Of a stretch of DNA of 64,000 nucleotides, positions 1-64,000 are shown one piece after another; the stretch's first letter is position 1, and every line of letters starts with the position of its first letter. The stretch spans positions 23,748-87,747 of the forward strand of contig JBAZLA010000004.1 in the NCBI GenBank assembly GCA_041650515.1, written 5' to 3'. Source of the DNA: Patescibacteria group bacterium. GTDB lineage: Bacteria; Patescibacteriota; Patescibacteriia; JACRDY01. The notes below the pieces were generated by a model that was given only the letters and a program-made list of their open reading frames with translations, did no database searches and was not told the DNA's origin. The position numbers and the translations under genes are program-made.

Positions 1-1359
1 GGGAAATTTATAACTCCGCGCGTCACCTTCAACGCCAACATTGCGAATCGGCAATAAGACCGCAAAAGCCATCCAAACTCTATTATACAAACCAGCCTTA
101 GCAATCTCTTCTTCAACAATATGACTAGCTTGACGGACAATTTCAGCCCGCTCAGGGGTGACTTCACCCACGATCCGAATACCCAGACCCGGCCCAGGAA
201 AAACGTGACGTCGGGCAATACTTTCGGGTAGGCCCAACTTCTTAGCAATATTACGCACCTCATCTTTATAAAAATCGCGCAATGGCTCATAGACCCGAAG
301 CTTCATATTTTTGGGTAAACCACCAACATTATGGTGCGATTTGATCGTCGAAGCATACTGGGTAATTCCGCTTTCGATCCGATCAGAATAAATTGTCCCC
401 TGGATCAACACTTTAGCCTTTTCTTTCTCGGCCACCCGGTCGAAAACTTCAATAAAGGTTCGGCCGATAATTTTGCGCTTTTTTTCTGGATCGGTAACAC
501 CCTTGAGAGCCTTAAAAAACTGATCACCGGCCCGAATTATTTTTAGATTCAAACGATATTTTTTAAAAACCTGCTCAATAAACTCGGTCTCACGATAACG
601 CATCAAACCAGTATCAACATAAACCGCCGTTAGCCGTTTACCAATCGCTTGATTAACTAAAATGGCCGCAGTGGATGAATCCACGCCACCAGACAAACCA
701 ATTACCGCTCGGCTAGTACCGATCTGCTGTTTAATTTCTTGAGTCAAATCTGTCAAAACATTCTCTACCCCCCAGCCTTTCTTAGCTCGACAGATCTTGA
801 GCGCAAAATTGCGCAAAATCTCTTGACCATGTGGTGTATGAGTTACCTCTGGATGAAATTGCAACCCGTAAATATTTTTAGCTACATTACCAAAAGCGGC
901 AATCTGACAATGGTTTGTTGAAGCTAGGGTCTGATAACCAGACGCTAACTTGGTCACCACGTCCCGGTGATTCATCCAAACAGGTTCGGTTGACTTCAGA
1001 CTGGATAAGACACTAACGCGCTTTTTAATCTTTAATTTGGTAATACCATATTCCCCGGCTTGGCCCGCCGTTACGATACCACCACTCAGATGGGCAATCA
1101 CCTGATGGCCGTAACAAATACCTAAAATTGGCACTCCTAATTCTAAAATATTCTGATGACCCTTGGGTGAAGTTTTATCAAAAACGGACAACCCGCCGCC
1201 AGAAAAAATGATCCCTTTTAGCCCAGAAATCTTTTCGAGCTCGCTGGCTGTGGTCCGCGCCGGAAGCACTTCTGAAAAAACCCCCAGGTCACGAATCCGT
1301 CGCGAAATTAGATGGCAGTATTGACCACCAAAATCTAAAACAATGATTTTATCCATATG
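1..1359 (-). CDS. guaA: GMP synthase (glutamine-hydrolysing), 3'-truncated at window edge
   Basis: Minus-strand ORF from ATG at 1357-1359 runs to position 1 without a stop. The translation starts MDKIIVLDFGGQYCHLISRRIRDLGV with ILGICYGHQ (class-I glutaminase domain), followed by the ATP-PPase motif SGGVDSS and a C-terminal ...GDARSYKFP. It is not in the ORF track because it is truncated. Confidence 0.85.
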
Positions 1360-1565
1360 ATTAATATTTAGCCCCATTATAAAGGATTTTGTAAAAACTG
1401 TCATCTGCTTCCCTTGCCCCGCTCGGAATGGAATCCACTAGGCCTACTCCATATGTCATCCCGAGCGGAGTCGAGGGATCTAATCTAAAGTACCAGCCAA
1501 AGTTTAATATTATTTTAGATTCCCCCATTCGCCCTACGAGCTCAGTCGGAATGACAATTAGCACT
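1360..1565 (-). promoter_or_regulatory. Structured 5' leader of guaA (nested hairpins; candidate riboswitch/attenuator, class not identified)
   Basis: The 200-nt untranslated gap between the rplL terminator and the guaA ATG has long-range complementarity tgtcattccga/tcgggatgaca. It also has internal hairpins (ccgctcgg...ccgagcgg; atgga..tccat around the palindrome taggccta). The 69-aa ORF 1361..1570 is probably spurious. Confidence 0.3.
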
Positions 1566-1597
1566 GACAAAAAAGCCCCGCAGTCGCGGGGCTTTTA
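1566..1597 (-). terminator. Rho-independent terminator after rplL
   Basis: GC hairpin gccccgc-agtc-gcggggc at 1575-1592, flanked by an A-run (5') and a T-run (3') on the plus strand. On the minus strand it lies immediately after the rplL stop. Confidence 0.6.
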
Positions 1598-1611
1598 CTA
1601 ACAAACGAAAT

Positions 1612-2013
1612 CTACTTTAAGGTCACTTTGCCGCCAGCTTCTTCAATCTTTTTCTTCATATTCTCAGCCTCAGCTTTGGCTACACCTTCTTTAATCATCT
1701 TGGGCGCACCATCAACTAGATCTTTGGCATCTTTTAGACCTAAAGCGGTAACTTCGCGAACGGCTTTGATCACGCCGATCTTGTTATCGCCAGAAGCAGC
1801 CAACTCAACATCAAAAGTGGTCTTTTCCTCAACCGCTTCAGCGCCAGCGGCTGGACCAGCCATCATCGCCACCGGAGCGGCGGCGGAAACACCAAATTTT
1901 TCTTCGAGGACTTTGACTAACTCAGCTAAGTCCAACACCGACATCTTCTCGATTTCGGCAACTAGGCTTTGGAATTTAGCTGGGACTTCAACTTGTTTTT
2001 GTTCGTCTGACAT
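1612..2013 (-). CDS. rplL: 50S ribosomal protein L7/L12
   Basis: 133 aa. Ala-rich hinge ([16 protein letters not shown]) and C-terminal domain [27 protein letters not shown]. Confidence 0.95.
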
Positions 2014-2033
2014 AATTTTAACATTATTATTAA

Positions 2034-2558
2034 TTATTGTTTTTTATCTTGAATCGCTTTTAGAGCATAAACCAAATTGCGTGGCACACCCTGTAAAACA
2101 TTAGCCAAACCAGATAGAGGGGCCTTAATACTACCAACCATCTTGGCTAATAGCTCCAACTTAGATGGCAATTTAGCCAAACTATTGACCACCGCTGCAT
2201 CAACAAATTTATTTTCCAAAATACCACCGTTAATCTTTAAAGCCTGGTGATTTTTGGCAAAAGTAGCCAAAAGTTTAGCTGGTGCTACTTCATCCTCATA
2301 GCCAACCACTGTGGCGATACCACCATCGATTGTCTTAGGGTCAACATTCTTTAGATCAACTTCCTTAAAGGCTCGCCCCAAAAGGGTTTTTTTAGCTACC
2401 ACATAGTCAATTTTTTCTTGACGACAAAGCTTCCGCAACTCATCGATCTCTTTGACTTTTAAACCATCAAAATTGGCAAAAACCGCTGCCTTCATCTTCT
2501 TTAAGATAGCCGCGATTTCACTAACAGCTTTTTCCTTTTGTTGTCTACTTTTAGCCAT
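2034..2558 (-). CDS. rplJ: 50S ribosomal protein L10
   Basis: 174 aa. Lies immediately upstream of rplL (classic rplJL operon) with an L10-like sequence. Confidence 0.9.
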
Positions 2559-2700
2559 ATTTTATTAAAATTAATTATTAAACAAAAACGGCAATAATGC
2601 CGTAGAAATAAGCCAAAAATGGCTAAATATACCTACACGGGTCTTATTGTTCGCCCGTGGTCTACGGCTAAGATAGCGTCAGTATAGCAGACAGCTAGCT
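2559..2700 (-). promoter_or_regulatory. Candidate rplJ (L10) autoregulatory leader / promoter region
   Basis: 140-nt untranslated leader upstream of rplJ with the hairpin acggca-ataa-tgccgt. The position matches the known L10 leader. The structure was not verified. Confidence 0.3.
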
Positions 2701-2761
2701 CTTGTCAAGTAAAAAACCCGCCGTCCTGGTGGCGACGGGTCATCAACCACTACTACTCTAG

Positions 2762-2998
2762 CTAAGTTTTCTTGAGTATAACCGCTGGAAAAAACTCCCA
2801 ACAGCCAAGACAAAACTTAGCCCAAGTGATGATTCTCTCCAGAAAATCCGGGTTGAGCTCCACGGCTAGCTTAATAACCAGGCTATTATCCTGGCAGCTG
2901 ACCGCGAGGGTGTAGCTCTCGATATTGAGAATCAAAAGTAGCACCAATTGGCACAACACCAACAAGACTATCAAGGTGGTGCAAAGATTCCGCTTCAT
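2762..2998 (-). CDS. Hypothetical small membrane protein
   Basis: 78-aa ORF with a hydrophobic N-terminus (TLIVLLVLCQLVLLLILNI). A weak hairpin plus T-run follows at 2712-2745 on the minus strand. Confidence 0.3.
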   Translation of the reverse strand: MKRNLCTTLIVLLVLCQLVLLLILNIESYTLAVSCQDNSLVIKLAVELNPDFLERIITWAKFCLGCWEFFPAVILKKT

Positions 2999-3441
2999 GG
3001 CTCCCCTCCTGGTGATATTTGTTAACGAACTAAAACGCCCAACTGTCTCAAGCTGGGCATCTTTGGGGAACCAATATCAAATAATCTAACCTCGCAGTAA
3101 TAACCAACCCATAAAAATGCCGAGCTTGAAACAGGCAGCCGCCACCAAGACATGCTTGGGGCGCAAAGACAGCCGGCTTTTGGACAAAGCTTTTTCTTGG
3201 GCTAATAAATTTTGATCATCAAATATCATCATATGGATACTCTTCTATTCTTTTAGACGAACTAACAGCCAAAATGTTACAAAAAAACACCCCTTACTAT
3301 TTGAGATGTCCTTTTGGTGAAACACCGTAGAGGAAGTTAGAACTATTATTCAAAGACAAAATAAATATATTTATATACCAAACTTAGTGGCACGGTTTAA
3401 GTAAATTTGTAGAAAACTGTTCTATCCCGTTTGTTCACTGC

Positions 3442-4626
3442 TTAATTCTGATACTTATCTTTTAACAAAATGTAAGGACATAAACTTTTACACCGACCGC
3501 ATTCATCAGCCGAAATCTTTTTCACGTCCGAAAACAATCCTTGAGAGACAATGCAAGTACTATATTTACCCCGTAAATGATTGACCTCTTCTTCCAAAGG
3601 TAATTTATGAGAAAACTTAGCAATATTAACACTATGTGCAGCTATTCTAGCGGCTTTGTAGCCTTCAACTACATTGTCTAAACTGGGGACTCCACCGGTA
3701 TGTTCTGATCTAGTCACGGAAACAATCATATGGGCATATCCCCTATAAGCCATATAAGCGCTACCTATGGCTGAAGCGATATGATCTTCGCCGCTAGCTG
3801 CATCTGTTGTAACTGGGCCTAGTGGTATTATAGGCGTCTGTTGTTTAAAAAATAACTTACAAAAACCATCTATTTTATCAAGAGAAGCGTGAGACACGCC
3901 TTCACGTACCACCTTCAACCCTTTTTTATTTGCGGCTTTAATATATTTTTCTTGCAATTTAAATTCTTCTAACGCAATCTCATCTAAACATTCACTTGCT
4001 GTTGCCCCTCTGAATGTTAAAGCCAAACTGACTGCTACGTCGTATCTTTTTAATACACTAATTATTCTATCAAAATATATCGAGGGTACGCTTGTATCAC
4101 GATTATTTATATACATATCTTTTATTACGCACGCCCCGCCCCTGCTAGTGACCGGCACTAGCCTTTTCCTCTTGGCTTTCTCATAAAGTTTTTTTGTAGC
4201 CGTAGGATGCAACACCATTAGTGAAACCCTAGCTTTGGCCTGATTCTCAATTTCTTTTAAAAAATTTTCGGGGCTTATACCTTTTTTGTCATCAAAGCAG
4301 GAATACACAGGGACAGTCGCAACCGGTCCATCAAAAATTTTAATTATGCCTTTATATAAAGGATTTGCTAATTGAACTGTACTTAAATCATAAATGACAT
4401 CCGGTCTAGTTTTTAATTTTACCAAAGCCCTTACTTTGTCCAATTCCCCCTGATAGTTGACGCTTTCGTTTAAACCTATTTGAGTACCAACTTTTATCAA
4501 GGAATTATGACCGATATAAACATCCTGTTTTCTACCATTCAAAATTATACCCCGTTTACTTTTTAATAAATGATTCAGCTGACTTTTACTCAAAATGTTT
4601 AATCTGATTTCTTCAATGCTATGCAT
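3442..4626 (-). CDS. ThiC-family protein (phosphomethylpyrimidine synthase-like radical SAM enzyme)
   Basis: 394 aa. The core GPVTTDAASGEDHIASAIGSAYMAYRGYAHMIVSVTRSEH matches the ThiC signature GPLxTDxAPGYDHITSAIGAA. The C-terminal C-x2-C-x4-C motif (CGRCKSLCP) is a ThiC-type cluster ligand. No TPP riboswitch is recognisable upstream. Confidence 0.65.
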   Translation of the reverse strand: MHSIEEIRLNILSKSQLNHLLKSKRGIILNGRKQDVYIGHNSLIKVGTQIGLNESVNYQGELDKVRALVKLKTRPDVIYDLSTVQLANPLYKGIIKIFDGPVATVPVYSCFDDKKGISPENFLKEIENQAKARVSLMVLHPTATKKLYEKAKRKRLVPVTSRGGACVIKDMYINNRDTSVPSIYFDRIISVLKRYDVAVSLALTFRGATASECLDEIALEEFKLQEKYIKAANKKGLKVVREGVSHASLDKIDGFCKLFFKQQTPIIPLGPVTTDAASGEDHIASAIGSAYMAYRGYAHMIVSVTRSEHTGGVPSLDNVVEGYKAARIAAHSVNIAKFSHKLPLEEEVNHLRGKYSTCIVSQGLFSDVKKISADECGRCKSLCPYILLKDKYQN

Positions 4627-4704
4627 ATAATATAAATTTACCTCTATTATTAACTATCAAATTTTAGCATATTCAGTAACTTAGTTCTAGCGTCATTCCC
4701 GCCT

Positions 4705-4740
4705 ACATAAAAAACCCCTTAAAATAAAGAGGTTTTTTAC
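4705..4740 (-). terminator. Hairpin + T-run terminating the minus-strand tRNA/tRNA-like RNA cluster
   Basis: Hairpin aacccctt-aaaataa-agaggtt with U-runs on both strands, located 3' of the RNA cluster on the minus strand. Confidence 0.4.
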
Positions 4741-4843
4741 AATGGGCCGGCCGGCCCGCCTCCGTCCGCAACGGCGGATTACGACGGGTAAAGATTCTAC
4801 CTCGGCGCTTTGCGCCTCGCTTCTGCCCGTATAAATCCCTCCA
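4741..4843 (-). repeat. GC-rich tRNA-like unit C ending in a copy of the tRNA-Tyr 3' terminus (..CCGGCCCA)
   Basis: 103-nt GC-rich block in an AT-rich genome. The minus-strand 3' end GGGCCGGCCGGCCCA repeats the last 8 nt of tRNA-Tyr. Internal stem-loops: gcgaggcgc-aaa-gcgccgagg and ccgccgttgcggacgg. Confidence 0.3.
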
Positions 4844-4881
4844 AATGAAAAAATCCTGCCAAAAAGCAAGATTTTTTCATT
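4844..4881 (-). repeat. AT-rich spacer hairpin between tRNA-like units
   Basis: aatgaaaaaatcctgc caaaaa gcaagattttttcatt: near-perfect 15-bp stem. Confidence 0.5.
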
Positions 4882-4957
4882 TGGGCCGGGAGGGATTCAC
4901 CTCGCTCCGCTCGCCCTGGGTCCGCCCGCGGCGGACCCGTGCAAATCCCACATCCAG
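4882..4957 (-). ncRNA. tRNA-like unit A (tmRNA-like 5' motif; 3' end identical to the last 13 nt of tRNA-Tyr)
   Basis: Minus strand reads GAUUCUGGAUGUGGGAUUUGCAC-GGGUCCGCC-GCG-GGCGGACCC-AGGGCGAGCGGAGCGAGGUGAAUCCCUCCCGGCCCA. The perfect 9-bp GC hairpin is shared with unit B (39621-39645). Its 3' end CCCTCCCGGCCCA equals the tRNA-Tyr T-stem/acceptor 3' end. GAUUCUGGAU and GGGAUUUGC resemble the E. coli tmRNA 5' region (quoted from memory). Confidence 0.3.
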
Positions 4958-4998
4958 AATCAAAAAATTCTTAGACAAATACTAAGAATTTTTTGATA
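4958..4998 (-). repeat. Perfect 16-bp AT hairpin between tRNA-Tyr and unit A
   Basis: atcaaaaaattcttag-acaaata-ctaagaattttttgat. Confidence 0.6.
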
Positions 4999-5081
4999 TG
5001 GGCCGGGAGGGATTTGCACCCCCGAAGGCGTAAGCCAGCTGATTTACAGTCAGCCCCGTTTGACTGCTTCGGTACCGACCC
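4999..5081 (-). tRNA. tRNA-Tyr (anticodon GTA), type II long variable arm, CCA not encoded
   Basis: Minus strand: GGGTCGG UA CCGAAGCAGUCAAACGG G GCUGA CUGUAAA UCAGC UGGCUUACGCCUUC GGGGG UGCAAAU CCCUC CCGGCCC A. Acceptor 7 bp (one G.U). Anticodon stem 5 bp with a U-GUA-A loop. Long variable arm and T-arm present. Confidence 0.8.
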
Positions 5082-5082
5082 G

Positions 5083-5158
5083 TGGAGCCGCCACCGGGAA
5101 TCGAACCCGGGACCCCATCCTTACCATGGATGTGCTCTACCAACTGAGCTACAGCGGC
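5083..5158 (-). tRNA. tRNA-Thr (anticodon GGT), CCA encoded
   Basis: Minus strand: GCCGCUG UA GCUC AGUUGGUA GAGC A CAUCC AUGGUAA GGAUG GGGUC CCGGG UUCGAUU CCCGG UGGCGGC U CCA. Canonical cloverleaf, 1 nt upstream of tRNA-Tyr. Confidence 0.9.
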
Positions 5159-5172
5159 AAATCTATAAAAAT

Positions 5173-6066
5173 TTAGCTTAACTGATCAAGCCGATCTTGA
5201 AACTCGGCGAGCTTATGGTTATCTTGATTAACCGAACATAATTTCTGGAAAGTCTCTTCAGCTAATTCTTTCTTGTGCAGTATTATACTTAAATCTAAGA
5301 GAAGGTCAAGATAACGCGGATTATTTGGTTCTAGGCCAACCGCTTTCTGTAAACAATCTACTGCCTTTTCCTCTTCGCTGGTTCCCCGATAAACCTCAGC
5401 TAAATCAGCATAATGCACCGCTGCCTGCGAATCTAATTCAACCGATTTTAGCTGACAAGCTTTGGCTTTTTCTAAGTCACCCTGAGAAAAAGCAATATTA
5501 CCCAAATGCGAATAAGCTTCATAGCTATCAGCATTAAGCTTAATAATATATTCAAAAGTTTCTCGAGCTTCATCTAAACGTCCTTCCGCTAGATACAACT
5601 CACCCAACCCCTCGTAAGCTTCTAGATCCTTAGGATCAAGAGCAATCGCGTCAATAAATTTTTTCTCCGCCTCTTCGGGTTTATCCTTATCTAACAACGC
5701 TTCGCCTTCTTTGACCAAAACATCCGTTTTGGCATCTAAAGTTTGCCGCTCCTTAAGTGTCCGCGGCTCAATCTTTTTACGGTATCTACGTTCTAATTCT
5801 AAAGTTTGATAATAAACTTTTTTGGACAACTCGCTAGCTTTTTTACCGTATGGCTTAAGCCAGTCAAAAATTTTCTTACTTTTTGCCAAAACGTTACGCT
5901 GCAGTTTTTCTCTGACAATTCGATCCTTAGTCTTCTCATCTTTGGCCTCTGGTATTGTCTCAACATCGATATTTTTAAGCTGTGGGAATTTTTTAACAAC
6001 AATAAAAATTATAATAACTAAAGCAATAATAATTATTCCTAGGGCGATAATGTTATAAATCATCAT
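5173..6066 (-). CDS. Membrane-anchored TPR-repeat protein
   Basis: 297 aa. N-terminal TM helix (IIALGIIIIALVIIIFIVV). TPR-like repeats (AYEGLGELYLAEGRLDEA; AYSHLGNIAFSQGDLEKA; VHYADLAEVY). Confidence 0.55.
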   Translation of the reverse strand: MMIYNIIALGIIIIALVIIIFIVVKKFPQLKNIDVETIPEAKDEKTKDRIVREKLQRNVLAKSKKIFDWLKPYGKKASELSKKVYYQTLELERRYRKKIEPRTLKERQTLDAKTDVLVKEGEALLDKDKPEEAEKKFIDAIALDPKDLEAYEGLGELYLAEGRLDEARETFEYIIKLNADSYEAYSHLGNIAFSQGDLEKAKACQLKSVELDSQAAVHYADLAEVYRGTSEEEKAVDCLQKAVGLEPNNPRYLDLLLDLSIILHKKELAEETFQKLCSVNQDNHKLAEFQDRLDQLS

Positions 6067-6069
6067 AAA

Positions 6070-6831
6070 CTAATCGACTTGATTAATTAGTTCTTTAAAA
6101 TCGTCGATCCTAGTACTAGCCGCGCCGACCAAGAACCCAGTGACATCTTCGAGAGCCAAAAAATTTTTAATTGTTTGACTATTAACCGTTCCACCGTAAA
6201 TAACCCTAAAATATTTACGAACGATTTCTAAACCGCAGATATCAACCAGCAAATGCTTAATAACAGCGCAGCGCGATCTAATCTCCTGAGGTGCCACCTC
6301 GTGGCGATCGCTACTTGTACTGATTGTCCAGAAAGGCTCATAGCAAAAAAACATTTGACCGGGCATAATATTACTAATCCCACCAAAAACCGCCTTAATC
6401 TGTTGCTCTAAAACCGCCTCGGCTTTGCCCTGGCTCCGCTCTTCCCAGCTCTCACCGATACAAACAACCGGCGTTAAGCCTTGCTCTAGAGCGGCCACAA
6501 CCTTTTTGTTAATCAATGAGTAATCTTCATTAAAATAAATCTTCCGTTCTGAATGACCCAAAATGACATACTGACAACCAACTTCCTTGAGCATCGCCGC
6601 TGACACCTCGCCGGTATAAGCTCCTTTGGCTGCGCTAGCGACATTCTGGGCACCAAGCTTAACTCCTGACCAATGTAGAATGCGACTAACCTTGTCTAAA
6701 GCAGTATAAGAAGGACAGATCACTAATTCGACTGATTTCGACCGGATTTTCTTTATTTTTTTGGCTAAAATAACACTTTCTTTAAGTGTTAAATTCATTT
6801 TCCAATTAGCAATAATAGTCTTTTGAGCCAT
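6070..6831 (-). CDS. tpiA: Triosephosphate isomerase
   Basis: 253 aa. IANWKMN near the N-terminus, the GHSERR-type motif ILGHSERK, and the catalytic region YEPFWTI. Confidence 0.8.
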   Translation of the reverse strand: MAQKTIIANWKMNLTLKESVILAKKIKKIRSKSVELVICPSYTALDKVSRILHWSGVKLGAQNVASAAKGAYTGEVSAAMLKEVGCQYVILGHSERKIYFNEDYSLINKKVVAALEQGLTPVVCIGESWEERSQGKAEAVLEQQIKAVFGGISNIMPGQMFFCYEPFWTISTSSDRHEVAPQEIRSRCAVIKHLLVDICGLEIVRKYFRVIYGGTVNSQTIKNFLALEDVTGFLVGAASTRIDDFKELINQVD

Positions 6832-6852
6832 ATTGTGCTTTTCTATAATACA

Positions 6853-8115
6853 CTACTTGGCGACAACTTTCAACGATCCTAAATCTTTAACTGGACCAAC
6901 CACCGCCAAGCTTAGCCGCTGATTCTGGCAAATCTGTTGCGCCACTTTTTGAATATCACCCGATTTGACCGCAAAAAGTTTTCTGATTTTTTCTTCGGGG
7001 GTTACTATCTTCCTGGTCAGTAGCTGTTGTCTAACATACCACTGAGCCAGATTAATTGAGTCTTCCATCTCAATTGCCACTTTGCCTTTAAAAAACTCCT
7101 GGGCTCGTTTTAATTCTTCCTGGGTGACCCCGTCTTTTTTAATTTTTTCCACCTCGTTTAGGATCAAATTAATCGCCTCAGCAGAGCGTTGTTTATCTAA
7201 ACCAGCTTGAATTAAAAGACAACCAGTATCTTGATAGACATTATTAACTGCTCGAACATAATAAGCCAAACTTTGCTCGCCGCGAATTTTGATAAATAAA
7301 CGCGAGCTCATACTACCACCCAGAATTGTTGCTAATAAATAGGCGGCATATACTTCCGGCTGTTCATAACTAAAGGCCGGCCAACCCAGCGCGACTTGCA
7401 CTTGTTCAGTTTGCTTAAATATAATTTTTGACCGCCTAATTTTTTGGTTTGACTCAAACTGATCATAGTTTATTTTTTTTGTCCGAACACCAGGCGTTAA
7501 AAAATATTTTTTAATTTGATTCAAATAGCCCCGAGGCAGATTACCAACTAAACCCAAAACCATATTTTGAGGTTGATAAAATCTGTCACGATAAGCTAGT
7601 AGCTTTTGTCGGCTCATCGCTTTGATATTCTGACGATTGCCAATCACTAGATAGCCTAATTTGTTATTCTGAAAAATTAACTGCTCAACTAAGTCTTCAA
7701 CGTACATCAACGGATTATCCTCGTACATATTGATTTCCTCAATAATAACCGGTTTTTCTTTATCAATTTCGACCGGTTTAAACTGAGAATGCCAAATAAT
7801 ATCCGCTAACCAATCTAGAGCTAACGTTAATTTATCTGCATTAATCTTAATATAATAACCCGTATGGTCTTTAGCAGTAAAAGCATTATAATCAGCGCCC
7901 ACCGCATCAAGAGCCTGAGAGATAATCATAGTGGACGGCCGACTGTCGGTGCCCTTAAACATCATGTGCTCAATAAAATGGGAAATACCATTAATCTTGG
8001 CGGCCTCATAGCGTGAACCGACCTTAACCAACAACAAAACACTGATAATCTTCGTCTCTTTTAATGACGCTGTAATTAGGGTTAACCCATTTTTTAGGGT
8101 TTGTTTTTTATACAT
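6853..8115 (-). CDS. M16-family (insulinase-like) zinc peptidase
   Basis: 420 aa. Inverted zinc motif HFIEHMMFKGT (HxxEH) near the N-terminus. Confidence 0.8.
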   Translation of the reverse strand: MYKKQTLKNGLTLITASLKETKIISVLLLVKVGSRYEAAKINGISHFIEHMMFKGTDSRPSTMIISQALDAVGADYNAFTAKDHTGYYIKINADKLTLALDWLADIIWHSQFKPVEIDKEKPVIIEEINMYEDNPLMYVEDLVEQLIFQNNKLGYLVIGNRQNIKAMSRQKLLAYRDRFYQPQNMVLGLVGNLPRGYLNQIKKYFLTPGVRTKKINYDQFESNQKIRRSKIIFKQTEQVQVALGWPAFSYEQPEVYAAYLLATILGGSMSSRLFIKIRGEQSLAYYVRAVNNVYQDTGCLLIQAGLDKQRSAEAINLILNEVEKIKKDGVTQEELKRAQEFFKGKVAIEMEDSINLAQWYVRQQLLTRKIVTPEEKIRKLFAVKSGDIQKVAQQICQNQRLSLAVVGPVKDLGSLKVVAK

Positions 8116-8195
8116 AAATTAATAGTTATAAGTTACAAGCAACAAGTTAAAAATAACTCCTATTACTTACTACTTTCAACTTATTGCTTTATTAT

Positions 8196-9296
8196 TTAAC
8201 TCCTTTGTCGATATTGATAAATAACCACCAACAAACCGCCGAATAATATCATCACCCCGACTACTACTCCTAATGCGATCAGTTTATCTTTACTTTGTAA
8301 AAACAAAGCTAACGAACCAAAAACCGCAGAAAATAGATACAAAACGATCACGGCCTGACGTTGCGACAGACCAATATCTAATAGACGAAAATGTAAATGT
8401 TTTTTGTCGGCTGTTCTAAAGGGTGATTTCTTTTCCCAAAATAAACGTCGTAAGATTACCCACAAAACGTCTAAAATCGGAATACCCATAATTAATAAAG
8501 CCGTAGCGATCTTACCACCAGAAATAATAGCTAAAATTCCCAACATAAAACCCAAAAAAAGTGACCCACCTTCCCCCAAAAATATTTTGGCTGGATGCCA
8601 ATTAAACAAAAGAAATCCCAAACAGCTACCGGCCAAAATAATTGCCAATAAAGCCGTATCGGGCTGCCACCATTTGGTGGCGGTCGAAAGCAAAAAAATA
8701 ATTACCGCGCCAATTGTTGTTATCCCCGAAACTAAACCATCTAGTCCGTCCAAAAACTTAGTAGTATACATCATCCCCATCAACCAAACCAAGGTAAAAA
8801 GATCAGCTGCTAAAGTAAAACGATAAGGCAATCCCCCCAACCACAGCACTGTCCATTGATAATAATCAAGATAAATCAGACCGCCAAAAGGATTAGTTAT
8901 TTTGATAATACCGATACCACCAACGATTACCACCACCACGGCTACCAGTGGCCAAATAATCTGCCGTCGCGGCGCCAAACCATAACGATCATCCAAATAG
9001 CCACCGATCATTAAAATTAATCCCGCTACGAATAAAGTCCAGATGTATTTGAGTAAAATATTTTGGCCAATCAGCCAATCAGTGCCATAAGCATAATAGA
9101 AAATGACAATAAAAAAACTCAGAAATATCGCTAAACCACCCAAAAGCGGCACTGGTCCTGGCTGAATCTTTCGCTGATCACCGGGATAATCAAAAATTTT
9201 GAATCTAATCGCTAGGCGCCTAATAATAATAGTCAATAAAACTGCCAACAACAGAGCGGCTAGAAAAGCGACTAAATAATTAATATAAAGAGTCAT
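8196..9296 (-). CDS. Glycosyltransferase family 4 polyprenyl-phosphate sugar-1-phosphate transferase (WecA/TagO/MraY superfamily)
   Basis: 366 aa, about 10 TM helices. Motifs RKIQPGPVPLLGG, DDRYGL, FLDGLDGLVSG and PAKIFLGEGGS. No MraY-type HHH motif seen. Confidence 0.6.
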   Translation of the reverse strand: MTLYINYLVAFLAALLLAVLLTIIIRRLAIRFKIFDYPGDQRKIQPGPVPLLGGLAIFLSFFIVIFYYAYGTDWLIGQNILLKYIWTLFVAGLILMIGGYLDDRYGLAPRRQIIWPLVAVVVVIVGGIGIIKITNPFGGLIYLDYYQWTVLWLGGLPYRFTLAADLFTLVWLMGMMYTTKFLDGLDGLVSGITTIGAVIIFLLSTATKWWQPDTALLAIILAGSCLGFLLFNWHPAKIFLGEGGSLFLGFMLGILAIISGGKIATALLIMGIPILDVLWVILRRLFWEKKSPFRTADKKHLHFRLLDIGLSQRQAVIVLYLFSAVFGSLALFLQSKDKLIALGVVVGVMILFGGLLVVIYQYRQRS

Positions 9297-9304
9297 TGAT
9301 AATT

Positions 9305-12124
9305 CTACTTAGTGTAGACACCCTGCTCGATGCGAATCTCACCACCAGCATCAAGAATTATTCTATCTTTACGCTGAATCTTTCCGGAAATGGTTAAATT
9401 AGCCAAAATATTACTAACTTTATCCTGGATCACCCGACGCAGTGGCCGGGCGCCAAACTGTGGATCAAAGCCAGCAACCGCTAGCTCCTCTATCGCCGCG
9501 TCGGTGAACTCCAGCCCAATACCTTTAACCTCTAGACTCTTCGCTACTTTTTTGAGCATCAGTTTAGCAATCTGACGGACCTCAACCATCGTTAGCGGTT
9601 TAAAAACATTGATTGCATCAAAACGATTCAAGAACTCCGGGCGGAAATATGTTCCCAGCTGACTCTCAATTAGGTCTTCTTTAATCTTATTGATATCAAC
9701 ACCAGCCTTAATCTGTTCATGGATATAACTCGTACCAGCATTGGAGGTCATAATAATAATTGCGTTGGTAAAGTCGACTGTTCGACCCAAATTATCCGTC
9801 AACCGACCATCATCCATTACCTGTAAAAAAACATTTAAAATATCGGGATGAGCTTTTTCTACCTCGTCGCACAAAAGTAAAGTAAAAGGTGTCTGTCTGA
9901 TCGCCTCCGTCAAAAAGCCACTGGTTTCCGCACCCGGCATCCCAACTAGACGATAGAGACTGTCTTTAGTCTGATATTCTGACATATCCAGGCGAATCAT
10001 ATTTTCCTCATTGCCAAAATACACCTCGGCGACTGTTTTGGCTAATTCGGTTTTACCAACACCGGTCGGACCCAAAAATAAAAAGTTGGCAATTGGCCGC
10101 TTAATCTCTCGCAGCTCAGCTCGGGAGCGTCGTAGGGCCGCCGCCACTTCCACTACGGCCTGCTCTTGATCAACCATCCGATCGTGGATCTGCTGTTCTA
10201 GATTTAATAATTTATCACTCTCGGTCTGAGTAATTTTGGTCACTGGCACCTTGGTTTTTTGTGAAACAATCACGGCCACATCCTCAGCAGTGACCGAAGC
10301 ATTTTGGCCACGGCTCTTACCAGTATAAACTGCCACTTCTTTTAATAAATCAATGGCTTTGGCCGGCAACTGACGATCGTGCATCAAACGCATAGCCAGC
10401 TCCACCGTCTTAGCAATCGCATCATATGAAAAAATAACTTTATTTTGATATTCAATACTACCAATCTTACTTTCCAAAATTTGAATCGCCTGATTAGACC
10501 CTGGTTCTTCAATCGGGACCTTATGTAGCGCGCCAGCCAGGGTGGTTTGACTCTCAATATATTGGTAATCCTGCGGCGTCGTCGTAGCAAAAACCAGAGT
10601 CTGGCTGTTGCTTAAATAATTAGCCAACACTTCAGATAAATCAAGACTTTCGCCACTGCCAGCACTAATACCAATCAAGCTGTGGATATCCTCAATAACC
10701 ATAATGATGTTCCCAGCTTTATTAATTTCATAAAAAATTTGTAATAATCTTTCATTAGCCGCCGAGGCGTCAGCCCCGGCTGTTAGTTTGGAAATACTAA
10801 GTGAAACCAAACGTTTATCTTGCAAAATTTTAGGCACATCATCAGCAATCATCCGTTGAGCCAGCCCCTCAATCATAGTTGTTTTACCGACCCCGGGTAA
10901 ACCAACTAAAACTACACTGCCTTTAGTCCCTTCAATAATGCGAAAAATCTCATCAAATTCCTTATCACGACCAACCACTGGGGAAAAATGACCATAAGCT
11001 GCCAAACGCGTTAAATCGGTGGCAAAATTATCTAAATAAGGGGTCATTACAGCCGTCATCGCCTTGTTCATCTCGCCCTTCGGCCGCAAACCGCCACGAC
11101 CGTGATAATATTTCCATTGTATCCGCAAAGCCTCATTAATCTGAAACCAGACCACAACATTTTTAATCTTATTAACGTCAATTTCTAGATTATAAAGTAA
11201 CCCCGCGGTTAAAGACTGGCTTTCCAAATCACAAGCGATTAATAGCTCGGCGACGGTAACTTTACTCTGCCGCATCTCATAAGCCTGCTCGTAAGCTTTA
11301 AAAAACAACTGTTTAATTTCGGCTGATAGATACGGATCACCATCGCCCCGCGGTATTTTGGCCATCGCTTGTTTGGTCTGGTTAATCAGTTTATCCCAAT
11401 CAACACCCAGACGGCTAAAAATAATTGCCACTTTTTGGAAACTAAATAAAGAAGCCAAAAGATGAATCGGCGCTACGGCTGGTTGATGCCAATTCTTGGC
11501 TAGCCGCCAGGCGCGAAAAATCACTTCAACAGCCTGTTGATCAAAAGCTAAACTAATATCAATGCTTTCACTTTTATTATCAACCTGTAACTCTTGCCAA
11601 CTCGGGATTACCGGCACAAAATCGTCAGCAACTAGAGCCCTCTCTTGAAAGGTTTTTTTGATTACTAATTCTTGTTTCTCTGATTCCCGATCCAAACGAT
11701 AGTAAATATACAAATCGGTAATTACGCTAAGCCAAAAGAGAATTAACCGCCAATCATGGTGTAAGACCGGCCAAGTTTTGAAATGAATTACTAGCGGCCA
11801 AAAACTAATATCAAATGCTTTGCCTTCGGCAATAAAGGGAATATAGACCCAAGCCGCTAAAAGTAAACCAATGATACCAAAAGCGACTAAAATGCCATTG
11901 ATAATTTTACGAACCAATTTCTCCATTTCATACTGGGCAATGTGCGACCAATCAACTACCTTGCCCCAATAAAGCAAACGCTCTTGCGGCCGATCGGCAG
12001 CAAAATCTGAATACCAAAATACCAACCCCTGTTCACGGCAACGCGGACAACCCTTAGCCTGGCAATCGGGACAAAAAACCGGATAAAAATTGTCCAAAAC
12101 TTTATTTTTATTTTCACCGGACAT
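9305..12124 (-). CDS. ClpA/ClpB-family double AAA+ ATPase with an N-terminal zinc ribbon and two TM helices
   Basis: 939 aa. Walker A boxes GLPGVGKTT and GPTGVGKTE; sensor-2-like motif GARPLRR. The N-terminus has CPDCQAKGCPRCREQG followed by hydrophobic segments (ILVAFGIIGLLLAAWVYIPF; LILFWLSVITDLYIYY). No ClpP-docking IGF loop seen. Confidence 0.75.
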   Translation of the reverse strand: MSGENKNKVLDNFYPVFCPDCQAKGCPRCREQGLVFWYSDFAADRPQERLLYWGKVVDWSHIAQYEMEKLVRKIINGILVAFGIIGLLLAAWVYIPFIAEGKAFDISFWPLVIHFKTWPVLHHDWRLILFWLSVITDLYIYYRLDRESEKQELVIKKTFQERALVADDFVPVIPSWQELQVDNKSESIDISLAFDQQAVEVIFRAWRLAKNWHQPAVAPIHLLASLFSFQKVAIIFSRLGVDWDKLINQTKQAMAKIPRGDGDPYLSAEIKQLFFKAYEQAYEMRQSKVTVAELLIACDLESQSLTAGLLYNLEIDVNKIKNVVVWFQINEALRIQWKYYHGRGGLRPKGEMNKAMTAVMTPYLDNFATDLTRLAAYGHFSPVVGRDKEFDEIFRIIEGTKGSVVLVGLPGVGKTTMIEGLAQRMIADDVPKILQDKRLVSLSISKLTAGADASAANERLLQIFYEINKAGNIIMVIEDIHSLIGISAGSGESLDLSEVLANYLSNSQTLVFATTTPQDYQYIESQTTLAGALHKVPIEEPGSNQAIQILESKIGSIEYQNKVIFSYDAIAKTVELAMRLMHDRQLPAKAIDLLKEVAVYTGKSRGQNASVTAEDVAVIVSQKTKVPVTKITQTESDKLLNLEQQIHDRMVDQEQAVVEVAAALRRSRAELREIKRPIANFLFLGPTGVGKTELAKTVAEVYFGNEENMIRLDMSEYQTKDSLYRLVGMPGAETSGFLTEAIRQTPFTLLLCDEVEKAHPDILNVFLQVMDDGRLTDNLGRTVDFTNAIIIMTSNAGTSYIHEQIKAGVDINKIKEDLIESQLGTYFRPEFLNRFDAINVFKPLTMVEVRQIAKLMLKKVAKSLEVKGIGLEFTDAAIEELAVAGFDPQFGARPLRRVIQDKVSNILANLTISGKIQRKDRIILDAGGEIRIEQGVYTK

Positions 12125-12132
12125 GGCAGTTT

Positions 12133-12501
12133 TTAAAATATTTGTTGATAAAACTCATAAACAACTAAAATCGGCAATCCCAACCAAACCAACAGCATAA
12201 TTAGCGACAGAACAAGATAAAACATTAGTTCCAACCCTTTCCAAAAAATTCCGATTGTCCGAAAAATAAAACTGATAATCTTACCAGCAATATCATACTG
12301 ACCATACATTGGTTTAGCCCAATTCAAAATCCAAACCGTTAGGCCAATGCTTTCTTCAAAACTGGCGATTGAATGTAACCGTCGCTTGATAAATTTAACC
12401 AAACCCACTGAATACCACCAAACCGGGAAATACAAAATATCGCCCACCAGATCTTTAGCGACGAATTTGGCTGAAAGTAGGGCCAAATTTTGACTTTTCA
12501 T
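12133..12501 (-). CDS. Hypothetical membrane protein
   Basis: 122 aa with a hydrophobic C-terminal half. No recognisable motif. Confidence 0.3.
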   Translation of the reverse strand: MKSQNLALLSAKFVAKDLVGDILYFPVWWYSVGLVKFIKRRLHSIASFEESIGLTVWILNWAKPMYGQYDIAGKIISFIFRTIGIFWKGLELMFYLVLSLIMLLVWLGLPILVVYEFYQQIF

Positions 12502-12617
12502 AACAATTTAATTATAGCACAAAAATAAAATAATAAAAAACAACGACTACCAATATTAATGTTTTTGATTAGGCCTAGTCTCTAATCTTAAATTCAAATG
12601 CATCAAAAGTTTTCAAT

Positions 12618-12780
12618 CTGGCGGGGGTTTAGGGGCGTTTGCGGCGCGTAAGCGCACCCTCGACTCCTAAGACGATGTTGAGGGAGTGCGCTGGTTAAAA
12701 CAAACTAAAGATGAACAAAACTCGCGCCGCAAACGCCCCTAAAACTTTTTTGGTTACTTTTTTAGTTATAAAAAAGTAAC
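12618..12780. repeat. Structured GC-rich intergenic element R1 (copy 1 of 2)
   Basis: Perfect 21-bp outer stem tttaggggcgtttgcggcgcg / cgcgccgcaaacgcccctaaa. Inner hairpin gcgcaccctc..gagggagtgcgc. Conserved single-stranded aaagatgaacaaaac, then an 11-bp AT hairpin gttactttttt-agttat-aaaaaagtaac. Homologous to 14874-15032. Confidence 0.55.
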
Positions 12781-12830
12781 AAACCAACCCAAAATAAAAA
12801 ACAGCCGGCGATGACTGTTTTTTACTCCTA

Positions 12831-14821
<1,991 letters not shown>

Positions 14822-14873
14822 ATATAATTTAAAATACACCAACTTTATCTTAAAAGCAACCAAAATATTAAAC

Positions 14874-15032
14874 CCGGCGGGGGTTTGGGGGTCGTTTGCG
14901 GCGCGGAGCCGCAGTCCCCGTCTGGCCGATACCGTCCAGGGGGCAAGGCGGGTTGATCCACATGAAAGTGAACAACACCCGCGCCTCAAACGCCCCCAAA
15001 GGTTTTTTGTTACTTTTTTGGCTCCAAAAAAG
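14874..15032. repeat. Structured GC-rich intergenic element R2 (copy 2 of 2)
   Basis: Outer stem tttgggggtcgtttgcggcgcgg / ccgcgcctcaaacgcccccaaa with compensatory a-u to g-c change relative to R1. Different inner hairpin. Conserved aaagtgaacaacac. Terminal AT hairpin gttacttttttgg..ccaaaaaagtaa. Confidence 0.55.
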
Positions 15033-15152
15033 TAAATGACCTTTGTGATATAAACCACCCGATCCTTCGTCCGCCTACGGCGGACTCAGGATGACAAATA
15101 AAAAAGAGGCCTATAAACCTCTTACTCTAAAATTTCACGTTTAAAACCACTG

Positions 15153-15506
15153 CTATCTCGCCACGGCCACGCCGCCAGAAAGTTCCAAATATTCCACCTG
15201 CCCAATGTTAACCATCCCTAATTGGTTGATTTTATCTTCCACCGAATCAACCGACTGCATCTGTCGACTCTGGAGCTGAAATTTACGGTTATCAAATTTG
15301 GCGTTTTCTAGCTTAATTTCCAAATCTCTAATCTCGTAGCCCTTGATAGCCGAATTATTTACGGCTAATAAATAAAAAAAGCCGCTGCAAATAATCAAAC
15401 AAATGACGGCAATATTTAAAGTTTTAATGCTTAGCTTAATTTGGCGATACCATTTAGTCTTGGCTCTTTCCTCTTTCAGATTTTGATTTTTGATAAAAAT
15501 GGTCAT
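15153..15506 (-). CDS. ftsL: FtsL-like cell-division protein
   Basis: 117 aa. Single TM helix then coiled-coil. Lies immediately downstream of rsmH in the mraZ-rsmH-ftsL order. Confidence 0.5.
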   Translation of the reverse strand: MTIFIKNQNLKEERAKTKWYRQIKLSIKTLNIAVICLIICSGFFYLLAVNNSAIKGYEIRDLEIKLENAKFDNRKFQLQSRQMQSVDSVEDKINQLGMVNIGQVEYLELSGGVAVAR

Positions 15507-16459
15507 ATTTTCTGAGCAACACGTAACTTAGCGCTACGAGCTCGGGAGTTTTGATTTAATTCTGCCTCATTGGCGATGATCGGCTTACGGGTCAAAATTT
15601 TTAGCTGCGCCTGGTGCGAACAGCAGCAGACCGGAATTTCTTTTGGACAAATACAGTCGCCGCTCTCCTGCCTAAAAAAATTCTTAACAATCCGATCTTC
15701 GAGCGAATGAAAAGAAACAACGGCTAGCCGACCACCACTGGGTAATAATTCCAGCGCCGATGGCAAAACTTTTGCTAGATTTTCTAGCTCGGCATTAACC
15801 GCAATTCTTAAAGCTTGAAAGGTTCGCGTCGCCGGGTGAATCTTACCCGGCCGATGATAATACTTTTTATAAACTTGAGAAACCAATTCCGCCAGCTCCG
15901 CTACGGAATAAATCTCTTTAGCGCGCCTAGTCTCGCTAATTATCTTGGAGATGGGTCGGGCTAATGGTTCTTCACCATAGGTTCGAAGCAGTTCATTGAG
16001 TTTCTCTTTATTTAAATTATTAATTAGCCAATGGGCAGTGGTTGAGTTACCAACCGGGTCAAACCTCATATCCAGAAATCCCGAACCCTGGAAAGAAAAT
16101 CCTCGACTTGAATCTTGGAGTTGATTAGATGATAAGCCCAAGTCAAGTACGATACCGCTAATCTGATTAAAATGTTGGTCATAAACAATTTGTTTTAAAT
16201 CTCGGAAATTACCTTGGACTATTTTTATATTTTTTTTAATTTTTTTATTCCCAGGTTCAGCTAGTTCTTTTGAAAATCGGCTAATCGCTTGCTGGTCTAA
16301 ATCAATTGCCAAAACTTGACCTTGAGGTGAGATTCTTTTGGCTATTTCCAAAGTATAACCGCCACCACCCAATGTTGCATCAATGAAATTCTGGCCAGGC
16401 TGGGGGTCTAAATAACTAATAACTTCGTTTAAAAGGACTGGAACGTGAATATTATTCAT
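15503..16459 (-). CDS. rsmH: 16S rRNA (cytosine1402-N4)-methyltransferase RsmH/MraW
   Basis: 318 aa. MNNIHVPVLLNEV, DATLGGGGYT and DLGLSSNQL. Confidence 0.9.
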   Translation of the reverse strand: MNNIHVPVLLNEVISYLDPQPGQNFIDATLGGGGYTLEIAKRISPQGQVLAIDLDQQAISRFSKELAEPGNKKIKKNIKIVQGNFRDLKQIVYDQHFNQISGIVLDLGLSSNQLQDSSRGFSFQGSGFLDMRFDPVGNSTTAHWLINNLNKEKLNELLRTYGEEPLARPISKIISETRRAKEIYSVAELAELVSQVYKKYYHRPGKIHPATRTFQALRIAVNAELENLAKVLPSALELLPSGGRLAVVSFHSLEDRIVKNFFRQESGDCICPKEIPVCCCSHQAQLKILTRKPIIANEAELNQNSRARSAKLRVAQKI

Positions 16460-16492
16460 AATTACGAATTACCCATTACTTGTTACTCGCCA

Positions 16493-16924
16493 TTAAACCC
16501 CAAGTTCGCCTAATTGCTCAGCAATCCCCTCACTCTTAGTCTCTACTCCCTGACGATATTTCTCCCACAATGAGCTATCCCAAATTTCTACTCGGTTATA
16601 TAGACCAGTAACTATTAACTTTTTGGTCACGCTGGCAAACTTTCTTAGATAATCCGGCAACATAATCCGGCCCTGATTATCTAATTTAACATCCATGGCA
16701 CCGGCTAACATCAAACGAGAAAAAGCACGGCTATTAGCTTGAGAAATCGGCAAGGCGGCCAATTTATCCGCCAACTTTTGCCATTCATCTTGAGGATATA
16801 AAACCAAACAACCGTCTAGCCCCTTGGTGACAACTCCACCTTTAAGTAGATCCTCCCGGAATTTAACCGGAATGGCTAAACGGCCCTTATTATCTAAATT
16901 ATGTGTGAATTCGCCAATAAACAT
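16493..16924 (-). CDS. mraZ: Transcriptional regulator MraZ
   Basis: 143 aa with two DXXXR-type repeats (DNKGRLAIP; DNQGRIMLP). Confidence 0.9.
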   Translation of the reverse strand: MFIGEFTHNLDNKGRLAIPVKFREDLLKGGVVTKGLDGCLVLYPQDEWQKLADKLAALPISQANSRAFSRLMLAGAMDVKLDNQGRIMLPDYLRKFASVTKKLIVTGLYNRVEIWDSSLWEKYRQGVETKSEGIAEQLGELGV

Positions 16925-16955
16925 ATTTTATTTATACACTTTTATTTTGGTTTTT

Positions 16956-16985
16956 CCCCACTTTTATCCACATTCATCCACTATG
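16956..16985 (-). promoter_or_regulatory. MraZ operator: three direct GTGG(A/G) repeats at 10-bp spacing upstream of mraZ
   Basis: Minus strand cataGTGGATgaatGTGGATaaaaGTGGGG, 30-60 nt upstream of the mraZ ATG. Confidence 0.6.
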
Positions 16986-17051
16986 TTACTATTATACACC
17001 ACTTTTAAAACCTAAGCAACCACCTGTCAACTAATAAAAAAACAATTAAAA

Positions 17052-17078
17052 AAAGCCGATTTTCGGCTAAATTTAAAT
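17052..17078. terminator. Bidirectional hairpin terminator (agccga-ttt-tcggct) flanked by A- and T-runs
   Basis: aaaaaagccgattttcggctaaattt, between dtd (upstream on minus) and the mraZ promoter. Confidence 0.5.
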
Positions 17079-17112
17079 AAATTAATAATTAATATCCAAA
17101 CCTGTTGATAAC

Positions 17113-17145
17113 TGGCAACATTAAAATTATATTTTAATGTTGCCA
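17113..17145. promoter_or_regulatory. Perfect 14-bp-arm palindrome immediately 3' of dtd
   Basis: ggcaacattaaaat-tat-attttaatgttgcc. Confidence 0.4.
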
Positions 17146-17181
17146 TCCCGACTCCCGCATCACAGGACGAGGAATCTGTCT

Positions 17182-17622
17182 TTAGCTCTCCAAAATTATG
17201 GTCACCGGACCATTATTTACCAACTCCACTTGCATCATCGCCCCAAACTCACCAGTCTCGACCTTAAGATTGGCAATTTTAATTTTAGCTACAAATTGCT
17301 GATATAAATCTACTGCTTCTTGCCCCCGAGCAGCGGCATCAAAACTGGGTCGTCTCCCCTTTTTAGTATCAGCATAGAGGGTAAATTGAGAAACAATTAA
17401 TATCTCGCCATTAATATCCAATACCGATTGATCGAACTCGATATTATTTTGATTAGAAAAAATTCTTAGGTTTAAAATTTTAGCGGCTAGATATTCAACA
17501 TCTTTGGGTGTATCACCGTTTTTAATGCCCAATAAAACAACCAAACCTGCTTGGATCTGCCCAATGGTTCGTTCGCTAATTTTGACATTAGCCGCCGTTA
17601 CTCGTTGGATAACCGCTCTCAT
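17182..17622 (-). CDS. dtd: D-aminoacyl-tRNA deacylase
   Basis: 146 aa. MRAVIQRV N-terminus and the SQFTLYAD motif. Confidence 0.9.
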   Translation of the reverse strand: MRAVIQRVTAANVKISERTIGQIQAGLVVLLGIKNGDTPKDVEYLAAKILNLRIFSNQNNIEFDQSVLDINGEILIVSQFTLYADTKKGRRPSFDAAARGQEAVDLYQQFVAKIKIANLKVETGEFGAMMQVELVNNGPVTIILES

Positions 17623-17637
17623 TAAATAACTAAAAAT

Positions 17638-19425
17638 TTATTTATGGTCAAAATTCTGTTTATCCCATAACTCATAAAATCTACCACGGCTAGCGCAGAG
17701 TTGGTCAAAATTTCCAGATTCTATAAGCTTCCCGTCCTCGATGACTAGAATTTTATCCATTTCTCTAATTGTGGTAAGCCGATGGGCAATAACTATAGCC
17801 GTTACGTTTTTAAAAAACTTATGCAGTGAATCACGAATTTTTTCTTCCGATTCCAAATCTAGATGGGAGGTTGCTTCATCAAGAAGTAAAATTTGAGGCT
17901 CTTTAAATATAGCTCTAGCGATGCCTAATCTTTGCCGCTCACCTCCAGAAAGCCTGATCCCCTTTTCTCCAATGATTGTTTCTAGCCCTTGCGGCAGTCG
18001 GTTCAAAAAGTCAGAAATATGAGCGACCTCTAAAGCCTGCTTTAATAATTTCTGATTTGCTTTCTTCTTGGTATTAGTAATAACGATATTATCACGCAAC
18101 GAAAAATTGAATACCTCTGTATCCTGCAATACAACGGAGACCAGATCAAAATAACCACTACGGCCAATCTTCTTTATCGATACGTCGTCGAATAAAATAT
18201 CGCCCTTAAATTCTTCACGTTCTTTAAGAAGCAGTTTGAAGAGAGTGGACTTGCCAGCTCCAGACAAACCAACGATACCTACTTTTTCGCCGCGGCGTAC
18301 CTCAAATGTAATGTTATTTAAAACTTTATTAGACTCATAGGAAAACGACACTCCTCGGAAAATAATTTTTTGCCAAGCTGATGACAACGGAACCTTGCCT
18401 GATTCGTTATCAATAATTATTGGCTCATTTAATATCTCCTTCATCCTAGCCACGCTAAACTTGGAAGTCACAAAATCGACACTAACACTAGACAGTTCGT
18501 CGATTGATTCTCTAAGTTTTGAGAAATAACTATTAAATAAAATCAAAAAACCAATTTCATAATGACCGCCAAATATCCCTCTAATTATAATAATGAAAAT
18601 GCCAATCTTAAAAATGTTTGCCCAAAAAGATAAAAAAGCGTTACGGGACTGATACCAAAAAATTCGCACTTTAAGTCTTCTAAAAAGTTCTCCCATTTTT
18701 TTGGCCAAAACAGTATATAAAGTTTTAGCCATAGACATAACTTTGACTGTCCTAATATTACTGATCGCCTCAAAAAGTAGACCATTAACTTGCTCTTCTT
18801 GAATATTAACCAGGTATGAGGCCTCGCCCGCCCTACGCTTTATAGTGCTCGAAATAAAAAAATAAGTAAGTAAAAAAACTGACAAAACCAGTAGGACCGT
18901 ATGATCAAATCTAGCAATAATAATATTAATTGCAACCAGATTAACGGCAATTTCAATAATATTATTGAACCAGATCCGCAGAATCTTGCTAAATCCGTCG
19001 GCAGCATTTTGGATCTTCTTTATTTTATTACCAGAGTTCTCTTCTTCATGCCAAGCCATATCCAATAAAAACATATGCCTAATGGCTCTTAGCGATGAAT
19101 CAATAGCTATCTTCTCAGATATCTGATAACCAAGATACTTCGAAAAAAATTGACTCAAGCTTCTAATAACAACTGCTGCCGACCATAATAACAAGACTAT
19201 CCACAAACCGTTTAGAGATTCCCCCGGTTGGTATTTAGTCAAAATAGTAACGATTGCCGCCAAGGCAAAGGCGGGATAAAGCCACGCCAGATCCCCTGCT
19301 AGACGGATCAGAGAAGCAACCACAAAACGTCCCCGATACGGCCGCAATAGCTGCAGGATATCTTTAATCAACTGCCAAGAAGAATATTGTATAACTTGTT
19401 TTTCGAAGTTTAATATTTTGGGCAT
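17638..19425 (-). CDS. ABC transporter, fused permease/ATP-binding exporter (MsbA-like)
   Basis: 595 aa. N-terminal 6-TM domain. Walker A GLSGAGKST, signature LSGGERQRLGIARA, Walker B ILLLDEATS. Confidence 0.8.
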   Translation of the reverse strand: MPKILNFEKQVIQYSSWQLIKDILQLLRPYRGRFVVASLIRLAGDLAWLYPAFALAAIVTILTKYQPGESLNGLWIVLLLWSAAVVIRSLSQFFSKYLGYQISEKIAIDSSLRAIRHMFLLDMAWHEEENSGNKIKKIQNAADGFSKILRIWFNNIIEIAVNLVAINIIIARFDHTVLLVLSVFLLTYFFISSTIKRRAGEASYLVNIQEEQVNGLLFEAISNIRTVKVMSMAKTLYTVLAKKMGELFRRLKVRIFWYQSRNAFLSFWANIFKIGIFIIIIRGIFGGHYEIGFLILFNSYFSKLRESIDELSSVSVDFVTSKFSVARMKEILNEPIIIDNESGKVPLSSAWQKIIFRGVSFSYESNKVLNNITFEVRRGEKVGIVGLSGAGKSTLFKLLLKEREEFKGDILFDDVSIKKIGRSGYFDLVSVVLQDTEVFNFSLRDNIVITNTKKKANQKLLKQALEVAHISDFLNRLPQGLETIIGEKGIRLSGGERQRLGIARAIFKEPQILLLDEATSHLDLESEEKIRDSLHKFFKNVTAIVIAHRLTTIREMDKILVIEDGKLIESGNFDQLCASRGRFYELWDKQNFDHK

Positions 19426-19553
19426 GGCTGGCGCTTGGGTTCGCTCAAATAGCGAACGATTATCGTTTAAATTTACCTTGAGTAGTCTGGATGTCTAATA
19501 ATAACTAAAAATCGCCCAACTGGCCGATTCTCTCAAGTATAAACCGAGCCTAG

Positions 19554-21161
19554 TTAGTAGACCTCTTCTTTTTTCTCGCGAATAAAAGAAAACCACTCTT
19601 CCATTACTTCTAAAATTATCTTCAACGGCGCTTCAATAATAAAATCCAAGATAAAAACAAAAATATTTATTTTAGATAGCTTGACCGAGAGCCAACGACC
19701 GATACGGACAATTGGCAGAGAGAAAAAATCGAACAAAAAATTAATCAAACCCTCTTTGGTATTAAGAACAATCAACTCACGGGCGGTTAACCGGATATGG
19801 ATAGCAAAAAAACTAACAACACACAAAAAGAAAATAAAAATCGTACCAGAAAAAATACTAAAGCTTAATTTATTTAGAATATAAATAACAATCCCGAAAG
19901 TAATACCATAAGTAATGATATAAAATAGATTAAAGAAAAAGTTCATCACCCTACCTCGGCTGGCTAAACTCTTGATATGATATTTGGCCTCCGCATCCTC
20001 TTGCTGATAGACTATTTCTTTTACTCCGGCGATGATGGCCTCGGTATTCTTTTTACGCGGTAAACGAATAAATAAACTAATAGCAAACATTAAAAATGGC
20101 GGGAACAAAACATTAATTATTAGAGTGACATAGTTTAATGTTTGTTCAAACAGATAGTCCAACGGGATTTCGATCAAAAAAGCCAAAAACATTTTGGTGA
20201 TAAAAATGTAAATGATACTGCGAATAACTGACCGAACAACCTTTATTCTAATCTTCTTATAGCGCTGCTCGCAAATTTGCATTATCTGGTCAGCTAATAA
20301 CTTTGGCCGAGCGATAATATCATCAATATTATCCTGATTTTTTTCCAAAACATCTTTCAAAATCAAAAAATAAACGGAATAACGGCGACTAATTTTCCAA
20401 AGTTTGCTTCTAAGAGGATGGTTGATATAATATTCGGCTCTAATCTTAATTTTTTCTAGATTATCAGTAAAATCAGCCAACAAACCAGGCTCGATATCGC
20501 TATTAAAAAAATTAGGATAAAATTGACTTATTAAATAATGATAAAGAATAATCCCATCTGAGCGCATTAAACTACGCAAAACGGTCAGCTGCAAGAGAAT
20601 ATTCTGCTCATTCTCAGGCAAAGAATCTGGCAACTCAACATCGCGCTGTAAAATCTTCCTCATGGCCAAAATTAGAGCATTACGTTGTTTGAAATCAAAT
20701 AATACCTCCTCGATCTCACAAGCGGCGACATTTATCAACCAAGTCATTATCTTAAACGCCTGACGCATCGGCCGTTTTTCAAAAATCGATCTATTAATGA
20801 TCAAGTATTTATTTAATATTTCCTCGACTTCCTTGGCCTTACTCTCAGGCAAAGTATTATTAGGCAAATAATTAACCCTGATTAATTCTTGTAGTAAAGT
20901 CAAGCCGATTTTATCTTTTCGCTTTTCAATCAGAATAATCCTCTTGAGAATGCGAAAAATGGCATTTTTTCGTAATAAATGCTCATCATTATAATCCACA
21001 ACATTGCGTAATTTTTCGTAAACCGATGAAAATTTGCTGATTACCTGATTAACTCTAATTTTAGCTTCATCCCCGATCATCTCCCTATCCGTCTGTTCTT
21101 TGACTTTAAAAGTATTGACCAGCTTGACCATTACATTGGGGATAAAAAATTTACTTTCCAT
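19554..21161 (-). CDS. Hypothetical polytopic membrane protein
   Basis: 535 aa. Long helical cytoplasmic N-terminal region then about 5 TM helices. No motif recognised. Confidence 0.4.
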   Translation of the reverse strand: MESKFFIPNVMVKLVNTFKVKEQTDREMIGDEAKIRVNQVISKFSSVYEKLRNVVDYNDEHLLRKNAIFRILKRIILIEKRKDKIGLTLLQELIRVNYLPNNTLPESKAKEVEEILNKYLIINRSIFEKRPMRQAFKIMTWLINVAACEIEEVLFDFKQRNALILAMRKILQRDVELPDSLPENEQNILLQLTVLRSLMRSDGIILYHYLISQFYPNFFNSDIEPGLLADFTDNLEKIKIRAEYYINHPLRSKLWKISRRYSVYFLILKDVLEKNQDNIDDIIARPKLLADQIMQICEQRYKKIRIKVVRSVIRSIIYIFITKMFLAFLIEIPLDYLFEQTLNYVTLIINVLFPPFLMFAISLFIRLPRKKNTEAIIAGVKEIVYQQEDAEAKYHIKSLASRGRVMNFFFNLFYIITYGITFGIVIYILNKLSFSIFSGTIFIFFLCVVSFFAIHIRLTARELIVLNTKEGLINFLFDFFSLPIVRIGRWLSVKLSKINIFVFILDFIIEAPLKIILEVMEEWFSFIREKKEEVY

Positions 21162-21579
21162 AATGTTTCTGTTTAGGCTTGGTGATATTTGGCTCGCGAC
21201 CGTAAAAAGGTTGAACTAAATTAAAACCCCTCTTATTAATTAATTTACTAAGGCCGTCTTCAAATAAACTCTCAAGACTGACATTCTCATCCTTAAATTT
21301 TAAACCAGCCACCGGGATACCCAGGGTATAACCTAAAGTATTAGCCGTTACTATTCCTAGGCGAACCGAGCTAAAAGATCCAGGGCCAACCAATACAATT
21401 ATTCCTGTTAATCGCGACGGTTCAATATTATTACCACCTAAGAATTTATTAAGTAATGACAATAATCTCTCCGCCTGTCGATAACCAACAACTGTTATCT
21501 GTTGGTCAATCACCTCTCTTCTATTGGCTAAACCCAACCGTATCTGATCATTAACTATAGTATTGATTAACAAATACAT
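21151..21579 (-). CDS. tsaB: tRNA threonylcarbamoyladenosine biosynthesis protein TsaB (short form)
   Basis: 142 aa with GPGSFSSVRLGIVTAN, matching the TsaB/YeaZ GPGSFTGxRIG motif. Confidence 0.65.
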   Translation of the reverse strand: MYLLINTIVNDQIRLGLANRREVIDQQITVVGYRQAERLLSLLNKFLGGNNIEPSRLTGIIVLVGPGSFSSVRLGIVTANTLGYTLGIPVAGLKFKDENVSLESLFEDGLSKLINKRGFNLVQPFYGREPNITKPKQKHYGK

Positions 21580-21581
21580 AA

Positions 21582-22730
21582 TTATTCATAAGAAAGGTTG
21601 GCCGACGGGATAAACTCACCATTATTATTCCAAAACAGCCGAATCAACGCTGCGCCATCGTGTTCATAATATTCTAACTTCAAATTATGATAACCGCTCG
21701 AGAGATAAGCGCTACCGCTATTTAGGGCTAAACCATGATCAGACCAATCATTGATAATTAAATTACCATCAATATACAGGCGTACACCATCATCAGAGTA
21801 GGTATAAAAAGTTTTAGTGGTATTATTATCAACTTTTATTTTACCAACCCAACGAACAGAAAAATTGTTACTGCTTACTACCGAACCGGGGCCACTTTCC
21901 TTCCAATCAAAATCAACCTGATTATCAATTCGATTAAAAACTTCCGTATCAAAGTTAGTACCATTATAATAATATCCCTTCAAGCCCTGCCGCGAATTAA
22001 TAATGGCGCCAGTGCTATAACTGAGTAAATCATTATCGCTAGTACCATCAAATAAAGTCTGAGCGGTATCACCGATAGCCATTCTAAATTGATCAATATC
22101 GTCACCCTCAACATAACGAAAATTCTGATACGGCAGATCCAAAATAAACTTGGTATTAAAACGATAATTATCCCAAGAAACTGGTGGATAAAATTTACGA
22201 GTATAACCATTGACTAACCAGTAATAATCTTTCTCACCAGTATAATGCAAGACGCTACCCGTTGGGTGTTGATTATTGTTTAACGGCTGACCAACTTGAT
22301 AATCCTGAAAAAAAGAATCCGGTAAATCAATTATTCTGCTCTGCCAGGATAAACCATACAAATATTCAGCTTGGCTAACACTGGGAACAGCCCGCAGCTG
22401 CCCCAATGGTTCGACTGCATAAACCGTAGAATTAGTATAAAGCTTAATTAGATAAGTACCGGGTCGGACGACCACACTTTTTCCTAATTGGATATTGGCT
22501 AAGTCAGCACCGCTAACTGTTTTGACGTTATTAAAATTAATATACCAAGAAAAATAAACTTTTTCATTAGGAAAAGCATGCCGCTTACCGTCGTAGCCAT
22601 AATAATAGACCGTCGAATTATTAACACCCTTAATCAGATCGCCGGGCGAGATGGTAGCCGCCGACCCCGGCCGAGGCATGATCCAAAGAAGTAAAGCTAA
22701 AACCAATAAAATCTTAGTAATTTTTGACAT
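21582..22730 (-). CDS. Secreted protein with C-terminal PA14 domain
   Basis: 382 aa, signal peptide. C-terminal FSVRWVGKIKVD...YTYSDDGVRLYIDGNLIINDW...GYHNLKLEYYEHDGAALIRLFW fits the PA14 consensus. Confidence 0.6.
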   Translation of the reverse strand: MSKITKILLVLALLLWIMPRPGSAATISPGDLIKGVNNSTVYYYGYDGKRHAFPNEKVYFSWYINFNNVKTVSGADLANIQLGKSVVVRPGTYLIKLYTNSTVYAVEPLGQLRAVPSVSQAEYLYGLSWQSRIIDLPDSFFQDYQVGQPLNNNQHPTGSVLHYTGEKDYYWLVNGYTRKFYPPVSWDNYRFNTKFILDLPYQNFRYVEGDDIDQFRMAIGDTAQTLFDGTSDNDLLSYSTGAIINSRQGLKGYYYNGTNFDTEVFNRIDNQVDFDWKESGPGSVVSSNNFSVRWVGKIKVDNNTTKTFYTYSDDGVRLYIDGNLIINDWSDHGLALNSGSAYLSSGYHNLKLEYYEHDGAALIRLFWNNNGEFIPSANLSYE

Positions 22731-22853
22731 ATTATTTCACTTTATTTATTCAAGTTTAGCACAAAAAGAGAAAAAAATCCACTAAAATAGAGGTTGATTT
22801 TTAAGCCCTATTTTAGCGAAAATTAACAGGTTATCTCAAGCCAACTGAATAAA

Positions 22854-23288
22854 CTAAGCGACCTCGTTTAATAGCTTCCGACTCTCTTTTCGGATAATTA
22901 ACCAATGGACAAGATATAATGGCAGACCGATAATAATCATCGATAGGTATCGGGACGCTTCTCGCTGGCGATTAGCTGTTAGATAATCAAAGTCTTTTTG
23001 TTGTTCCTGCCAACTCCGGTAATCAACCAACCAAGCTTCGAGTGTTATTTGTTGATCAGCAGCAATTTCGACTTTTTGCTGATTAGCCAGCGCCTGATCG
23101 ATTTGTTCTATGGCTACTGGCGGATAAGGAGCGTTAAAATACAGCTGGTCAGTTTTATCAGCCTGCGTAAACACATAGATTTTAAGACCCATATTAACTA
23201 AGCCCACTCCCCCGATAACTAAAAGGACTAAGCCAACCAAGGCAAAAAGATAGAGATAAATTGTCCTGATCAATGATTGTTTTGCCAT
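22854..23288 (-). CDS. Hypothetical membrane-anchored protein
   Basis: 144 aa with an N-terminal TM helix. Confidence 0.3.
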   Translation of the reverse strand: MAKQSLIRTIYLYLFALVGLVLLVIGGVGLVNMGLKIYVFTQADKTDQLYFNAPYPPVAIEQIDQALANQQKVEIAADQQITLEAWLVDYRSWQEQQKDFDYLTANRQREASRYLSMIIIGLPLYLVHWLIIRKESRKLLNEVA

Positions 23289-23297
23289 ATTTTTTTA

Positions 23298-24782
23298 TTA
23301 ATTATTTATCCGCTGTAAGATAAAAACTTCTGGCGTCTCATTAGCCTTGATGCTTAATTGTCCGACGATCTGCCAATTATTAGCCGCAAACCATTCTAAA
23401 ACTAAATCACGAACATCAGCTATTAGTTCCTGCTCAATCAAAATAATTTTATCATCATCTTCGATGATATCAGCCAGCTGCCCAATGTTTTCTTTTTTTA
23501 AATAATTTACCCAATTGTATTTAACCAAATTTAAATCATCATCATCACTTTTTTCGGCCACTGGCAAAAAACCCGCTACCGGCACTCCACCTTGGTAATA
23601 CTTGTCAACTAACAGAGCATGATTATAACGGCTAACAATAATTTTATCCACGCCGACTTGATTATTATTAAGGTAGCCACCAATCTCCTGCCAATAAAAA
23701 TGAAACTGATTAACAAATGATAAATTTAACAGAATCAAAAAAATAGAAATCCCGACAAGTGCCAAAACTTTTTCTCGACTCCTTAAAGTTAAATTATCAA
23801 AACCTTTAGCTATCAACAAATAAAAACCTAAGCTACAGCCTAAAAAATACTTGGCATGCATAAAAACTATTAAAAATGGCGGCAAGATCAAAATAAAACA
23901 ATATATAATTTTTATTCTGGTTAGATGATCATCTTTTTTATGACCGTACCAAATTACCGCCAATAAACAAGCAAAAATAAACAGATAAATAAACGCAGCA
24001 ATTATATGAGAATCAACAGCCGCTAAAAAATAGCTTATATTCTTGAAGCCATTAAAAATATAAACTGGCATTTTAAAAAACCAACCCTCCAATAATGGCA
24101 CCTGAAGCTTGCGATAAAGGGCCGGAATAAACCAAAACAAAAAGCTACCTAGGATTACCGCTTGGGCCAAGAAAAAATGCTTTATCCTAGCTTGACGCCG
24201 CTGCCAAATTATAACAACCGCTTGGGCCAGAATTACAAACCAAGAAAATAAATGGCACCAGATCAAAAGTATTGAAAAAATAAAATAAAGACCGAACGAA
24301 CGCCGAGAAATCTTGGGCCCAAAGAAATCCCAATAAAAATAAGTTGAGAGAATAGCCAATAAGAATAACAAACTATAGACCCTAGCTTCTACAGCATAAA
24401 CAATCTGGATCAAAGATAGGGACGAAAATAGAACCGCGATTAAAGCTACTCGGCGATTAAACATTTTTTTGCCCAAAAGATATAAAAAGAATAAAGCCAG
24501 AATATTAAACAACAAAGACAAACAACGAGTGCTGTATTCGGTCAAGGGGACAATTTTACCAAAAAAATGGAATAACAAAATATAAAATGGCGGGTTATTC
24601 TCCCCCACTAAATAATACCAAATCTGTCCCACTGACAGGTTAGCAAAATGGACACTAAAAAGCTCATCAAACCAAAAACTACCCCGATGGATAAGAAAAT
24701 AAATCCGCAACAACAGACCAATAACAATCAGCAAAACTAAAGTAATCGAAGATAAATTCTTTTTAAAAAAATTAGCGACCAT
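23298..24782 (-). CDS. GT-C family glycosyltransferase (ArnT/PMT-like polyprenol-phosphate-dependent transferase)
   Basis: 494 aa, about 11 TM helices. Directly follows the GT2 polyprenol-phosphate glycosyltransferase (4-nt overlap), the usual donor-synthase/transferase pairing. Confidence 0.5.
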   Translation of the reverse strand: MVANFFKKNLSSITLVLLIVIGLLLRIYFLIHRGSFWFDELFSVHFANLSVGQIWYYLVGENNPPFYILLFHFFGKIVPLTEYSTRCLSLLFNILALFFLYLLGKKMFNRRVALIAVLFSSLSLIQIVYAVEARVYSLLFLLAILSTYFYWDFFGPKISRRSFGLYFIFSILLIWCHLFSWFVILAQAVVIIWQRRQARIKHFFLAQAVILGSFLFWFIPALYRKLQVPLLEGWFFKMPVYIFNGFKNISYFLAAVDSHIIAAFIYLFIFACLLAVIWYGHKKDDHLTRIKIIYCFILILPPFLIVFMHAKYFLGCSLGFYLLIAKGFDNLTLRSREKVLALVGISIFLILLNLSFVNQFHFYWQEIGGYLNNNQVGVDKIIVSRYNHALLVDKYYQGGVPVAGFLPVAEKSDDDDLNLVKYNWVNYLKKENIGQLADIIEDDDKIILIEQELIADVRDLVLEWFAANNWQIVGQLSIKANETPEVFILQRINN

Positions 24783-25488
24783 TGGTCAAAAATTTAAGAC
24801 GAAACATGGTAATAAAAAAAGCTACCACCTCTTTGCGGGACAGCTTAGATCGACCCTTGATTCTATCCTGAAAGACAATAGGCAGCTCTTTAATTCTAAA
24901 ACCGTTCTGTTCACAATAATAAATCATTTCCTCTTGAAAAGCATAGCCATTGCTTTTTATTTTATCTAGATTAATTTTTTCTAAAACCGTTCGACTATAG
25001 CAGCGATAACCTGAGGTAACATCAAGAGTTTTCAGACCTAGAACCAAACGACTAAACCAACTAGCAGCCGAACTACAAAAATGCCGCCAAACGCCCCAAC
25101 CGATAATCTGGCCACCGGCTACTCGCCGAGAACCGATAACAACCTCGGCACCGTCTTGGATGGCTTTAATGAACTTCGGCAAAAGCTTCGGATTATGAGA
25201 AAAATCGGCATCCATTTCAAAAATTAAATCAGCGCCACTTGCTAATGCCGCTCTAAAACCACTAATATAAGCGCTGCCCAAACCCAGCTTAGCTGGCCGC
25301 TTAATGAGAACAATATCAAATTTTTGGGCTAGATTAGAAACGATACTCGCTGTGCCATCTTGAGAATTATCATCAACGATAATAACCTGCAAATTCTGTA
25401 TATTCAAAAAAAATATTTCTTCAATCAGCCCCCCAATATTTTCCGCTTCGTTATAGGTCGGAATAATAATCACCTTTTTCTCAATCAT
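24772..25488 (-). CDS. GT2 polyprenol-phosphate glycosyltransferase (DPM1/ArnC-like)
   Basis: 238 aa. IIIPTYNEAENI, VDDNSQDGT and DADFSH motifs. Confidence 0.75.
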   Translation of the reverse strand: MIEKKVIIIPTYNEAENIGGLIEEIFFLNIQNLQVIIVDDNSQDGTASIVSNLAQKFDIVLIKRPAKLGLGSAYISGFRAALASGADLIFEMDADFSHNPKLLPKFIKAIQDGAEVVIGSRRVAGGQIIGWGVWRHFCSSAASWFSRLVLGLKTLDVTSGYRCYSRTVLEKINLDKIKSNGYAFQEEMIYYCEQNGFRIKELPIVFQDRIKGRSKLSRKEVVAFFITMFRLKFLTNGR

Positions 25489-25594
25489 AATTTTTGTCTG
25501 GGGGCCAATAAAATATAGAATTAATTTAGTTCTTCTCTAATTTTTTAATTGTGCCCACCATCCACCAGCCTTATCTCAACTATCTTATAAAGAA

Positions 25595-25987
25595 TTAAGT
25601 ATACTTCTTAACCTTGTCAATCAACTCGTAGATAGAAATTTCGCTTTTGACAAAATAATCAACTGCGCCTAACTTTTTGGCTTTTTCTTGATCTTCTAAT
25701 TGCCCCAAACTAGAATAAGCAATCACTTTAACCGACTTAAGAACTGGGTCTTTTTTGAGAAGCTTCAAAATCTCGAAACCATTATGATCAGGTAAGATTA
25801 TATCCATCAAAATAAGATCGGGCTTATTTTTTTTGGCTAATAATAAAAAATCGTCAAAATTAGTTGCCGATTCTACATCGTAACCCTCTTTATTCAGCTT
25901 TAGCTTACAAACGTTAGAGTAAAATTTGTCATCCTCAATAATAAAAATCTTTTTGCCTGGCTTGGCGGTAGTTTTGGTCTTGGGCAT
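25595..25987 (-). CDS. Response regulator, receiver domain only (CheY-like)
   Basis: 130 aa. Acidic pocket (IIEDD) and phospho-acceptor context LILMDIILPDHNGFEILK. Confidence 0.8.
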   Translation of the reverse strand: MPKTKTTAKPGKKIFIIEDDKFYSNVCKLKLNKEGYDVESATNFDDFLLLAKKNKPDLILMDIILPDHNGFEILKLLKKDPVLKSVKVIAYSSLGQLEDQEKAKKLGAVDYFVKSEISIYELIDKVKKYT

Positions 25988-26005
25988 ATATTTGTCTAAT
26001 AATGT

Positions 26006-26800
26006 CTATTTAACTAGCGGAATCTCGACATAAAAAGTGGAGCCAATGTTATCTTTGCTCTTAAACCAAATCTTGCCACCCAAACTCTCAACATAAGATT
26101 TAACGATATAAAGCCCCAGACCGCTACCCTGAGTCTCAATCCTAATAGCATTTTGACCACGAAAAAATTTGGAGAATAATCTCTTTTGGTCCTTAGCCGA
26201 AATACCAATACCCGTATCGGCGACGCTGATATGAATTTTATTTTTTAATTTTTTAACCGTCACTTCCACCCGACCGTTAGCTCTATTATATTTAATGGCG
26301 TTAGATATTAAATTATAGATGATTTCGCGCAGACGATGGCTATTAACCATTACTTGAGGGAGATGGCTCGGCTTGGTATGAAGATTTATCTTGAGCTTCT
26401 TTTTGTGCGCCAAAATATCCAACTCATCAATAACATTATGAAAAATCTTGGAAATATTAACCGGTCGAGCATGGCTCCTAATCCGACCAGTTTCTATTTC
26501 CGAAGCGTTTAAGAAATCAGAAACTAGCTCAATTACTTTGTGGTTAATATGAAAAACATCAAGCAGCGTTCGTTTAACCTGCTGATTGAGCGAACCAAGC
26601 TCACCGCGCAGGATCATCTGTAAATTAATTTTGATAATATTAAGCGGTGTCTTAAGTTGGTGGGCTGTAATAATCAAAAAATTCTCCTTAATCTGCTCAA
26701 CCACCGACAAATCATGACTAAGGTCGCCTTTAATTTGCTCAATCGTGACTATCGTCTTTTTTCCGCTCTTTTTAGCTTTAATCATATTTAGACCTATCAT
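26006..26800 (-). CDS. Cytoplasmic sensor histidine kinase (HisKA + HATPase_c)
   Basis: 264 aa. H-box ITAHQLKTPLNII; N/G boxes (NAIKYN; DTGIGI; GSGLGL). No TM or sensor domain. Confidence 0.75.
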   Translation of the reverse strand: MIGLNMIKAKKSGKKTIVTIEQIKGDLSHDLSVVEQIKENFLIITAHQLKTPLNIIKINLQMILRGELGSLNQQVKRTLLDVFHINHKVIELVSDFLNASEIETGRIRSHARPVNISKIFHNVIDELDILAHKKKLKINLHTKPSHLPQVMVNSHRLREIIYNLISNAIKYNRANGRVEVTVKKLKNKIHISVADTGIGISAKDQKRLFSKFFRGQNAIRIETQGSGLGLYIVKSYVESLGGKIWFKSKDNIGSTFYVEIPLVK

Positions 26801-26816
26801 AGCATAAATAATAGCT

Positions 26817-27254
26817 CTAGTCAGCTGTTTCTCGCCAACTAGAAACAGTAATTTGCGGGTTGATAGACGTTAAACTGATACTAAGCCGCCTAATTATATT
26901 CCCAACTGTCCCGCTAGTAGTAACAACTCGGCTCTGGTCACCTGAACTAATAACCGTATAAGAACAACCACCAGCCCCTAACGTTAAACTACCAGTACCA
27001 GTAAAAGTACTAGCTAGCCAAATACGCCCCAACGCCTCTTCGGCGCAAGCGTTAGCTAGGGCTTTGGCCTGGTTAGACTGTTCTAGAACTAAACTATTAT
27101 TGATGGCGCCAATACCAAGCAACAACAAAGACATAACAACGGCGATACCAACTGCGCTAGCAATTAATACACTCAAAAAAACAACATAGCCATTCTTTTT
27201 AGCGACGACTGGCAGTGGCATAGAAAATTTTACTATATTGGTATTGATTAACAT
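26817..27254 (-). CDS. Pseudopilin-like minor pilin (locus 1)
   Basis: Hydrophobic N-terminal helix (FLSVLIASAVGIAVVMSLLLLG). The likely start is the internal Met at 27221. Overlaps the next pilin gene. Confidence 0.4.
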   Translation of the reverse strand: MLINTNIVKFSMPLPVVAKKNGYVVFLSVLIASAVGIAVVMSLLLLGIGAINNSLVLEQSNQAKALANACAEEALGRIWLASTFTGTGSLTLGAGGCSYTVISSGDQSRVVTTSGTVGNIIRRLSISLTSINPQITVSSWRETAD

Positions 27255-27714
27255 TGGCTGGATTTAAATAAGTCACAGTGAATTGGACTCTAACTAAATC
27301 GTTAGTACCGCTGATTGCCCAATTGGAAAAAATCAAATCTGAAACAACGACCCGATCATTAGTCAAAGCAGCCGTCGCCGCCAGTGCTCCTTCGGTGATA
27401 CTGATTATCCCACTATTGGATAAACTAAAGGTTGTCGGCGTTTTCGTAATATCAGTCATCGTCAAAGTCAAAGCCGCCGCGCTACTGCCGATAGCTGGAG
27501 CGGTGACGCCAGTAGAATTACGAATTGTTTGGGTAATAGTCTGCATTACCTGTATCCCCTGCTGTTCAACTTCGGCTATGACTTGACCCTTGACTCGGGC
27601 GTTAAGAATCATAAAAACAAAATTGGATACCACTAACAAAATACTAGCAGTGATAGCTATATATAATACTAACTCGATAACAGTAAAACCTTTTTTATTT
27701 TCGGCTCGAAACAT
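27199..27714 (-). CDS. Type IV pilin-like protein (prepilin N-terminal methylation motif)
   Basis: 171 aa. MFRAENKKGFTVIELVLYIAI: the class III signal GFT(L/V)IE. Confidence 0.7.
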   Translation of the reverse strand: MFRAENKKGFTVIELVLYIAITASILLVVSNFVFMILNARVKGQVIAEVEQQGIQVMQTITQTIRNSTGVTAPAIGSSAAALTLTMTDITKTPTTFSLSNSGIISITEGALAATAALTNDRVVVSDLIFSNWAISGTNDLVRVQFTVTYLNPANVNQYQYSKIFYATASRR

Positions 27715-27722
27715 ATCAAAAA

Positions 27723-29213
27723 TTATTGTGGCTTAATAACCTGGAGTTCCTGGGTGTCAGCTGAACTAGCAATAAACGCCCGGTCAAGAATACTATTATA
27801 AACAATGGCACTAGGACTATTATTAATATCTAGCTGCCCCAGAATAACCGGCGCCATACTCATCGTATTAGTGTTAACCACTTTAAAATCAGTCGTCGTT
27901 GAGCTGGTAGCCATGAAGATATAACCGGTACTAGCAGCCAAAGACATCGAACGAATATCAGCGCCAATCTCTAAAGTACTTATTAGACTAGCTGTGCCCG
28001 GATTACTAATATTAAAATCATAAAGCTCTGGGGCCGCCGAACTCTCTCGGCCTAGATAAAGATGATTATTATTACCCACGGCGAGAGCCATACCATTAGC
28101 TGCGTCATTACCACTATTAACATTGACCGAAGTTGATAAGGTCGGTGCAGTTTTGGTGGTTGTATTAAATATCCACAGTTCAGCGTTATCGTCATTAGAG
28201 GTGATGTAAACATAGTCATTAAAAACAACAATATCAGTCGGCACACCAGTTAAAGCTCCTTGCCGACCAATCGGCGCTCCAGGATTATCAGGATTAGCCT
28301 GGAGATCAAAAATTAATAGTTCATCACCACCCGCCCGAACCATATACAAATAATCATTATCGACGGCCAAAGCGATCGCGTCAGCGTTATTATTATTGCT
28401 ATTACCATTGGTTAAATTAGTGGCCTTTAATTTACCACCAGCACCAATAGCAGTTGGATCAGAAATATCTAAAATCTGCAGCTCCGCACTATTGTTACTA
28501 GAAGCGATATAAGCATAATTGCCCCTAACCACAATATCATTAGGATCGCCGTTAAGAGCTCGCTGACCAACCAACTGGGGTGAAGCAGGATTGGTAGCAT
28601 CAAAAATATAGAATTCATTACCCAGAGCACTATTAGCCCGGCTAAGATAAACGTAGTTATTAGCAAAAGCAATTGATATACCATCGGCCGCTACACTGCC
28701 ACTGTTTAACAAAGTGAGATCAAAGCTGGAAGCTAAGGCCGGAGAAGACCAATCACCAGCGGCTAAAGCTCGCCAATTAGTTAACCGAGTGGTTAAAGTA
28801 ACGGTGCCAGTCCGAGCGGCCGTCTGATTCCAGGTAATAGTCGAGGTAATATCCTTACGATAACTATCAACATCGGTTATACTAATCTGTCTGACGAAGC
28901 CGTCGATTGCGTCTGAAGTGCCAGCCAAAATCCAATAATTGCCAACAGCTGAGACTGTTAGACCGTGCGGCCCAGCGACCAAACCAGCAAAATCATTCTG
29001 CCCAATATTTTTGACTATTTCTAAACCTTCTTCAGCCAACAAAACCGCTCTAGCCCTCGGACCACTAAGCATAATTGTTTCCCGACCAAATATAAAAACC
29101 CCAACTAAAGCCGTCATTAATAAAGCAAAAATTGCCATACCCAAAATCACCTCAATGATACTAAAGCCACGAGCGACCCCATTACTTCTAATAAGTAACC
29201 GTTCCCTTAGCAT
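27723..29213 (-). CDS. Large pilin-like protein with C-terminal beta-propeller (LVIVD-like repeats): putative pilus-tip adhesin
   Basis: Likely start at ATG 29211-29213 (MLRERLLIRSNGVARGFSIIEVILGMAIFAL). Followed by about 6 repeats containing GNYAYIASS, NDYLYMVRAGGDELLIFDL, NDYVYITSNDDNAELWIFN and HLYLG. Confidence 0.55.
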   Translation of the reverse strand: MLRERLLIRSNGVARGFSIIEVILGMAIFALLMTALVGVFIFGRETIMLSGPRARAVLLAEEGLEIVKNIGQNDFAGLVAGPHGLTVSAVGNYWILAGTSDAIDGFVRQISITDVDSYRKDITSTITWNQTAARTGTVTLTTRLTNWRALAAGDWSSPALASSFDLTLLNSGSVAADGISIAFANNYVYLSRANSALGNEFYIFDATNPASPQLVGQRALNGDPNDIVVRGNYAYIASSNNSAELQILDISDPTAIGAGGKLKATNLTNGNSNNNNADAIALAVDNDYLYMVRAGGDELLIFDLQANPDNPGAPIGRQGALTGVPTDIVVFNDYVYITSNDDNAELWIFNTTTKTAPTLSTSVNVNSGNDAANGMALAVGNNNHLYLGRESSAAPELYDFNISNPGTASLISTLEIGADIRSMSLAASTGYIFMATSSTTTDFKVVNTNTMSMAPVILGQLDINNSPSAIVYNSILDRAFIASSADTQELQVIKPQ

Positions 29214-29658
29214 TAATGCCGATATTACGAATAAAATTATTACCGGTATTAGATAAAACAACACTACCGCTAGACTGTGGTAGACCATCAAATTTGGTAA
29301 AAACTATCTCAGTGGCTCCATCAGGACTAACCGCCTGAATAGTCGCCGGTAAAATAAATTTCTCATCATAATTAGTATCTCGAGTGATATAACTAGTCCC
29401 TTTGAATAAAACAATATTACCAGGTTGAATTTTAACCCCCCAGGTGCTGTCCCCACTCACTGCTTGTGATAATAACTGAGCTCGCCGCCAGCTCTGGGTA
29501 ATAGTAGTAGAGGCGATATCTAAATCGTTTCGGTTTTGGAAAGATTGAAAAACTGGAATTGATAAAACCACAATAATACTAACCAAAGCCAACGATACTA
29601 AAATTTCGACCAAAGTAAACCCCCGCTTTAATGATTTATGATAGTTGACAGAAGACAT
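29188..29658 (-). CDS. Type IV pilin-like protein
   Basis: Likely start at the internal Met (MSSVNYHKSLKRGFTLVEILVSLALV); class III signal. Confidence 0.7.
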   Translation of the reverse strand: MSSVNYHKSLKRGFTLVEILVSLALVSIIVVLSIPVFQSFQNRNDLDIASTTITQSWRRAQLLSQAVSGDSTWGVKIQPGNIVLFKGTSYITRDTNYDEKFILPATIQAVSPDGATEIVFTKFDGLPQSSGSVVLSNTGNNFIRNIGINAKGTVTY

Positions 29659-29666
29659 AGCTATAA

Positions 29667-30827
29667 CTAATACTGGATTGAACCAAATAAGCCGTAAATC
29701 GGTAAAATGATAGCAACAGCAACTAACAAAACGCCAAACCAAACAATAAACAGTAATAACGGCTCTAGGATAACTGATAAGTCCTTAGTTGTTGCCTCAA
29801 TCTTATCCTCAAAATTTTTCCCGATCTGGATAAGGGCCTCGGGTAAGCTACCAGACTGCTCACCAGCAAAAATAAGCTGCTGAGTCGATTTTGGTATATA
29901 ACGTTCAGCGTGATGATAGTTAGCAAAACTTTTTTTAAACGAATTGCCTTCGTCAACACTATCTTTTAAGTATTGATAAAACTTTTGGTAAACTCTAAAA
30001 TTAGTTACTTGCGCTAACAAATCTAAAGCGTCCAATAGCGGCAAACCAGCCTGCAACAGCGTTCCTAGCATATAACCAAAACGAGCTAGTTCTGTTTGCC
30101 TAACCAAGCGTTTAATCACTGGCAAATAAAAAAATAAATACTGACCCAAAAACTTGGTCCGAGGAAAAATGAAAACGAAATAGATTGATAGCAGCAAGAC
30201 AACTAAAAAAACTGGGATAAACAACCAACCCCAGAGAGAAATAAAATCACCGATCCAGATTAATATTCTAGTCGGCCAAGGTAAATCTGTCCCAATACTA
30301 CCAAAAGCTCCAGCTAAGCGGGGCAAAACAAACCAACTAACACCTAAACCAACTACTAAGGTAACAAAAATCACAAAAACTGGATAAATCATGGCTGAAC
30401 GAACTTTGGATCTGAAGCTGCGTTCTTTTTGCTGCTGAATATTAACAACTTTCAGATTCTCGACCAACCGACCAGAGCTCTCACCAATTTTAATCAAAGA
30501 AGTAACTTCATTAGAAAAAAAGGCCGTTTTATCCAACGCCTGCCAGAGCAGCAAACCACCGTCAACATCCAAAATTAAAGAATCAATAAAAAGACGCATT
30601 CTTTGAGTCCGCATCTCTGATTTGACTGCTTCCAGGGCTGGTAATATGCTCATACCGGCAGCCAAAAGCATAGTCAAATTGTTAATAAAATTTTCCTTTT
30701 CAGTCTCTAGACCAAAATCCATCAACCACAGCTTGAACGGTTTTTTAGTTCTGGCTGGTTTATTATCTCCGGACGTTGGTTTTACCATTTTTTTCTTTAT
30801 TTCCGCCTCCATAGTTATTATTAACAC
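29667..30827 (-). CDS. pilC: Type IV pilus assembly platform protein PilC / T2SS protein F
   Basis: 386 aa with two T2SSF-type repeats and 3 TM segments. Confidence 0.85.
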   Translation of the reverse strand: MLIITMEAEIKKKMVKPTSGDNKPARTKKPFKLWLMDFGLETEKENFINNLTMLLAAGMSILPALEAVKSEMRTQRMRLFIDSLILDVDGGLLLWQALDKTAFFSNEVTSLIKIGESSGRLVENLKVVNIQQQKERSFRSKVRSAMIYPVFVIFVTLVVGLGVSWFVLPRLAGAFGSIGTDLPWPTRILIWIGDFISLWGWLFIPVFLVVLLLSIYFVFIFPRTKFLGQYLFFYLPVIKRLVRQTELARFGYMLGTLLQAGLPLLDALDLLAQVTNFRVYQKFYQYLKDSVDEGNSFKKSFANYHHAERYIPKSTQQLIFAGEQSGSLPEALIQIGKNFEDKIEATTKDLSVILEPLLLFIVWFGVLLVAVAIILPIYGLFGSIQY

Positions 30828-32478
30828 TTTTTGTTGCTGGTGGCTCAGCGATTCTTAAGACTTCAGCGATTGTTGTCAGGCCAGCCTTAACTTTTTCTAA
30901 ACCATCCTCAAAAAGCGAGTGTGAACCTTGCTGCTGAGCTAACTCCCAGATTTGTTTAGTTGACGGACGTTTTAAAATTAAATCTTCTAATTCCGGCGTT
31001 ACTAAAATAAATTCAAAAATAGCAATCCGACCACTAAAACCGGTACCATTGCAAGCCGGGCAACCCTTACCTCGGTAAAGAGTAATCTCATCATCAGTAA
31101 AATAAGGGCCAACCATCGGATAATTTTTAATCAGATCGCTACGTTTAATAGTTTCGCTGATTCGACACTTCTCACAAAGTTGACGAACCAAGCGTTGAGC
31201 TAGAACAACTTCTAGGGTTGAAGCAAGTAAAAAAGGCTCAACTGCCATATCTAATAAACGCGGAATACCAGTCGCCGCATCATTAGCATGAAAGGTTGAG
31301 AGTAATAAATGACCAGTCAAGGCCGCATTAATAGCAATCTCAGCTGTTTCTTCATCACGAATTTCCCCGACTAAAATAATATCAGGATCCTGACGAACAA
31401 TTGAACGCAACCCCCTAGCAAAAGTCAGATTAGTTTGGGGATTAACCTGAATCTGATTGACCCCCGAAATCTTATATTCAACTGGATCCTCAATAGTGGT
31501 AATATTGACCTGAGGAGTATTAACTTTTTTTAACAAGGCATACAGAGTAGTGGTCTTACCAGAGCCCGTCGGTCCGGTTACCAAAATCATACCAAACGGC
31601 TTAGCAGCTACGGCCTCCAAAATTTGTTGGTCTTTAGCCGATAAACCAAGATCACTTAGAGTAAAACCCCGCACGTAGTGTGATAATATTCTAATAGCAA
31701 TTTTTTCGCCATCAAGCGTCGGCACAATAGAAATACGCAAATCAACGATATTACTCTCATTAGCATGACGCATCGAACCATCCTGAGTAGCGTAATGCTC
31801 ATCAGTTCGCAGATGACTACGAACCTTAATCCGGTTTAAAATATTTTCATAGTGAGCTTTGGGTATCCGCCCAGCCTCTTGTAACAAGCCATCCACTCGA
31901 AAACGCACTACCACTTCCTTCTCCCCTGGTTCAAAGTGAATATCCGAAGCGTGATAGCTCAGAGCATCAGCAAAAATCTCATCAATAATTTCCGGCGCAA
32001 TCCGGCTTTCTTCCTTAATAATCTGAGCAAAACGGGTTTCTAGGGCTTTACGGTAATAAGTCAAAATAGTGTCAATATCTTCTGGCAGAGAATAAGCTAC
32101 CTTGATCGTTTTAGATTTAAAAATACTCTGCAAGGCCGGCAATAAATCTTTATTAGCCGGATCGTCAGTGGCCACGACAATATTATCCTTGGTCTCCGAA
32201 AACAAAACTGCCCGATATTTTCGACCAATCTCCTCGGGGATCCGAGAAACCTGATCTCGGCCTGGCAGGTTGGAATTAAGATCGGCATAAGTTACTTTAT
32301 AAAACTCAGACATCGCCTGACCTAATAAGTCATTACTGAGCAAACCTTCATTAAGAAGATGGTCAATTACATCGATTCTCCCTTTCTTAGCCAAATCTTC
32401 GGCCTCTCTCAAATCGGCCTCAGTTATATAATTACCTTCCAGCAGGATATTCCTAATTTTTTTACCCTCCAGCTTCAT
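30763..32478 (-). CDS. pilB: Type IV pilus assembly ATPase PilB / GspE
   Basis: 571 aa. N-terminal GspE_N-like domain, Walker A GPTGSGKTTTLYA, tetracysteine CEKC...CPACNGTG. Confidence 0.9.
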   Translation of the reverse strand: MKLEGKKIRNILLEGNYITEADLREAEDLAKKGRIDVIDHLLNEGLLSNDLLGQAMSEFYKVTYADLNSNLPGRDQVSRIPEEIGRKYRAVLFSETKDNIVVATDDPANKDLLPALQSIFKSKTIKVAYSLPEDIDTILTYYRKALETRFAQIIKEESRIAPEIIDEIFADALSYHASDIHFEPGEKEVVVRFRVDGLLQEAGRIPKAHYENILNRIKVRSHLRTDEHYATQDGSMRHANESNIVDLRISIVPTLDGEKIAIRILSHYVRGFTLSDLGLSAKDQQILEAVAAKPFGMILVTGPTGSGKTTTLYALLKKVNTPQVNITTIEDPVEYKISGVNQIQVNPQTNLTFARGLRSIVRQDPDIILVGEIRDEETAEIAINAALTGHLLLSTFHANDAATGIPRLLDMAVEPFLLASTLEVVLAQRLVRQLCEKCRISETIKRSDLIKNYPMVGPYFTDDEITLYRGKGCPACNGTGFSGRIAIFEFILVTPELEDLILKRPSTKQIWELAQQQGSHSLFEDGLEKVKAGLTTIAEVLRIAEPPATKSVNNNYGGGNKEKNGKTNVRR

Positions 32479-32775
32479 AGTTTTTAGATAATTTTTTTAT
32501 ATTATAACATATTAGTAAACTACCGTAAACGAAATCAAGCTTTATTTCAAATAAAAAACAACGATCTCAGGATAACTTTCAATCCGCAACGGCGGTCCCC
32601 AAGTGCCCGTACCACTGGTGGTATAGATCGAAAAACTGCCCGAAGTATGCAACCCCTAATCATAATCATGATAAATCAACTTGGTTATATAGTTAAAGGA
32701 CATAATTTTCCAAAACATATATTAGCGCTCTCATCATTCTACCACTTTTAATGGATAAACAAAAAAATCCGCTCC

Positions 32776-32945
32776 AAAGCTCCGAGGGTGGGACTCCTTC
32801 GCCCAGCAGCGAAGCCTGGGTTTGGCGGCGCCTTTGGCGCAACGCCAAACCCTTTGAATTCACCCCGCGACATAAGCAGTCATGTCGCTCTCTCCTCATT
32901 CGCCTCGCTCATTCAGAGAGGGTGAATTCAAACCCACAACCAAGT
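32776..32945 (-). pseudogene. tRNA-Asn 3'-half duplicate interrupted by a 133-nt structured insertion in the T-loop
   Basis: 32776-32796 (aaagctccgagggtgggactc) and 32930-32945 (aaacccacaaccaagt) are identical to the T-arm/acceptor part of the intact tRNA-Asn 200 nt away. The 133 nt between them (32797-32929) forms nested stems: 10-bp gaattcaccc..gggtgaattc, 7-bp gcgacat..atgtcgc, 7-bp tttggcg..cgccaaa and 6-bp cttcgc..gcgaag. Confidence 0.6.
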
Positions 32946-32989
32946 AACTAATTCAAAATAATTCACAAATATCAAAAAAGACGGCAAAG

Positions 32990-33061
32990 CTCCGAGGGTG
33001 GGACTCGAACCCACAACCAAGTGGTTAACAGCCACCTGCGCTACCATTGCGCTACCTCGGA
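32990..33061 (-). tRNA. tRNA-Asn (anticodon GTT), CCA not encoded
   Basis: Minus strand: UCCGAGG UA GCGC AAUGGUA GCGC A GGUGG CUGUUAA CCACU UGGUU GUGGG UUCGAGU CCCAC CCUCGGA G. The flanking aaagc/gcttt extend the acceptor helix. Confidence 0.85.
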
Positions 33062-33144
33062 GCTTTGCCGTCTTAATCTTTAAAAAAATAAATTTTACAA
33101 CAAATCATTATGCCTGCCCCGTGGTCCCATAAGGACTTTACGGG

Positions 33145-33160
33145 GCTACCTCGGAGCTTT
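33145..33160 (-). repeat. 16-nt exact duplicate of the tRNA-Asn 5' end (gctacctcggagcttt) next to the rpoD terminator hairpin
   Basis: Identical to 33051-33066. Adjacent hairpin ccccgt..acgggg at 33117-33144. Confidence 0.6.
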
Positions 33161-33191
33161 AAAGCGGATAACTTTATGGATTAATATTTTA

Positions 33192-34433
33192 CTAGTAATC
33201 CCGTAATTTTTCAATATCCCGACTATGGCGAATCTTTTCTAAGGCCTTAGCTTCAATTTGACGAATACGTTCGCGAGTAACATCAAACTCCTTACCGACT
33301 TCTTCTAGGGTATGAGAAACACCATCTAATAGACCAAAGCGCATTTCCAGAATCTTTTGTTCCCGGGGTGACAATTCTTTAATTACTTCTTTAACATAAT
33401 CGCGCAATAAACGCAAACCGGCTGACCGATCGGGGCTGACATTTTTTACATCCTTAATAAAGTCCTCTAGGGTACTATCTTCATCATCTTCACCGACTGA
33501 GGTTTCTAAAGAAATCGTATCTTGAGAAATTTTGATAATATGTCTAACTTTATCAAGTTCTTCATTCATCTCAGCCGCGACTTCTTCTGGCAACGGTTCA
33601 CGACCCAAATCTTGAATTAACTGCCGCTCAACCTGCTGAAACTTATTAATTGTTTCCACCATATGCACGGGGATACGGATCGTCCGCGACTGATCGGCCA
33701 AGGCTCGAGTAATCGCCTGGCGAATCCACCAAGTAGCATAAGTAGAAAATTTATAACCTTTACGATATTCAAATTTCTCAACTGCCCGAAATAAACCAAT
33801 ATTCCCTTCTTGAATCAAGTCAGCTAATGACAGGCTCTTGCCAACAAATTTTTTAGCAATAGAAACAACTAACCTTAGGTTGGCTTCAATCAATCGTTTC
33901 TCGGCATCAGTGTCATCCCGTTCTTTGCGTTTGGCTAGAGCAATTTCTTCATCACCAGTTAATAACGGTACCTTACCAATCTCCCGCAAGTACATCTGAA
34001 TTGAATCAGCGGAAATCTCACCTAGATCAATCCCCTTACTGACCTCGGGCGCGGCCGCTGTAACTTTTTTGAACATTTCTCCTTGTTCCACTTTTCTACC
34101 CAACAAACCGCCTCTATTCTCAATAATCTGGACGCCATTGCGGTCTAATCGCTCTAAAAATTCTTCAAACAAATCCAAATAATGCTCAAGGCTAGGAAAA
34201 GCATATAGAATTTCTTCCTCAGTTAGAAAGCTTTTTGCCCGGCCCTTTTTGATTAACCAATCAGTTGTTTCTGGAGCTGGCTGAACCACCTTTAAGCTGG
34301 CCACCTTCTTGGTCGCCTTTTTCTTACTAACTATCTTTCTCCTCTTACCAAAAACGCTCTTACGCTTTTTGGCTGATCCGACCGATTTGCTGCTTTTTTT
34401 AGCCGCTCGCTTATTTTTATTTTCTTTAGCCAT
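33192..34433 (-). CDS. rpoD: RNA polymerase sigma factor RpoD (sigma-70)
   Basis: 413 aa. Region 2 ([41 protein letters not shown]) and region 4 ([24 protein letters not shown]). Basic Lys-rich N-terminus. Confidence 0.9.
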
Positions 34434-34445
34434 AAAATTTAGAAT

Positions 34446-35126
34446 TTATTTTCCCAACTCTTTTTTCTCCTCAATAATTGCTTTGTTGGCTTCACGACGC
34501 TGGCTATAAAAACCAAGTAAAGAAAAAATTAATACACTAGCAAAAATTATACCAACTATATTAATAAGAAATAATTCAAAAGAATTAATCATATCTGGTA
34601 AACGCCACATTCTGAGGCCAATGCTAATATTACATAACGGTGGCAAAAGAGCAACGGCGATAATCGTTCCGGGTAAAAATTCTGACAATTCTTTTTTAAC
34701 AATTGCCAAAGAGGCAGCAACACCAGCGGCCAGGGCGATATAAAAATGCAACAAACTCGGCTGATTATTACTAAAAATAGCTGAGTAGTCGCCAAACGGA
34801 ATAAAAATAGCAATGATAAAAGAAAAAGCCAAAATAGCTAACAGGGTCTTTAAGATAACAAACAACGAGCGGACAACAAGCAAAAAATCAGCCAAAACTA
34901 TCCCCAGACTCAGAGACAGAACCGGTGACAAAATCGGTGAAACCAACATAGCACCAATCACGACCGCTACATTATTTGAGAACAAGCCTAAAGTGGCAAT
35001 AATCGCTGCTAGGATAACCATCAAAAAGAACGACTGCCGTGGCGAGCTAGAATTAATAATTTTATCAATAGCTTCTTTGCGATCTTCAGACGAAACTTTA
35101 AAAATAAAATTGCTCTTGTTACTCAT
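34446..35126 (-). CDS. DUF389-like membrane protein
   Basis: 226 aa. GAMLVSPILSPV resembles the DUF389 GAMLISPLMGP signature. Several TM helices. Confidence 0.45.
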   Translation of the reverse strand: MSNKSNFIFKVSSEDRKEAIDKIINSSSPRQSFFLMVILAAIIATLGLFSNNVAVVIGAMLVSPILSPVLSLSLGIVLADFLLVVRSLFVILKTLLAILAFSFIIAIFIPFGDYSAIFSNNQPSLLHFYIALAAGVAASLAIVKKELSEFLPGTIIAVALLPPLCNISIGLRMWRLPDMINSFELFLINIVGIIFASVLIFSLLGFYSQRREANKAIIEEKKELGK

Positions 35127-35128
35127 AA

Positions 35129-36934
35129 TTAGCTTAAATGATAAAGTTGATCGGTTAATTCTGAAAACTTTTCTAATAATCTTTTTATTGACTCTTGATC
35201 GCCAGCTGTTTCACTCTCTTTTATCTGCCCCTCGATTAATCTTAATTGATTTAGAGTATATTCTCGTTTCAGATTCTTTATAATTGTCATGACCTCTTCC
35301 TTGGCTTTTTCCAAACTCAATTCTTCTACCGATTCGCTATCAATTAATAATGTTAGCTGATTTAAATATTCAGCTAACTCTTGGCTAATTGACTGCTGTA
35401 AACTTTGTATATAAAAATCTCGGTCTTGGGAAGACGAAAGAGTGGTCTTATTATACCAGACTATCAGTTCGGTGTAAAACTGCCTGGGTTTGGCGCCAAC
35501 CAACGCCTCGGGGACTAAATTTTCCACCACATAAGCCAAATTATCTGGATATTTGAGAATAATCGCCAAGAGTTGCTCGCTCTGTTTCTGGAAACGAGAC
35601 AAACCCTTTTTCTCGATAGCTAATTCCTTTTTAACTACTGACGGCACCCGGCTCGCTAGTTTAACCAAGGTTTCTCGTAAAATGTTTTCGGAGACCTTTA
35701 CTGCCTCAGCCAACTGTTGCAGCCAATGAGTCTGCTCAACTTTGTCCACTAATTTAGCTATTATTGGCAATATCTTTTTAACTATCCCCTTTTTAACTTC
35801 GGGACTGGTTAAATCGGCACCATTAACTATTCGGCTAAAATAATACTCCATTATCGGCTGCGCGGTTTTGATTTTTCGTTGCCAAAGATCAACTGAATTA
35901 TCTTTAATAAAATTATCTGGGTCTAGGCCATTAGGTAATTGGATAACCCGTACATTTAACCCACCCTGTAAAGCGACATCAATCCCCCGCTCAGACGCTA
36001 GCTGACCAGCTTGATCCGGATCAAAAGACAGGGCGACATTCTCTGAATAACGTTTTAAAAGCTTAACCTGGTCACCGGTCAAGGCGGTACCGCAACTAGC
36101 AACCACATTAGTGACACCAAACTGGTGCGAAGTAATAACATCCATATTACCTTCAACTAAAACCACTAATTGCTGTTTTTTGATTTCTTGTTTGGCTTTA
36201 TCTAACCCAAAGAGGAGCTGCCCTTTATTAAAGATCATGGTCTGCGGCGTATTAATATATTTTGCCTCCTTAGCTTCCGGCTCCAAAGTTCGAGCCGAAA
36301 AACCGACTACCTGACTGTGATGATCTGAGATGGGAAACATTAGTCGATTACGAAAACGGTCATAAAACCCAGCTCCGCGCTCTTTTTTGACCGTTAGGCC
36401 AGCTAAAAAAATCTCGGGCTCAATGAACCCTCTTTTTTGTAAAAATTTGGCTGTATCATCCCAACTATCAGGAGCAAAACCTAATTGCCACTGATCAATA
36501 GTTAGTTGATCAACTTGCCTCTTGGCTAAATACTGCCGAGCACTAGCCGCTACTGGCGAATCTAATAGTACTTTATGATAATATTTAGCAACCAAACTAT
36601 TAATATCTAATAATCTAGTCCGCTGACTGATAACAGCGGGATCTTGTTTTTGTAAAATCACTCCAGCTTTTTGAGCTAATAAACGTAAGGCTTCGGGAAA
36701 TTCTACTCCTTCAATTTTTTGGATAAAAGTAAAAATATCACCACCCTCGGCGCAGCCAAAACAATGCCAAATTTGTTTATCGCGAGATACCAAAAATGAC
36801 GGCGTTTTTTCGGTATGAAAAGGACATCGAGCTTTCCAATTGGTCCCCACTTGCTGCAATTTGACATACTCTTGAACTAAATCAACGATGTCAATCTTAG
36901 ATTTTATTTCATCAGTCGGCGTTAGCATAATCAC
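35129..36934 (-). CDS. dnaG: DNA primase
   Basis: 601 aa. Zinc ribbon CPFHTEKTPSF...CFGC; TOPRIM VVLVEGNMDV. Upstream of rpoD, the classic operon. Confidence 0.9.
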   Translation of the reverse strand: MIMLTPTDEIKSKIDIVDLVQEYVKLQQVGTNWKARCPFHTEKTPSFLVSRDKQIWHCFGCAEGGDIFTFIQKIEGVEFPEALRLLAQKAGVILQKQDPAVISQRTRLLDINSLVAKYYHKVLLDSPVAASARQYLAKRQVDQLTIDQWQLGFAPDSWDDTAKFLQKRGFIEPEIFLAGLTVKKERGAGFYDRFRNRLMFPISDHHSQVVGFSARTLEPEAKEAKYINTPQTMIFNKGQLLFGLDKAKQEIKKQQLVVLVEGNMDVITSHQFGVTNVVASCGTALTGDQVKLLKRYSENVALSFDPDQAGQLASERGIDVALQGGLNVRVIQLPNGLDPDNFIKDNSVDLWQRKIKTAQPIMEYYFSRIVNGADLTSPEVKKGIVKKILPIIAKLVDKVEQTHWLQQLAEAVKVSENILRETLVKLASRVPSVVKKELAIEKKGLSRFQKQSEQLLAIILKYPDNLAYVVENLVPEALVGAKPRQFYTELIVWYNKTTLSSSQDRDFYIQSLQQSISQELAEYLNQLTLLIDSESVEELSLEKAKEEVMTIIKNLKREYTLNQLRLIEGQIKESETAGDQESIKRLLEKFSELTDQLYHLS

Positions 36935-36945
36935 TCCTTTAAAAT

Positions 36946-37857
36946 TTAGGGCTGTAAAATATCCTCGATTCGGCCGTCGACAGAAATTATTACTTCTTGA
37001 ACCGTCGCGAACTGCTTAAGCGTCTCGGTGATCTCCGACCTAATCGCTGTTACTCGGCAAGAACCGCCCAGCCCGCCTTCTAACTCCTGACTTAAATCTA
37101 CTGTAGCGACTCCGTCCGTAATCGTCAATTTTTGGATCTTAACCCCAGGATTAATCGAGGTAAAAAAACCAGCCTGAATTTCGCTGGATAATGGTCCAGC
37201 TAATAATTGTTCCAAAGCGGCCCGCGCCACGGCCTGAGTTTTGGGCACCTGGCGATCAACTGCAAAAACTTTGCTGCAAGACGATTCTGGATCTAATTTA
37301 CTATTGTTAAAATAGACTCTGACCATACTCGTCTCTGAGCTAGCCAACTGAAGTGGAATCTGTACCACCGCGTCATTAGCTGATAAATCAGAGGGATTAT
37401 CTTTAGCTAGAACTAAAACGCCATCACTAGATTGAGCAACAGTAAAATTTAAACTAGCAATAAATGGCACCCAGTCTGTGGTCATCCAGCCACTCTGGGC
37501 CTCGGCTAATCCACTGGCTAAAACTTGGCCACTACTATCTAGTAGTTTGACTGGGAAACTGGCTTCAAAAAACCAAGTACCACGAGCCTGACCGCTAATT
37601 TCCAAGGGACTGGTTACTGTGGCACCCGTCGCTGGTGCAATCACTTGAATTTGGTCACTAATCCTATCAGAGCTATTAACCGCCAATTGACCACAAGGTG
37701 TAACCGGCTGCGACGCGCTGGGATTACCACGCTTGACCCACTGACCAGCTTGGCAAAACCAGGTATCTTCATCGCCAGTAGCTAAACGCGAAACAACCAC
37801 CAAAACAGCTAAAATAACCACACTAATTAATAGGCTGATAGTTAGTTTATTTTTCAT
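36946..37857 (-). CDS. GerMN-domain lipoprotein/secreted protein
   Basis: 303 aa. N-terminal signal/TM. The C-terminal region (ALEQLLAGPLS...ATVDLSQEL...QEVIISVDG) resembles GerMN. Confidence 0.45.
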   Translation of the reverse strand: MKNKLTISLLISVVILAVLVVVSRLATGDEDTWFCQAGQWVKRGNPSASQPVTPCGQLAVNSSDRISDQIQVIAPATGATVTSPLEISGQARGTWFFEASFPVKLLDSSGQVLASGLAEAQSGWMTTDWVPFIASLNFTVAQSSDGVLVLAKDNPSDLSANDAVVQIPLQLASSETSMVRVYFNNSKLDPESSCSKVFAVDRQVPKTQAVARAALEQLLAGPLSSEIQAGFFTSINPGVKIQKLTITDGVATVDLSQELEGGLGGSCRVTAIRSEITETLKQFATVQEVIISVDGRIEDILQP

Positions 37858-37865
37858 ATTGTTGA

Positions 37866-38561
37866 TTAATCATCCTGGGTTGGCTTTTTGTCTCTGAGTA
37901 AATAAAGCCCAACGTAGCTAAGCGGCGTATAGAGCGCACCCATCACTACCTTATATATCCACCAAGGAATAATAATCATTATCATGGTTTTAAACGAATA
38001 AATACCGGCAAAGGCAACAATGGTAAAAATAACCGAATCGACGAACTGAGACCAGACATTTGAAAGGTTAGAGCGAAGCCAAAAATATTTATTACCCCAC
38101 TTTTTCTTGAACAAAAAGAATGAGAAGACGTCTTGATATTCAGCCATAATAAACGCCAATAGAGAAGCAACCGACATTCTAAAGGAAACACCAAAAATCT
38201 GATTATAGCTGTCGTGCGCCCACATTCCGTCTGGTGACCAAGGCAAAAAATACGAGATAACCGTGTACAGAATAAATAACGCCGTGCTAATAAAACCAGC
38301 CCAAACAAACATTCTAGCTAATGGCTTACCATAAACTTCGCCAATTACATCCGTCATTAAAAAAACAATCGGGAAGGAAAAGACCGCTACCGACAAATGA
38401 GTGCCAAAGAAAAACGGCATCAATTTTAGGCCTAAAGTATTAGCCGCTACTAACGAGGTAATGTACAAAGAAAGCGCGATTAAAACCTTACCGATGTTTT
38501 TGGCATCTAATATCGCCAAAGAAGAAATGGCTGAGTTTGGTTGATCTTTCACTTGATCCAT
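37866..38561 (-). CDS. YhhQ/DUF165-family queuosine-precursor transporter-like membrane protein
   Basis: 231 aa, 6 TM. FPIVFLMTDVIGEVYGK resembles the YhhQ FPxTFxxTDxxNExYG motif. Call made from remembered family signature only. Confidence 0.45.
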   Translation of the reverse strand: MDQVKDQPNSAISSLAILDAKNIGKVLIALSLYITSLVAANTLGLKLMPFFFGTHLSVAVFSFPIVFLMTDVIGEVYGKPLARMFVWAGFISTALFILYTVISYFLPWSPDGMWAHDSYNQIFGVSFRMSVASLLAFIMAEYQDVFSFFLFKKKWGNKYFWLRSNLSNVWSQFVDSVIFTIVAFAGIYSFKTMIMIIIPWWIYKVVMGALYTPLSYVGLYLLRDKKPTQDD

Positions 38562-38621
38562 AGTTATATTTTTATTAATTTATTCAAGTTGAGGCACTCG
38601 GCGTCAGAGCCTCCGACTAAA

Positions 38622-39467
38622 TTATGTCGGTTTGTTGCCGGTAAAGATACAATACCTGATCAATCCTTTGTCGGCCATTCTATAACACTCAAACCCAGCG
38701 GTGGTGTTAATAAAAAACTTTTGCAATCGAAAAAATTTTACAAATCTATATGGTAATATAGAAATTTTATGCAATCGGTAAAATGATGGAAGAACATTCT
38801 CGGTTATGTCTTGTTCTTTTATATCTTCGAACCCAGCCTCTTTAATAATTTTTGTAAATTGGTCGTGCCGAAAATCTTTTAGCCCGATCATTGCCGAGCC
38901 TTCTATGACGGTATCAAGCATTTTCTTTTCCCACTCGGAGAACTCTTCATCAGGCGCAATAGTGTATTCAAAAAAAGCTATCTTACCACCGGGCTTCAAA
39001 ACTCGAAAGAATTCTTGGAGTGTTTTTCGAATATCAGGAGAATGAGAAAGCGTCTCAGTGGTATAAATCGCATCAAAATAATTATCAGGAAAATTTGTAA
39101 ACGAATAGTCCATCATCTGATAATCGGTTTTATCTTGAACGCCGAGTCTACTTGCTAATTTCCGAGCTTTTTTAATTTGAAAAAGAACGATATTGATCCC
39201 AAAAACTTTTGGTCCGTATTTTTTAGCCAGATACGTTGAAACAACACCTTGTCCGCATCCAGCGTCTAAAACAATCTGCCCATCGCTTAGCTCTAAATTC
39301 TTCGCCACTAAATCTTGCAAAAAAAACTGCGCTTCTTTCTCGCTGATGTCTGCTTTTCGGCTGGGGTAATAACCAAGGTGTATTGACCCCCGAAGGATGT
39401 AATCATATCCGAGCCTTGACTCCAGACTTGAGTAGTACTTAAAAACTTTTTGCTGATCAGTATTCAT
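38622..39467 (-). CDS. Class I SAM-dependent methyltransferase
   Basis: 281 aa. Motif I VLDAGCGQGV and post-I acidic residue. Confidence 0.7.
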   Translation of the reverse strand: MNTDQQKVFKYYSSLESRLGYDYILRGSIHLGYYPSRKADISEKEAQFFLQDLVAKNLELSDGQIVLDAGCGQGVVSTYLAKKYGPKVFGINIVLFQIKKARKLASRLGVQDKTDYQMMDYSFTNFPDNYFDAIYTTETLSHSPDIRKTLQEFFRVLKPGGKIAFFEYTIAPDEEFSEWEKKMLDTVIEGSAMIGLKDFRHDQFTKIIKEAGFEDIKEQDITENVLPSFYRLHKISILPYRFVKFFRLQKFFINTTAGFECYRMADKGLIRYCIFTGNKPT

Positions 39468-39549
39468 AGTAAATCTTCAACAGAAATGTTCAAGGTCTTA
39501 GCGATCTTTGAAAAACACTTTGGTCAGCCATGCCGATGAAAAATTGTCT

Positions 39550-39660
39550 TGGCGGAGAGGGCGGGATTTCCGCCTCCCCTTCAACTCCCCCGATATGCAT
39601 CGGGGTCGCTCAGGGTCGTTGCCCTGGGTCCGCCCGCGGCGAACCCGTTCGAATCCCCTC
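39550..39660 (-). ncRNA. tRNA-like unit B (acceptor-like stem, tmRNA-like GGAUUCGAACGGG motif, encoded CCA), homologous to unit A
   Basis: Minus strand: GGAGGGG-AUUCGAACGGG-UUCGCC-GCG-GGCGGACCC-AGGGCAACGACCCUG-AGCGA-CCCCGAUGCAUAUCGGGG-GAGUUGAAGGGGA-GGCGGAAAUCCCGCC-CUCUCC-G-CCA. 5' GGAGGGG pairs with 3' CCUCUCC (one G.U), nearly identical to the tRNA-Ser acceptor. The 9-bp hairpin has a U.G where unit A has C.G. Confidence 0.35.
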
Positions 39661-39711
39661 CACATCTTAACGGAAATCTGCCGCCCACAAAAGTGGGCGT
39701 CAAATTTCCAT
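39661..39711 (-). repeat. Long AT/GC hairpin spacer between tRNA-Ser and unit B
   Basis: ggaaat-ttgac-gcccac-tttt-gtgggc-ggcag-atttcc. Confidence 0.5.
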
Positions 39712-39796
39712 CGGAGAGGGCGGGATTCGAACCCGCGGTGAGTTTCCCCACACACGCTTTCCAAGCGTGCGCACTAGGCCTCTATGCGACCTCTCC
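39712..39796 (-). tRNA. tRNA-Ser (anticodon GGA), type II, CCA not encoded
   Basis: Minus strand: GGAGAGG U CGCAUAGAGGCCUAGUGCG CACGC UUGGAAA GCGUG UGUGGGGAAACUCACC GCGGG UUCGAAU CCCGC CCUCUCC G. Confidence 0.85.
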
Positions 39797-39859
39797 AAGA
39801 TAAATAAATGCAAAGGTATTCTAGCTTATTTCCGCCAATTTTTCAATAATCAAAAAGCG

Positions 39860-39888
39860 ACGGAACTAACCGTCGCCCTTTAAGACTT
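39860..39888 (-). terminator. Rho-independent terminator after the thioredoxin-like gene
   Basis: Minus strand gggcgacgg-uuaguu-ccgucgc followed by UUUUU. Confidence 0.5.
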
Positions 39889-39896
39889 AAGCTAAG

Positions 39897-40505
39897 TTAT
39901 TTGTTTAAATCAGTAATTAAAGCTTCAAATTCGGCTTTCTCGGCAGCTAAATCATCAGCGCTCTCATGACCATTGCCAACTCGATAGTATTTACAGCCAA
40001 AAACAAAAGTGGGAATTGAACCATTAGGATTAAACTCCTGGTAAACCGCTTGAGCCGCCGCCGGAAAAGTTGTTTCTACTGCTGGAGTTAAAGTATCATC
40101 GCCAGTGTCTATTTCCCAGTGATAAGCAACAATCTGACCAGCCGCCACGGCCTTACTGACTACCGCGTCAAAAGTATCCTTAATCCAAGTGCAATGGGGA
40201 CACCAAGTGGTGGTAAATAAATAAACTACCGGCTTACCATTTTCCTCGCAAATCTCGGCATTCTTTTTTTCGGAAAAAGTAGTAATACCAGTTACTGTTG
40301 TCGCCTGTGATTCAACTCCTAAATTCTGAGACGGAGTCTGGACATTAACGACCGTACCACTATTGTCCGGCGTGGCTGTTTTATCAACAGTACTCAAAAA
40401 TAAAAGACTAAAAGCAATCACACCCACGATTGCCAAACCAGCAAATAGACCAAACAAAAAACTGGTCTTAGTCGTATTGGGGGCTACATTTTTGTTGTCA
40501 GCCAT
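39897..40505 (-). CDS. Membrane-anchored thioredoxin-fold thiol-disulfide oxidoreductase
   Basis: 202 aa. N-terminal TM helix; CxxC active site in FTTTWCPHCTWIKDTF. Confidence 0.6.
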   Translation of the reverse strand: MADNKNVAPNTTKTSFLFGLFAGLAIVGVIAFSLLFLSTVDKTATPDNSGTVVNVQTPSQNLGVESQATTVTGITTFSEKKNAEICEENGKPVVYLFTTTWCPHCTWIKDTFDAVVSKAVAAGQIVAYHWEIDTGDDTLTPAVETTFPAAAQAVYQEFNPNGSIPTFVFGCKYYRVGNGHESADDLAAEKAEFEALITDLNK

Positions 40506-40518
40506 AGTTTTATAAAGA

Positions 40519-41664
40519 TTATCTTTTTATTAATTTAATTAATCTGTTGATTCTTTCTAAAAATTTTTCATTTAGTGAGACCAAAAGTAGACCAATTATA
40601 CCAACTAGACCAAAGAGCGTCAAATCTAACCGCCAATTGCCCAAACTAAACCAACTGACGGAAATTGTCTGTTCTGCTTCATAGGTATTACGATCCTGAT
40701 CCTCAACTTTTAATTTTACTAGATAGGTCCCAGCTTTTCTGTAACTATGTCTAACTAGCCTCTCAGTGGATTGGCGCCCATCACCAAAATCCCAAAAATA
40801 AGTATAATTATCCAGCTGATCATCAACGACATTAGTTTTAAAAGCATAGTCAGCCCAACCTTTTTTAGTATAAACAATACTCACCTGACCAGTTAAGTCG
40901 AAAGCACCAAACTGTCCCAAGACACGCCAATCTACGCCAGCCGACTGGTTAGGATTGGCTAGCTCATTCGTTAAAGCTTTTTCCACTATTACTGGCTTAA
41001 GTTCGGTTTTAGGAGCCGAGTTAACATTGAGCGGCATCGGATTAGAAAGATTGCTGGGAAAATTAACTGGCGGTGGCGGTGTTTCTCGAACCGGTTCGGC
41101 TTGCCACTTATTAGAATCTAAGGGATAAAGATCTTGACCATCATTATGACCATCGCCATCAGTATCCGGATTTTTCGGGTCGGTTCCCCAGGCTTCTTCT
41201 TGAGTGTCAACTACGCCGTCATTATCATCATCAGCATCTTGATTATCCCCGACTCCATCATTATCAGTATCAATATCAGGCGTAATCAGACCGGTCTGCT
41301 CTGTATTATTATCTGGCTTTTGGTCTTCATGACCAGCGATTATCACCTCAACCCGGATATTAAATGTCGAGGACGGAATGGTAAAATCAACCCAAGCATC
41401 ATCATATGTACCGCTAACTGCTGATATCACCTGCGAAGTGCCGATTAGCTTATCACCAAGATAAAAACTAACATAGCCCTGAACATCTTCGGTGCCATGA
41501 TTACTGACTCGGGCAATAATCCGGTTTTCTTTGCCAGCGATAAAACTGGGCTTACTAAATCTAATATCCGAATGATTAATAGCTAAATCATACTCCAATG
41601 CCGCCAAGGCATTAGTTGGCAAGAGTAGAAATAACCCTATTGCGCAATAAAAAATTTTCTTCAT
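40519..41664 (-). CDS. Secreted/anchored protein with thrombospondin type-3-like Ca-binding repeats and a PKD domain
   Basis: 381 aa. Signal peptide; DTDNDGVGDNQDADDDNDGVVD...DTDGDGHNDGQD; PKD-like YTYFWDFGDGRQS...GTYLVKLKVED; C-terminal TM helix. Confidence 0.6.
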   Translation of the reverse strand: MKKIFYCAIGLFLLLPTNALAALEYDLAINHSDIRFSKPSFIAGKENRIIARVSNHGTEDVQGYVSFYLGDKLIGTSQVISAVSGTYDDAWVDFTIPSSTFNIRVEVIIAGHEDQKPDNNTEQTGLITPDIDTDNDGVGDNQDADDDNDGVVDTQEEAWGTDPKNPDTDGDGHNDGQDLYPLDSNKWQAEPVRETPPPPVNFPSNLSNPMPLNVNSAPKTELKPVIVEKALTNELANPNQSAGVDWRVLGQFGAFDLTGQVSIVYTKKGWADYAFKTNVVDDQLDNYTYFWDFGDGRQSTERLVRHSYRKAGTYLVKLKVEDQDRNTYEAEQTISVSWFSLGNWRLDLTLFGLVGIIGLLLVSLNEKFLERINRLIKLIKR

Positions 41665-41714
41665 ATATAACTAAACTTTCAAGAATATAAACGCCTTTGC
41701 TACAAAGAAATAAA

Positions 41715-42155
41715 TTATAATACCCTCAGATCCTTTAACGTCTTTTTAAACTGCAAAATAACGGCCCGCGCTGTATTTTTATCTAGTTCAAAATCAGTCT
41801 CATGAACTAAACGATTACGAATTTTATGTGCCCACCAAACCTGACGAATTTTTGGCGAAGTGACACTAACAACTTTAAGCCTTTCACCCATTGTTTCACC
41901 AGCGATTCCTAGTGATTTAAGAGTATAATCCAACAACTTGTCGGCTTCCATTATTGCCAACTGCCAATAACTAGCTGAATCCTTATTAATTAATTCCTCA
42001 ATCTCCTGCCACTTTTTCTGGATCTGTGCTCGGCTAAAACTAGGCAAACTCGGCCGTTTAATATATCTAACGACCAAATAGACTAAAAAGAACAAAACTA
42101 CTAAACCAATGCCAGTTAAGATTAAATAATCAAAATAATTTAGCTCAATTCTCAT
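41715..42155 (-). CDS. Hypothetical membrane-anchored protein (possible HEPN-like Rx4H motif)
   Basis: 146 aa. N-terminal TM helix; C-terminal WWAHKIRNRLVHE. Confidence 0.3.
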   Translation of the reverse strand: MRIELNYFDYLILTGIGLVVLFFLVYLVVRYIKRPSLPSFSRAQIQKKWQEIEELINKDSASYWQLAIMEADKLLDYTLKSLGIAGETMGERLKVVSVTSPKIRQVWWAHKIRNRLVHETDFELDKNTARAVILQFKKTLKDLRVL

Positions 42156-43609
42156 AGCTCTGGTTTAGACCTATGCCAATCAGTCGTCAATTGGTACTGA
42201 TGGCCAACACGCAAGACCAACTCTTCACCCAACTGCGGTCCAATAATTTGTAAACCCACCGGTAGATTGCCAACAAAGCCGCAGGGTACTGATAGACCGC
42301 ACATTCCAGCCACGCTGGCCGGCGTTAAATACATATCAGCCAGATACATCGACAGTGGATCGTCCAACTTTTCACCCAAATTAAAAGGTAAAAATGGCGA
42401 AACTGGAGCTAAAAGAACGGAGACTTTTTTAAAAATATTTTCAAACTCTTGTTTAATAATTGTTCGCACTTTCTGCGCCTGGGTGTAATAAGCATCATAA
42501 TAACCATGAGATAAAGCAAAAGTGCCGATCATAATCCGCCGTTTTACTTCTTCGGGAAAACCCGTCCGCCGAGAAAAAGCATAAGTTTGGGTTAAACTTT
42601 TAGCTTCTTGATTACGCACGCCATAGCGAATACCATCCAACCGAGCTAGGTTGGCGCTATCCTCACAGGGCACAACAACGTAATAAACAGCCAATGCATA
42701 TTTAGTGTGCGGTAAAGAAACCTCCACTACTTCGGCACCCAAATCTTCTATCTGTCTAATGGCTTCATTAATCACCACCCGAGTATCCTCATCTAAACCC
42801 CTAGCAAAATATTCTTTAGGTAAACCGATTTTAAAACCCTTAATATCATTCTCAATCTCTTTGGTATAGTGCGGCACCGATTTATTAAGAGTCGTTGAAT
42901 CTAGTTTATCCACGCCCGCCATCACTTCCATAATCGCCGCCACATCCCAAGCGCTCTTAGCCATTGGACCAACCGTATCGAGCGACGAGGACATGGGCAT
43001 AATGCCATAACGCGAATTACGGCCGTAGCTGGGTTTAAGACCAGTGATATTACAAAAAGAAGCCGGCTGGCGGATCGAGCCGCCAGTATCTTCGCCAATG
43101 GCATAGATACAACTGTCAGCCGCCACGGCCGCGGCACAACCGCCAGAAGATCCACCAGAGACTTTACTTAAATCCCACGGATTTTTTACCGGACCATATT
43201 GCGAATTCTCATTAGAAGCGCCATGACCAAAAGCATCACAATTATTTTTGCCAATAATCACCCCGCCAGCTGCCTTGATCTTTTTAATCACCGTGGCATC
43301 ATAAGGCGGAATATAGTTATCTAAAATTTTAGCCGCAGCCGTGGAACGCAAACCTTGGGTGCAAATAGCATCTTTAACTGCCAAGGGTACACCAGCTAAC
43401 CAACCAATCTCTTCACCGGCCTTAATCTGTTTATCTACTTCCCCGGCCGATATCAAACTCTCTTTTTCGGCTACGGTAATATAAGCGTTAAGCTGGGGAT
43501 TAACTTTTTTGATTTGGGCTAAGCACTCTCTAGCCACTTCTTGAGCACAAAAATCTTTTTTTCTGAGGCCCTGATGAATCTCTTTAATTGTCAGTTCATT
43601 TAATTTCAT
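42152..43609 (-). CDS. gatA: Glutamyl/aspartyl-tRNA amidotransferase subunit A
   Basis: 485 aa. Amidase signature GGSSGGCAAAVAA with the Ser-cisSer-Lys context. Confidence 0.9.
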   Translation of the reverse strand: MKLNELTIKEIHQGLRKKDFCAQEVARECLAQIKKVNPQLNAYITVAEKESLISAGEVDKQIKAGEEIGWLAGVPLAVKDAICTQGLRSTAAAKILDNYIPPYDATVIKKIKAAGGVIIGKNNCDAFGHGASNENSQYGPVKNPWDLSKVSGGSSGGCAAAVAADSCIYAIGEDTGGSIRQPASFCNITGLKPSYGRNSRYGIMPMSSSLDTVGPMAKSAWDVAAIMEVMAGVDKLDSTTLNKSVPHYTKEIENDIKGFKIGLPKEYFARGLDEDTRVVINEAIRQIEDLGAEVVEVSLPHTKYALAVYYVVVPCEDSANLARLDGIRYGVRNQEAKSLTQTYAFSRRTGFPEEVKRRIMIGTFALSHGYYDAYYTQAQKVRTIIKQEFENIFKKVSVLLAPVSPFLPFNLGEKLDDPLSMYLADMYLTPASVAGMCGLSVPCGFVGNLPVGLQIIGPQLGEELVLRVGHQYQLTTDWHRSKPEL

Positions 43610-43652
43610 TGACTTTTTAACTTTATAACTTTCAACTTGTTACTTTTTTTAT

Positions 43653-43955
43653 TTATTCTTCGCCTTCAAAAACTCCCCTGACTTTAATTAGGTTGTCTTG
43701 ATGCTCCGGCCAATTGTCCTTAATTGACTGACTAACCAACGGATCTTTGGTCGCTGATTCGTCAGCGCGGCTAACATCTTCTAGCCCAGTCACCTGAAAA
43801 GTCGGCGCCACTTTGCTCGTATCCACTTCTTTAAGCTGTTCGACATAATCTAAAATCGCCGAAAGTTGTTTGGCAAATTTCTTTTTTTCATCGGCAGTTA
43901 GATCAATTGCCGCCAGCTTGGCAATATGTTCAACGTCTTTTTGACTTAATTTCAT
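43653..43955 (-). CDS. gatC: Glutamyl/aspartyl-tRNA amidotransferase subunit C
   Basis: 100 aa, immediately upstream of gatA. Confidence 0.8.
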   Translation of the reverse strand: MKLSQKDVEHIAKLAAIDLTADEKKKFAKQLSAILDYVEQLKEVDTSKVAPTFQVTGLEDVSRADESATKDPLVSQSIKDNWPEHQDNLIKVRGVFEGEE

Positions 43956-44111
43956 AAAATAAACAAAATAAAGGTTAGACTTATTATAACAAACTTAGGT
44001 TGATTAATAAATACGATCATCTGCCTCACCCATTGACATAAAACAAGAAACTAACTAAAGTAAAATATTAACCAGAAAACTACTTCCCAAGCCCAAAGGA
44101 GGGCAAAAAAA

Positions 44112-44480
44112 ATGAAATCAGTTACCATTGTCAGCGCTATTGGTAGGTCGGCAACACCGCACCTACAGATTAACCAAGACTACTACGACACCCTGGCAGA
44201 GTTGATCAAGACCCAACTCGCCAGTCCTCAGATCGCGATCAAGATTGTGTCTGATATCACCGCGCTGGAAGTCTTGCCCTGTGGTCAAAACAAACTCCAA
44301 GCCGTGATCTTTGTCTCCAGCGGCATGCTGGACGAAGCCAAACAGCTTCGCCAGCAACACCCCGAACTCACGGTGGTGGTGTTGAGCGGTGAGATTCCGG
44401 CCGGCGAGATCGTTCACATTAACATCGGCTGGGGGCTATCCCCGGAGATATTTCAACGAATCGTCAGCGCCGCCAACTGA
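44112..44480 (+). CDS. GC-rich orphan alpha/beta protein, paralog 1 (function unknown)
   Basis: 122 aa. RBS aaggaggg 8 nt upstream; own terminator. Codon usage visibly GC-rich against an AT-rich background. Paralogous to the next gene. Confidence 0.5.
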   Translation: MKSVTIVSAIGRSATPHLQINQDYYDTLAELIKTQLASPQIAIKIVSDITALEVLPCGQNKLQAVIFVSSGMLDEAKQLRQQHPELTVVVLSGEIPAGEIVHINIGWGLSPEIFQRIVSAAN

Positions 44481-44482
44481 CC

Positions 44483-44516
44483 CCTACGGACAGCCCAGCC
44501 TGCCCGTTCTTTTTAT
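44483..44516 (+). terminator. Rho-independent terminator of orphan paralog 1
   Basis: cggacagc-ccagc-ctgcccg + UCUUUUUAUUU. Confidence 0.6.
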
Positions 44517-44596
44517 TTAATGTCAAAACCTTTATTGCTCTTATTCAGATAGTGTGGTTAAATATAAAATCACGTCGGAAAAGGAGGGAGAATCAA

Positions 44597-44980
44597 ATGC
44601 TAATTGCCATCGTCGAGCAAACCAACCTCAACAACCAAACCGACCAGCGATACACCGGGATGATCGAAAATCTCAGCCAGCGGCTCGCCGATCATGACAA
44701 CATCATCGTCCAGGTGATGCCAACGGTTGAAATGGCCAAAAGAATGATCACTCAAATTAGATTTTCCGCCATCATCTTTGTTTCGGGCTATATGGTTAAA
44801 CCGGCTCGAGAGCTAGCCCTGGCGATTCGTCGCCAAGGTCTGACCACCAAGGTCATTACGCTCGAAGGGGCGATGGTGGTCGAAGCCCAAATGAATGAGC
44901 CGATCATCCGACTCGACAAGGTGGCGGCATCAGCCAACAACTGCCGAGAACTCATCCGGGCCATCTGCCGGGCAAACTGA
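44597..44980 (+). CDS. GC-rich orphan alpha/beta protein, paralog 2
   Basis: 127 aa from ATG 44597 (RBS aaaaggaggg). Shares IAIVEQT, AIIFVSGYMV and L..A..LR.Q....T..V..L.G with paralog 1. Near-identical terminator module. Confidence 0.5.
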   Translation: MLIAIVEQTNLNNQTDQRYTGMIENLSQRLADHDNIIVQVMPTVEMAKRMITQIRFSAIIFVSGYMVKPARELALAIRRQGLTTKVITLEGAMVVEAQMNEPIIRLDKVAASANNCRELIRAICRAN

Positions 44981-45013
44981 CGGACAGCTCCTTCGCTGCC
45001 CGTTTTTTTATTT
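44979..45013 (+). terminator. Rho-independent terminator of orphan paralog 2
   Basis: cggacagc-uccuuc-gcugcccg + UUUUUUUAUUU. Confidence 0.6.
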
Positions 45014-45363
45014 GACGACCTTATTAATCTTTGTTAGTTTACTAAAAGAGCGAACATTTATTTTTGGCGAAAACAATGGGCTCGCTGGGAAATGAGACTA
45101 AGTCTTTAGGAGAACTGCCGACCTCCTATCCGGTAACCCATCCCCCACCGGAATTTCCTGGTAACCCGTTCTGCCCGTCGGCGGCTTCAGGCCGGGGGCT
45201 GCTGGAGGGTTATCGTTTTTGCCAATTTGTGGGTGTTTCTTCCACCCGCGATTGCCACACCAAACTTTAGAAGTCTTAGCGAGGTCTGGGGCTCATAACC
45301 CCGGTTGAGGTCCATCGCTCGGCCTCATTGCCAGGGACGCAAATTCCCTCTTCTGGAGTGGCT

Positions 45364-45406
45364 CAGGATTCCGACCCTTGGTCAACGGAATCCTTTTTGT
45401 TTTTTA
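45364..45406 (+). terminator. Strong rho-independent terminator ending a GC-rich non-coding stretch
   Basis: aggauuccg-acccuuggucaa-cggaauccu + UUUUUGUUUUUU. Confidence 0.6.
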
Positions 45407-45415
45407 TAAATAACA

Positions 45416-45502
45416 CACAGTCCATAGTACCCAGTACACAGATATAAGAACCCACCGACGGTGGGTTTTGATTACTATGGACTAGGTACTCGGTACTGTG
45501 GA

Positions 45503-45505
<3 letters not shown>
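45416..45505. repeat. X1: about 90-nt direct-repeat element (gtac-rich imperfect inverted arms around a central GC hairpin), copy 1
   Basis: cagtccatagtacccagtacacag..aacccaccgacggtgggtt..ctatggactaggtactcggtactgtggac. Abuts the ligA stop codon. Homologous to 60655-60760. Confidence 0.55.
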
Positions 45506-47557
<2,052 letters not shown>

Positions 47558-47606
47558 TTAATCTACACCAAAATACATTAGGTAGGCTGATCTTTATCAA
47601 TCATTA

Positions 47607-48422
47607 TTATCCCTGGCTAATAATACTGGTTTCTGAAAATAAAATATAATCAAAAATATCTAAATCGGGTAATTGGCGTGGCATAGTCACCAAAATTTTC
47701 TGGCGACTAGAACGATAAAAACCCTGCGAATCGAGCAAAATACGACTAGGGATATTAACTTGCTCTTGACCAGCTAAATCAGTGTAAGCCCGAACAACTA
47801 AATTACTGACTGAACATTCATTAACACCAAGACTAACGGCTTTAAATTTGGCTCTAATAAATTCCGAATCTTGGGGAGCCGGACCAGTTATTAATTCAAT
47901 TTTATAACCATCAGCACCGTTATTAAGAGTACCCGCTGGTAGATAAACTTCTTGATAGGTATCGCCCCAAGATTCTTGATTTTGCCAATCTGCCCAACCA
48001 ACTAACAGCGGACAATCTTGGCTATCCGCCCACAACCGGATAGTCTTAATACTTGGTGGATCATCTTCTTCCTCCTCTAGGCTATAAAGATCTAACTGAT
48101 AATATTCATTCTGTCTTAAATCTAGAGTAATATTTTCTTCTTGATCGCTGTAAGTTCTTAACAAACGTCCCAAATTATCAGGAAAGGTTAAATCTAATTC
48201 TAAATTAGTAAAATCGTCCTCTTGCCTGATCTGGTAGAGACCATTTTCTAATCCGGACTCGGCAATATACCAAGCCGGCAACGCCTCATCGATGTAGCGA
48301 CTTTGTCTTAGAGCCTGCACAATAAATTGGCTTAAAAATGTAACCGTCAAAACCAACGTCGATACCACCAATAAGGATACAATCAATATGTTGCCGTCAT
48401 TTTTTTTGTCTAGATAAAACAT
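47607..48422 (-). CDS. Minor pilin-like protein (PilX-like), locus 2
   Basis: 271 aa. N-terminal hydrophobic helix ILIVSLLVVSTLVLTVTFL. Last gene of the pilin operon. Confidence 0.4.
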   Translation of the reverse strand: MFYLDKKNDGNILIVSLLVVSTLVLTVTFLSQFIVQALRQSRYIDEALPAWYIAESGLENGLYQIRQEDDFTNLELDLTFPDNLGRLLRTYSDQEENITLDLRQNEYYQLDLYSLEEEEDDPPSIKTIRLWADSQDCPLLVGWADWQNQESWGDTYQEVYLPAGTLNNGADGYKIELITGPAPQDSEFIRAKFKAVSLGVNECSVSNLVVRAYTDLAGQEQVNIPSRILLDSQGFYRSSRQKILVTMPRQLPDLDIFDYILFSETSIISQG

Positions 48423-48424
48423 AT

Positions 48425-49018
48425 TTAACGTTTATAAACCCGACTGGAAGCCGTGGTCTGCAAAAAAAGGCTATCGGGCGCATCTGGTAAGGTAGAATTT
48501 AATTCTAAATAAATTGTTACTCGCGGTTGGATATTACTGGCGTAACCCTCTTCACTCATCTCAAACGGATCTTCAAGCGGATAAACATAAAAAATTAGTT
48601 TACTCACCTCCAGGCTATCACTAGTCAATGACTCCCAGCTGGCACCACCGTCGAAACTAACTTCCACACAATGGACTACCCCAGCGGGACAGCCGGAGCC
48701 GAGATCGGCACTATCCCCTTGTCGGAAATAAATTTGGCTATTTAAATCGTCGGTCAAATGAAGCTCATGATTAATTATTCCAGTCGGCCAACTGGGAGAG
48801 TACTCTATTAGTCTAGTTCGAACTTGCTGAGTAATCTTAGCCATGATCAGTTGACCCTCGGCTAGAACTTTTTGTTCAGTTAATATTCTTCTCTCTGAAC
48901 GTTGCGACATTGAAAAAATATCAATAACCACCAATAGAATTAAAGAAAATAAAGAAATCGCAACTAATATTTCTATTAACGTTAACCCTTGCTGACTTTT
49001 AAGTCCTCTAGCTAACAT
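48425..49018 (-). CDS. Type IV minor pilin (prepilin-type N-terminus)
   Basis: 197 aa. QGLTLIEILVAISLFSLILLVV. Confidence 0.65.
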   Translation of the reverse strand: MLARGLKSQQGLTLIEILVAISLFSLILLVVIDIFSMSQRSERRILTEQKVLAEGQLIMAKITQQVRTRLIEYSPSWPTGIINHELHLTDDLNSQIYFRQGDSADLGSGCPAGVVHCVEVSFDGGASWESLTSDSLEVSKLIFYVYPLEDPFEMSEEGYASNIQPRVTIYLELNSTLPDAPDSLFLQTTASSRVYKR

Positions 49019-49597
49019 TTATTTCCAATTATATAAATAATCTTGGAGTGAAAAAAACTTAGGAACACCCTTTATTTCAATAGCCACTTGAGAAATAATC
49101 TTTAAACCAATTATATTGTCACTAACTGGGTCACAAATTTGAGGTGGTAAGGCAGTATCACAAACCGGATCAATAGTAATCAAGCGATAATAATCAAGCG
49201 GCGTGGCATTATTATTGGGATCATAACTAATATAACGATTGCCCAACGCGGTTTCATGGTTATAAAGCCTGGCCTGAGTGATATTATTAATACTAAAATC
49301 AATGCTCAGCTCACCGGTCAAATAATCCATATTAACTACCCCCTCATTATCATTGGGATTAAGCAATCCGTCGCTCCAAACTTGATCGGGATCTAGCCAA
49401 TTACTATCGCGGATATTTCTAACCAACTCGATACCCTCGCGAGCTAACTGATTACCTAAAAGTTGGACTTCAATATCGGCCTGAGCTTTATTATTTATAA
49501 CCAGCAACCCTAAAACCGATATTAAAAAACCAACTACAATTCCGGAAACTACTACTACTTCCAAAATTGTCTGCCCCCTTTTATTTAATCTACTCAT
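49019..49597 (-). CDS. Type IV minor pilin (prepilin-type N-terminus)
   Basis: 192 aa. KRGQTILEVVVVSGIVVGFLISVLGLLV. Confidence 0.6.
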   Translation of the reverse strand: MSRLNKRGQTILEVVVVSGIVVGFLISVLGLLVINNKAQADIEVQLLGNQLAREGIELVRNIRDSNWLDPDQVWSDGLLNPNDNEGVVNMDYLTGELSIDFSINNITQARLYNHETALGNRYISYDPNNNATPLDYYRLITIDPVCDTALPPQICDPVSDNIIGLKIISQVAIEIKGVPKFFSLQDYLYNWK

Positions 49598-49599
49598 AC

Positions 49600-50094
49600 T
49601 TAATTTTGTAATTGCCCAGTCAATGAATTTAAAATAATCTGTTTGGTTTCAGCCAGCGGCGTATAAGTTATATTAATGGTTAAACTAGTCTGACCACTAA
49701 CCGCACACTCATCAGAAAAATTAATCTGCGAACCGCCAGACAAAAAAACAATCTGACAGCCAGCAGCTGGGCTTAGATCGACCTTCTGCCAACTAACTGT
49801 TTTAACCAATTCGGCGTTATTAACTAGAACTTGATAACCATGTGCTTGCAAAACTAGAGAATAAAATTCGGGATTAACTATTTCACCATCAGGTAATTTA
49901 ATGTTGGTGCCGGCTAACGCTCTAGTTTTTAAATCAATAATCTCACCTTCTAACTGTTTAGTAATCAGGTTGAGCTCTTTCTCCTGCTGGCCGCTATTAT
50001 AGTTAGCCAAAACTAAGGTTGCCATGCCCATAATAATCATAACTGAAACTATCAATTCAATTAGAGTAAAACCATTTTTTTTGTCTAGAACCAT
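49600..50094 (-). CDS. Type IV minor pilin (prepilin-type N-terminus)
   Basis: Likely start at the internal Met (MVLDKKNGFTLIELIVSVMIIMG). The track ORF is extended 30 codons upstream. Confidence 0.65.
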   Translation of the reverse strand: MVLDKKNGFTLIELIVSVMIIMGMATLVLANYNSGQQEKELNLITKQLEGEIIDLKTRALAGTNIKLPDGEIVNPEFYSLVLQAHGYQVLVNNAELVKTVSWQKVDLSPAAGCQIVFLSGGSQINFSDECAVSGQTSLTINITYTPLAETKQIILNSLTGQLQN

Positions 50095-50822
50095 AGATAC
50101 CAATTTAATATTGCTTGACCATAAAATAAACAAAAGAAAGTACTCGAGGTTAAAAACGTGCCAAAAGGAATGGCTGATGACCAACTTTTATTTTTTGATA
50201 AAATTAACATGACACCAACAATGGCTCCAGTTACATAAGCCAAAATTAGAGCGATCAACACTTGTGGCCAACCCAAAATTACTCCAATCAAAAATCCCAA
50301 TCGAATATCGCCGCCGCCGATCCAACGACCACGAGAAATTATAAACTGCAAAGAGAAAAAACCCGCCACTATTATACCGCCCAGAATCAAGCTCCAGAAT
50401 GAATAGCCAATTATTAAATTAAAAATCAAACTTAAAATAATCGCTGGCCAAACCACTCGATCTAAAATTAGATAGTATTTTAAATCATAAATAAAAATAA
50501 TGATCAGGAAGAGGCTAATAACCGAATAAAAAAAAGTCTGATAGCTCAACCCCCACTGTCGATAAACTAGGACAAAGACCACTGCCGTTACCAGCTCAAC
50601 TAAGGGATATTGCCAAGAAATCTTTTGACGACAATAACGACAACGAGCTCTTAACGCTAAAAAGCTTAGTATCGGGACCAGGTCCCAAAAAGCCAACGGC
50701 TGGTGACAATGAGGACAAATTGAATGCTTAGCGAAGATACTTTTATTAACAAAAAATCGCCAAATTAAGGCATTAATAAAACTACCGAAGATCAGCCCAA
50801 GAATAAAAAAAATAATTACCAT
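50085..50822 (-). CDS. pilD: Prepilin peptidase (A24 family)
   Basis: 245 aa. Zn-binding CPHCHQPL...CRYCRQKI, polytopic membrane protein with catalytic Asp regions. Confidence 0.85.
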   Translation of the reverse strand: MVIIFFILGLIFGSFINALIWRFFVNKSIFAKHSICPHCHQPLAFWDLVPILSFLALRARCRYCRQKISWQYPLVELVTAVVFVLVYRQWGLSYQTFFYSVISLFLIIIFIYDLKYYLILDRVVWPAIILSLIFNLIIGYSFWSLILGGIIVAGFFSLQFIISRGRWIGGGDIRLGFLIGVILGWPQVLIALILAYVTGAIVGVMLILSKNKSWSSAIPFGTFLTSSTFFCLFYGQAILNWYLWF

Positions 50823-50915
50823 ATTATCCTAGATTATAGCATTTTTTATCACTTTAGACTAACTAAAAACCCCCACTAATTGGGGGCTATTTAGTTCTAT
50901 CCAGCAATCAAAATT

Positions 50916-51431
50916 CTAGAGACAAGTAGTATTGGCGAAACCATTTTCTGATAAACAGGTTGGCCCAGCATTCAAATTGCCAGTGCCGCTCTCCAAATAT
51001 AGCCAAACATCGAAACCCTGACCACTATCAGTCTGGTTATAAGAATAATTACAAGTCGCGGTCGCTCCACTAGTACATTCGCTAGCTGGTTGGCTAGGAT
51101 CCTGAGGGATATTAGCCATATAAACCGTACCGGCGGTAGTCGCTGCCACTCCATTAGTCTGACTCACCGTGTCACAAGCGTTACCACCACAATCAGAACC
51201 GGTACCCAGTTCTAAAGTAGCACCCGTCGGATAAACAGCTTGATCATTGTAATACATCTCTAGAGCCGTTTTAAGTTGAGCCAAGTCACCTAAACGTTTA
51301 GCATCTCGCGACTTTTGACGAGCGCTTTGCAGAGAGACTACAGCCAAAGTTGATAGTAAACCGATAATAGCGATAACTACCAACAACTCAATTAACGTAA
51401 AACCTCGAGATTTATTCATAGATAGTTTCAC
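50916..51431 (-). CDS. pilA: Type IV major pilin PilA-like
   Basis: 171 aa. MNKSRGFTLIELLVVIAIIGLLSTLAVVSLQSAR. Ser/Thr/Gly-rich C-terminal domain with Cys pairs. Confidence 0.8.
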   Translation of the reverse strand: MKLSMNKSRGFTLIELLVVIAIIGLLSTLAVVSLQSARQKSRDAKRLGDLAQLKTALEMYYNDQAVYPTGATLELGTGSDCGGNACDTVSQTNGVAATTAGTVYMANIPQDPSQPASECTSGATATCNYSYNQTDSGQGFDVWLYLESGTGNLNAGPTCLSENGFANTTCL

Positions 51432-51537
51432 CTCCTCTCTTTTTACACGACTCTTAGTCTCAAAGACTTCATAATCGCCGTAAAAAGAAATGTTTATTAT
51501 TTATTAATTATTTATTAATAACTACATTATAACATTT

Positions 51538-52752
51538 TTAAACGCTACCAGCAAGACGATACATGGGTAAAATCATCGCTGCCACCACCAAAGCAACGCC
51601 GGCACCCATCAAAATAATTACTAAAGGCTCAATCAAGCTCACTAAATTATTGATGCTATTATTGACCTCCCGACTATAAAAGACAGCAATATTCTCTAAG
51701 ACTTTATCTACCCGACCAGTTCGCTCACCAATGTCAATCATTTCGGTTACCATATAGGGTATAACGATTTCTTCAGCTAACACGGCGGCAATTGGACTGC
51801 CGTTAGCCACTTCTTTAGCCGTCTTAAAGACTAGTTTTTTATATACTGTGTTGCTCATCGAGTCAGCTACTGTTTCTAAAGAATTAACGATGTCCACACC
51901 GCCCTTAAGCAAAATGCTCAAACTGGTAGTGAACCGAACAATATAAATATCATTCAACACTCCACTCAAAATCGGAATCTTTAATTTTAACTGATCCCAC
52001 CAATTTTTGCCCTTGGTAGTTTTAATTAAAAAATAAAAAGCTAAACCAAATAAAAAAATAAAAATACACAGTAACCACCAATAAGCAGCAAAAAAGTTGC
52101 TGACTGCAATAATTATTCTAGTACTTAATGGCAACTCAACATTAGCTTCTTGCAGAATAACCATCATCTTGGGCACCACAAAAGCCATCATAAAGATAAT
52201 AATAGCTACCAACATAACGAAAATAAAAGACGGATAGATCAACATCGAACGAATCTTAGAATATAGATCATATTCTCTTTCTTTCTGATCCGCCAAATAT
52301 TCCAAAACCTCGTCTAATTTACCCACGCGTTCACCAGTCCGAACCAAATTAATATAAAAACTATCAAAAATATCGGGGAACTCAGCTAGGGCTTCAGAAA
52401 GACGGGCGCCACCCTCTACTTTATCGGCAACCTTAGAAAGAACCATTTTGAGTCGCTGATTTTGAGTCTGACGACTTAATGTCTGGAGTACCCCAACCAT
52501 CGGTAAATTAGAGGTTACCAAGATAGAAAAACGCCGAGATAGAATCATTAAATCTTTATCCGAAACTCGTCCCAAAAAAGGCAACTTAGTAAAAAAAAGC
52601 TGACGTTTGGCAGTCAACCTTAAAAAAAATATTTCGTAACCATGTTCTTCCAAAATATCTTTAGCGGCCAACTCACTGTTGGCTTCGACCAAACCCTTAA
52701 AAACCCGGCCTTGATGGTCTCTAGCTTTATAGCTAAAAAAAGGCATAACCAA
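51538..52752 (-). CDS. pilC: Type IV pilus platform protein PilC / T2SS F (second copy)
   Basis: 404 aa with two T2SSF repeats. Confidence 0.85.
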   Translation of the reverse strand: MVMPFFSYKARDHQGRVFKGLVEANSELAAKDILEEHGYEIFFLRLTAKRQLFFTKLPFLGRVSDKDLMILSRRFSILVTSNLPMVGVLQTLSRQTQNQRLKMVLSKVADKVEGGARLSEALAEFPDIFDSFYINLVRTGERVGKLDEVLEYLADQKEREYDLYSKIRSMLIYPSFIFVMLVAIIIFMMAFVVPKMMVILQEANVELPLSTRIIIAVSNFFAAYWWLLCIFIFLFGLAFYFLIKTTKGKNWWDQLKLKIPILSGVLNDIYIVRFTTSLSILLKGGVDIVNSLETVADSMSNTVYKKLVFKTAKEVANGSPIAAVLAEEIVIPYMVTEMIDIGERTGRVDKVLENIAVFYSREVNNSINNLVSLIEPLVIILMGAGVALVVAAMILPMYRLAGSV

Positions 52753-53148
52753 TTATTGATTTTTATCCCGCAGAACGGTCTTAATTTTGTCTACTACCTC
52801 TGATGGCATAAAGTGAGCTTTAATCAAATAACCCTCGGCGCCGCGCTCAAAACCCTTCTTAACATCATCTTTCTGACCAAGATTGGTCAACATAATTACT
52901 GGGATACTCTTGGTTTTAGGATCGGCTTTAACTTTTTCCAAAACTTCAAAACCATCCATCTTGGGCAGCAAAATATCCAACAAAATAATGTTGGGCATTT
53001 TTTCTTTGCTCAGTCTCAAACCCTTCTCCCCGTCGTCAGCGGTTACTACATTAAACCCCTCAATCTCAAACTTAGTTCGATACATTTCGGAGAGAAAGTT
53101 GTCGTCCTCCACTAAAAGGATAGTATACTTTTTATCATTTTGAGCCAT
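52753..53148 (-). CDS. Response regulator receiver protein (PilH/CheY-like)
   Basis: 131 aa. ILLVEDD; ILLDILLPKMDGFEVL; conserved Lys. Embedded between pilB and pilC. Confidence 0.8.
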   Translation of the reverse strand: MAQNDKKYTILLVEDDNFLSEMYRTKFEIEGFNVVTADDGEKGLRLSKEKMPNIILLDILLPKMDGFEVLEKVKADPKTKSIPVIMLTNLGQKDDVKKGFERGAEGYLIKAHFMPSEVVDKIKTVLRDKNQ

Positions 53149-53180
53149 ATTGATATTAATTTAATTAATTAATTCTATAT

Positions 53181-54923
53181 TTACTCTTGGGTAACTCGTA
53201 ACACTTCCTCAACAGTAGTCAGGCCAGCTAAAGCACTAACTAAGCCATTTTGCAATAAAGTCATCATCTTTTGCCGCTGCATTTCTTTTTTAACCTCAGC
53301 AAAATTATAACCCGAGACGATCAACTGTTTGAGCTCGTCCGTTACCTTCAAGATTTCAGCAATTGCTTTCCGGCCTTGGTAGCCAGTATTACCACAATAT
53401 TGGCAACCAGCGCCTTTATAAAAAATCAAATTATTAGCATCAACTCCGGACGGTAAAAATTCTACTGGTAAAGTCTGCAGTTCTTTTTTGATGATCTTCA
53501 TTAAATATTCCGGAATCTCAGTCGGCTGGCGACAGTCAGAACAAACTTTCCTCACTAGACGCTGAGCAATAACCAAATTTAAAGTCGAAGCCAATAAGAA
53601 CGGCTCAACACCCATATCAATTAACCGCGGTACTACTCCCAGAGAATCATTAGTGTGAATGGTAGAAAAAATCAGATGACCGGTCAAGCCAGCATGAATG
53701 GCCATCTCGGCAGTTTGCTTATCTCGGACTTCACCAACCATAATAATATTAGGATCTTGTCGCAATATCGCTCGCAGGCCAGAAGCAAAAGTAAAGTGAA
53801 CTTCTGGTTTGATTTGTGATTGGTTAACTCCTTCTATATAAAATTCCACCGGATCCTCCAGCGTAACAATATTATTACTTTCTCGATCCAAAGTATTCAA
53901 AATCGAATAAAGTGTGGTTGACTTGCCCGATCCGGTTGGCCCGCTGATCAGAAGCAAACCATGAGGTCGTCGAATATTTTTATCAACGGTCTTGATATCC
54001 TCTTCGCTATAACCCAACTCAGCCAGTGTCGCCACCTTGTCGCCGGTATCTAAAATCCGCAAAACAACCTTTTCTTTGTCCAAGAGTGGCATAATCGAAA
54101 CACGAAAATCAACCTTGCGTCCTTCAATATCCAAGCCAATTCGACCGTCTTGGGGCACTCTTGTTTCATCAATTTTGAGATTAGCTAAAACCTTAATCCG
54201 AGAAATGACTGGCGAATGAACGTAAGCCGGCAGCTTAATTGAAGTCCGCAAGACCCCATCAATCCGATAACGGACCCGACTCCCCTCGCTCAGTGGTTCG
54301 ATATGAATATCAGAAGCGCCGCCATCGACGGCATGACGGATGATCACCGAAACAATTTTAGAAACCGGCGCCACCGAGATTATCGCTTCTACATCCTCCT
54401 CCTTGGTCTCTTTTTTCTTTTTCTTAACATCCTTCTCCTCCTCCGCTTCTTTGAGCGCCTGACTAACTTCTCGAGCTAAACTAGTATACTGCTCCAAAGC
54501 ATCAGCCAAACTAGTAAAAGAAATAATCACGTATTTAACCTTTAGATTGTGTTGTTTAGCCAAAAAATCAATTGCTTCGATCGATCGAAAATTATAAGGA
54601 TCAATCAAACCAACTTTAATAATATTACCTTCTTGGTTAATAGCTGTTAGTTGGTAATTATTAGCTACCGTAAATGGTACTAATTCTAAAATCTCACGAC
54701 TAATTTTTTGACCCCGCAGATCAAGATAAGAAAAATTAGCACTCTCAGCTAGAGCAGCGAACAGATCTTCCTCTTTAACTAAATTTTGATCAACTAAAAA
54801 ATGGAGTAGATCAACTGGTCGATTAAAGTTTTGGTGACTCAAATTAGCTAAATTATCAGGCGTAATCAAGCCCTTATCTTTGAACTCATTTAATAATTTT
54901 TCACCACCGCTAAAAATAGCCAT
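53181..54923 (-). CDS. pilB: Type IV pilus assembly ATPase PilB / GspE (second copy)
   Basis: 580 aa. GspE_N domain, Walker A GPTGSGKSTTLYS, Asp box, His box, tetracysteine CSDC...CQYCGNTG. Confidence 0.9.
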   Translation of the reverse strand: MAIFSGGEKLLNEFKDKGLITPDNLANLSHQNFNRPVDLLHFLVDQNLVKEEDLFAALAESANFSYLDLRGQKISREILELVPFTVANNYQLTAINQEGNIIKVGLIDPYNFRSIEAIDFLAKQHNLKVKYVIISFTSLADALEQYTSLAREVSQALKEAEEEKDVKKKKKETKEEDVEAIISVAPVSKIVSVIIRHAVDGGASDIHIEPLSEGSRVRYRIDGVLRTSIKLPAYVHSPVISRIKVLANLKIDETRVPQDGRIGLDIEGRKVDFRVSIMPLLDKEKVVLRILDTGDKVATLAELGYSEEDIKTVDKNIRRPHGLLLISGPTGSGKSTTLYSILNTLDRESNNIVTLEDPVEFYIEGVNQSQIKPEVHFTFASGLRAILRQDPNIIMVGEVRDKQTAEMAIHAGLTGHLIFSTIHTNDSLGVVPRLIDMGVEPFLLASTLNLVIAQRLVRKVCSDCRQPTEIPEYLMKIIKKELQTLPVEFLPSGVDANNLIFYKGAGCQYCGNTGYQGRKAIAEILKVTDELKQLIVSGYNFAEVKKEMQRQKMMTLLQNGLVSALAGLTTVEEVLRVTQE

Positions 54924-54931
54924 AAATTAAA

Positions 54932-55249
54932 CTAATAATCAAAAGCTTGAAAAACATTTGTTTTCCCCTTGATAATTGATGGAATATCCAATGGCTCGGC
55001 CAACCGCTTCAAAGCCAAGACTCGAGCGCCGTCAATTAATATTCGATCTAGGGCAACAGATTCCCAGCCGGCATTCTGGGCCGTAGCAATGCTAACCTGC
55101 ATCACCGCGTCTTCGATCATTAATCCTTTCGAACTAGAATCTTGATGAGAATTTTTGTAAATTAAATAACCGGTGCCACCCAAAGATAAAATGATTAAAA
55201 TAATCAAAATGGTATTTCTAGTAGTTTTAACTTGTTTTTGAATCAACAT
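54932..55249 (-). CDS. Small membrane-anchored protein (possible PilP-like)
   Basis: 105 aa. N-terminal TM helix. Positioned between the pilO-like gene and pilB. Confidence 0.3.
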   Translation of the reverse strand: MLIQKQVKTTRNTILIILIILSLGGTGYLIYKNSHQDSSSKGLMIEDAVMQVSIATAQNAGWESVALDRILIDGARVLALKRLAEPLDIPSIIKGKTNVFQAFDY

Positions 55250-55261
55250 AAAAACAAAACT

Positions 55262-55912
55262 TTAGTTGCCGTAATAATAAGCGTTCAAGGTAATTAAATA
55301 GCTCTGCGCTTCGCCGCCAAAATTAATCGAGGCAATATCCATCAAACGTAAATTGCTTTCAATCAAAGCAACAACTTGTTTAAGTGCCTCATAATCACCA
55401 TCTTCTAGATTTAAGGCGATCGTCAGTTTCTTAATCTCTTTTTCCTTAACCGTTTTAGTAACTGGCTTATTTGATGTCTGACTCGGATTATTTTCGGTTG
55501 GATTGGTCATCAAGGCAGTGCCACTAACCACGTTAGTTGGCTGACTGACCGAGAAAGAAGCTAAAGTCAACCCGGCTTGCTTGGTTAAAGTATCCAGTTG
55601 AACAATTAAGTTAGGAATATCGGCCTCTGTAGGCAAAATTTCGTTAATTTTGGACAAATCGCCGGCTGAAAATTCATTATATTTAGCGATAATCTCCTCA
55701 ATTTCAAAGGCTTGTTTTTTTAAACCGTTTAGTTTTATTATTGCCGTTTGCTCACTAAAATTTTTCAGGTTCTCCCGCTGCAGCTGAGGTTTAAATAAAA
55801 AAGAATAAAATGATAGAGAAACAACTGAAATAATAATAATAATAAACCAATAAAAATATTTATTTAGATAGTAGAGCGGCCGATTTTCTTTTGGCTGGTT
55901 TGGTGTATTCAT
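55262..55912 (-). CDS. PilO-like type IV pilus assembly protein
   Basis: 216 aa. N-terminal TM helix, coiled-coil, periplasmic domain. Gene order pilM-pilN-pilO. Confidence 0.45.
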   Translation of the reverse strand: MNTPNQPKENRPLYYLNKYFYWFIIIIISVVSLSFYSFLFKPQLQRENLKNFSEQTAIIKLNGLKKQAFEIEEIIAKYNEFSAGDLSKINEILPTEADIPNLIVQLDTLTKQAGLTLASFSVSQPTNVVSGTALMTNPTENNPSQTSNKPVTKTVKEKEIKKLTIALNLEDGDYEALKQVVALIESNLRLMDIASINFGGEAQSYLITLNAYYYGN

Positions 55913-55919
55913 AAGTAGA

Positions 55920-57188
55920 CTAAGGCTTTAAGAAAAAATCTGGTTTTAAATTTAATTCTAAATTAAATAAAACCTCAGTAATTTCTTCCTCTGGTTCGTT
56001 AATTTTTTTATTATCTGGAGAATCAAGAACTATTGTCTTCATTGAAGCGGTGTTAAAGGTCACTTGGCTAATTTGATCGGTCGCCTCTTCAAAAACAGCA
56101 ATCTGCTTGGCAGCAGCCAAATAATCCTTAGCGACGACTGAGAGGATAACTCGCCCAGCACCATCGACGGTCAAATTTTTATAATAAACCTCAGGAACAG
56201 TTTGGGCTTCCAAAAACTGAAAAAGACCAGACCAATAATAATGGTTGCTAACAATCTGACCCAAAGAAGTCAGTTGCTTATCTAAAGCCACAATCTTATC
56301 TTTCTGGGTCTGATAATCCTGCAATTTTTGATTAAATTGAGTAATCTTGGCATCAGTCTCCTGGCTCTGACCGGATAGATAACTCTGGTAATAAATCAAA
56401 CCAAAATAAACAGCGGCCACCGCTACTACGTAAACCACCAAAATAACCAATGACTTTTTAATCTTTGAATAAAGCTCTGGATAATAAACAATTAGTAACT
56501 GTTTAGTTAAATCAACTTCTAACGAACCAAAATCTGGATGATCAACTTTTTCTGGTAAGTGCAATCTTTCCGTTTTATTTTTATCTTCATGGTTGCTAAC
56601 CGGTGGCACTAACGATGGTTTGGTAACCGACGGCTCGTTAATTTTAATCTCTTTAGGCTTAGCCGCTAACTTTTCTGTATTTTTATCAACCGATGTTGTA
56701 ACCCGTCGCTTACCAAAAAGACGACGCCACCAGCTGTCTTTGGAAGTTTTGTCGTTTTCAATTTTTTTATTAAGCAACGAGTCGGGGGTTAAACTTATTT
56801 TTTCATTTTTGGATTGGTGCTCTACCGGCGGCTCAGAAATTAAAACTGATTTAGCTGGCTCTAGTGGTCCAAGAGGCGTTATTCGGGCTGGCTCTTTAGG
56901 TGGTGTGACTAAAGTTATCTCCTCTTTCTTGGCGGTTATTTTACTATCGGTAGTTAAAAAATCACCATCATCTTCTTGACGACGACTAAATAATTCTTTT
57001 AATCTCTTAATAACCGGATTTCCTAATTTTTGCGTCTTAACTGCTGTTTCTTTCTTATCTAACTTTTCTTTATCCGGGTCAGTCAAAACTAGCTCCTCAT
57101 CATGAGAGGTTTTCTTTTTTTGTTCTGTTCCTTCCTTAGCGCGTAATTCTTTTGGTAACAAACTAATATCCATAATCAAATTATTCAA
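55920..57188 (-). CDS. PilN-like type IV pilus assembly protein with long Lys/Glu-rich N-terminal extension
   Basis: 422 aa. Single TM helix (VILVVYVVAVAAVYFGLIYY) about 250 aa in. Overlaps pilM by 8 nt. Confidence 0.45.
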   Translation of the reverse strand: MNNLIMDISLLPKELRAKEGTEQKKKTSHDEELVLTDPDKEKLDKKETAVKTQKLGNPVIKRLKELFSRRQEDDGDFLTTDSKITAKKEEITLVTPPKEPARITPLGPLEPAKSVLISEPPVEHQSKNEKISLTPDSLLNKKIENDKTSKDSWWRRLFGKRRVTTSVDKNTEKLAAKPKEIKINEPSVTKPSLVPPVSNHEDKNKTERLHLPEKVDHPDFGSLEVDLTKQLLIVYYPELYSKIKKSLVILVVYVVAVAAVYFGLIYYQSYLSGQSQETDAKITQFNQKLQDYQTQKDKIVALDKQLTSLGQIVSNHYYWSGLFQFLEAQTVPEVYYKNLTVDGAGRVILSVVAKDYLAAAKQIAVFEEATDQISQVTFNTASMKTIVLDSPDNKKINEPEEEITEVLFNLELNLKPDFFLKP

Positions 57189-58242
57189 TTTCGCGCATCG
57201 CTAAACCAACGGCCACCGCCATCTTAGGACCAATTTTATCTAGAACTGGCTTAAGACTCTCGGGATAAATCGTCCGCGCCCATGGATCGCCTACAAAAAC
57301 TTTAATATTTAAAGCTTTAGATAAATAAACATCAAAATTAGGCAATAATGACGAGCCGCCAGTTAAAATTACCTTTTCGATTTTTTCTTCTAGAGCATCG
57401 TTTTCCTGCTGATATAACCCAAAACAATATTTAATCTCATGGACTAAAGAATTGAGGACTTCTTGAAAAGACGAAAATTCACTGACTTGCTCAATTGTGC
57501 TAAGATCTTTTTTAAACTGTTCGGCGGCATCCCAATCTAATTTGAGACCTTGGCTAATTATTTGAGTAAAATTAGCACCGCCGGTATCAATACTACGATT
57601 TAAGACGGGAATGCTATTCTTGATCACCGATATATTGGTCATCCGACCACCAACATCGACAATCATCACCGCCGATTTATCACCACCAACTAACGAACGA
57701 ACCAGGGCAAAACCTTCGGTTTCTAGACTAATGATTTCTAAATTAGTTTTTTTGAATAATTCTAAATAGCGCTGAACTAATTTTTGAGGAGCGGCCGTTA
57801 GCAAAAAGCGATTAACCTTAATTTCACCATCAACTTTTTCGTTTTCGCTGGACAAAGTCTTCCAATCTAAAATCATTTCTTCTAACGGCAAAGGAATAAC
57901 TTTTTTAGCCTCCCATTTAATTGTGTCCTCTAGCTCTTTGGGCGAATCAGTCTTAATACCAGTTAGATTGATCACCGAACTAAAAATCGAAGAAACCGGC
58001 AGGGCAGCAACTACCTTTCGACCAGTAATTTTGGCTTTACGACAGACTCTATTTAAAATTTGAGCCGTCCGCTCAACATTAGTAATTAAATCATCACCAC
58101 CAAAACGAACCGATAAGTCAGTGAAGCCATAAGTCACTAATTTTGGTCGCCCAGCTTCGTCTTTAAGCTCAACCAACTTAATGTTATCTGTACCAACATC
58201 AATACCTAAATAACTTCTCTCTTTGTTGAACATTGAGGCCAT
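57181..58242 (-). CDS. pilM: Type IV pilus assembly protein PilM (actin-like ATPase fold)
   Basis: 353 aa. YLGIDVGTDNIKLVEL, VDVGGRMTNISV and ILTGGSSLLPNF. Confidence 0.8.
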   Translation of the reverse strand: MASMFNKERSYLGIDVGTDNIKLVELKDEAGRPKLVTYGFTDLSVRFGGDDLITNVERTAQILNRVCRKAKITGRKVVAALPVSSIFSSVINLTGIKTDSPKELEDTIKWEAKKVIPLPLEEMILDWKTLSSENEKVDGEIKVNRFLLTAAPQKLVQRYLELFKKTNLEIISLETEGFALVRSLVGGDKSAVMIVDVGGRMTNISVIKNSIPVLNRSIDTGGANFTQIISQGLKLDWDAAEQFKKDLSTIEQVSEFSSFQEVLNSLVHEIKYCFGLYQQENDALEEKIEKVILTGGSSLLPNFDVYLSKALNIKVFVGDPWARTIYPESLKPVLDKIGPKMAVAVGLAMREIE

Positions 58243-58442
58243 ATTTTACACTTAAAATAAGGTGACTTTAATTTTTATTATTATAACAAATTTTTCTAAA
58301 TCTGACTAGGATTTTACCTCAAATTAAAACTAACCTAAAAATAACACTGGCCCGAGCTGTCTTTTCTGTCTTTAGAGTAAATTAATCATGATTTAAAGCT
58401 ATCTTTTGTTACTTAAATTATACCAAAAAGTAGCCTTTTGAG

Positions 58443-58856
58443 CTACTCCTGTTTTTGATCAATAGCCTGATTAACCAGTTTATCAGCCAGTTTGTTCTCC
58501 TCCCTGGGGACATGATGATATTTAATTCTCTTAAAACCCAGGGCTAGGTTCCAAATTTTGACAAAAATTTTTGCTAATTCCTTATTTTTAACTTTCATTG
58601 TCTGACTCAGCTGACCGACAACCAACTCGCTATCCAAAAAAAAGTCAATTTCCTCACCACCTAGCTCTTGAGCCTTTTCTAAGGCCAGGACGACTGCTTG
58701 ATATTCGGCTTGATTATTAGTGGCGACGCCCAAAAATTTTTTATATTGCCCCAAAATCTCTTTTTGGTGATTATAAATCACCACGCCAATGCCTGCTGGC
58801 CCAGGATTACCCCGCGCGCCACCATCAGTATAAATTATTAGCTTAGTACTATTCAT
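58443..58856 (-). CDS. rnhA: Ribonuclease HI
   Basis: 137 aa. IYTDGGARGNPGPAGIGVVI, EYQAVVLAL and DSELVVGQ. Confidence 0.9.
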   Translation of the reverse strand: MNSTKLIIYTDGGARGNPGPAGIGVVIYNHQKEILGQYKKFLGVATNNQAEYQAVVLALEKAQELGGEEIDFFLDSELVVGQLSQTMKVKNKELAKIFVKIWNLALGFKRIKYHHVPREENKLADKLVNQAIDQKQE

Positions 58857-60654
58857 CTTTTTTTTCTAAATCAATAACTTTTAACTGCAGCTCCCGATTA
58901 CCATTCCACTCATTGACTCCAACATCAAAAACGATATCTACCCTATCCCCTTTTTTAATTTTATTATTGTGCTCTGGCATGATACCAAATCCAATGAATT
59001 TACGTAAGAGACCGTTTTTTTGCTTAACTAATAACCGTAAATGCAAATTGTCCTTACCCACTGGTTCGAGCGCCTCGACCTCGACTGATTGGACTAAAAA
59101 TTTTGGCCGTGGATTAGAATCGCCAAACGGCTCCATATTATTTAAACTGTCATACAAACTCCAAGTAACCTCTTCAAGGTCGACAACGGCCTCCACTAAA
59201 AGAGCTTTAGTTAAATCCTTATCGACTAAATTTTTATTGGCACTCTGTTGGATTTCTTTTTTAAACTTAGCTAGGTCATTTTTATCTTTTAAGGTAAAAC
59301 CACAAGCCGCCGGATGACCACCATAATTAGCAAACAAATAATCCAACTGCTGCAAAGCTTCAATAACATTAAAAGCCGGCAAGCTCCGGCCAGAGCCAAC
59401 AATTTCGCCGTCGTTCTCTGAGGCAACAATTACTGGCCGATTATATTGATCCATTATTTTACCAGCTACCAGACCAATCACGCCTAATGGCCAATCTTTA
59501 CCTAAAGCAAATAATAATTTTTCGGTTTTTAAGCTAGTCTCCACTTTTTGTCTCACCTCCTCGGTTAGCCGATCAGTCAAAACTTGACGTTGGCTATTAG
59601 TTTGATTAAGCAGATCGGCCATGTCCTCGGCCTCGCTCCGATCAGTCGTGATTAAAAGTCGATACGCCGTATTAGCATGACCAAGCCGACCAGCAGCATT
59701 AAGCCGAGGCGAAATTTGGAAAGCAATAGAATAAGTGTTAAGCCAACCAGCTTTGGTGGGTAAATAATCTTTTAAGCCACCGTTGATTCGATTGTTGCCA
59801 CCAATAGCGGCTTTTAAAAAAAGCGCTTGCAAACCCAGCCGCGGGGTTTTATTCAAAACCACCAAGCCATATTTAACCAGGGTGCGGTTCTCACCCAGCA
59901 GCGGTGAACAATCCGCGACTGTGCCAATTGCCACTAAATCCAACAACCATTTTTCTAAACCTTCCCAATTTTCTTGGTCGTCGAGTTTTTTAGCTTCCTT
60001 AATCAAAGCCTGGGCCACTTTGAAAGCCACGCCGGCCCCGGCTAATTCTCGAAAGGGATATTTCTCTTTTTCTACTTTTGGATCAATTAGAGCAAATGAC
60101 TGAGGTAACTCTAACGGTTGAGAATGATGGTCAGTAACAATAACGTCAATCCCAGCTTGGTTACATAAATTGATTTCGGCCGCGTTAGCGATACCGCAAT
60201 CAACAGTGATGATTAAATTAATTTTATCTTTGATAAAACCTTTAACAGCCTCGACATTTAAACCATAGCCTTCTTTTTCTCGGTGCGGGATATAAATTTG
60301 TAAAGGCAACTCATGAATGGCCTCTTCTGGTCTAAACTTTTCAATCAACTTTTGCAGGACGCTCGTCATCACTGCTGAGCTAGAAACTCCATCAGCATCA
60401 TAATCGCCATGAACCAAAATCTTTTCGCCCTTTTTGACTGCTGCCATAATCCGTTTGACCGCTTTTTTCATATCTTTAAACAAAAACGGATCATGGAGAT
60501 CTTGCTCATAATCGGGGTTCAAAAATTCGTCCACTTTTTCTTGGCTATCTAAGCCGCGATTATAAAGTAATTGCAAAACCACCGGCGAGAGCTCCGGAAA
60601 TTTAGCTTTAATTTCAGTGGGCGCCACTGGGGCGACTTGCCAGTTTTTAGGCAT
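58849..60654 (-). CDS. recJ: Single-stranded-DNA-specific exonuclease RecJ
   Basis: Start reassigned to ATG 60652-60654 (MPKNWQVAPVAP...). The 11 codons upstream translate the X2 repeat. DHH motifs (HGDYDADGVSS; VTDHH); DHHA1 GGHPAACGF. Confidence 0.85.
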   Translation of the reverse strand: MPKNWQVAPVAPTEIKAKFPELSPVVLQLLYNRGLDSQEKVDEFLNPDYEQDLHDPFLFKDMKKAVKRIMAAVKKGEKILVHGDYDADGVSSSAVMTSVLQKLIEKFRPEEAIHELPLQIYIPHREKEGYGLNVEAVKGFIKDKINLIITVDCGIANAAEINLCNQAGIDVIVTDHHSQPLELPQSFALIDPKVEKEKYPFRELAGAGVAFKVAQALIKEAKKLDDQENWEGLEKWLLDLVAIGTVADCSPLLGENRTLVKYGLVVLNKTPRLGLQALFLKAAIGGNNRINGGLKDYLPTKAGWLNTYSIAFQISPRLNAAGRLGHANTAYRLLITTDRSEAEDMADLLNQTNSQRQVLTDRLTEEVRQKVETSLKTEKLLFALGKDWPLGVIGLVAGKIMDQYNRPVIVASENDGEIVGSGRSLPAFNVIEALQQLDYLFANYGGHPAACGFTLKDKNDLAKFKKEIQQSANKNLVDKDLTKALLVEAVVDLEEVTWSLYDSLNNMEPFGDSNPRPKFLVQSVEVEALEPVGKDNLHLRLLVKQKNGLLRKFIGFGIMPEHNNKIKKGDRVDIVFDVGVNEWNGNRELQLKVIDLEKKDE

Positions 60655-60760
60655 ATTATAGTACGTAGTACCTAGTACACAGTACATAGAAATTTAACAC
60701 CACCAACGTTGGGTTATAAATCACTATGTACTAGGTACTGTGTACTCGGTACTGATTAAA
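60655..60760. repeat. X2: about 100-nt repeat element, copy 2, same orientation as X1
   Basis: tagtacgtagtacctagtacacagtacatag..aacaccaccaacgttgggtt..cactatgtactaggtactgtgtactcggtactg. Shares blocks with X1: agtacc(c/t)agtacacag, aac(c/a)cacc(g/a)acg(g)tgggtt, ctatg(g/t)actaggtact, ctcggtactg. Confidence 0.55.
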
Positions 60761-60953
60761 AACTCGCCGTCCAGATAACCATGGTAAAAACAATAACAAT
60801 CGTCAGAATGATCCAAATGATTTTTTCTAGTTTTTTCTTTTTGATCTTCATAATGTTAAATAGTCTTTAAATTATTGACAGTAGTATTTTTAAAGAGGAT
60901 ACTATAAATATTACTTGAAATATCACTTAAATTGCAACAGGAGGGTATTTATC

Positions 60954-61325
60954 ATGGCCAGCAAACGGTTAGCCGAAGTTTTGAAAAAAATCAAGAGAAT
61001 GCCTCTGCCAACGCGGGAGCAGAACGAGAATTTTTCCCACTTACCCCAGAAAGATCCCCGGGTCCGACTCTGGATGGTGCTGACTGACATCGATCACCCT
61101 TGGCACAGCGAAGGAGAAGTCAAGGTTCCTCGGATGAGCCAAGAAACTGCCAGACGACTACTTCGCTCCTGGCGATCCATCAAGGCTAACGCCACTCGTC
61201 GGTGTCGCGCCCTGCCCGATGACGATCCGAGAAAAATACTCGCGAGTGCAAAAACTTCCCATCCGCTTACCTGGACCGTCACGGTGATGGAGATGACGGT
61301 GGAAGGAGCTGCGGCATTCAAATAA
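60954..61325 (+). CDS. GC-rich orphan protein (Arg-rich, function unknown), plus strand
   Basis: 123 aa from ATG 60954 (RBS caggaggg). Arg/Trp-rich (RRLLRSWRSIKANATRRCRALPDDDPRK). GC-rich codons. Own terminator. Confidence 0.4.
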   Translation: MASKRLAEVLKKIKRMPLPTREQNENFSHLPQKDPRVRLWMVLTDIDHPWHSEGEVKVPRMSQETARRLLRSWRSIKANATRRCRALPDDDPRKILASAKTSHPLTWTVTVMEMTVEGAAAFK

Positions 61326-61354
61326 GAACTGCGGTAGTAAGTTACCTGGCAAAG

Positions 61355-61383
61355 CCAATCGCCATCCTGGCGATTTTTTTTAA
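61355..61383. terminator. Hairpin terminator (aatcgcca-tcc-tggcgatt + T8) shared by the orphan gene and convergent lepA
   Basis: gccaatcgccatcctggcgatttttttt. Confidence 0.6.
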
Positions 61384-61427
61384 AAAGAACATTCTCGCTT
61401 ACTAAGATTATCAATAATCAGCCAATA

Positions 61428-63191
61428 CTACCTCTTTAATACGGCGATAAACGCTTCAGCCGGGATATCGACCTTACCCAAAGTGCGCATTTTCTTTTTA
61501 CCTTTCTTTTGTTTTTCCAAGAGCTTACGTTTACGACTGACATCGCCGCCATACAATTTAGCCGTTACATCTTTACGCATGGCCGAAATTTTTTCCGAAG
61601 CAACAATTGTGCCACCGATGGCCGCTTGGAGCTTAACTTCAAACATTTGCCGCGGCAGAATCTTCTTAAGTTCGCCAACCACCTTTTTACCCACCCGGTA
61701 TGATTCATCTTTATAAACAATGGTCGACAGAGCTTCAACCGGCTCAGTGGCGACCAAAATATCCAAACGAACCACGTCGGTTTTTTGATAAACTTTAAAA
61801 GTATAATTTAAGGAAGCAAAACCCGCCGAGACGCTTTTTAGTCTATCATAAAAATCAATAATTAACGACGCTAAAGGTATATCATAATGTAAGATAGCAA
61901 TCTTCTCGTCTAAGAATTCCGTAGTTTTATATTCCCCTCTTTTCTCACGAACTAATTCCATCACCGCTCCTAAATAATTTTTCGGCGTCACAATATCAAC
62001 GCTATAAATCGGCTCCTCCAAAAAATCAATCAGCGAACTCTCGGGTAATTCTTGCGGACTTTTAATAATAAAAATTTCACCATTGGTTTTATGTAGCGTA
62101 TAAGCCACTGATGGCACGGTAACGATTAGGTCTAGATCAAATTCCCGGTGCAACCGCTCTTGGATAATGTCCAAATGGAGCATACCCAAAAATCCACAGC
62201 GCAGGCCAAACCCCAAGGCTGGTGAATTCTCTGGTTCAAAAGTGAGTGCCGCATCATTAAGTTTAAGTTTGCCAATACCCTCGCGCAGATGAGAATAATC
62301 GCTGCCCTCCTTACAGAAAATACCAGCAAAAACCATTGGTTTAGCTTCTTTGTAACCAGGCAATGCCGGCACGGTTTCTTTAGCAATCGTATCACCAACT
62401 CGACAACGGGCCACTTCTTTAAGACCAGTAACAATATAACCAATGTCGCCACTGTTTAAAACTTCTTTGGGTATTAGCTTAGGTTTAAACACGCCAACCT
62501 CTAAAACTTCCTCAGTGGCACCAGTGCCAAGTAAAATTATTTTATCGCCCCGCCGGACCGTACCATCAACCAATCGGACATAGGCAACCACGCCGCGATA
62601 ATCATCAAACATTGAATCAAAAATTAGCGCTCGTAAACTGCCAGCTTCATTTACCTGAGGCGGTGGCACTTTATCAATTACCGCTTGCAAAACTTTATCA
62701 ACGCCCTGACCAGTCTTAGCTGAAACTAACAAAACCTCATCTTCGCGACAACCAATCAGACTCATCACTTCTTTTTTGACTAAAGAAACATCAGCCGCCG
62801 GTAAATCAATTTTGTTAAGAACTGGGATAATGGTTAGATTTTGTTCTAAAGCCAAATAAAGATTAGCCAGAGTTTGAGCTTGGATCCCCTGAGTCGCATC
62901 AACTAATAAAATCGCGCCTTCAACCGCGGCCAACGATCGTGAAACTTCATAAGAAAAATCAACATGGCCTGGTGTATCAATTAAGTTTAGCTCATAACCC
63001 TGATAATCCATCCGCACCGGCTGCAGTTTAATCGTGATCCCCCGCTCTCGTTCCAGATCCATCTGATCCAACAGCTGATTCTGCATCTTGCGTTTTTCCA
63101 CTGTACCAGTCAATTCTAAAAAACGATCAGCCAGGGTTGATTTACCATGATCAATATGAGCGATGATGCAGAAATTTCGAATGTTGTTCAT
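61428..63191 (-). CDS. lepA: Elongation factor 4 (LepA)
   Basis: 587 aa. IRNFCIIAHIDHGKSTLADRFLELTG; DTPGHVDFSYEVSRSL; NKIDLP. Confidence 0.9.
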   Translation of the reverse strand: MNNIRNFCIIAHIDHGKSTLADRFLELTGTVEKRKMQNQLLDQMDLERERGITIKLQPVRMDYQGYELNLIDTPGHVDFSYEVSRSLAAVEGAILLVDATQGIQAQTLANLYLALEQNLTIIPVLNKIDLPAADVSLVKKEVMSLIGCREDEVLLVSAKTGQGVDKVLQAVIDKVPPPQVNEAGSLRALIFDSMFDDYRGVVAYVRLVDGTVRRGDKIILLGTGATEEVLEVGVFKPKLIPKEVLNSGDIGYIVTGLKEVARCRVGDTIAKETVPALPGYKEAKPMVFAGIFCKEGSDYSHLREGIGKLKLNDAALTFEPENSPALGFGLRCGFLGMLHLDIIQERLHREFDLDLIVTVPSVAYTLHKTNGEIFIIKSPQELPESSLIDFLEEPIYSVDIVTPKNYLGAVMELVREKRGEYKTTEFLDEKIAILHYDIPLASLIIDFYDRLKSVSAGFASLNYTFKVYQKTDVVRLDILVATEPVEALSTIVYKDESYRVGKKVVGELKKILPRQMFEVKLQAAIGGTIVASEKISAMRKDVTAKLYGGDVSRKRKLLEKQKKGKKKMRTLGKVDIPAEAFIAVLKR

Positions 63192-63260
63192 AAATACAAG
63201 TTATAAAGTTATAAAGTTTTGGATCTTGAACTTTATAACTTTACAAACTTTATAACTACT
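63192..63260. promoter_or_regulatory. lepA upstream region with symmetric AT repeats (agttataaagtt x2 / aactttataact x3)
   Basis: caagttataaagttataaagttttggatcttgaactttataactttacaaactttataactac. Confidence 0.3.
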
Positions 63261-64000
63261 TTATAGTTCTTCTTCCAACTTTGGCACTTCTTCTTTGCGA
63301 AAAAAACGACGCCGCAATGAAGTAATAAATAATAACATCTCTTCTGATTTTAGCAAGAGACTAACTAAAACAAAGACTATCAAGCCACCAAAAGCTGCCA
63401 AGCCCCCCTGAGCTAAAATACCCAAAAAGGTTCGCGTACCAGTAAATGGCTCAACAAAATATTTCAAAAACTGAATAACTAAAGCCATGGCTATAGTGGC
63501 AACCGAAATCTTAGCCACCGACCAAATAATATTAGCCTCATCCAGCCTGCCAACTTTAAATCGCAAGAAAATCCACAGCAAAGCCATATTAATGATCGAG
63601 GAAACGGAAAAGGCTAAGGCTAAACCAGCGACACCATAAACCTTTGCCAAACTTAAAGCTAAAACAATATTGACCACTGCTCCTACTAAACCAGTTACAA
63701 AAGGAATTAAAGTATTATGTAGAGCATAAAACCCTCGCGCCAAAAGCGGAATTAGACTCTGGGCAAATAAACTAATACTAAATAAAGCCAAGGCGTCAGC
63801 CGTGAGAATAGTGTCCTCCCAATCAAAATAGCCAGCACCCAAAATAACACGAACAATCTGCGCCCGTAGAACTAGAAACATTACTGACAAAGGAATAATA
63901 AAAAATAATATTTGGCGCACGGTTTGGGAAAAACTTTTTACAAAATTGTCTTTGTCACCGCTGGCGATAAAAGTCGAAAGCGTCGGGAAGGCGGCAATCG
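63261..64000 (-). CDS. murJ: Lipid II flippase MurJ-like protein, 5'-truncated at window edge
   Basis: The open frame continues to position 64000 without a stop (...IAAFPTLSTFIASGDKDNFVKSFSQTV-RQILFF...). The C-terminal region RGFYALHNTLIPF resembles the MurJ RAFYAxxDTxTP motif. Multiple TM helices. Confidence 0.5.
   Translation of the reverse strand, partial: IAAFPTLSTFIASGDKDNFVKSFSQTVRQILFFIIPLSVMFLVLRAQIVRVILGAGYFDWEDTILTADALALFSISLFAQSLIPLLARGFYALHNTLIPFVTGLVGAVVNIVLALSLAKVYGVAGLALAFSVSSIINMALLWIFLRFKVGRLDEANIIWSVAKISVATIAMALVIQFLKYFVEPFTGTRTFLGILAQGGLAAFGGLIVFVLVSLLLKSEEMLLFITSLRRRFFRKEEVPKLEEEL

What the first reader, a model, noticed from the sequence alone, without database searches (positions are those of the whole stretch)
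44030..45013. Only plus-strand genes in the window: a GC-rich tandem pair of paralogous small alpha/beta proteins with duplicated RBS and terminator modules
In a genome where essentially all genes are on the minus strand and AT-rich, two paralogous ORFs (122 and 127 aa) run on the plus strand with GC-rich codon usage. Each has a strong AGGAGG-type RBS and a near-identical terminator (cggacagc..gcugcccg + U-run). This indicates horizontal acquisition followed by duplication of a complete expression module. The fold is predicted as strand-helix alternation (VTIVSAIG, AVIFVSSGML, TVVVLSGE), which could be STAS- or receiver-like, but no family is recognisable. This is a candidate novel two-paralog system of unknown function.
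Basis: partly seen in the sequence, partly recalled or inferred. Interest (0 to 1): 0.6.

Follow-up and report, generated by a model that had tools for sequence, protein, structure and literature searches.

The report
Foreign small-gene cassettes in a CPR genome
Two small genes of unknown function sit backwards between two housekeeping genes of a tiny-genome (Patescibacteria) bacterium and carry foreign signatures (GC-rich codons, a ribosome-binding site the host's own genes never use), so they are imported accessory genes, one example of several in this genome, not a recognisable new system.

Summary
The two plus-strand ORFs are real: 44112-44480 (122 aa) and 44597-44980 (127 aa). They are compositionally foreign. 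GC3 is 0.667 and 0.664, against 0.368±0.036 for 60 host genes. Both have AGGAGGG-N8-ATG, while 0 of 60 host genes have GGAGG upstream.

They interrupt a ligA→gatC junction that is conserved across Patescibacteria. No relative carries them.

They are distant paralogs (23% identity). The link is secured by the only other family member found among about 15 billion proteins (P0003). No Pfam, PDB, PHROG, PADLOC or NCBIfam match exists. Low-confidence models suggest a generic flavodoxin/receiver-like α/β fold. The receiver phospho-acceptor Asp position appears to hold a conserved Ser.

- They are not the only plus-strand genes. A third cassette with the same SD design lies at 60954-61325, and more lie nearby.
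- The shared RBS is a feature of the whole cassette class, not evidence of duplication.
- The roughly 57-nt terminator module is far better conserved than the coding sequence, so it was copied or homogenised later.
- Duplication probably predates the transfer.

An ORF-less GC-rich unit (45046-45402) and a palindromic repeat adjoin the pair. Function remains unknown. Verdict: moron-like imported cassettes of moderate interest.

The parts
44033..44061 (+). Promoter-like site for ORF1 (TTGACA-17-TAAAGT)
   Evidence: Consensus scan gives 10 of 12 matches. This is a consensus match only, and transcription has not been shown.
44095..44103 (+). Shine-Dalgarno AAAGGAGGG, 8 nt before the ORF1 ATG
   Evidence: Read from sequence. 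0 of 60 host genes have GGAGG within 20 nt upstream of the start.
44112..44480 (+). ORF1, 122 aa (WC480_03525). Protein-coding. Predicted α/β protein in a family with only three known members.
   Evidence: Codon-phase GC is 0.57/0.37/0.67. It is homologous to P0003, which sits in an AT-rich genome. No Pfam, PDB, PHROG, PADLOC or NCBIfam hit. The AF2 model has pLDDT 49 with an alternating β/α pattern.
44486..44516 (+). Terminator-like hairpin 1 (ACGGACAG-CCCAGC-CUGCCCGU plus UCUUUUU) with an A·C mismatch
   Evidence: Motif search finds 2 matches with 0 expected. Fold ΔG is -6.9 kcal/mol. Not called by the terminator scan.
44535..44563 (+). Possible promoter for ORF2 (TTGCTC-17-TTAAAT, with TG upstream of the -10)
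   Evidence: Read from sequence. It falls below the scan threshold, so it is weak.
44580..44588 (+). Shine-Dalgarno AAAGGAGGG, 8 nt before the ORF2 ATG
44597..44980 (+). ORF2, 127 aa (WC480_03530), a distant paralog of ORF1
   Evidence: Codon-phase GC is 0.56/0.37/0.66. BLASTP against ORF1 gives E=3e-4. Smith-Waterman score against P0003 is 100, versus 27.8±4.9 for shuffles. AF2 model pLDDT 56.
44980..45012 (+). Terminator-like hairpin 2 (ACGGACAGC-UCCUUC-GCUGCCCGU plus U7) with the same A·C mismatch
   Evidence: ΔG -12.3 kcal/mol. Together with about 25 nt downstream it aligns to the ORF1 3' module with local score 24, versus 9.0±1.65 for shuffles.
45046..45402 (+). ORF-less, GC-rich (54.5%) unit downstream of ORF2. 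It ends in a plus-strand intrinsic terminator (GGAUUCCG...CGGAAUCC plus U-run, about 45365-45402). Candidate structured RNA or decayed cassette.
   Evidence: No codon periodicity: 0.56/0.53/0.54. Fold z is -4.1 on the plus strand and -1.8 on the minus strand, but the ORF1 coding sequence also reaches z -3.8. Terminator ΔG -14.9 kcal/mol. No Rfam hit. No homolog found by blastn or by a covariance model in related loci.
45409..45507 (.). Palindromic repeat of about 95 nt with AGTACNN heptad arms and a central GC hairpin, immediately after the ligA stop. It bounds the island.
   Evidence: Inverted repeat I1. A second copy at 60660-60754 is 76% identical over 80 nt, E=2.5e-11.
60954..61325 (+). 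ORF3, 123 aa (WC480_03615). A third plus-strand cassette of the same class, unrelated in sequence to ORF1 and ORF2.
   Evidence: AGGAGGG-N8-ATG and GC3 0.58. A TTGACA promoter-like site near 60878 and a terminator at about 61358-61381 with ΔG -12.9 kcal/mol. It forms a single-member cluster.
60660..60754 (.). Second copy of the AGTACNN palindromic repeat, adjacent to the ORF3 cassette

Best explanation
ORF1 and ORF2 are genuine protein-coding genes that arrived by horizontal transfer. They are part of a roughly 1.4-kb island (ORF1, ORF2 and an ORF-less GC-rich unit). The island lies in reverse orientation in the spacer of the otherwise conserved ligA→gatCA cluster of a Patescibacteria (CPR) bacterium.

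Each gene resembles a moron-like, self-contained expression unit. It has a σ70-type promoter-like site, a canonical AGGAGGG Shine-Dalgarno 8 nt from the ATG, and its own hairpin plus U-run terminator. These would insulate it from the convergent host operon.

The pair is one instance of a class. About 84 kb of this genome holds at least five small (73-127 aa) SD-led, GC3-rich singleton genes, whereas the host's own genes have no SD.

The two proteins are old, highly diverged paralogs of an almost unsampled family with three known members. The duplication most likely happened in the donor lineage (inferred). The terminator and downstream module was copied or homogenised later (inferred).

The shared roughly 90-residue core has an alternating β/α pattern. 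It most likely forms a flavodoxin/receiver-like sandwich, in which the position of the receiver phospho-Asp holds an invariant Ser. I therefore propose, with low confidence and by inference only, that they act as phosphorylation-independent binding or adaptor modules, not as enzymes or a two-component relay.
For: CODING
- Codon-phase GC periodicity is clear.
- P0003 conserves the protein sequence while having host-like AT-rich codons, GC3 0.36.

FOREIGN ORIGIN
- GC3 is 0.667 and 0.664 against 0.368±0.036, and no host gene exceeds 0.458.
- An SD is present in both ORFs and in 0 of 60 host genes.
- Published work reports that many Parcubacteria lack the anti-SD motif (PMC9297842).

INSERTION
- ligA→gatC are adjacent on the same strand in 85 of 161 related loci, usually 22-260 bp apart. 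Here the gap is 1547 bp.
- No ORF1/ORF2 homolog appears in any of about 160 related loci.

NEAR-ORPHAN STATUS
- The search of 5.8 billion protein clusters returned only self-hits.
- Exhaustive HMMER over 1.84 billion representatives added only P0003, at E=9e-5.
- A profile search added only proteins that share P0003's unrelated tail.

CLASS OF CASSETTES
- In the window, 4 of the 5 SD-led ORFs of at least 45 aa are GC3-high. A fifth GC3-high, SD-led ORF lies in the flanking sequence.
- About 50 relatives' loci show almost none.

AUTONOMOUS UNITS
- Promoter scan and terminator folds.

FOLD
- DSSP pattern is β-α-β-α-β-α-β.
- The best, non-significant Foldseek hits are the AdiA wing domain, several REC domains, Ago MID and PTS IIB.

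NOT AN ASSEMBLY ARTEFACT
- The same junctions appear in an ENA 472-kb contig and in a separate Logan assembly.
Against: - No donor, integrase, flanking direct repeats or phage genes were found, so the transfer mechanism is unknown.
- If the host really lacks an anti-SD sequence, the SD cannot function, and expression is unproven.
- The fold assignment rests on single-sequence AF2 models (pLDDT 49 and 56) and on Foldseek hits with E≥0.02.
- hhalign against the window's own receiver protein gives 0.1% probability.
- The promoters of ORF2 and of the ORF-less unit fall below the scan threshold.
- With only three family members the tree cannot be rooted. A recent duplication followed by very fast divergence is therefore not excluded.
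- The adaptor function is pure inference.
Confidence: 0.55

Rival explanations
1. One gene was acquired horizontally and the whole promoter-RBS-ORF-terminator module was then duplicated in place. The result is a functionally coupled two-paralog system.
For: The genes are in tandem in the same orientation. They share AAAGGAGGG-N8-ATG and the ACGGACAGC...CTGCCCGTT terminator. Their GC3 values are equal.
Against: - The coding sequence is saturated: 23% amino-acid identity and 36.5% third-position identity, close to the roughly 29% I estimate from third-position composition.
- GC3 nevertheless shows no amelioration towards the host's 0.37.
- Each ORF is closer to P0003 than to the other ORF.
- The RBS design is shared with the unrelated ORF3 and with other cassettes.
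- Separate terminators argue against operonic coupling.
Confidence: 0.2
2. The island is a conflict module (defence, anti-defence or toxin-antitoxin-like). The two small proteins would work with the adjacent structured RNA.
For: - It is a variable island of rapidly diverging singleton paralogs with an adjacent ORF-less structured unit.
- The only relative, P0003, is a mosaic. Its 3' 219 bp are 98.6% identical to the 3' end of a HEPN-like gene. This kind of domain swapping is typical of conflict loci.
Against: - No PADLOC, PHROG or Pfam hit.
- The genes do not overlap and are not co-transcribed.
- The RNA's fold z-score is matched by the ORF1 coding sequence, and it has no homologs.
- The HEPN link concerns P0003's tail, not the domain it shares with ORF1 and ORF2.
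Confidence: 0.12
3. The genes are native and lineage-specific. Their SD and GC-rich coding sequence would serve a special translational control, as with the SD-led bS21 gene in Bacteroidetes (recalled from my own knowledge, not checked in a paper here).
For: SD-led genes form a small, distinct set in a genome that otherwise lacks SD. All were called as genes by NCBI.
Against: - They are absent from every relative at the syntenic site.
- A GC3 shift of about 8 sd is not explained by translational control.
- An 826-aa opposite-strand gene has host-like composition and no SD, so strand alone does not explain the signal.
Confidence: 0.08
4. The region is not protein-coding. The ORFs would be chance reading frames inside a GC-rich structured-RNA island, or the island would be an assembly chimera.
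For: - GC-rich islands in AT-rich genomes are often RNA genes.
- The ORF1 region folds with z -3.8.
- Relatives carry opposite-strand tRNAs at this site.
Against: - GC2 is 0.37 and GC3 is 0.67, a strong codon periodicity.
- Protein-level homology to P0003 holds despite a different codon composition.
- The SD is correctly spaced.
- Two assemblies give identical junctions.
- No Rfam hit.
Confidence: 0.05

Closest known systems
Phage 'morons': independent promoter-gene-terminator units with deviant GC content (Cumby, Davidson and Maxwell 2012, PMC3594210)
   Same: Each is a self-contained unit with its own promoter-like site and intrinsic terminator. GC content clearly differs from the neighbours. 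Each is an obvious 'extra' insertion between conserved genes, and the cargo is small and of unknown function.
   Different: The insertion is between chromosomal housekeeping genes, not inside a prophage. No phage genes lie within about 84 kb. There are no phage or viral-contig homologs.
Response-regulator receiver (CheY-like, PF00072) and pseudo-receiver domains
   Same: The size is about 120 aa and the β/α pattern alternates. REC domains, the atypical phosphorylation-independent HP1043, and the receiver-like AdiA wing domain are among the top Foldseek hits. hhalign picks the receiver register, placing the invariant Ser69 at the phospho-Asp position.
   Different: There is no Pfam hit even at E≤10, and hhalign probability is 0.1%. 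In my alignment, Ser replaces the acceptor Asp, and the acidic pair at the end of β1 is absent in ORF1. All structural hits are non-significant and come from low-confidence models.
STAS / anti-sigma-factor antagonist domains (SpoIIAA-like, PF01740)
   Same: It is a small α/β protein. The F-V-S-S-G-M motif loosely recalls the DSSG phospho-Ser motif. That comparison comes from memory only and is a lead, not a test.
   Different: There is no Pfam hit. An extra β-α unit lies between helix 1 and the Ser-bearing strand, so the predicted topology does not fit STAS (inference). No partner kinase or phosphatase is nearby.
Integron gene cassettes
   Same: The ORFs are short, same-orientation singletons, each followed by a similar imperfect hairpin.
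   Different: The hairpins are about 24 nt followed by a U-run, whereas attC sites are 57-141 bp (size range from my own knowledge). I could not read the R''/R' core sites (RYYYAAC / GTTRRRY) at the hairpin flanks. No integrase appears in the gene tables. Each ORF has its own promoter-like site and SD.

Membership tests
Response-regulator receiver domain (PF00072) | Significant match to the family profile | tested here: not met
   Pfam hmmscan at E≤10 returns no Response_reg hit for ORF1, ORF2 or P0003. hhalign of the three-sequence profile against the window's own receiver protein gives probability 0.1%.
Response-regulator receiver domain (PF00072) | Phospho-acceptor Asp at the C-terminal end of β3, plus an acidic pair after β1 | tested here: not met
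   In the only register offered (and my reading of alignment A2), the position holds the invariant Ser69 in the motif F-[VI]-S. After β1, ORF1 has AIG, while ORF2 and P0003 have VEQ. The alignment itself is not statistically supported.
Response-regulator receiver domain (PF00072) | (βα)5 flavodoxin-like fold | tested here: inconclusive
   AF2 single-sequence models have pLDDT 49 and 56 and show β-α alternation. Best Foldseek PDB hits have E 0.02-0.08 and include REC domains and the AdiA wing domain. None reaches E≤0.001.
STAS domain (PF01740) | Profile match, and β-hairpin/α1/β3-(D)SSG topology | tested here: not met
   No Pfam hit at E≤10. The predicted secondary-structure order has an extra β-α unit before the Ser motif.
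Phage moron | Own promoter and own factor-independent terminator | tested here: inconclusive
   The ORF1 promoter-like site scores 10 of 12, but the ORF2 site is below threshold. Both terminators are hairpin plus U-run, with ΔG -6.9 and -12.3 kcal/mol and an internal mismatch. No transcript data are available.
Phage moron | Base composition deviating from the neighbours | tested here: met
   GC3 is 0.667 and 0.664 against 0.368±0.036.
Phage moron | Located within a phage or prophage genome | tested here: not met
   The flanks are gatCA and ligA. No phage-type Pfam families appear in about 84 kb of gene tables. No matches in phage or viral collections.
Integron gene cassette | attC recombination site and a nearby tyrosine-recombinase integrase | tested here: not met
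   The hairpins are short terminators in which I could read no R''/R' core sites. No integrase is among the called genes.
Known anti-phage defence systems (PADLOC-DB) | Match to any defence-protein model | tested here: not met
   No hit at E≤1 for ORF1, ORF2 or P0003.

The most novel reading that the evidence does not exclude
This CPR genome has no SD-based initiation and may lack the anti-SD sequence. It nevertheless hosts a dispersed population of autonomous mini-cassettes. Each has a promoter, AGGAGGG at a fixed spacing, a GC3-rich small singleton ORF and a terminator.

The novel reading is that these cassettes insert next to long palindromic hairpins by an unrecognised mechanism that needs no integrase. 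The ORF1/ORF2 family (pseudo-receiver-like) and the adjacent 350-nt structured RNA would then form a functional unit of that element. Alternatively, the cassettes would be translated only under a special ribosome state.
Probability: 0.12. Interest if true: 0.7.

Novelty: new variant of a known kind. Interest (0 to 1): 0.38.

Why it matters
- If the reading is right, this shows ongoing influx of foreign, self-expressing small genes into a streamlined episymbiont-type genome, at conserved housekeeping junctions.
- The imported genes carry translation signals that the recipient does not otherwise use. This gives a concrete test case for how, or whether, SD-led genes are expressed in Parcubacteria reported to lack the anti-SD motif (PMC9297842).
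- The result also defines a new protein family that is almost unsampled, with three members among about 15 billion proteins.
- On present evidence the pair is accessory cargo of unknown function, not a new mechanism.

Tried and rejected
FAMILY ASSIGNMENT. All searches were negative: Pfam, NCBIfam, PHROGs, PADLOC, and PDB by sequence, both single-sequence and profile.

STRUCTURE
- Both AF2 jobs had to run without a usable alignment and gave low confidence.
- Foldseek against PDB and BFVD gave nothing at E≤0.001.

HOMOLOG EXPANSION
- Three word-index searches and one exhaustive HMMER run added only P0003.
- The profile hits P0004 and P0005 match only P0003's unrelated C-terminal tail.

PHAGE OR PLASMID ORIGIN
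- blastn and tblastn against phage and plasmid collections found nothing.
- The viral-contig protein scan was negative.

TERMINATOR MOTIF AS A MOBILE REPEAT
- There were 17 single-copy hits in viral contigs, which by my rough estimate is in the range expected by chance.
- No extra copy occurs in the 40 kb of flanking sequence.

IDENTITY OF THE 45046-45402 UNIT
- No Rfam family matched.
- ARAGORN finds only a tRNA-Met-like element at a relaxed threshold.
- I found no tmRNA, RNase P or SRP features by reading the sequence.
- A single-sequence covariance model found no homolog in 47 sources.
- The 'third decayed paralog' idea was rejected: tblastn finds nothing, and the 21-nt similarity to the ORF2 3' end lies behind a stop codon.

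INSERTION SIGNATURES. No convincing direct repeats or terminal inverted repeats flank the island.

FOLD Z-SCORE AS PROOF OF AN RNA GENE. This was downgraded after the ORF1 coding sequence gave z -3.8 as a control.
Full report
SOURCE AND ANATOMY

The window comes from a 472.5-kb contig of a Patescibacteria (CPR) metagenome-assembled genome. The region between gatC (43653-43955, minus strand) and ligA (45503-47542, minus strand) is 1547 bp long. NCBI annotates them as WC480_03525 and WC480_03530.

The same junctions appear in an ENA assembly and in a separate Logan assembly. An assembly chimera is therefore unlikely.

THE COMPOSITIONAL CLAIM HOLDS AND IS STRONG

- The 60 minus-strand ORFs of the window have GC3 0.368±0.036, with a maximum of 0.458.
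- ORF1 and ORF2 have GC3 0.667 and 0.664, about 8 sd away.
- Their GC by codon phase is 0.57/0.37/0.67, a typical coding periodicity.

A second, independent marker emerged from the start-site context:
- Both ORFs have AAAGGAGGG exactly 8 nt before the ATG.
- None of the 60 host genes has GGAGG within 20 nt of its start. Their upstream regions are plain AT-rich sequence.
- Published work reports that the anti-SD motif is detectable in only 48% of Parcubacteria, and that SD helices probably do not form in those lineages (PMC9297842).
- The 16S rRNA is not in the window, so I could not test this for the present genome.

THE ISLAND IS AN INSERTION

- ligA followed by gatC on the same strand occurs in 85 of 161 related loci fetched from genome and metagenome collections.
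- The two genes are usually 22-260 bp apart.
- The nearest relatives have only 60-70% LigA identity, so this organism is poorly sampled.
- In those relatives the spacer is variable. It often holds opposite-strand tRNA genes of different identities: Trp, Thr, Phe, Leu, and intron-bearing tRNAs.
- None of the related loci contains a homolog of ORF1, ORF2 or the downstream ORF-less unit.

THE FAMILY IS REAL BUT ALMOST UNSAMPLED

- Direct ORF1-ORF2 similarity is marginal: BLASTP E=3e-4, 23% global identity, and 2 of 2000 shuffles reach the score.
- Word-index searches of 5.8 billion protein clusters returned only self-hits.
- Exhaustive HMMER over 1.84 billion representatives added one protein, P0003 (126 aa, E=9e-5).
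- P0003 aligns strongly to both ORFs, with Smith-Waterman scores of 112 and 100 against 28±5 for shuffles. This secures homology by transitivity.
- P0003 lies on a 1.25-kb AT-rich contig and has host-like GC3 of 0.36. The conservation is therefore at the protein level, which confirms that the window ORFs are coding.
- The shared core covers roughly residues 6-91. Its motif is Q-x5-[AS]-[VI]-[IV]-F-[VI]-S-x-x-M...A-[KR]...V-[VI]-x-[LF]-x-G.
- P0003's last 35 residues and the DNA downstream are 98.6% identical over 219 bp to the 3' end of a HEPN-like gene. P0003 is therefore a mosaic.

FOLD AND FAMILY MEMBERSHIP

- Pfam, NCBIfam, PHROGs, PADLOC and PDB sequence searches gave nothing.
- AF2 had to run on single sequences and gave low confidence, pLDDT 49 and 56. 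It did show a β-α-β-α-β-α-β pattern.
- Foldseek hits are all non-significant (best E 0.02-0.04). They are dominated by flavodoxin-like α/β domains: the AdiA wing domain, several receiver domains including the phosphorylation-independent HP1043, Ago MID and PTS IIB.
- hhalign against the window's own response regulator picks the receiver register, with invariant Ser69 at the phospho-Asp position, but at only 0.1% probability.
- Conclusion: the proteins plausibly resemble a pseudo-receiver or flavodoxin-like module, but they are not demonstrable members of the receiver or STAS families.

DUPLICATION HISTORY

- The coding sequences are saturated: 42% nucleotide identity and 36.5% third-position identity.
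- Each ORF is closer to P0003 than to the other ORF.
- Both ORFs keep identical, unameliorated GC3.
- The simplest reading is that the paralogs split long ago and arrived together, or arrived from the same kind of donor.
- In contrast, the stop codon, the terminator and about 25 nt downstream align with local score 24 against 9.0±1.65 for shuffles. Both hairpins share the same A·C mismatch.
- This non-coding module must therefore have been copied or homogenised later, or be under sequence-specific constraint. I cannot say which.
- As plus-strand terminators the hairpins are modest (ΔG -6.9 and -12.3 kcal/mol). They fold better on the minus strand (-13.4 and -16.7 kcal/mol), where the mismatch becomes a G·U pair. 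This is unexplained.
- The RBS is not evidence of duplication, because unrelated cassettes in the same genome use the same design (see below).

THE PAIR IS NOT UNIQUE IN THE WINDOW

- A third plus-strand gene, ORF3 (60954-61325, 123 aa, WC480_03615), lies between lepA and recJ. It has AGGAGGG-N8-ATG, GC3 0.58, a TTGACA promoter-like site and its own terminator.
- A 78-aa minus-strand ORF (2762-2998) has GC3 0.63, an SD and a terminator. It lies upstream of rplJ.
- A 73-aa opposite-strand ORF with GC3 0.72 and an SD, plus a GC-rich neighbouring ORF, lie just beyond the window.
- In the window, 4 of the 5 SD-led ORFs of at least 45 aa are GC3-high. About 50 loci from relatives show almost none.
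- An 826-aa opposite-strand gene has host-like composition and no SD. Strand alone is therefore not the marker.

NEIGHBOURING FEATURES

Downstream of ORF2 lies an ORF-less unit at 45046-45402:
- It is 54.5% GC and shows no codon periodicity.
- It ends in a clean plus-strand terminator with ΔG -14.9 kcal/mol.
- It folds better on the plus strand (z -4.1) than on the minus strand (z -1.8).
- As a control, the ORF1 coding sequence reaches z -3.8, so the fold statistic is not decisive.
- It has no Rfam match and no homolog in relatives.
- It is either a novel structured RNA or a decayed cassette.

Between this unit and ligA is a palindrome of about 95 nt built from AGTACNN heptads (45409-45507). 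Its only other copy in the window (60660-60754, 76% identical) lies next to the ORF3 cassette. This co-localisation is suggestive but rests on two cases.

VERDICT

The 'only plus-strand genes' claim and the 'duplicated expression module after acquisition' narrative are not supported.

The best description is a set of moron-like imported mini-cassettes in a CPR genome that does not use SD. ORF1 and ORF2 are two old paralogs of a new, nearly unsampled α/β family.

Function is unknown. My working hypothesis of a phosphorylation-independent receiver-like adaptor is inference only. Interest is moderate. The SD and anti-SD mismatch and the cassette class as a whole are more noteworthy than the pair itself.

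Noticed in passing
window 45046-45402 (+): An ORF-less, 54.5% GC unit with a weak promoter-like site (TTGACG-17-TAGTTT at 45012-45040) and a strong plus-strand terminator. It predicts a multi-branch fold (z -4.1 on plus, -1.8 on minus). It has no Rfam family and no homolog in relatives. At a relaxed threshold ARAGORN calls a tRNA-Met-like element at 45264-45338, with a GGGGCUCAUAACCCC anticodon-arm look-alike.
   Followed up: partly
window 45409-45507 and 60660-60754: Two copies of a palindromic repeat of about 95 nt, 76% identical, built from AGTACNN heptads with a central GC hairpin. Each lies next to a plus-strand GC-rich cassette island. The closest relative, L004, has a different heptad-built long hairpin in its ligA-gatC spacer.
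   Followed up: partly
window 60954-61325 (+): A third plus-strand cassette, ORF3 (123 aa, WC480_03615), lies between lepA and recJ. It has AGGAGGG-N8-ATG, GC3 0.58 and its own terminator at about 61358-61381. It forms a single-member cluster and has only a sub-threshold Pfam hit (MDMPI_N, E=0.011).
   Followed up: partly
window 2719-3010 (-): A 78-aa SD-led (AGGAGGG-N5-ATG) ORF with GC3 0.63 and a hydrophobic N-terminus, followed by a classical terminator (ACCCGTCGCC...GGCGGGTTTTTT). It sits in the 883-bp ORF-poor gap upstream of rplJ. It belongs to the same cassette class but lies on the host strand.
   Followed up: no
L185 20139-20525 (same contig, just beyond window position 1): A 73-aa opposite-strand membrane-like ORF with GC3 0.72 and AGGAGGG-N6-ATG. 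A second GC-rich opposite-strand ORF sits beside it, and each has its own terminator-like hairpin. This is another tandem cassette pair.
   Followed up: no
whole window, and L184/L185: Host genes lack any Shine-Dalgarno: 0 of 60 have GGAGG upstream. rplJ-rplL (2034-2558 and 1612-2013) have no rplK or rplA directly upstream. This is reminiscent of the uL1-lacking, anti-SD-lacking Parcubacteria described in PMC9297842.
   Followed up: partly
L005, L006, L010, L085, L087, L090, L093 (ligA-gatC spacers of relatives): The spacer is a hotspot for opposite-strand RNA genes. tRNAs of different identity (Trp, Thr, Phe, Leu) and intron- or insert-bearing tRNAs occur there. Long ORF-free GC-enriched stretches also occur, for example 1.7 kb in L087. 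The L005 spacer is bracketed by inverted GGGGAGAGGGG-type repeats.
   Followed up: partly
L003 827-1045, L182 1179-1396, L183 588-809: P0003 is the only relative of ORF1 and ORF2. Its last 35 codons plus about 110 bp downstream are shared at 98.6% DNA identity with a 208-aa HEPN-like protein (RNYIAH motif; Pfam HEPN_RiboL-PSP E=0.007). It is a mosaic in which different N-terminal domains carry a common 3' module.
   Followed up: partly
window 44478-44520 and 44972-45016: The two shared terminator hairpins are markedly more stable on the minus strand (-13.4 and -16.7 kcal/mol) than on the plus strand (-6.9 and -12.3 kcal/mol). The conserved A·C mismatch becomes a G·U pair on the minus strand.
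   Followed up: no
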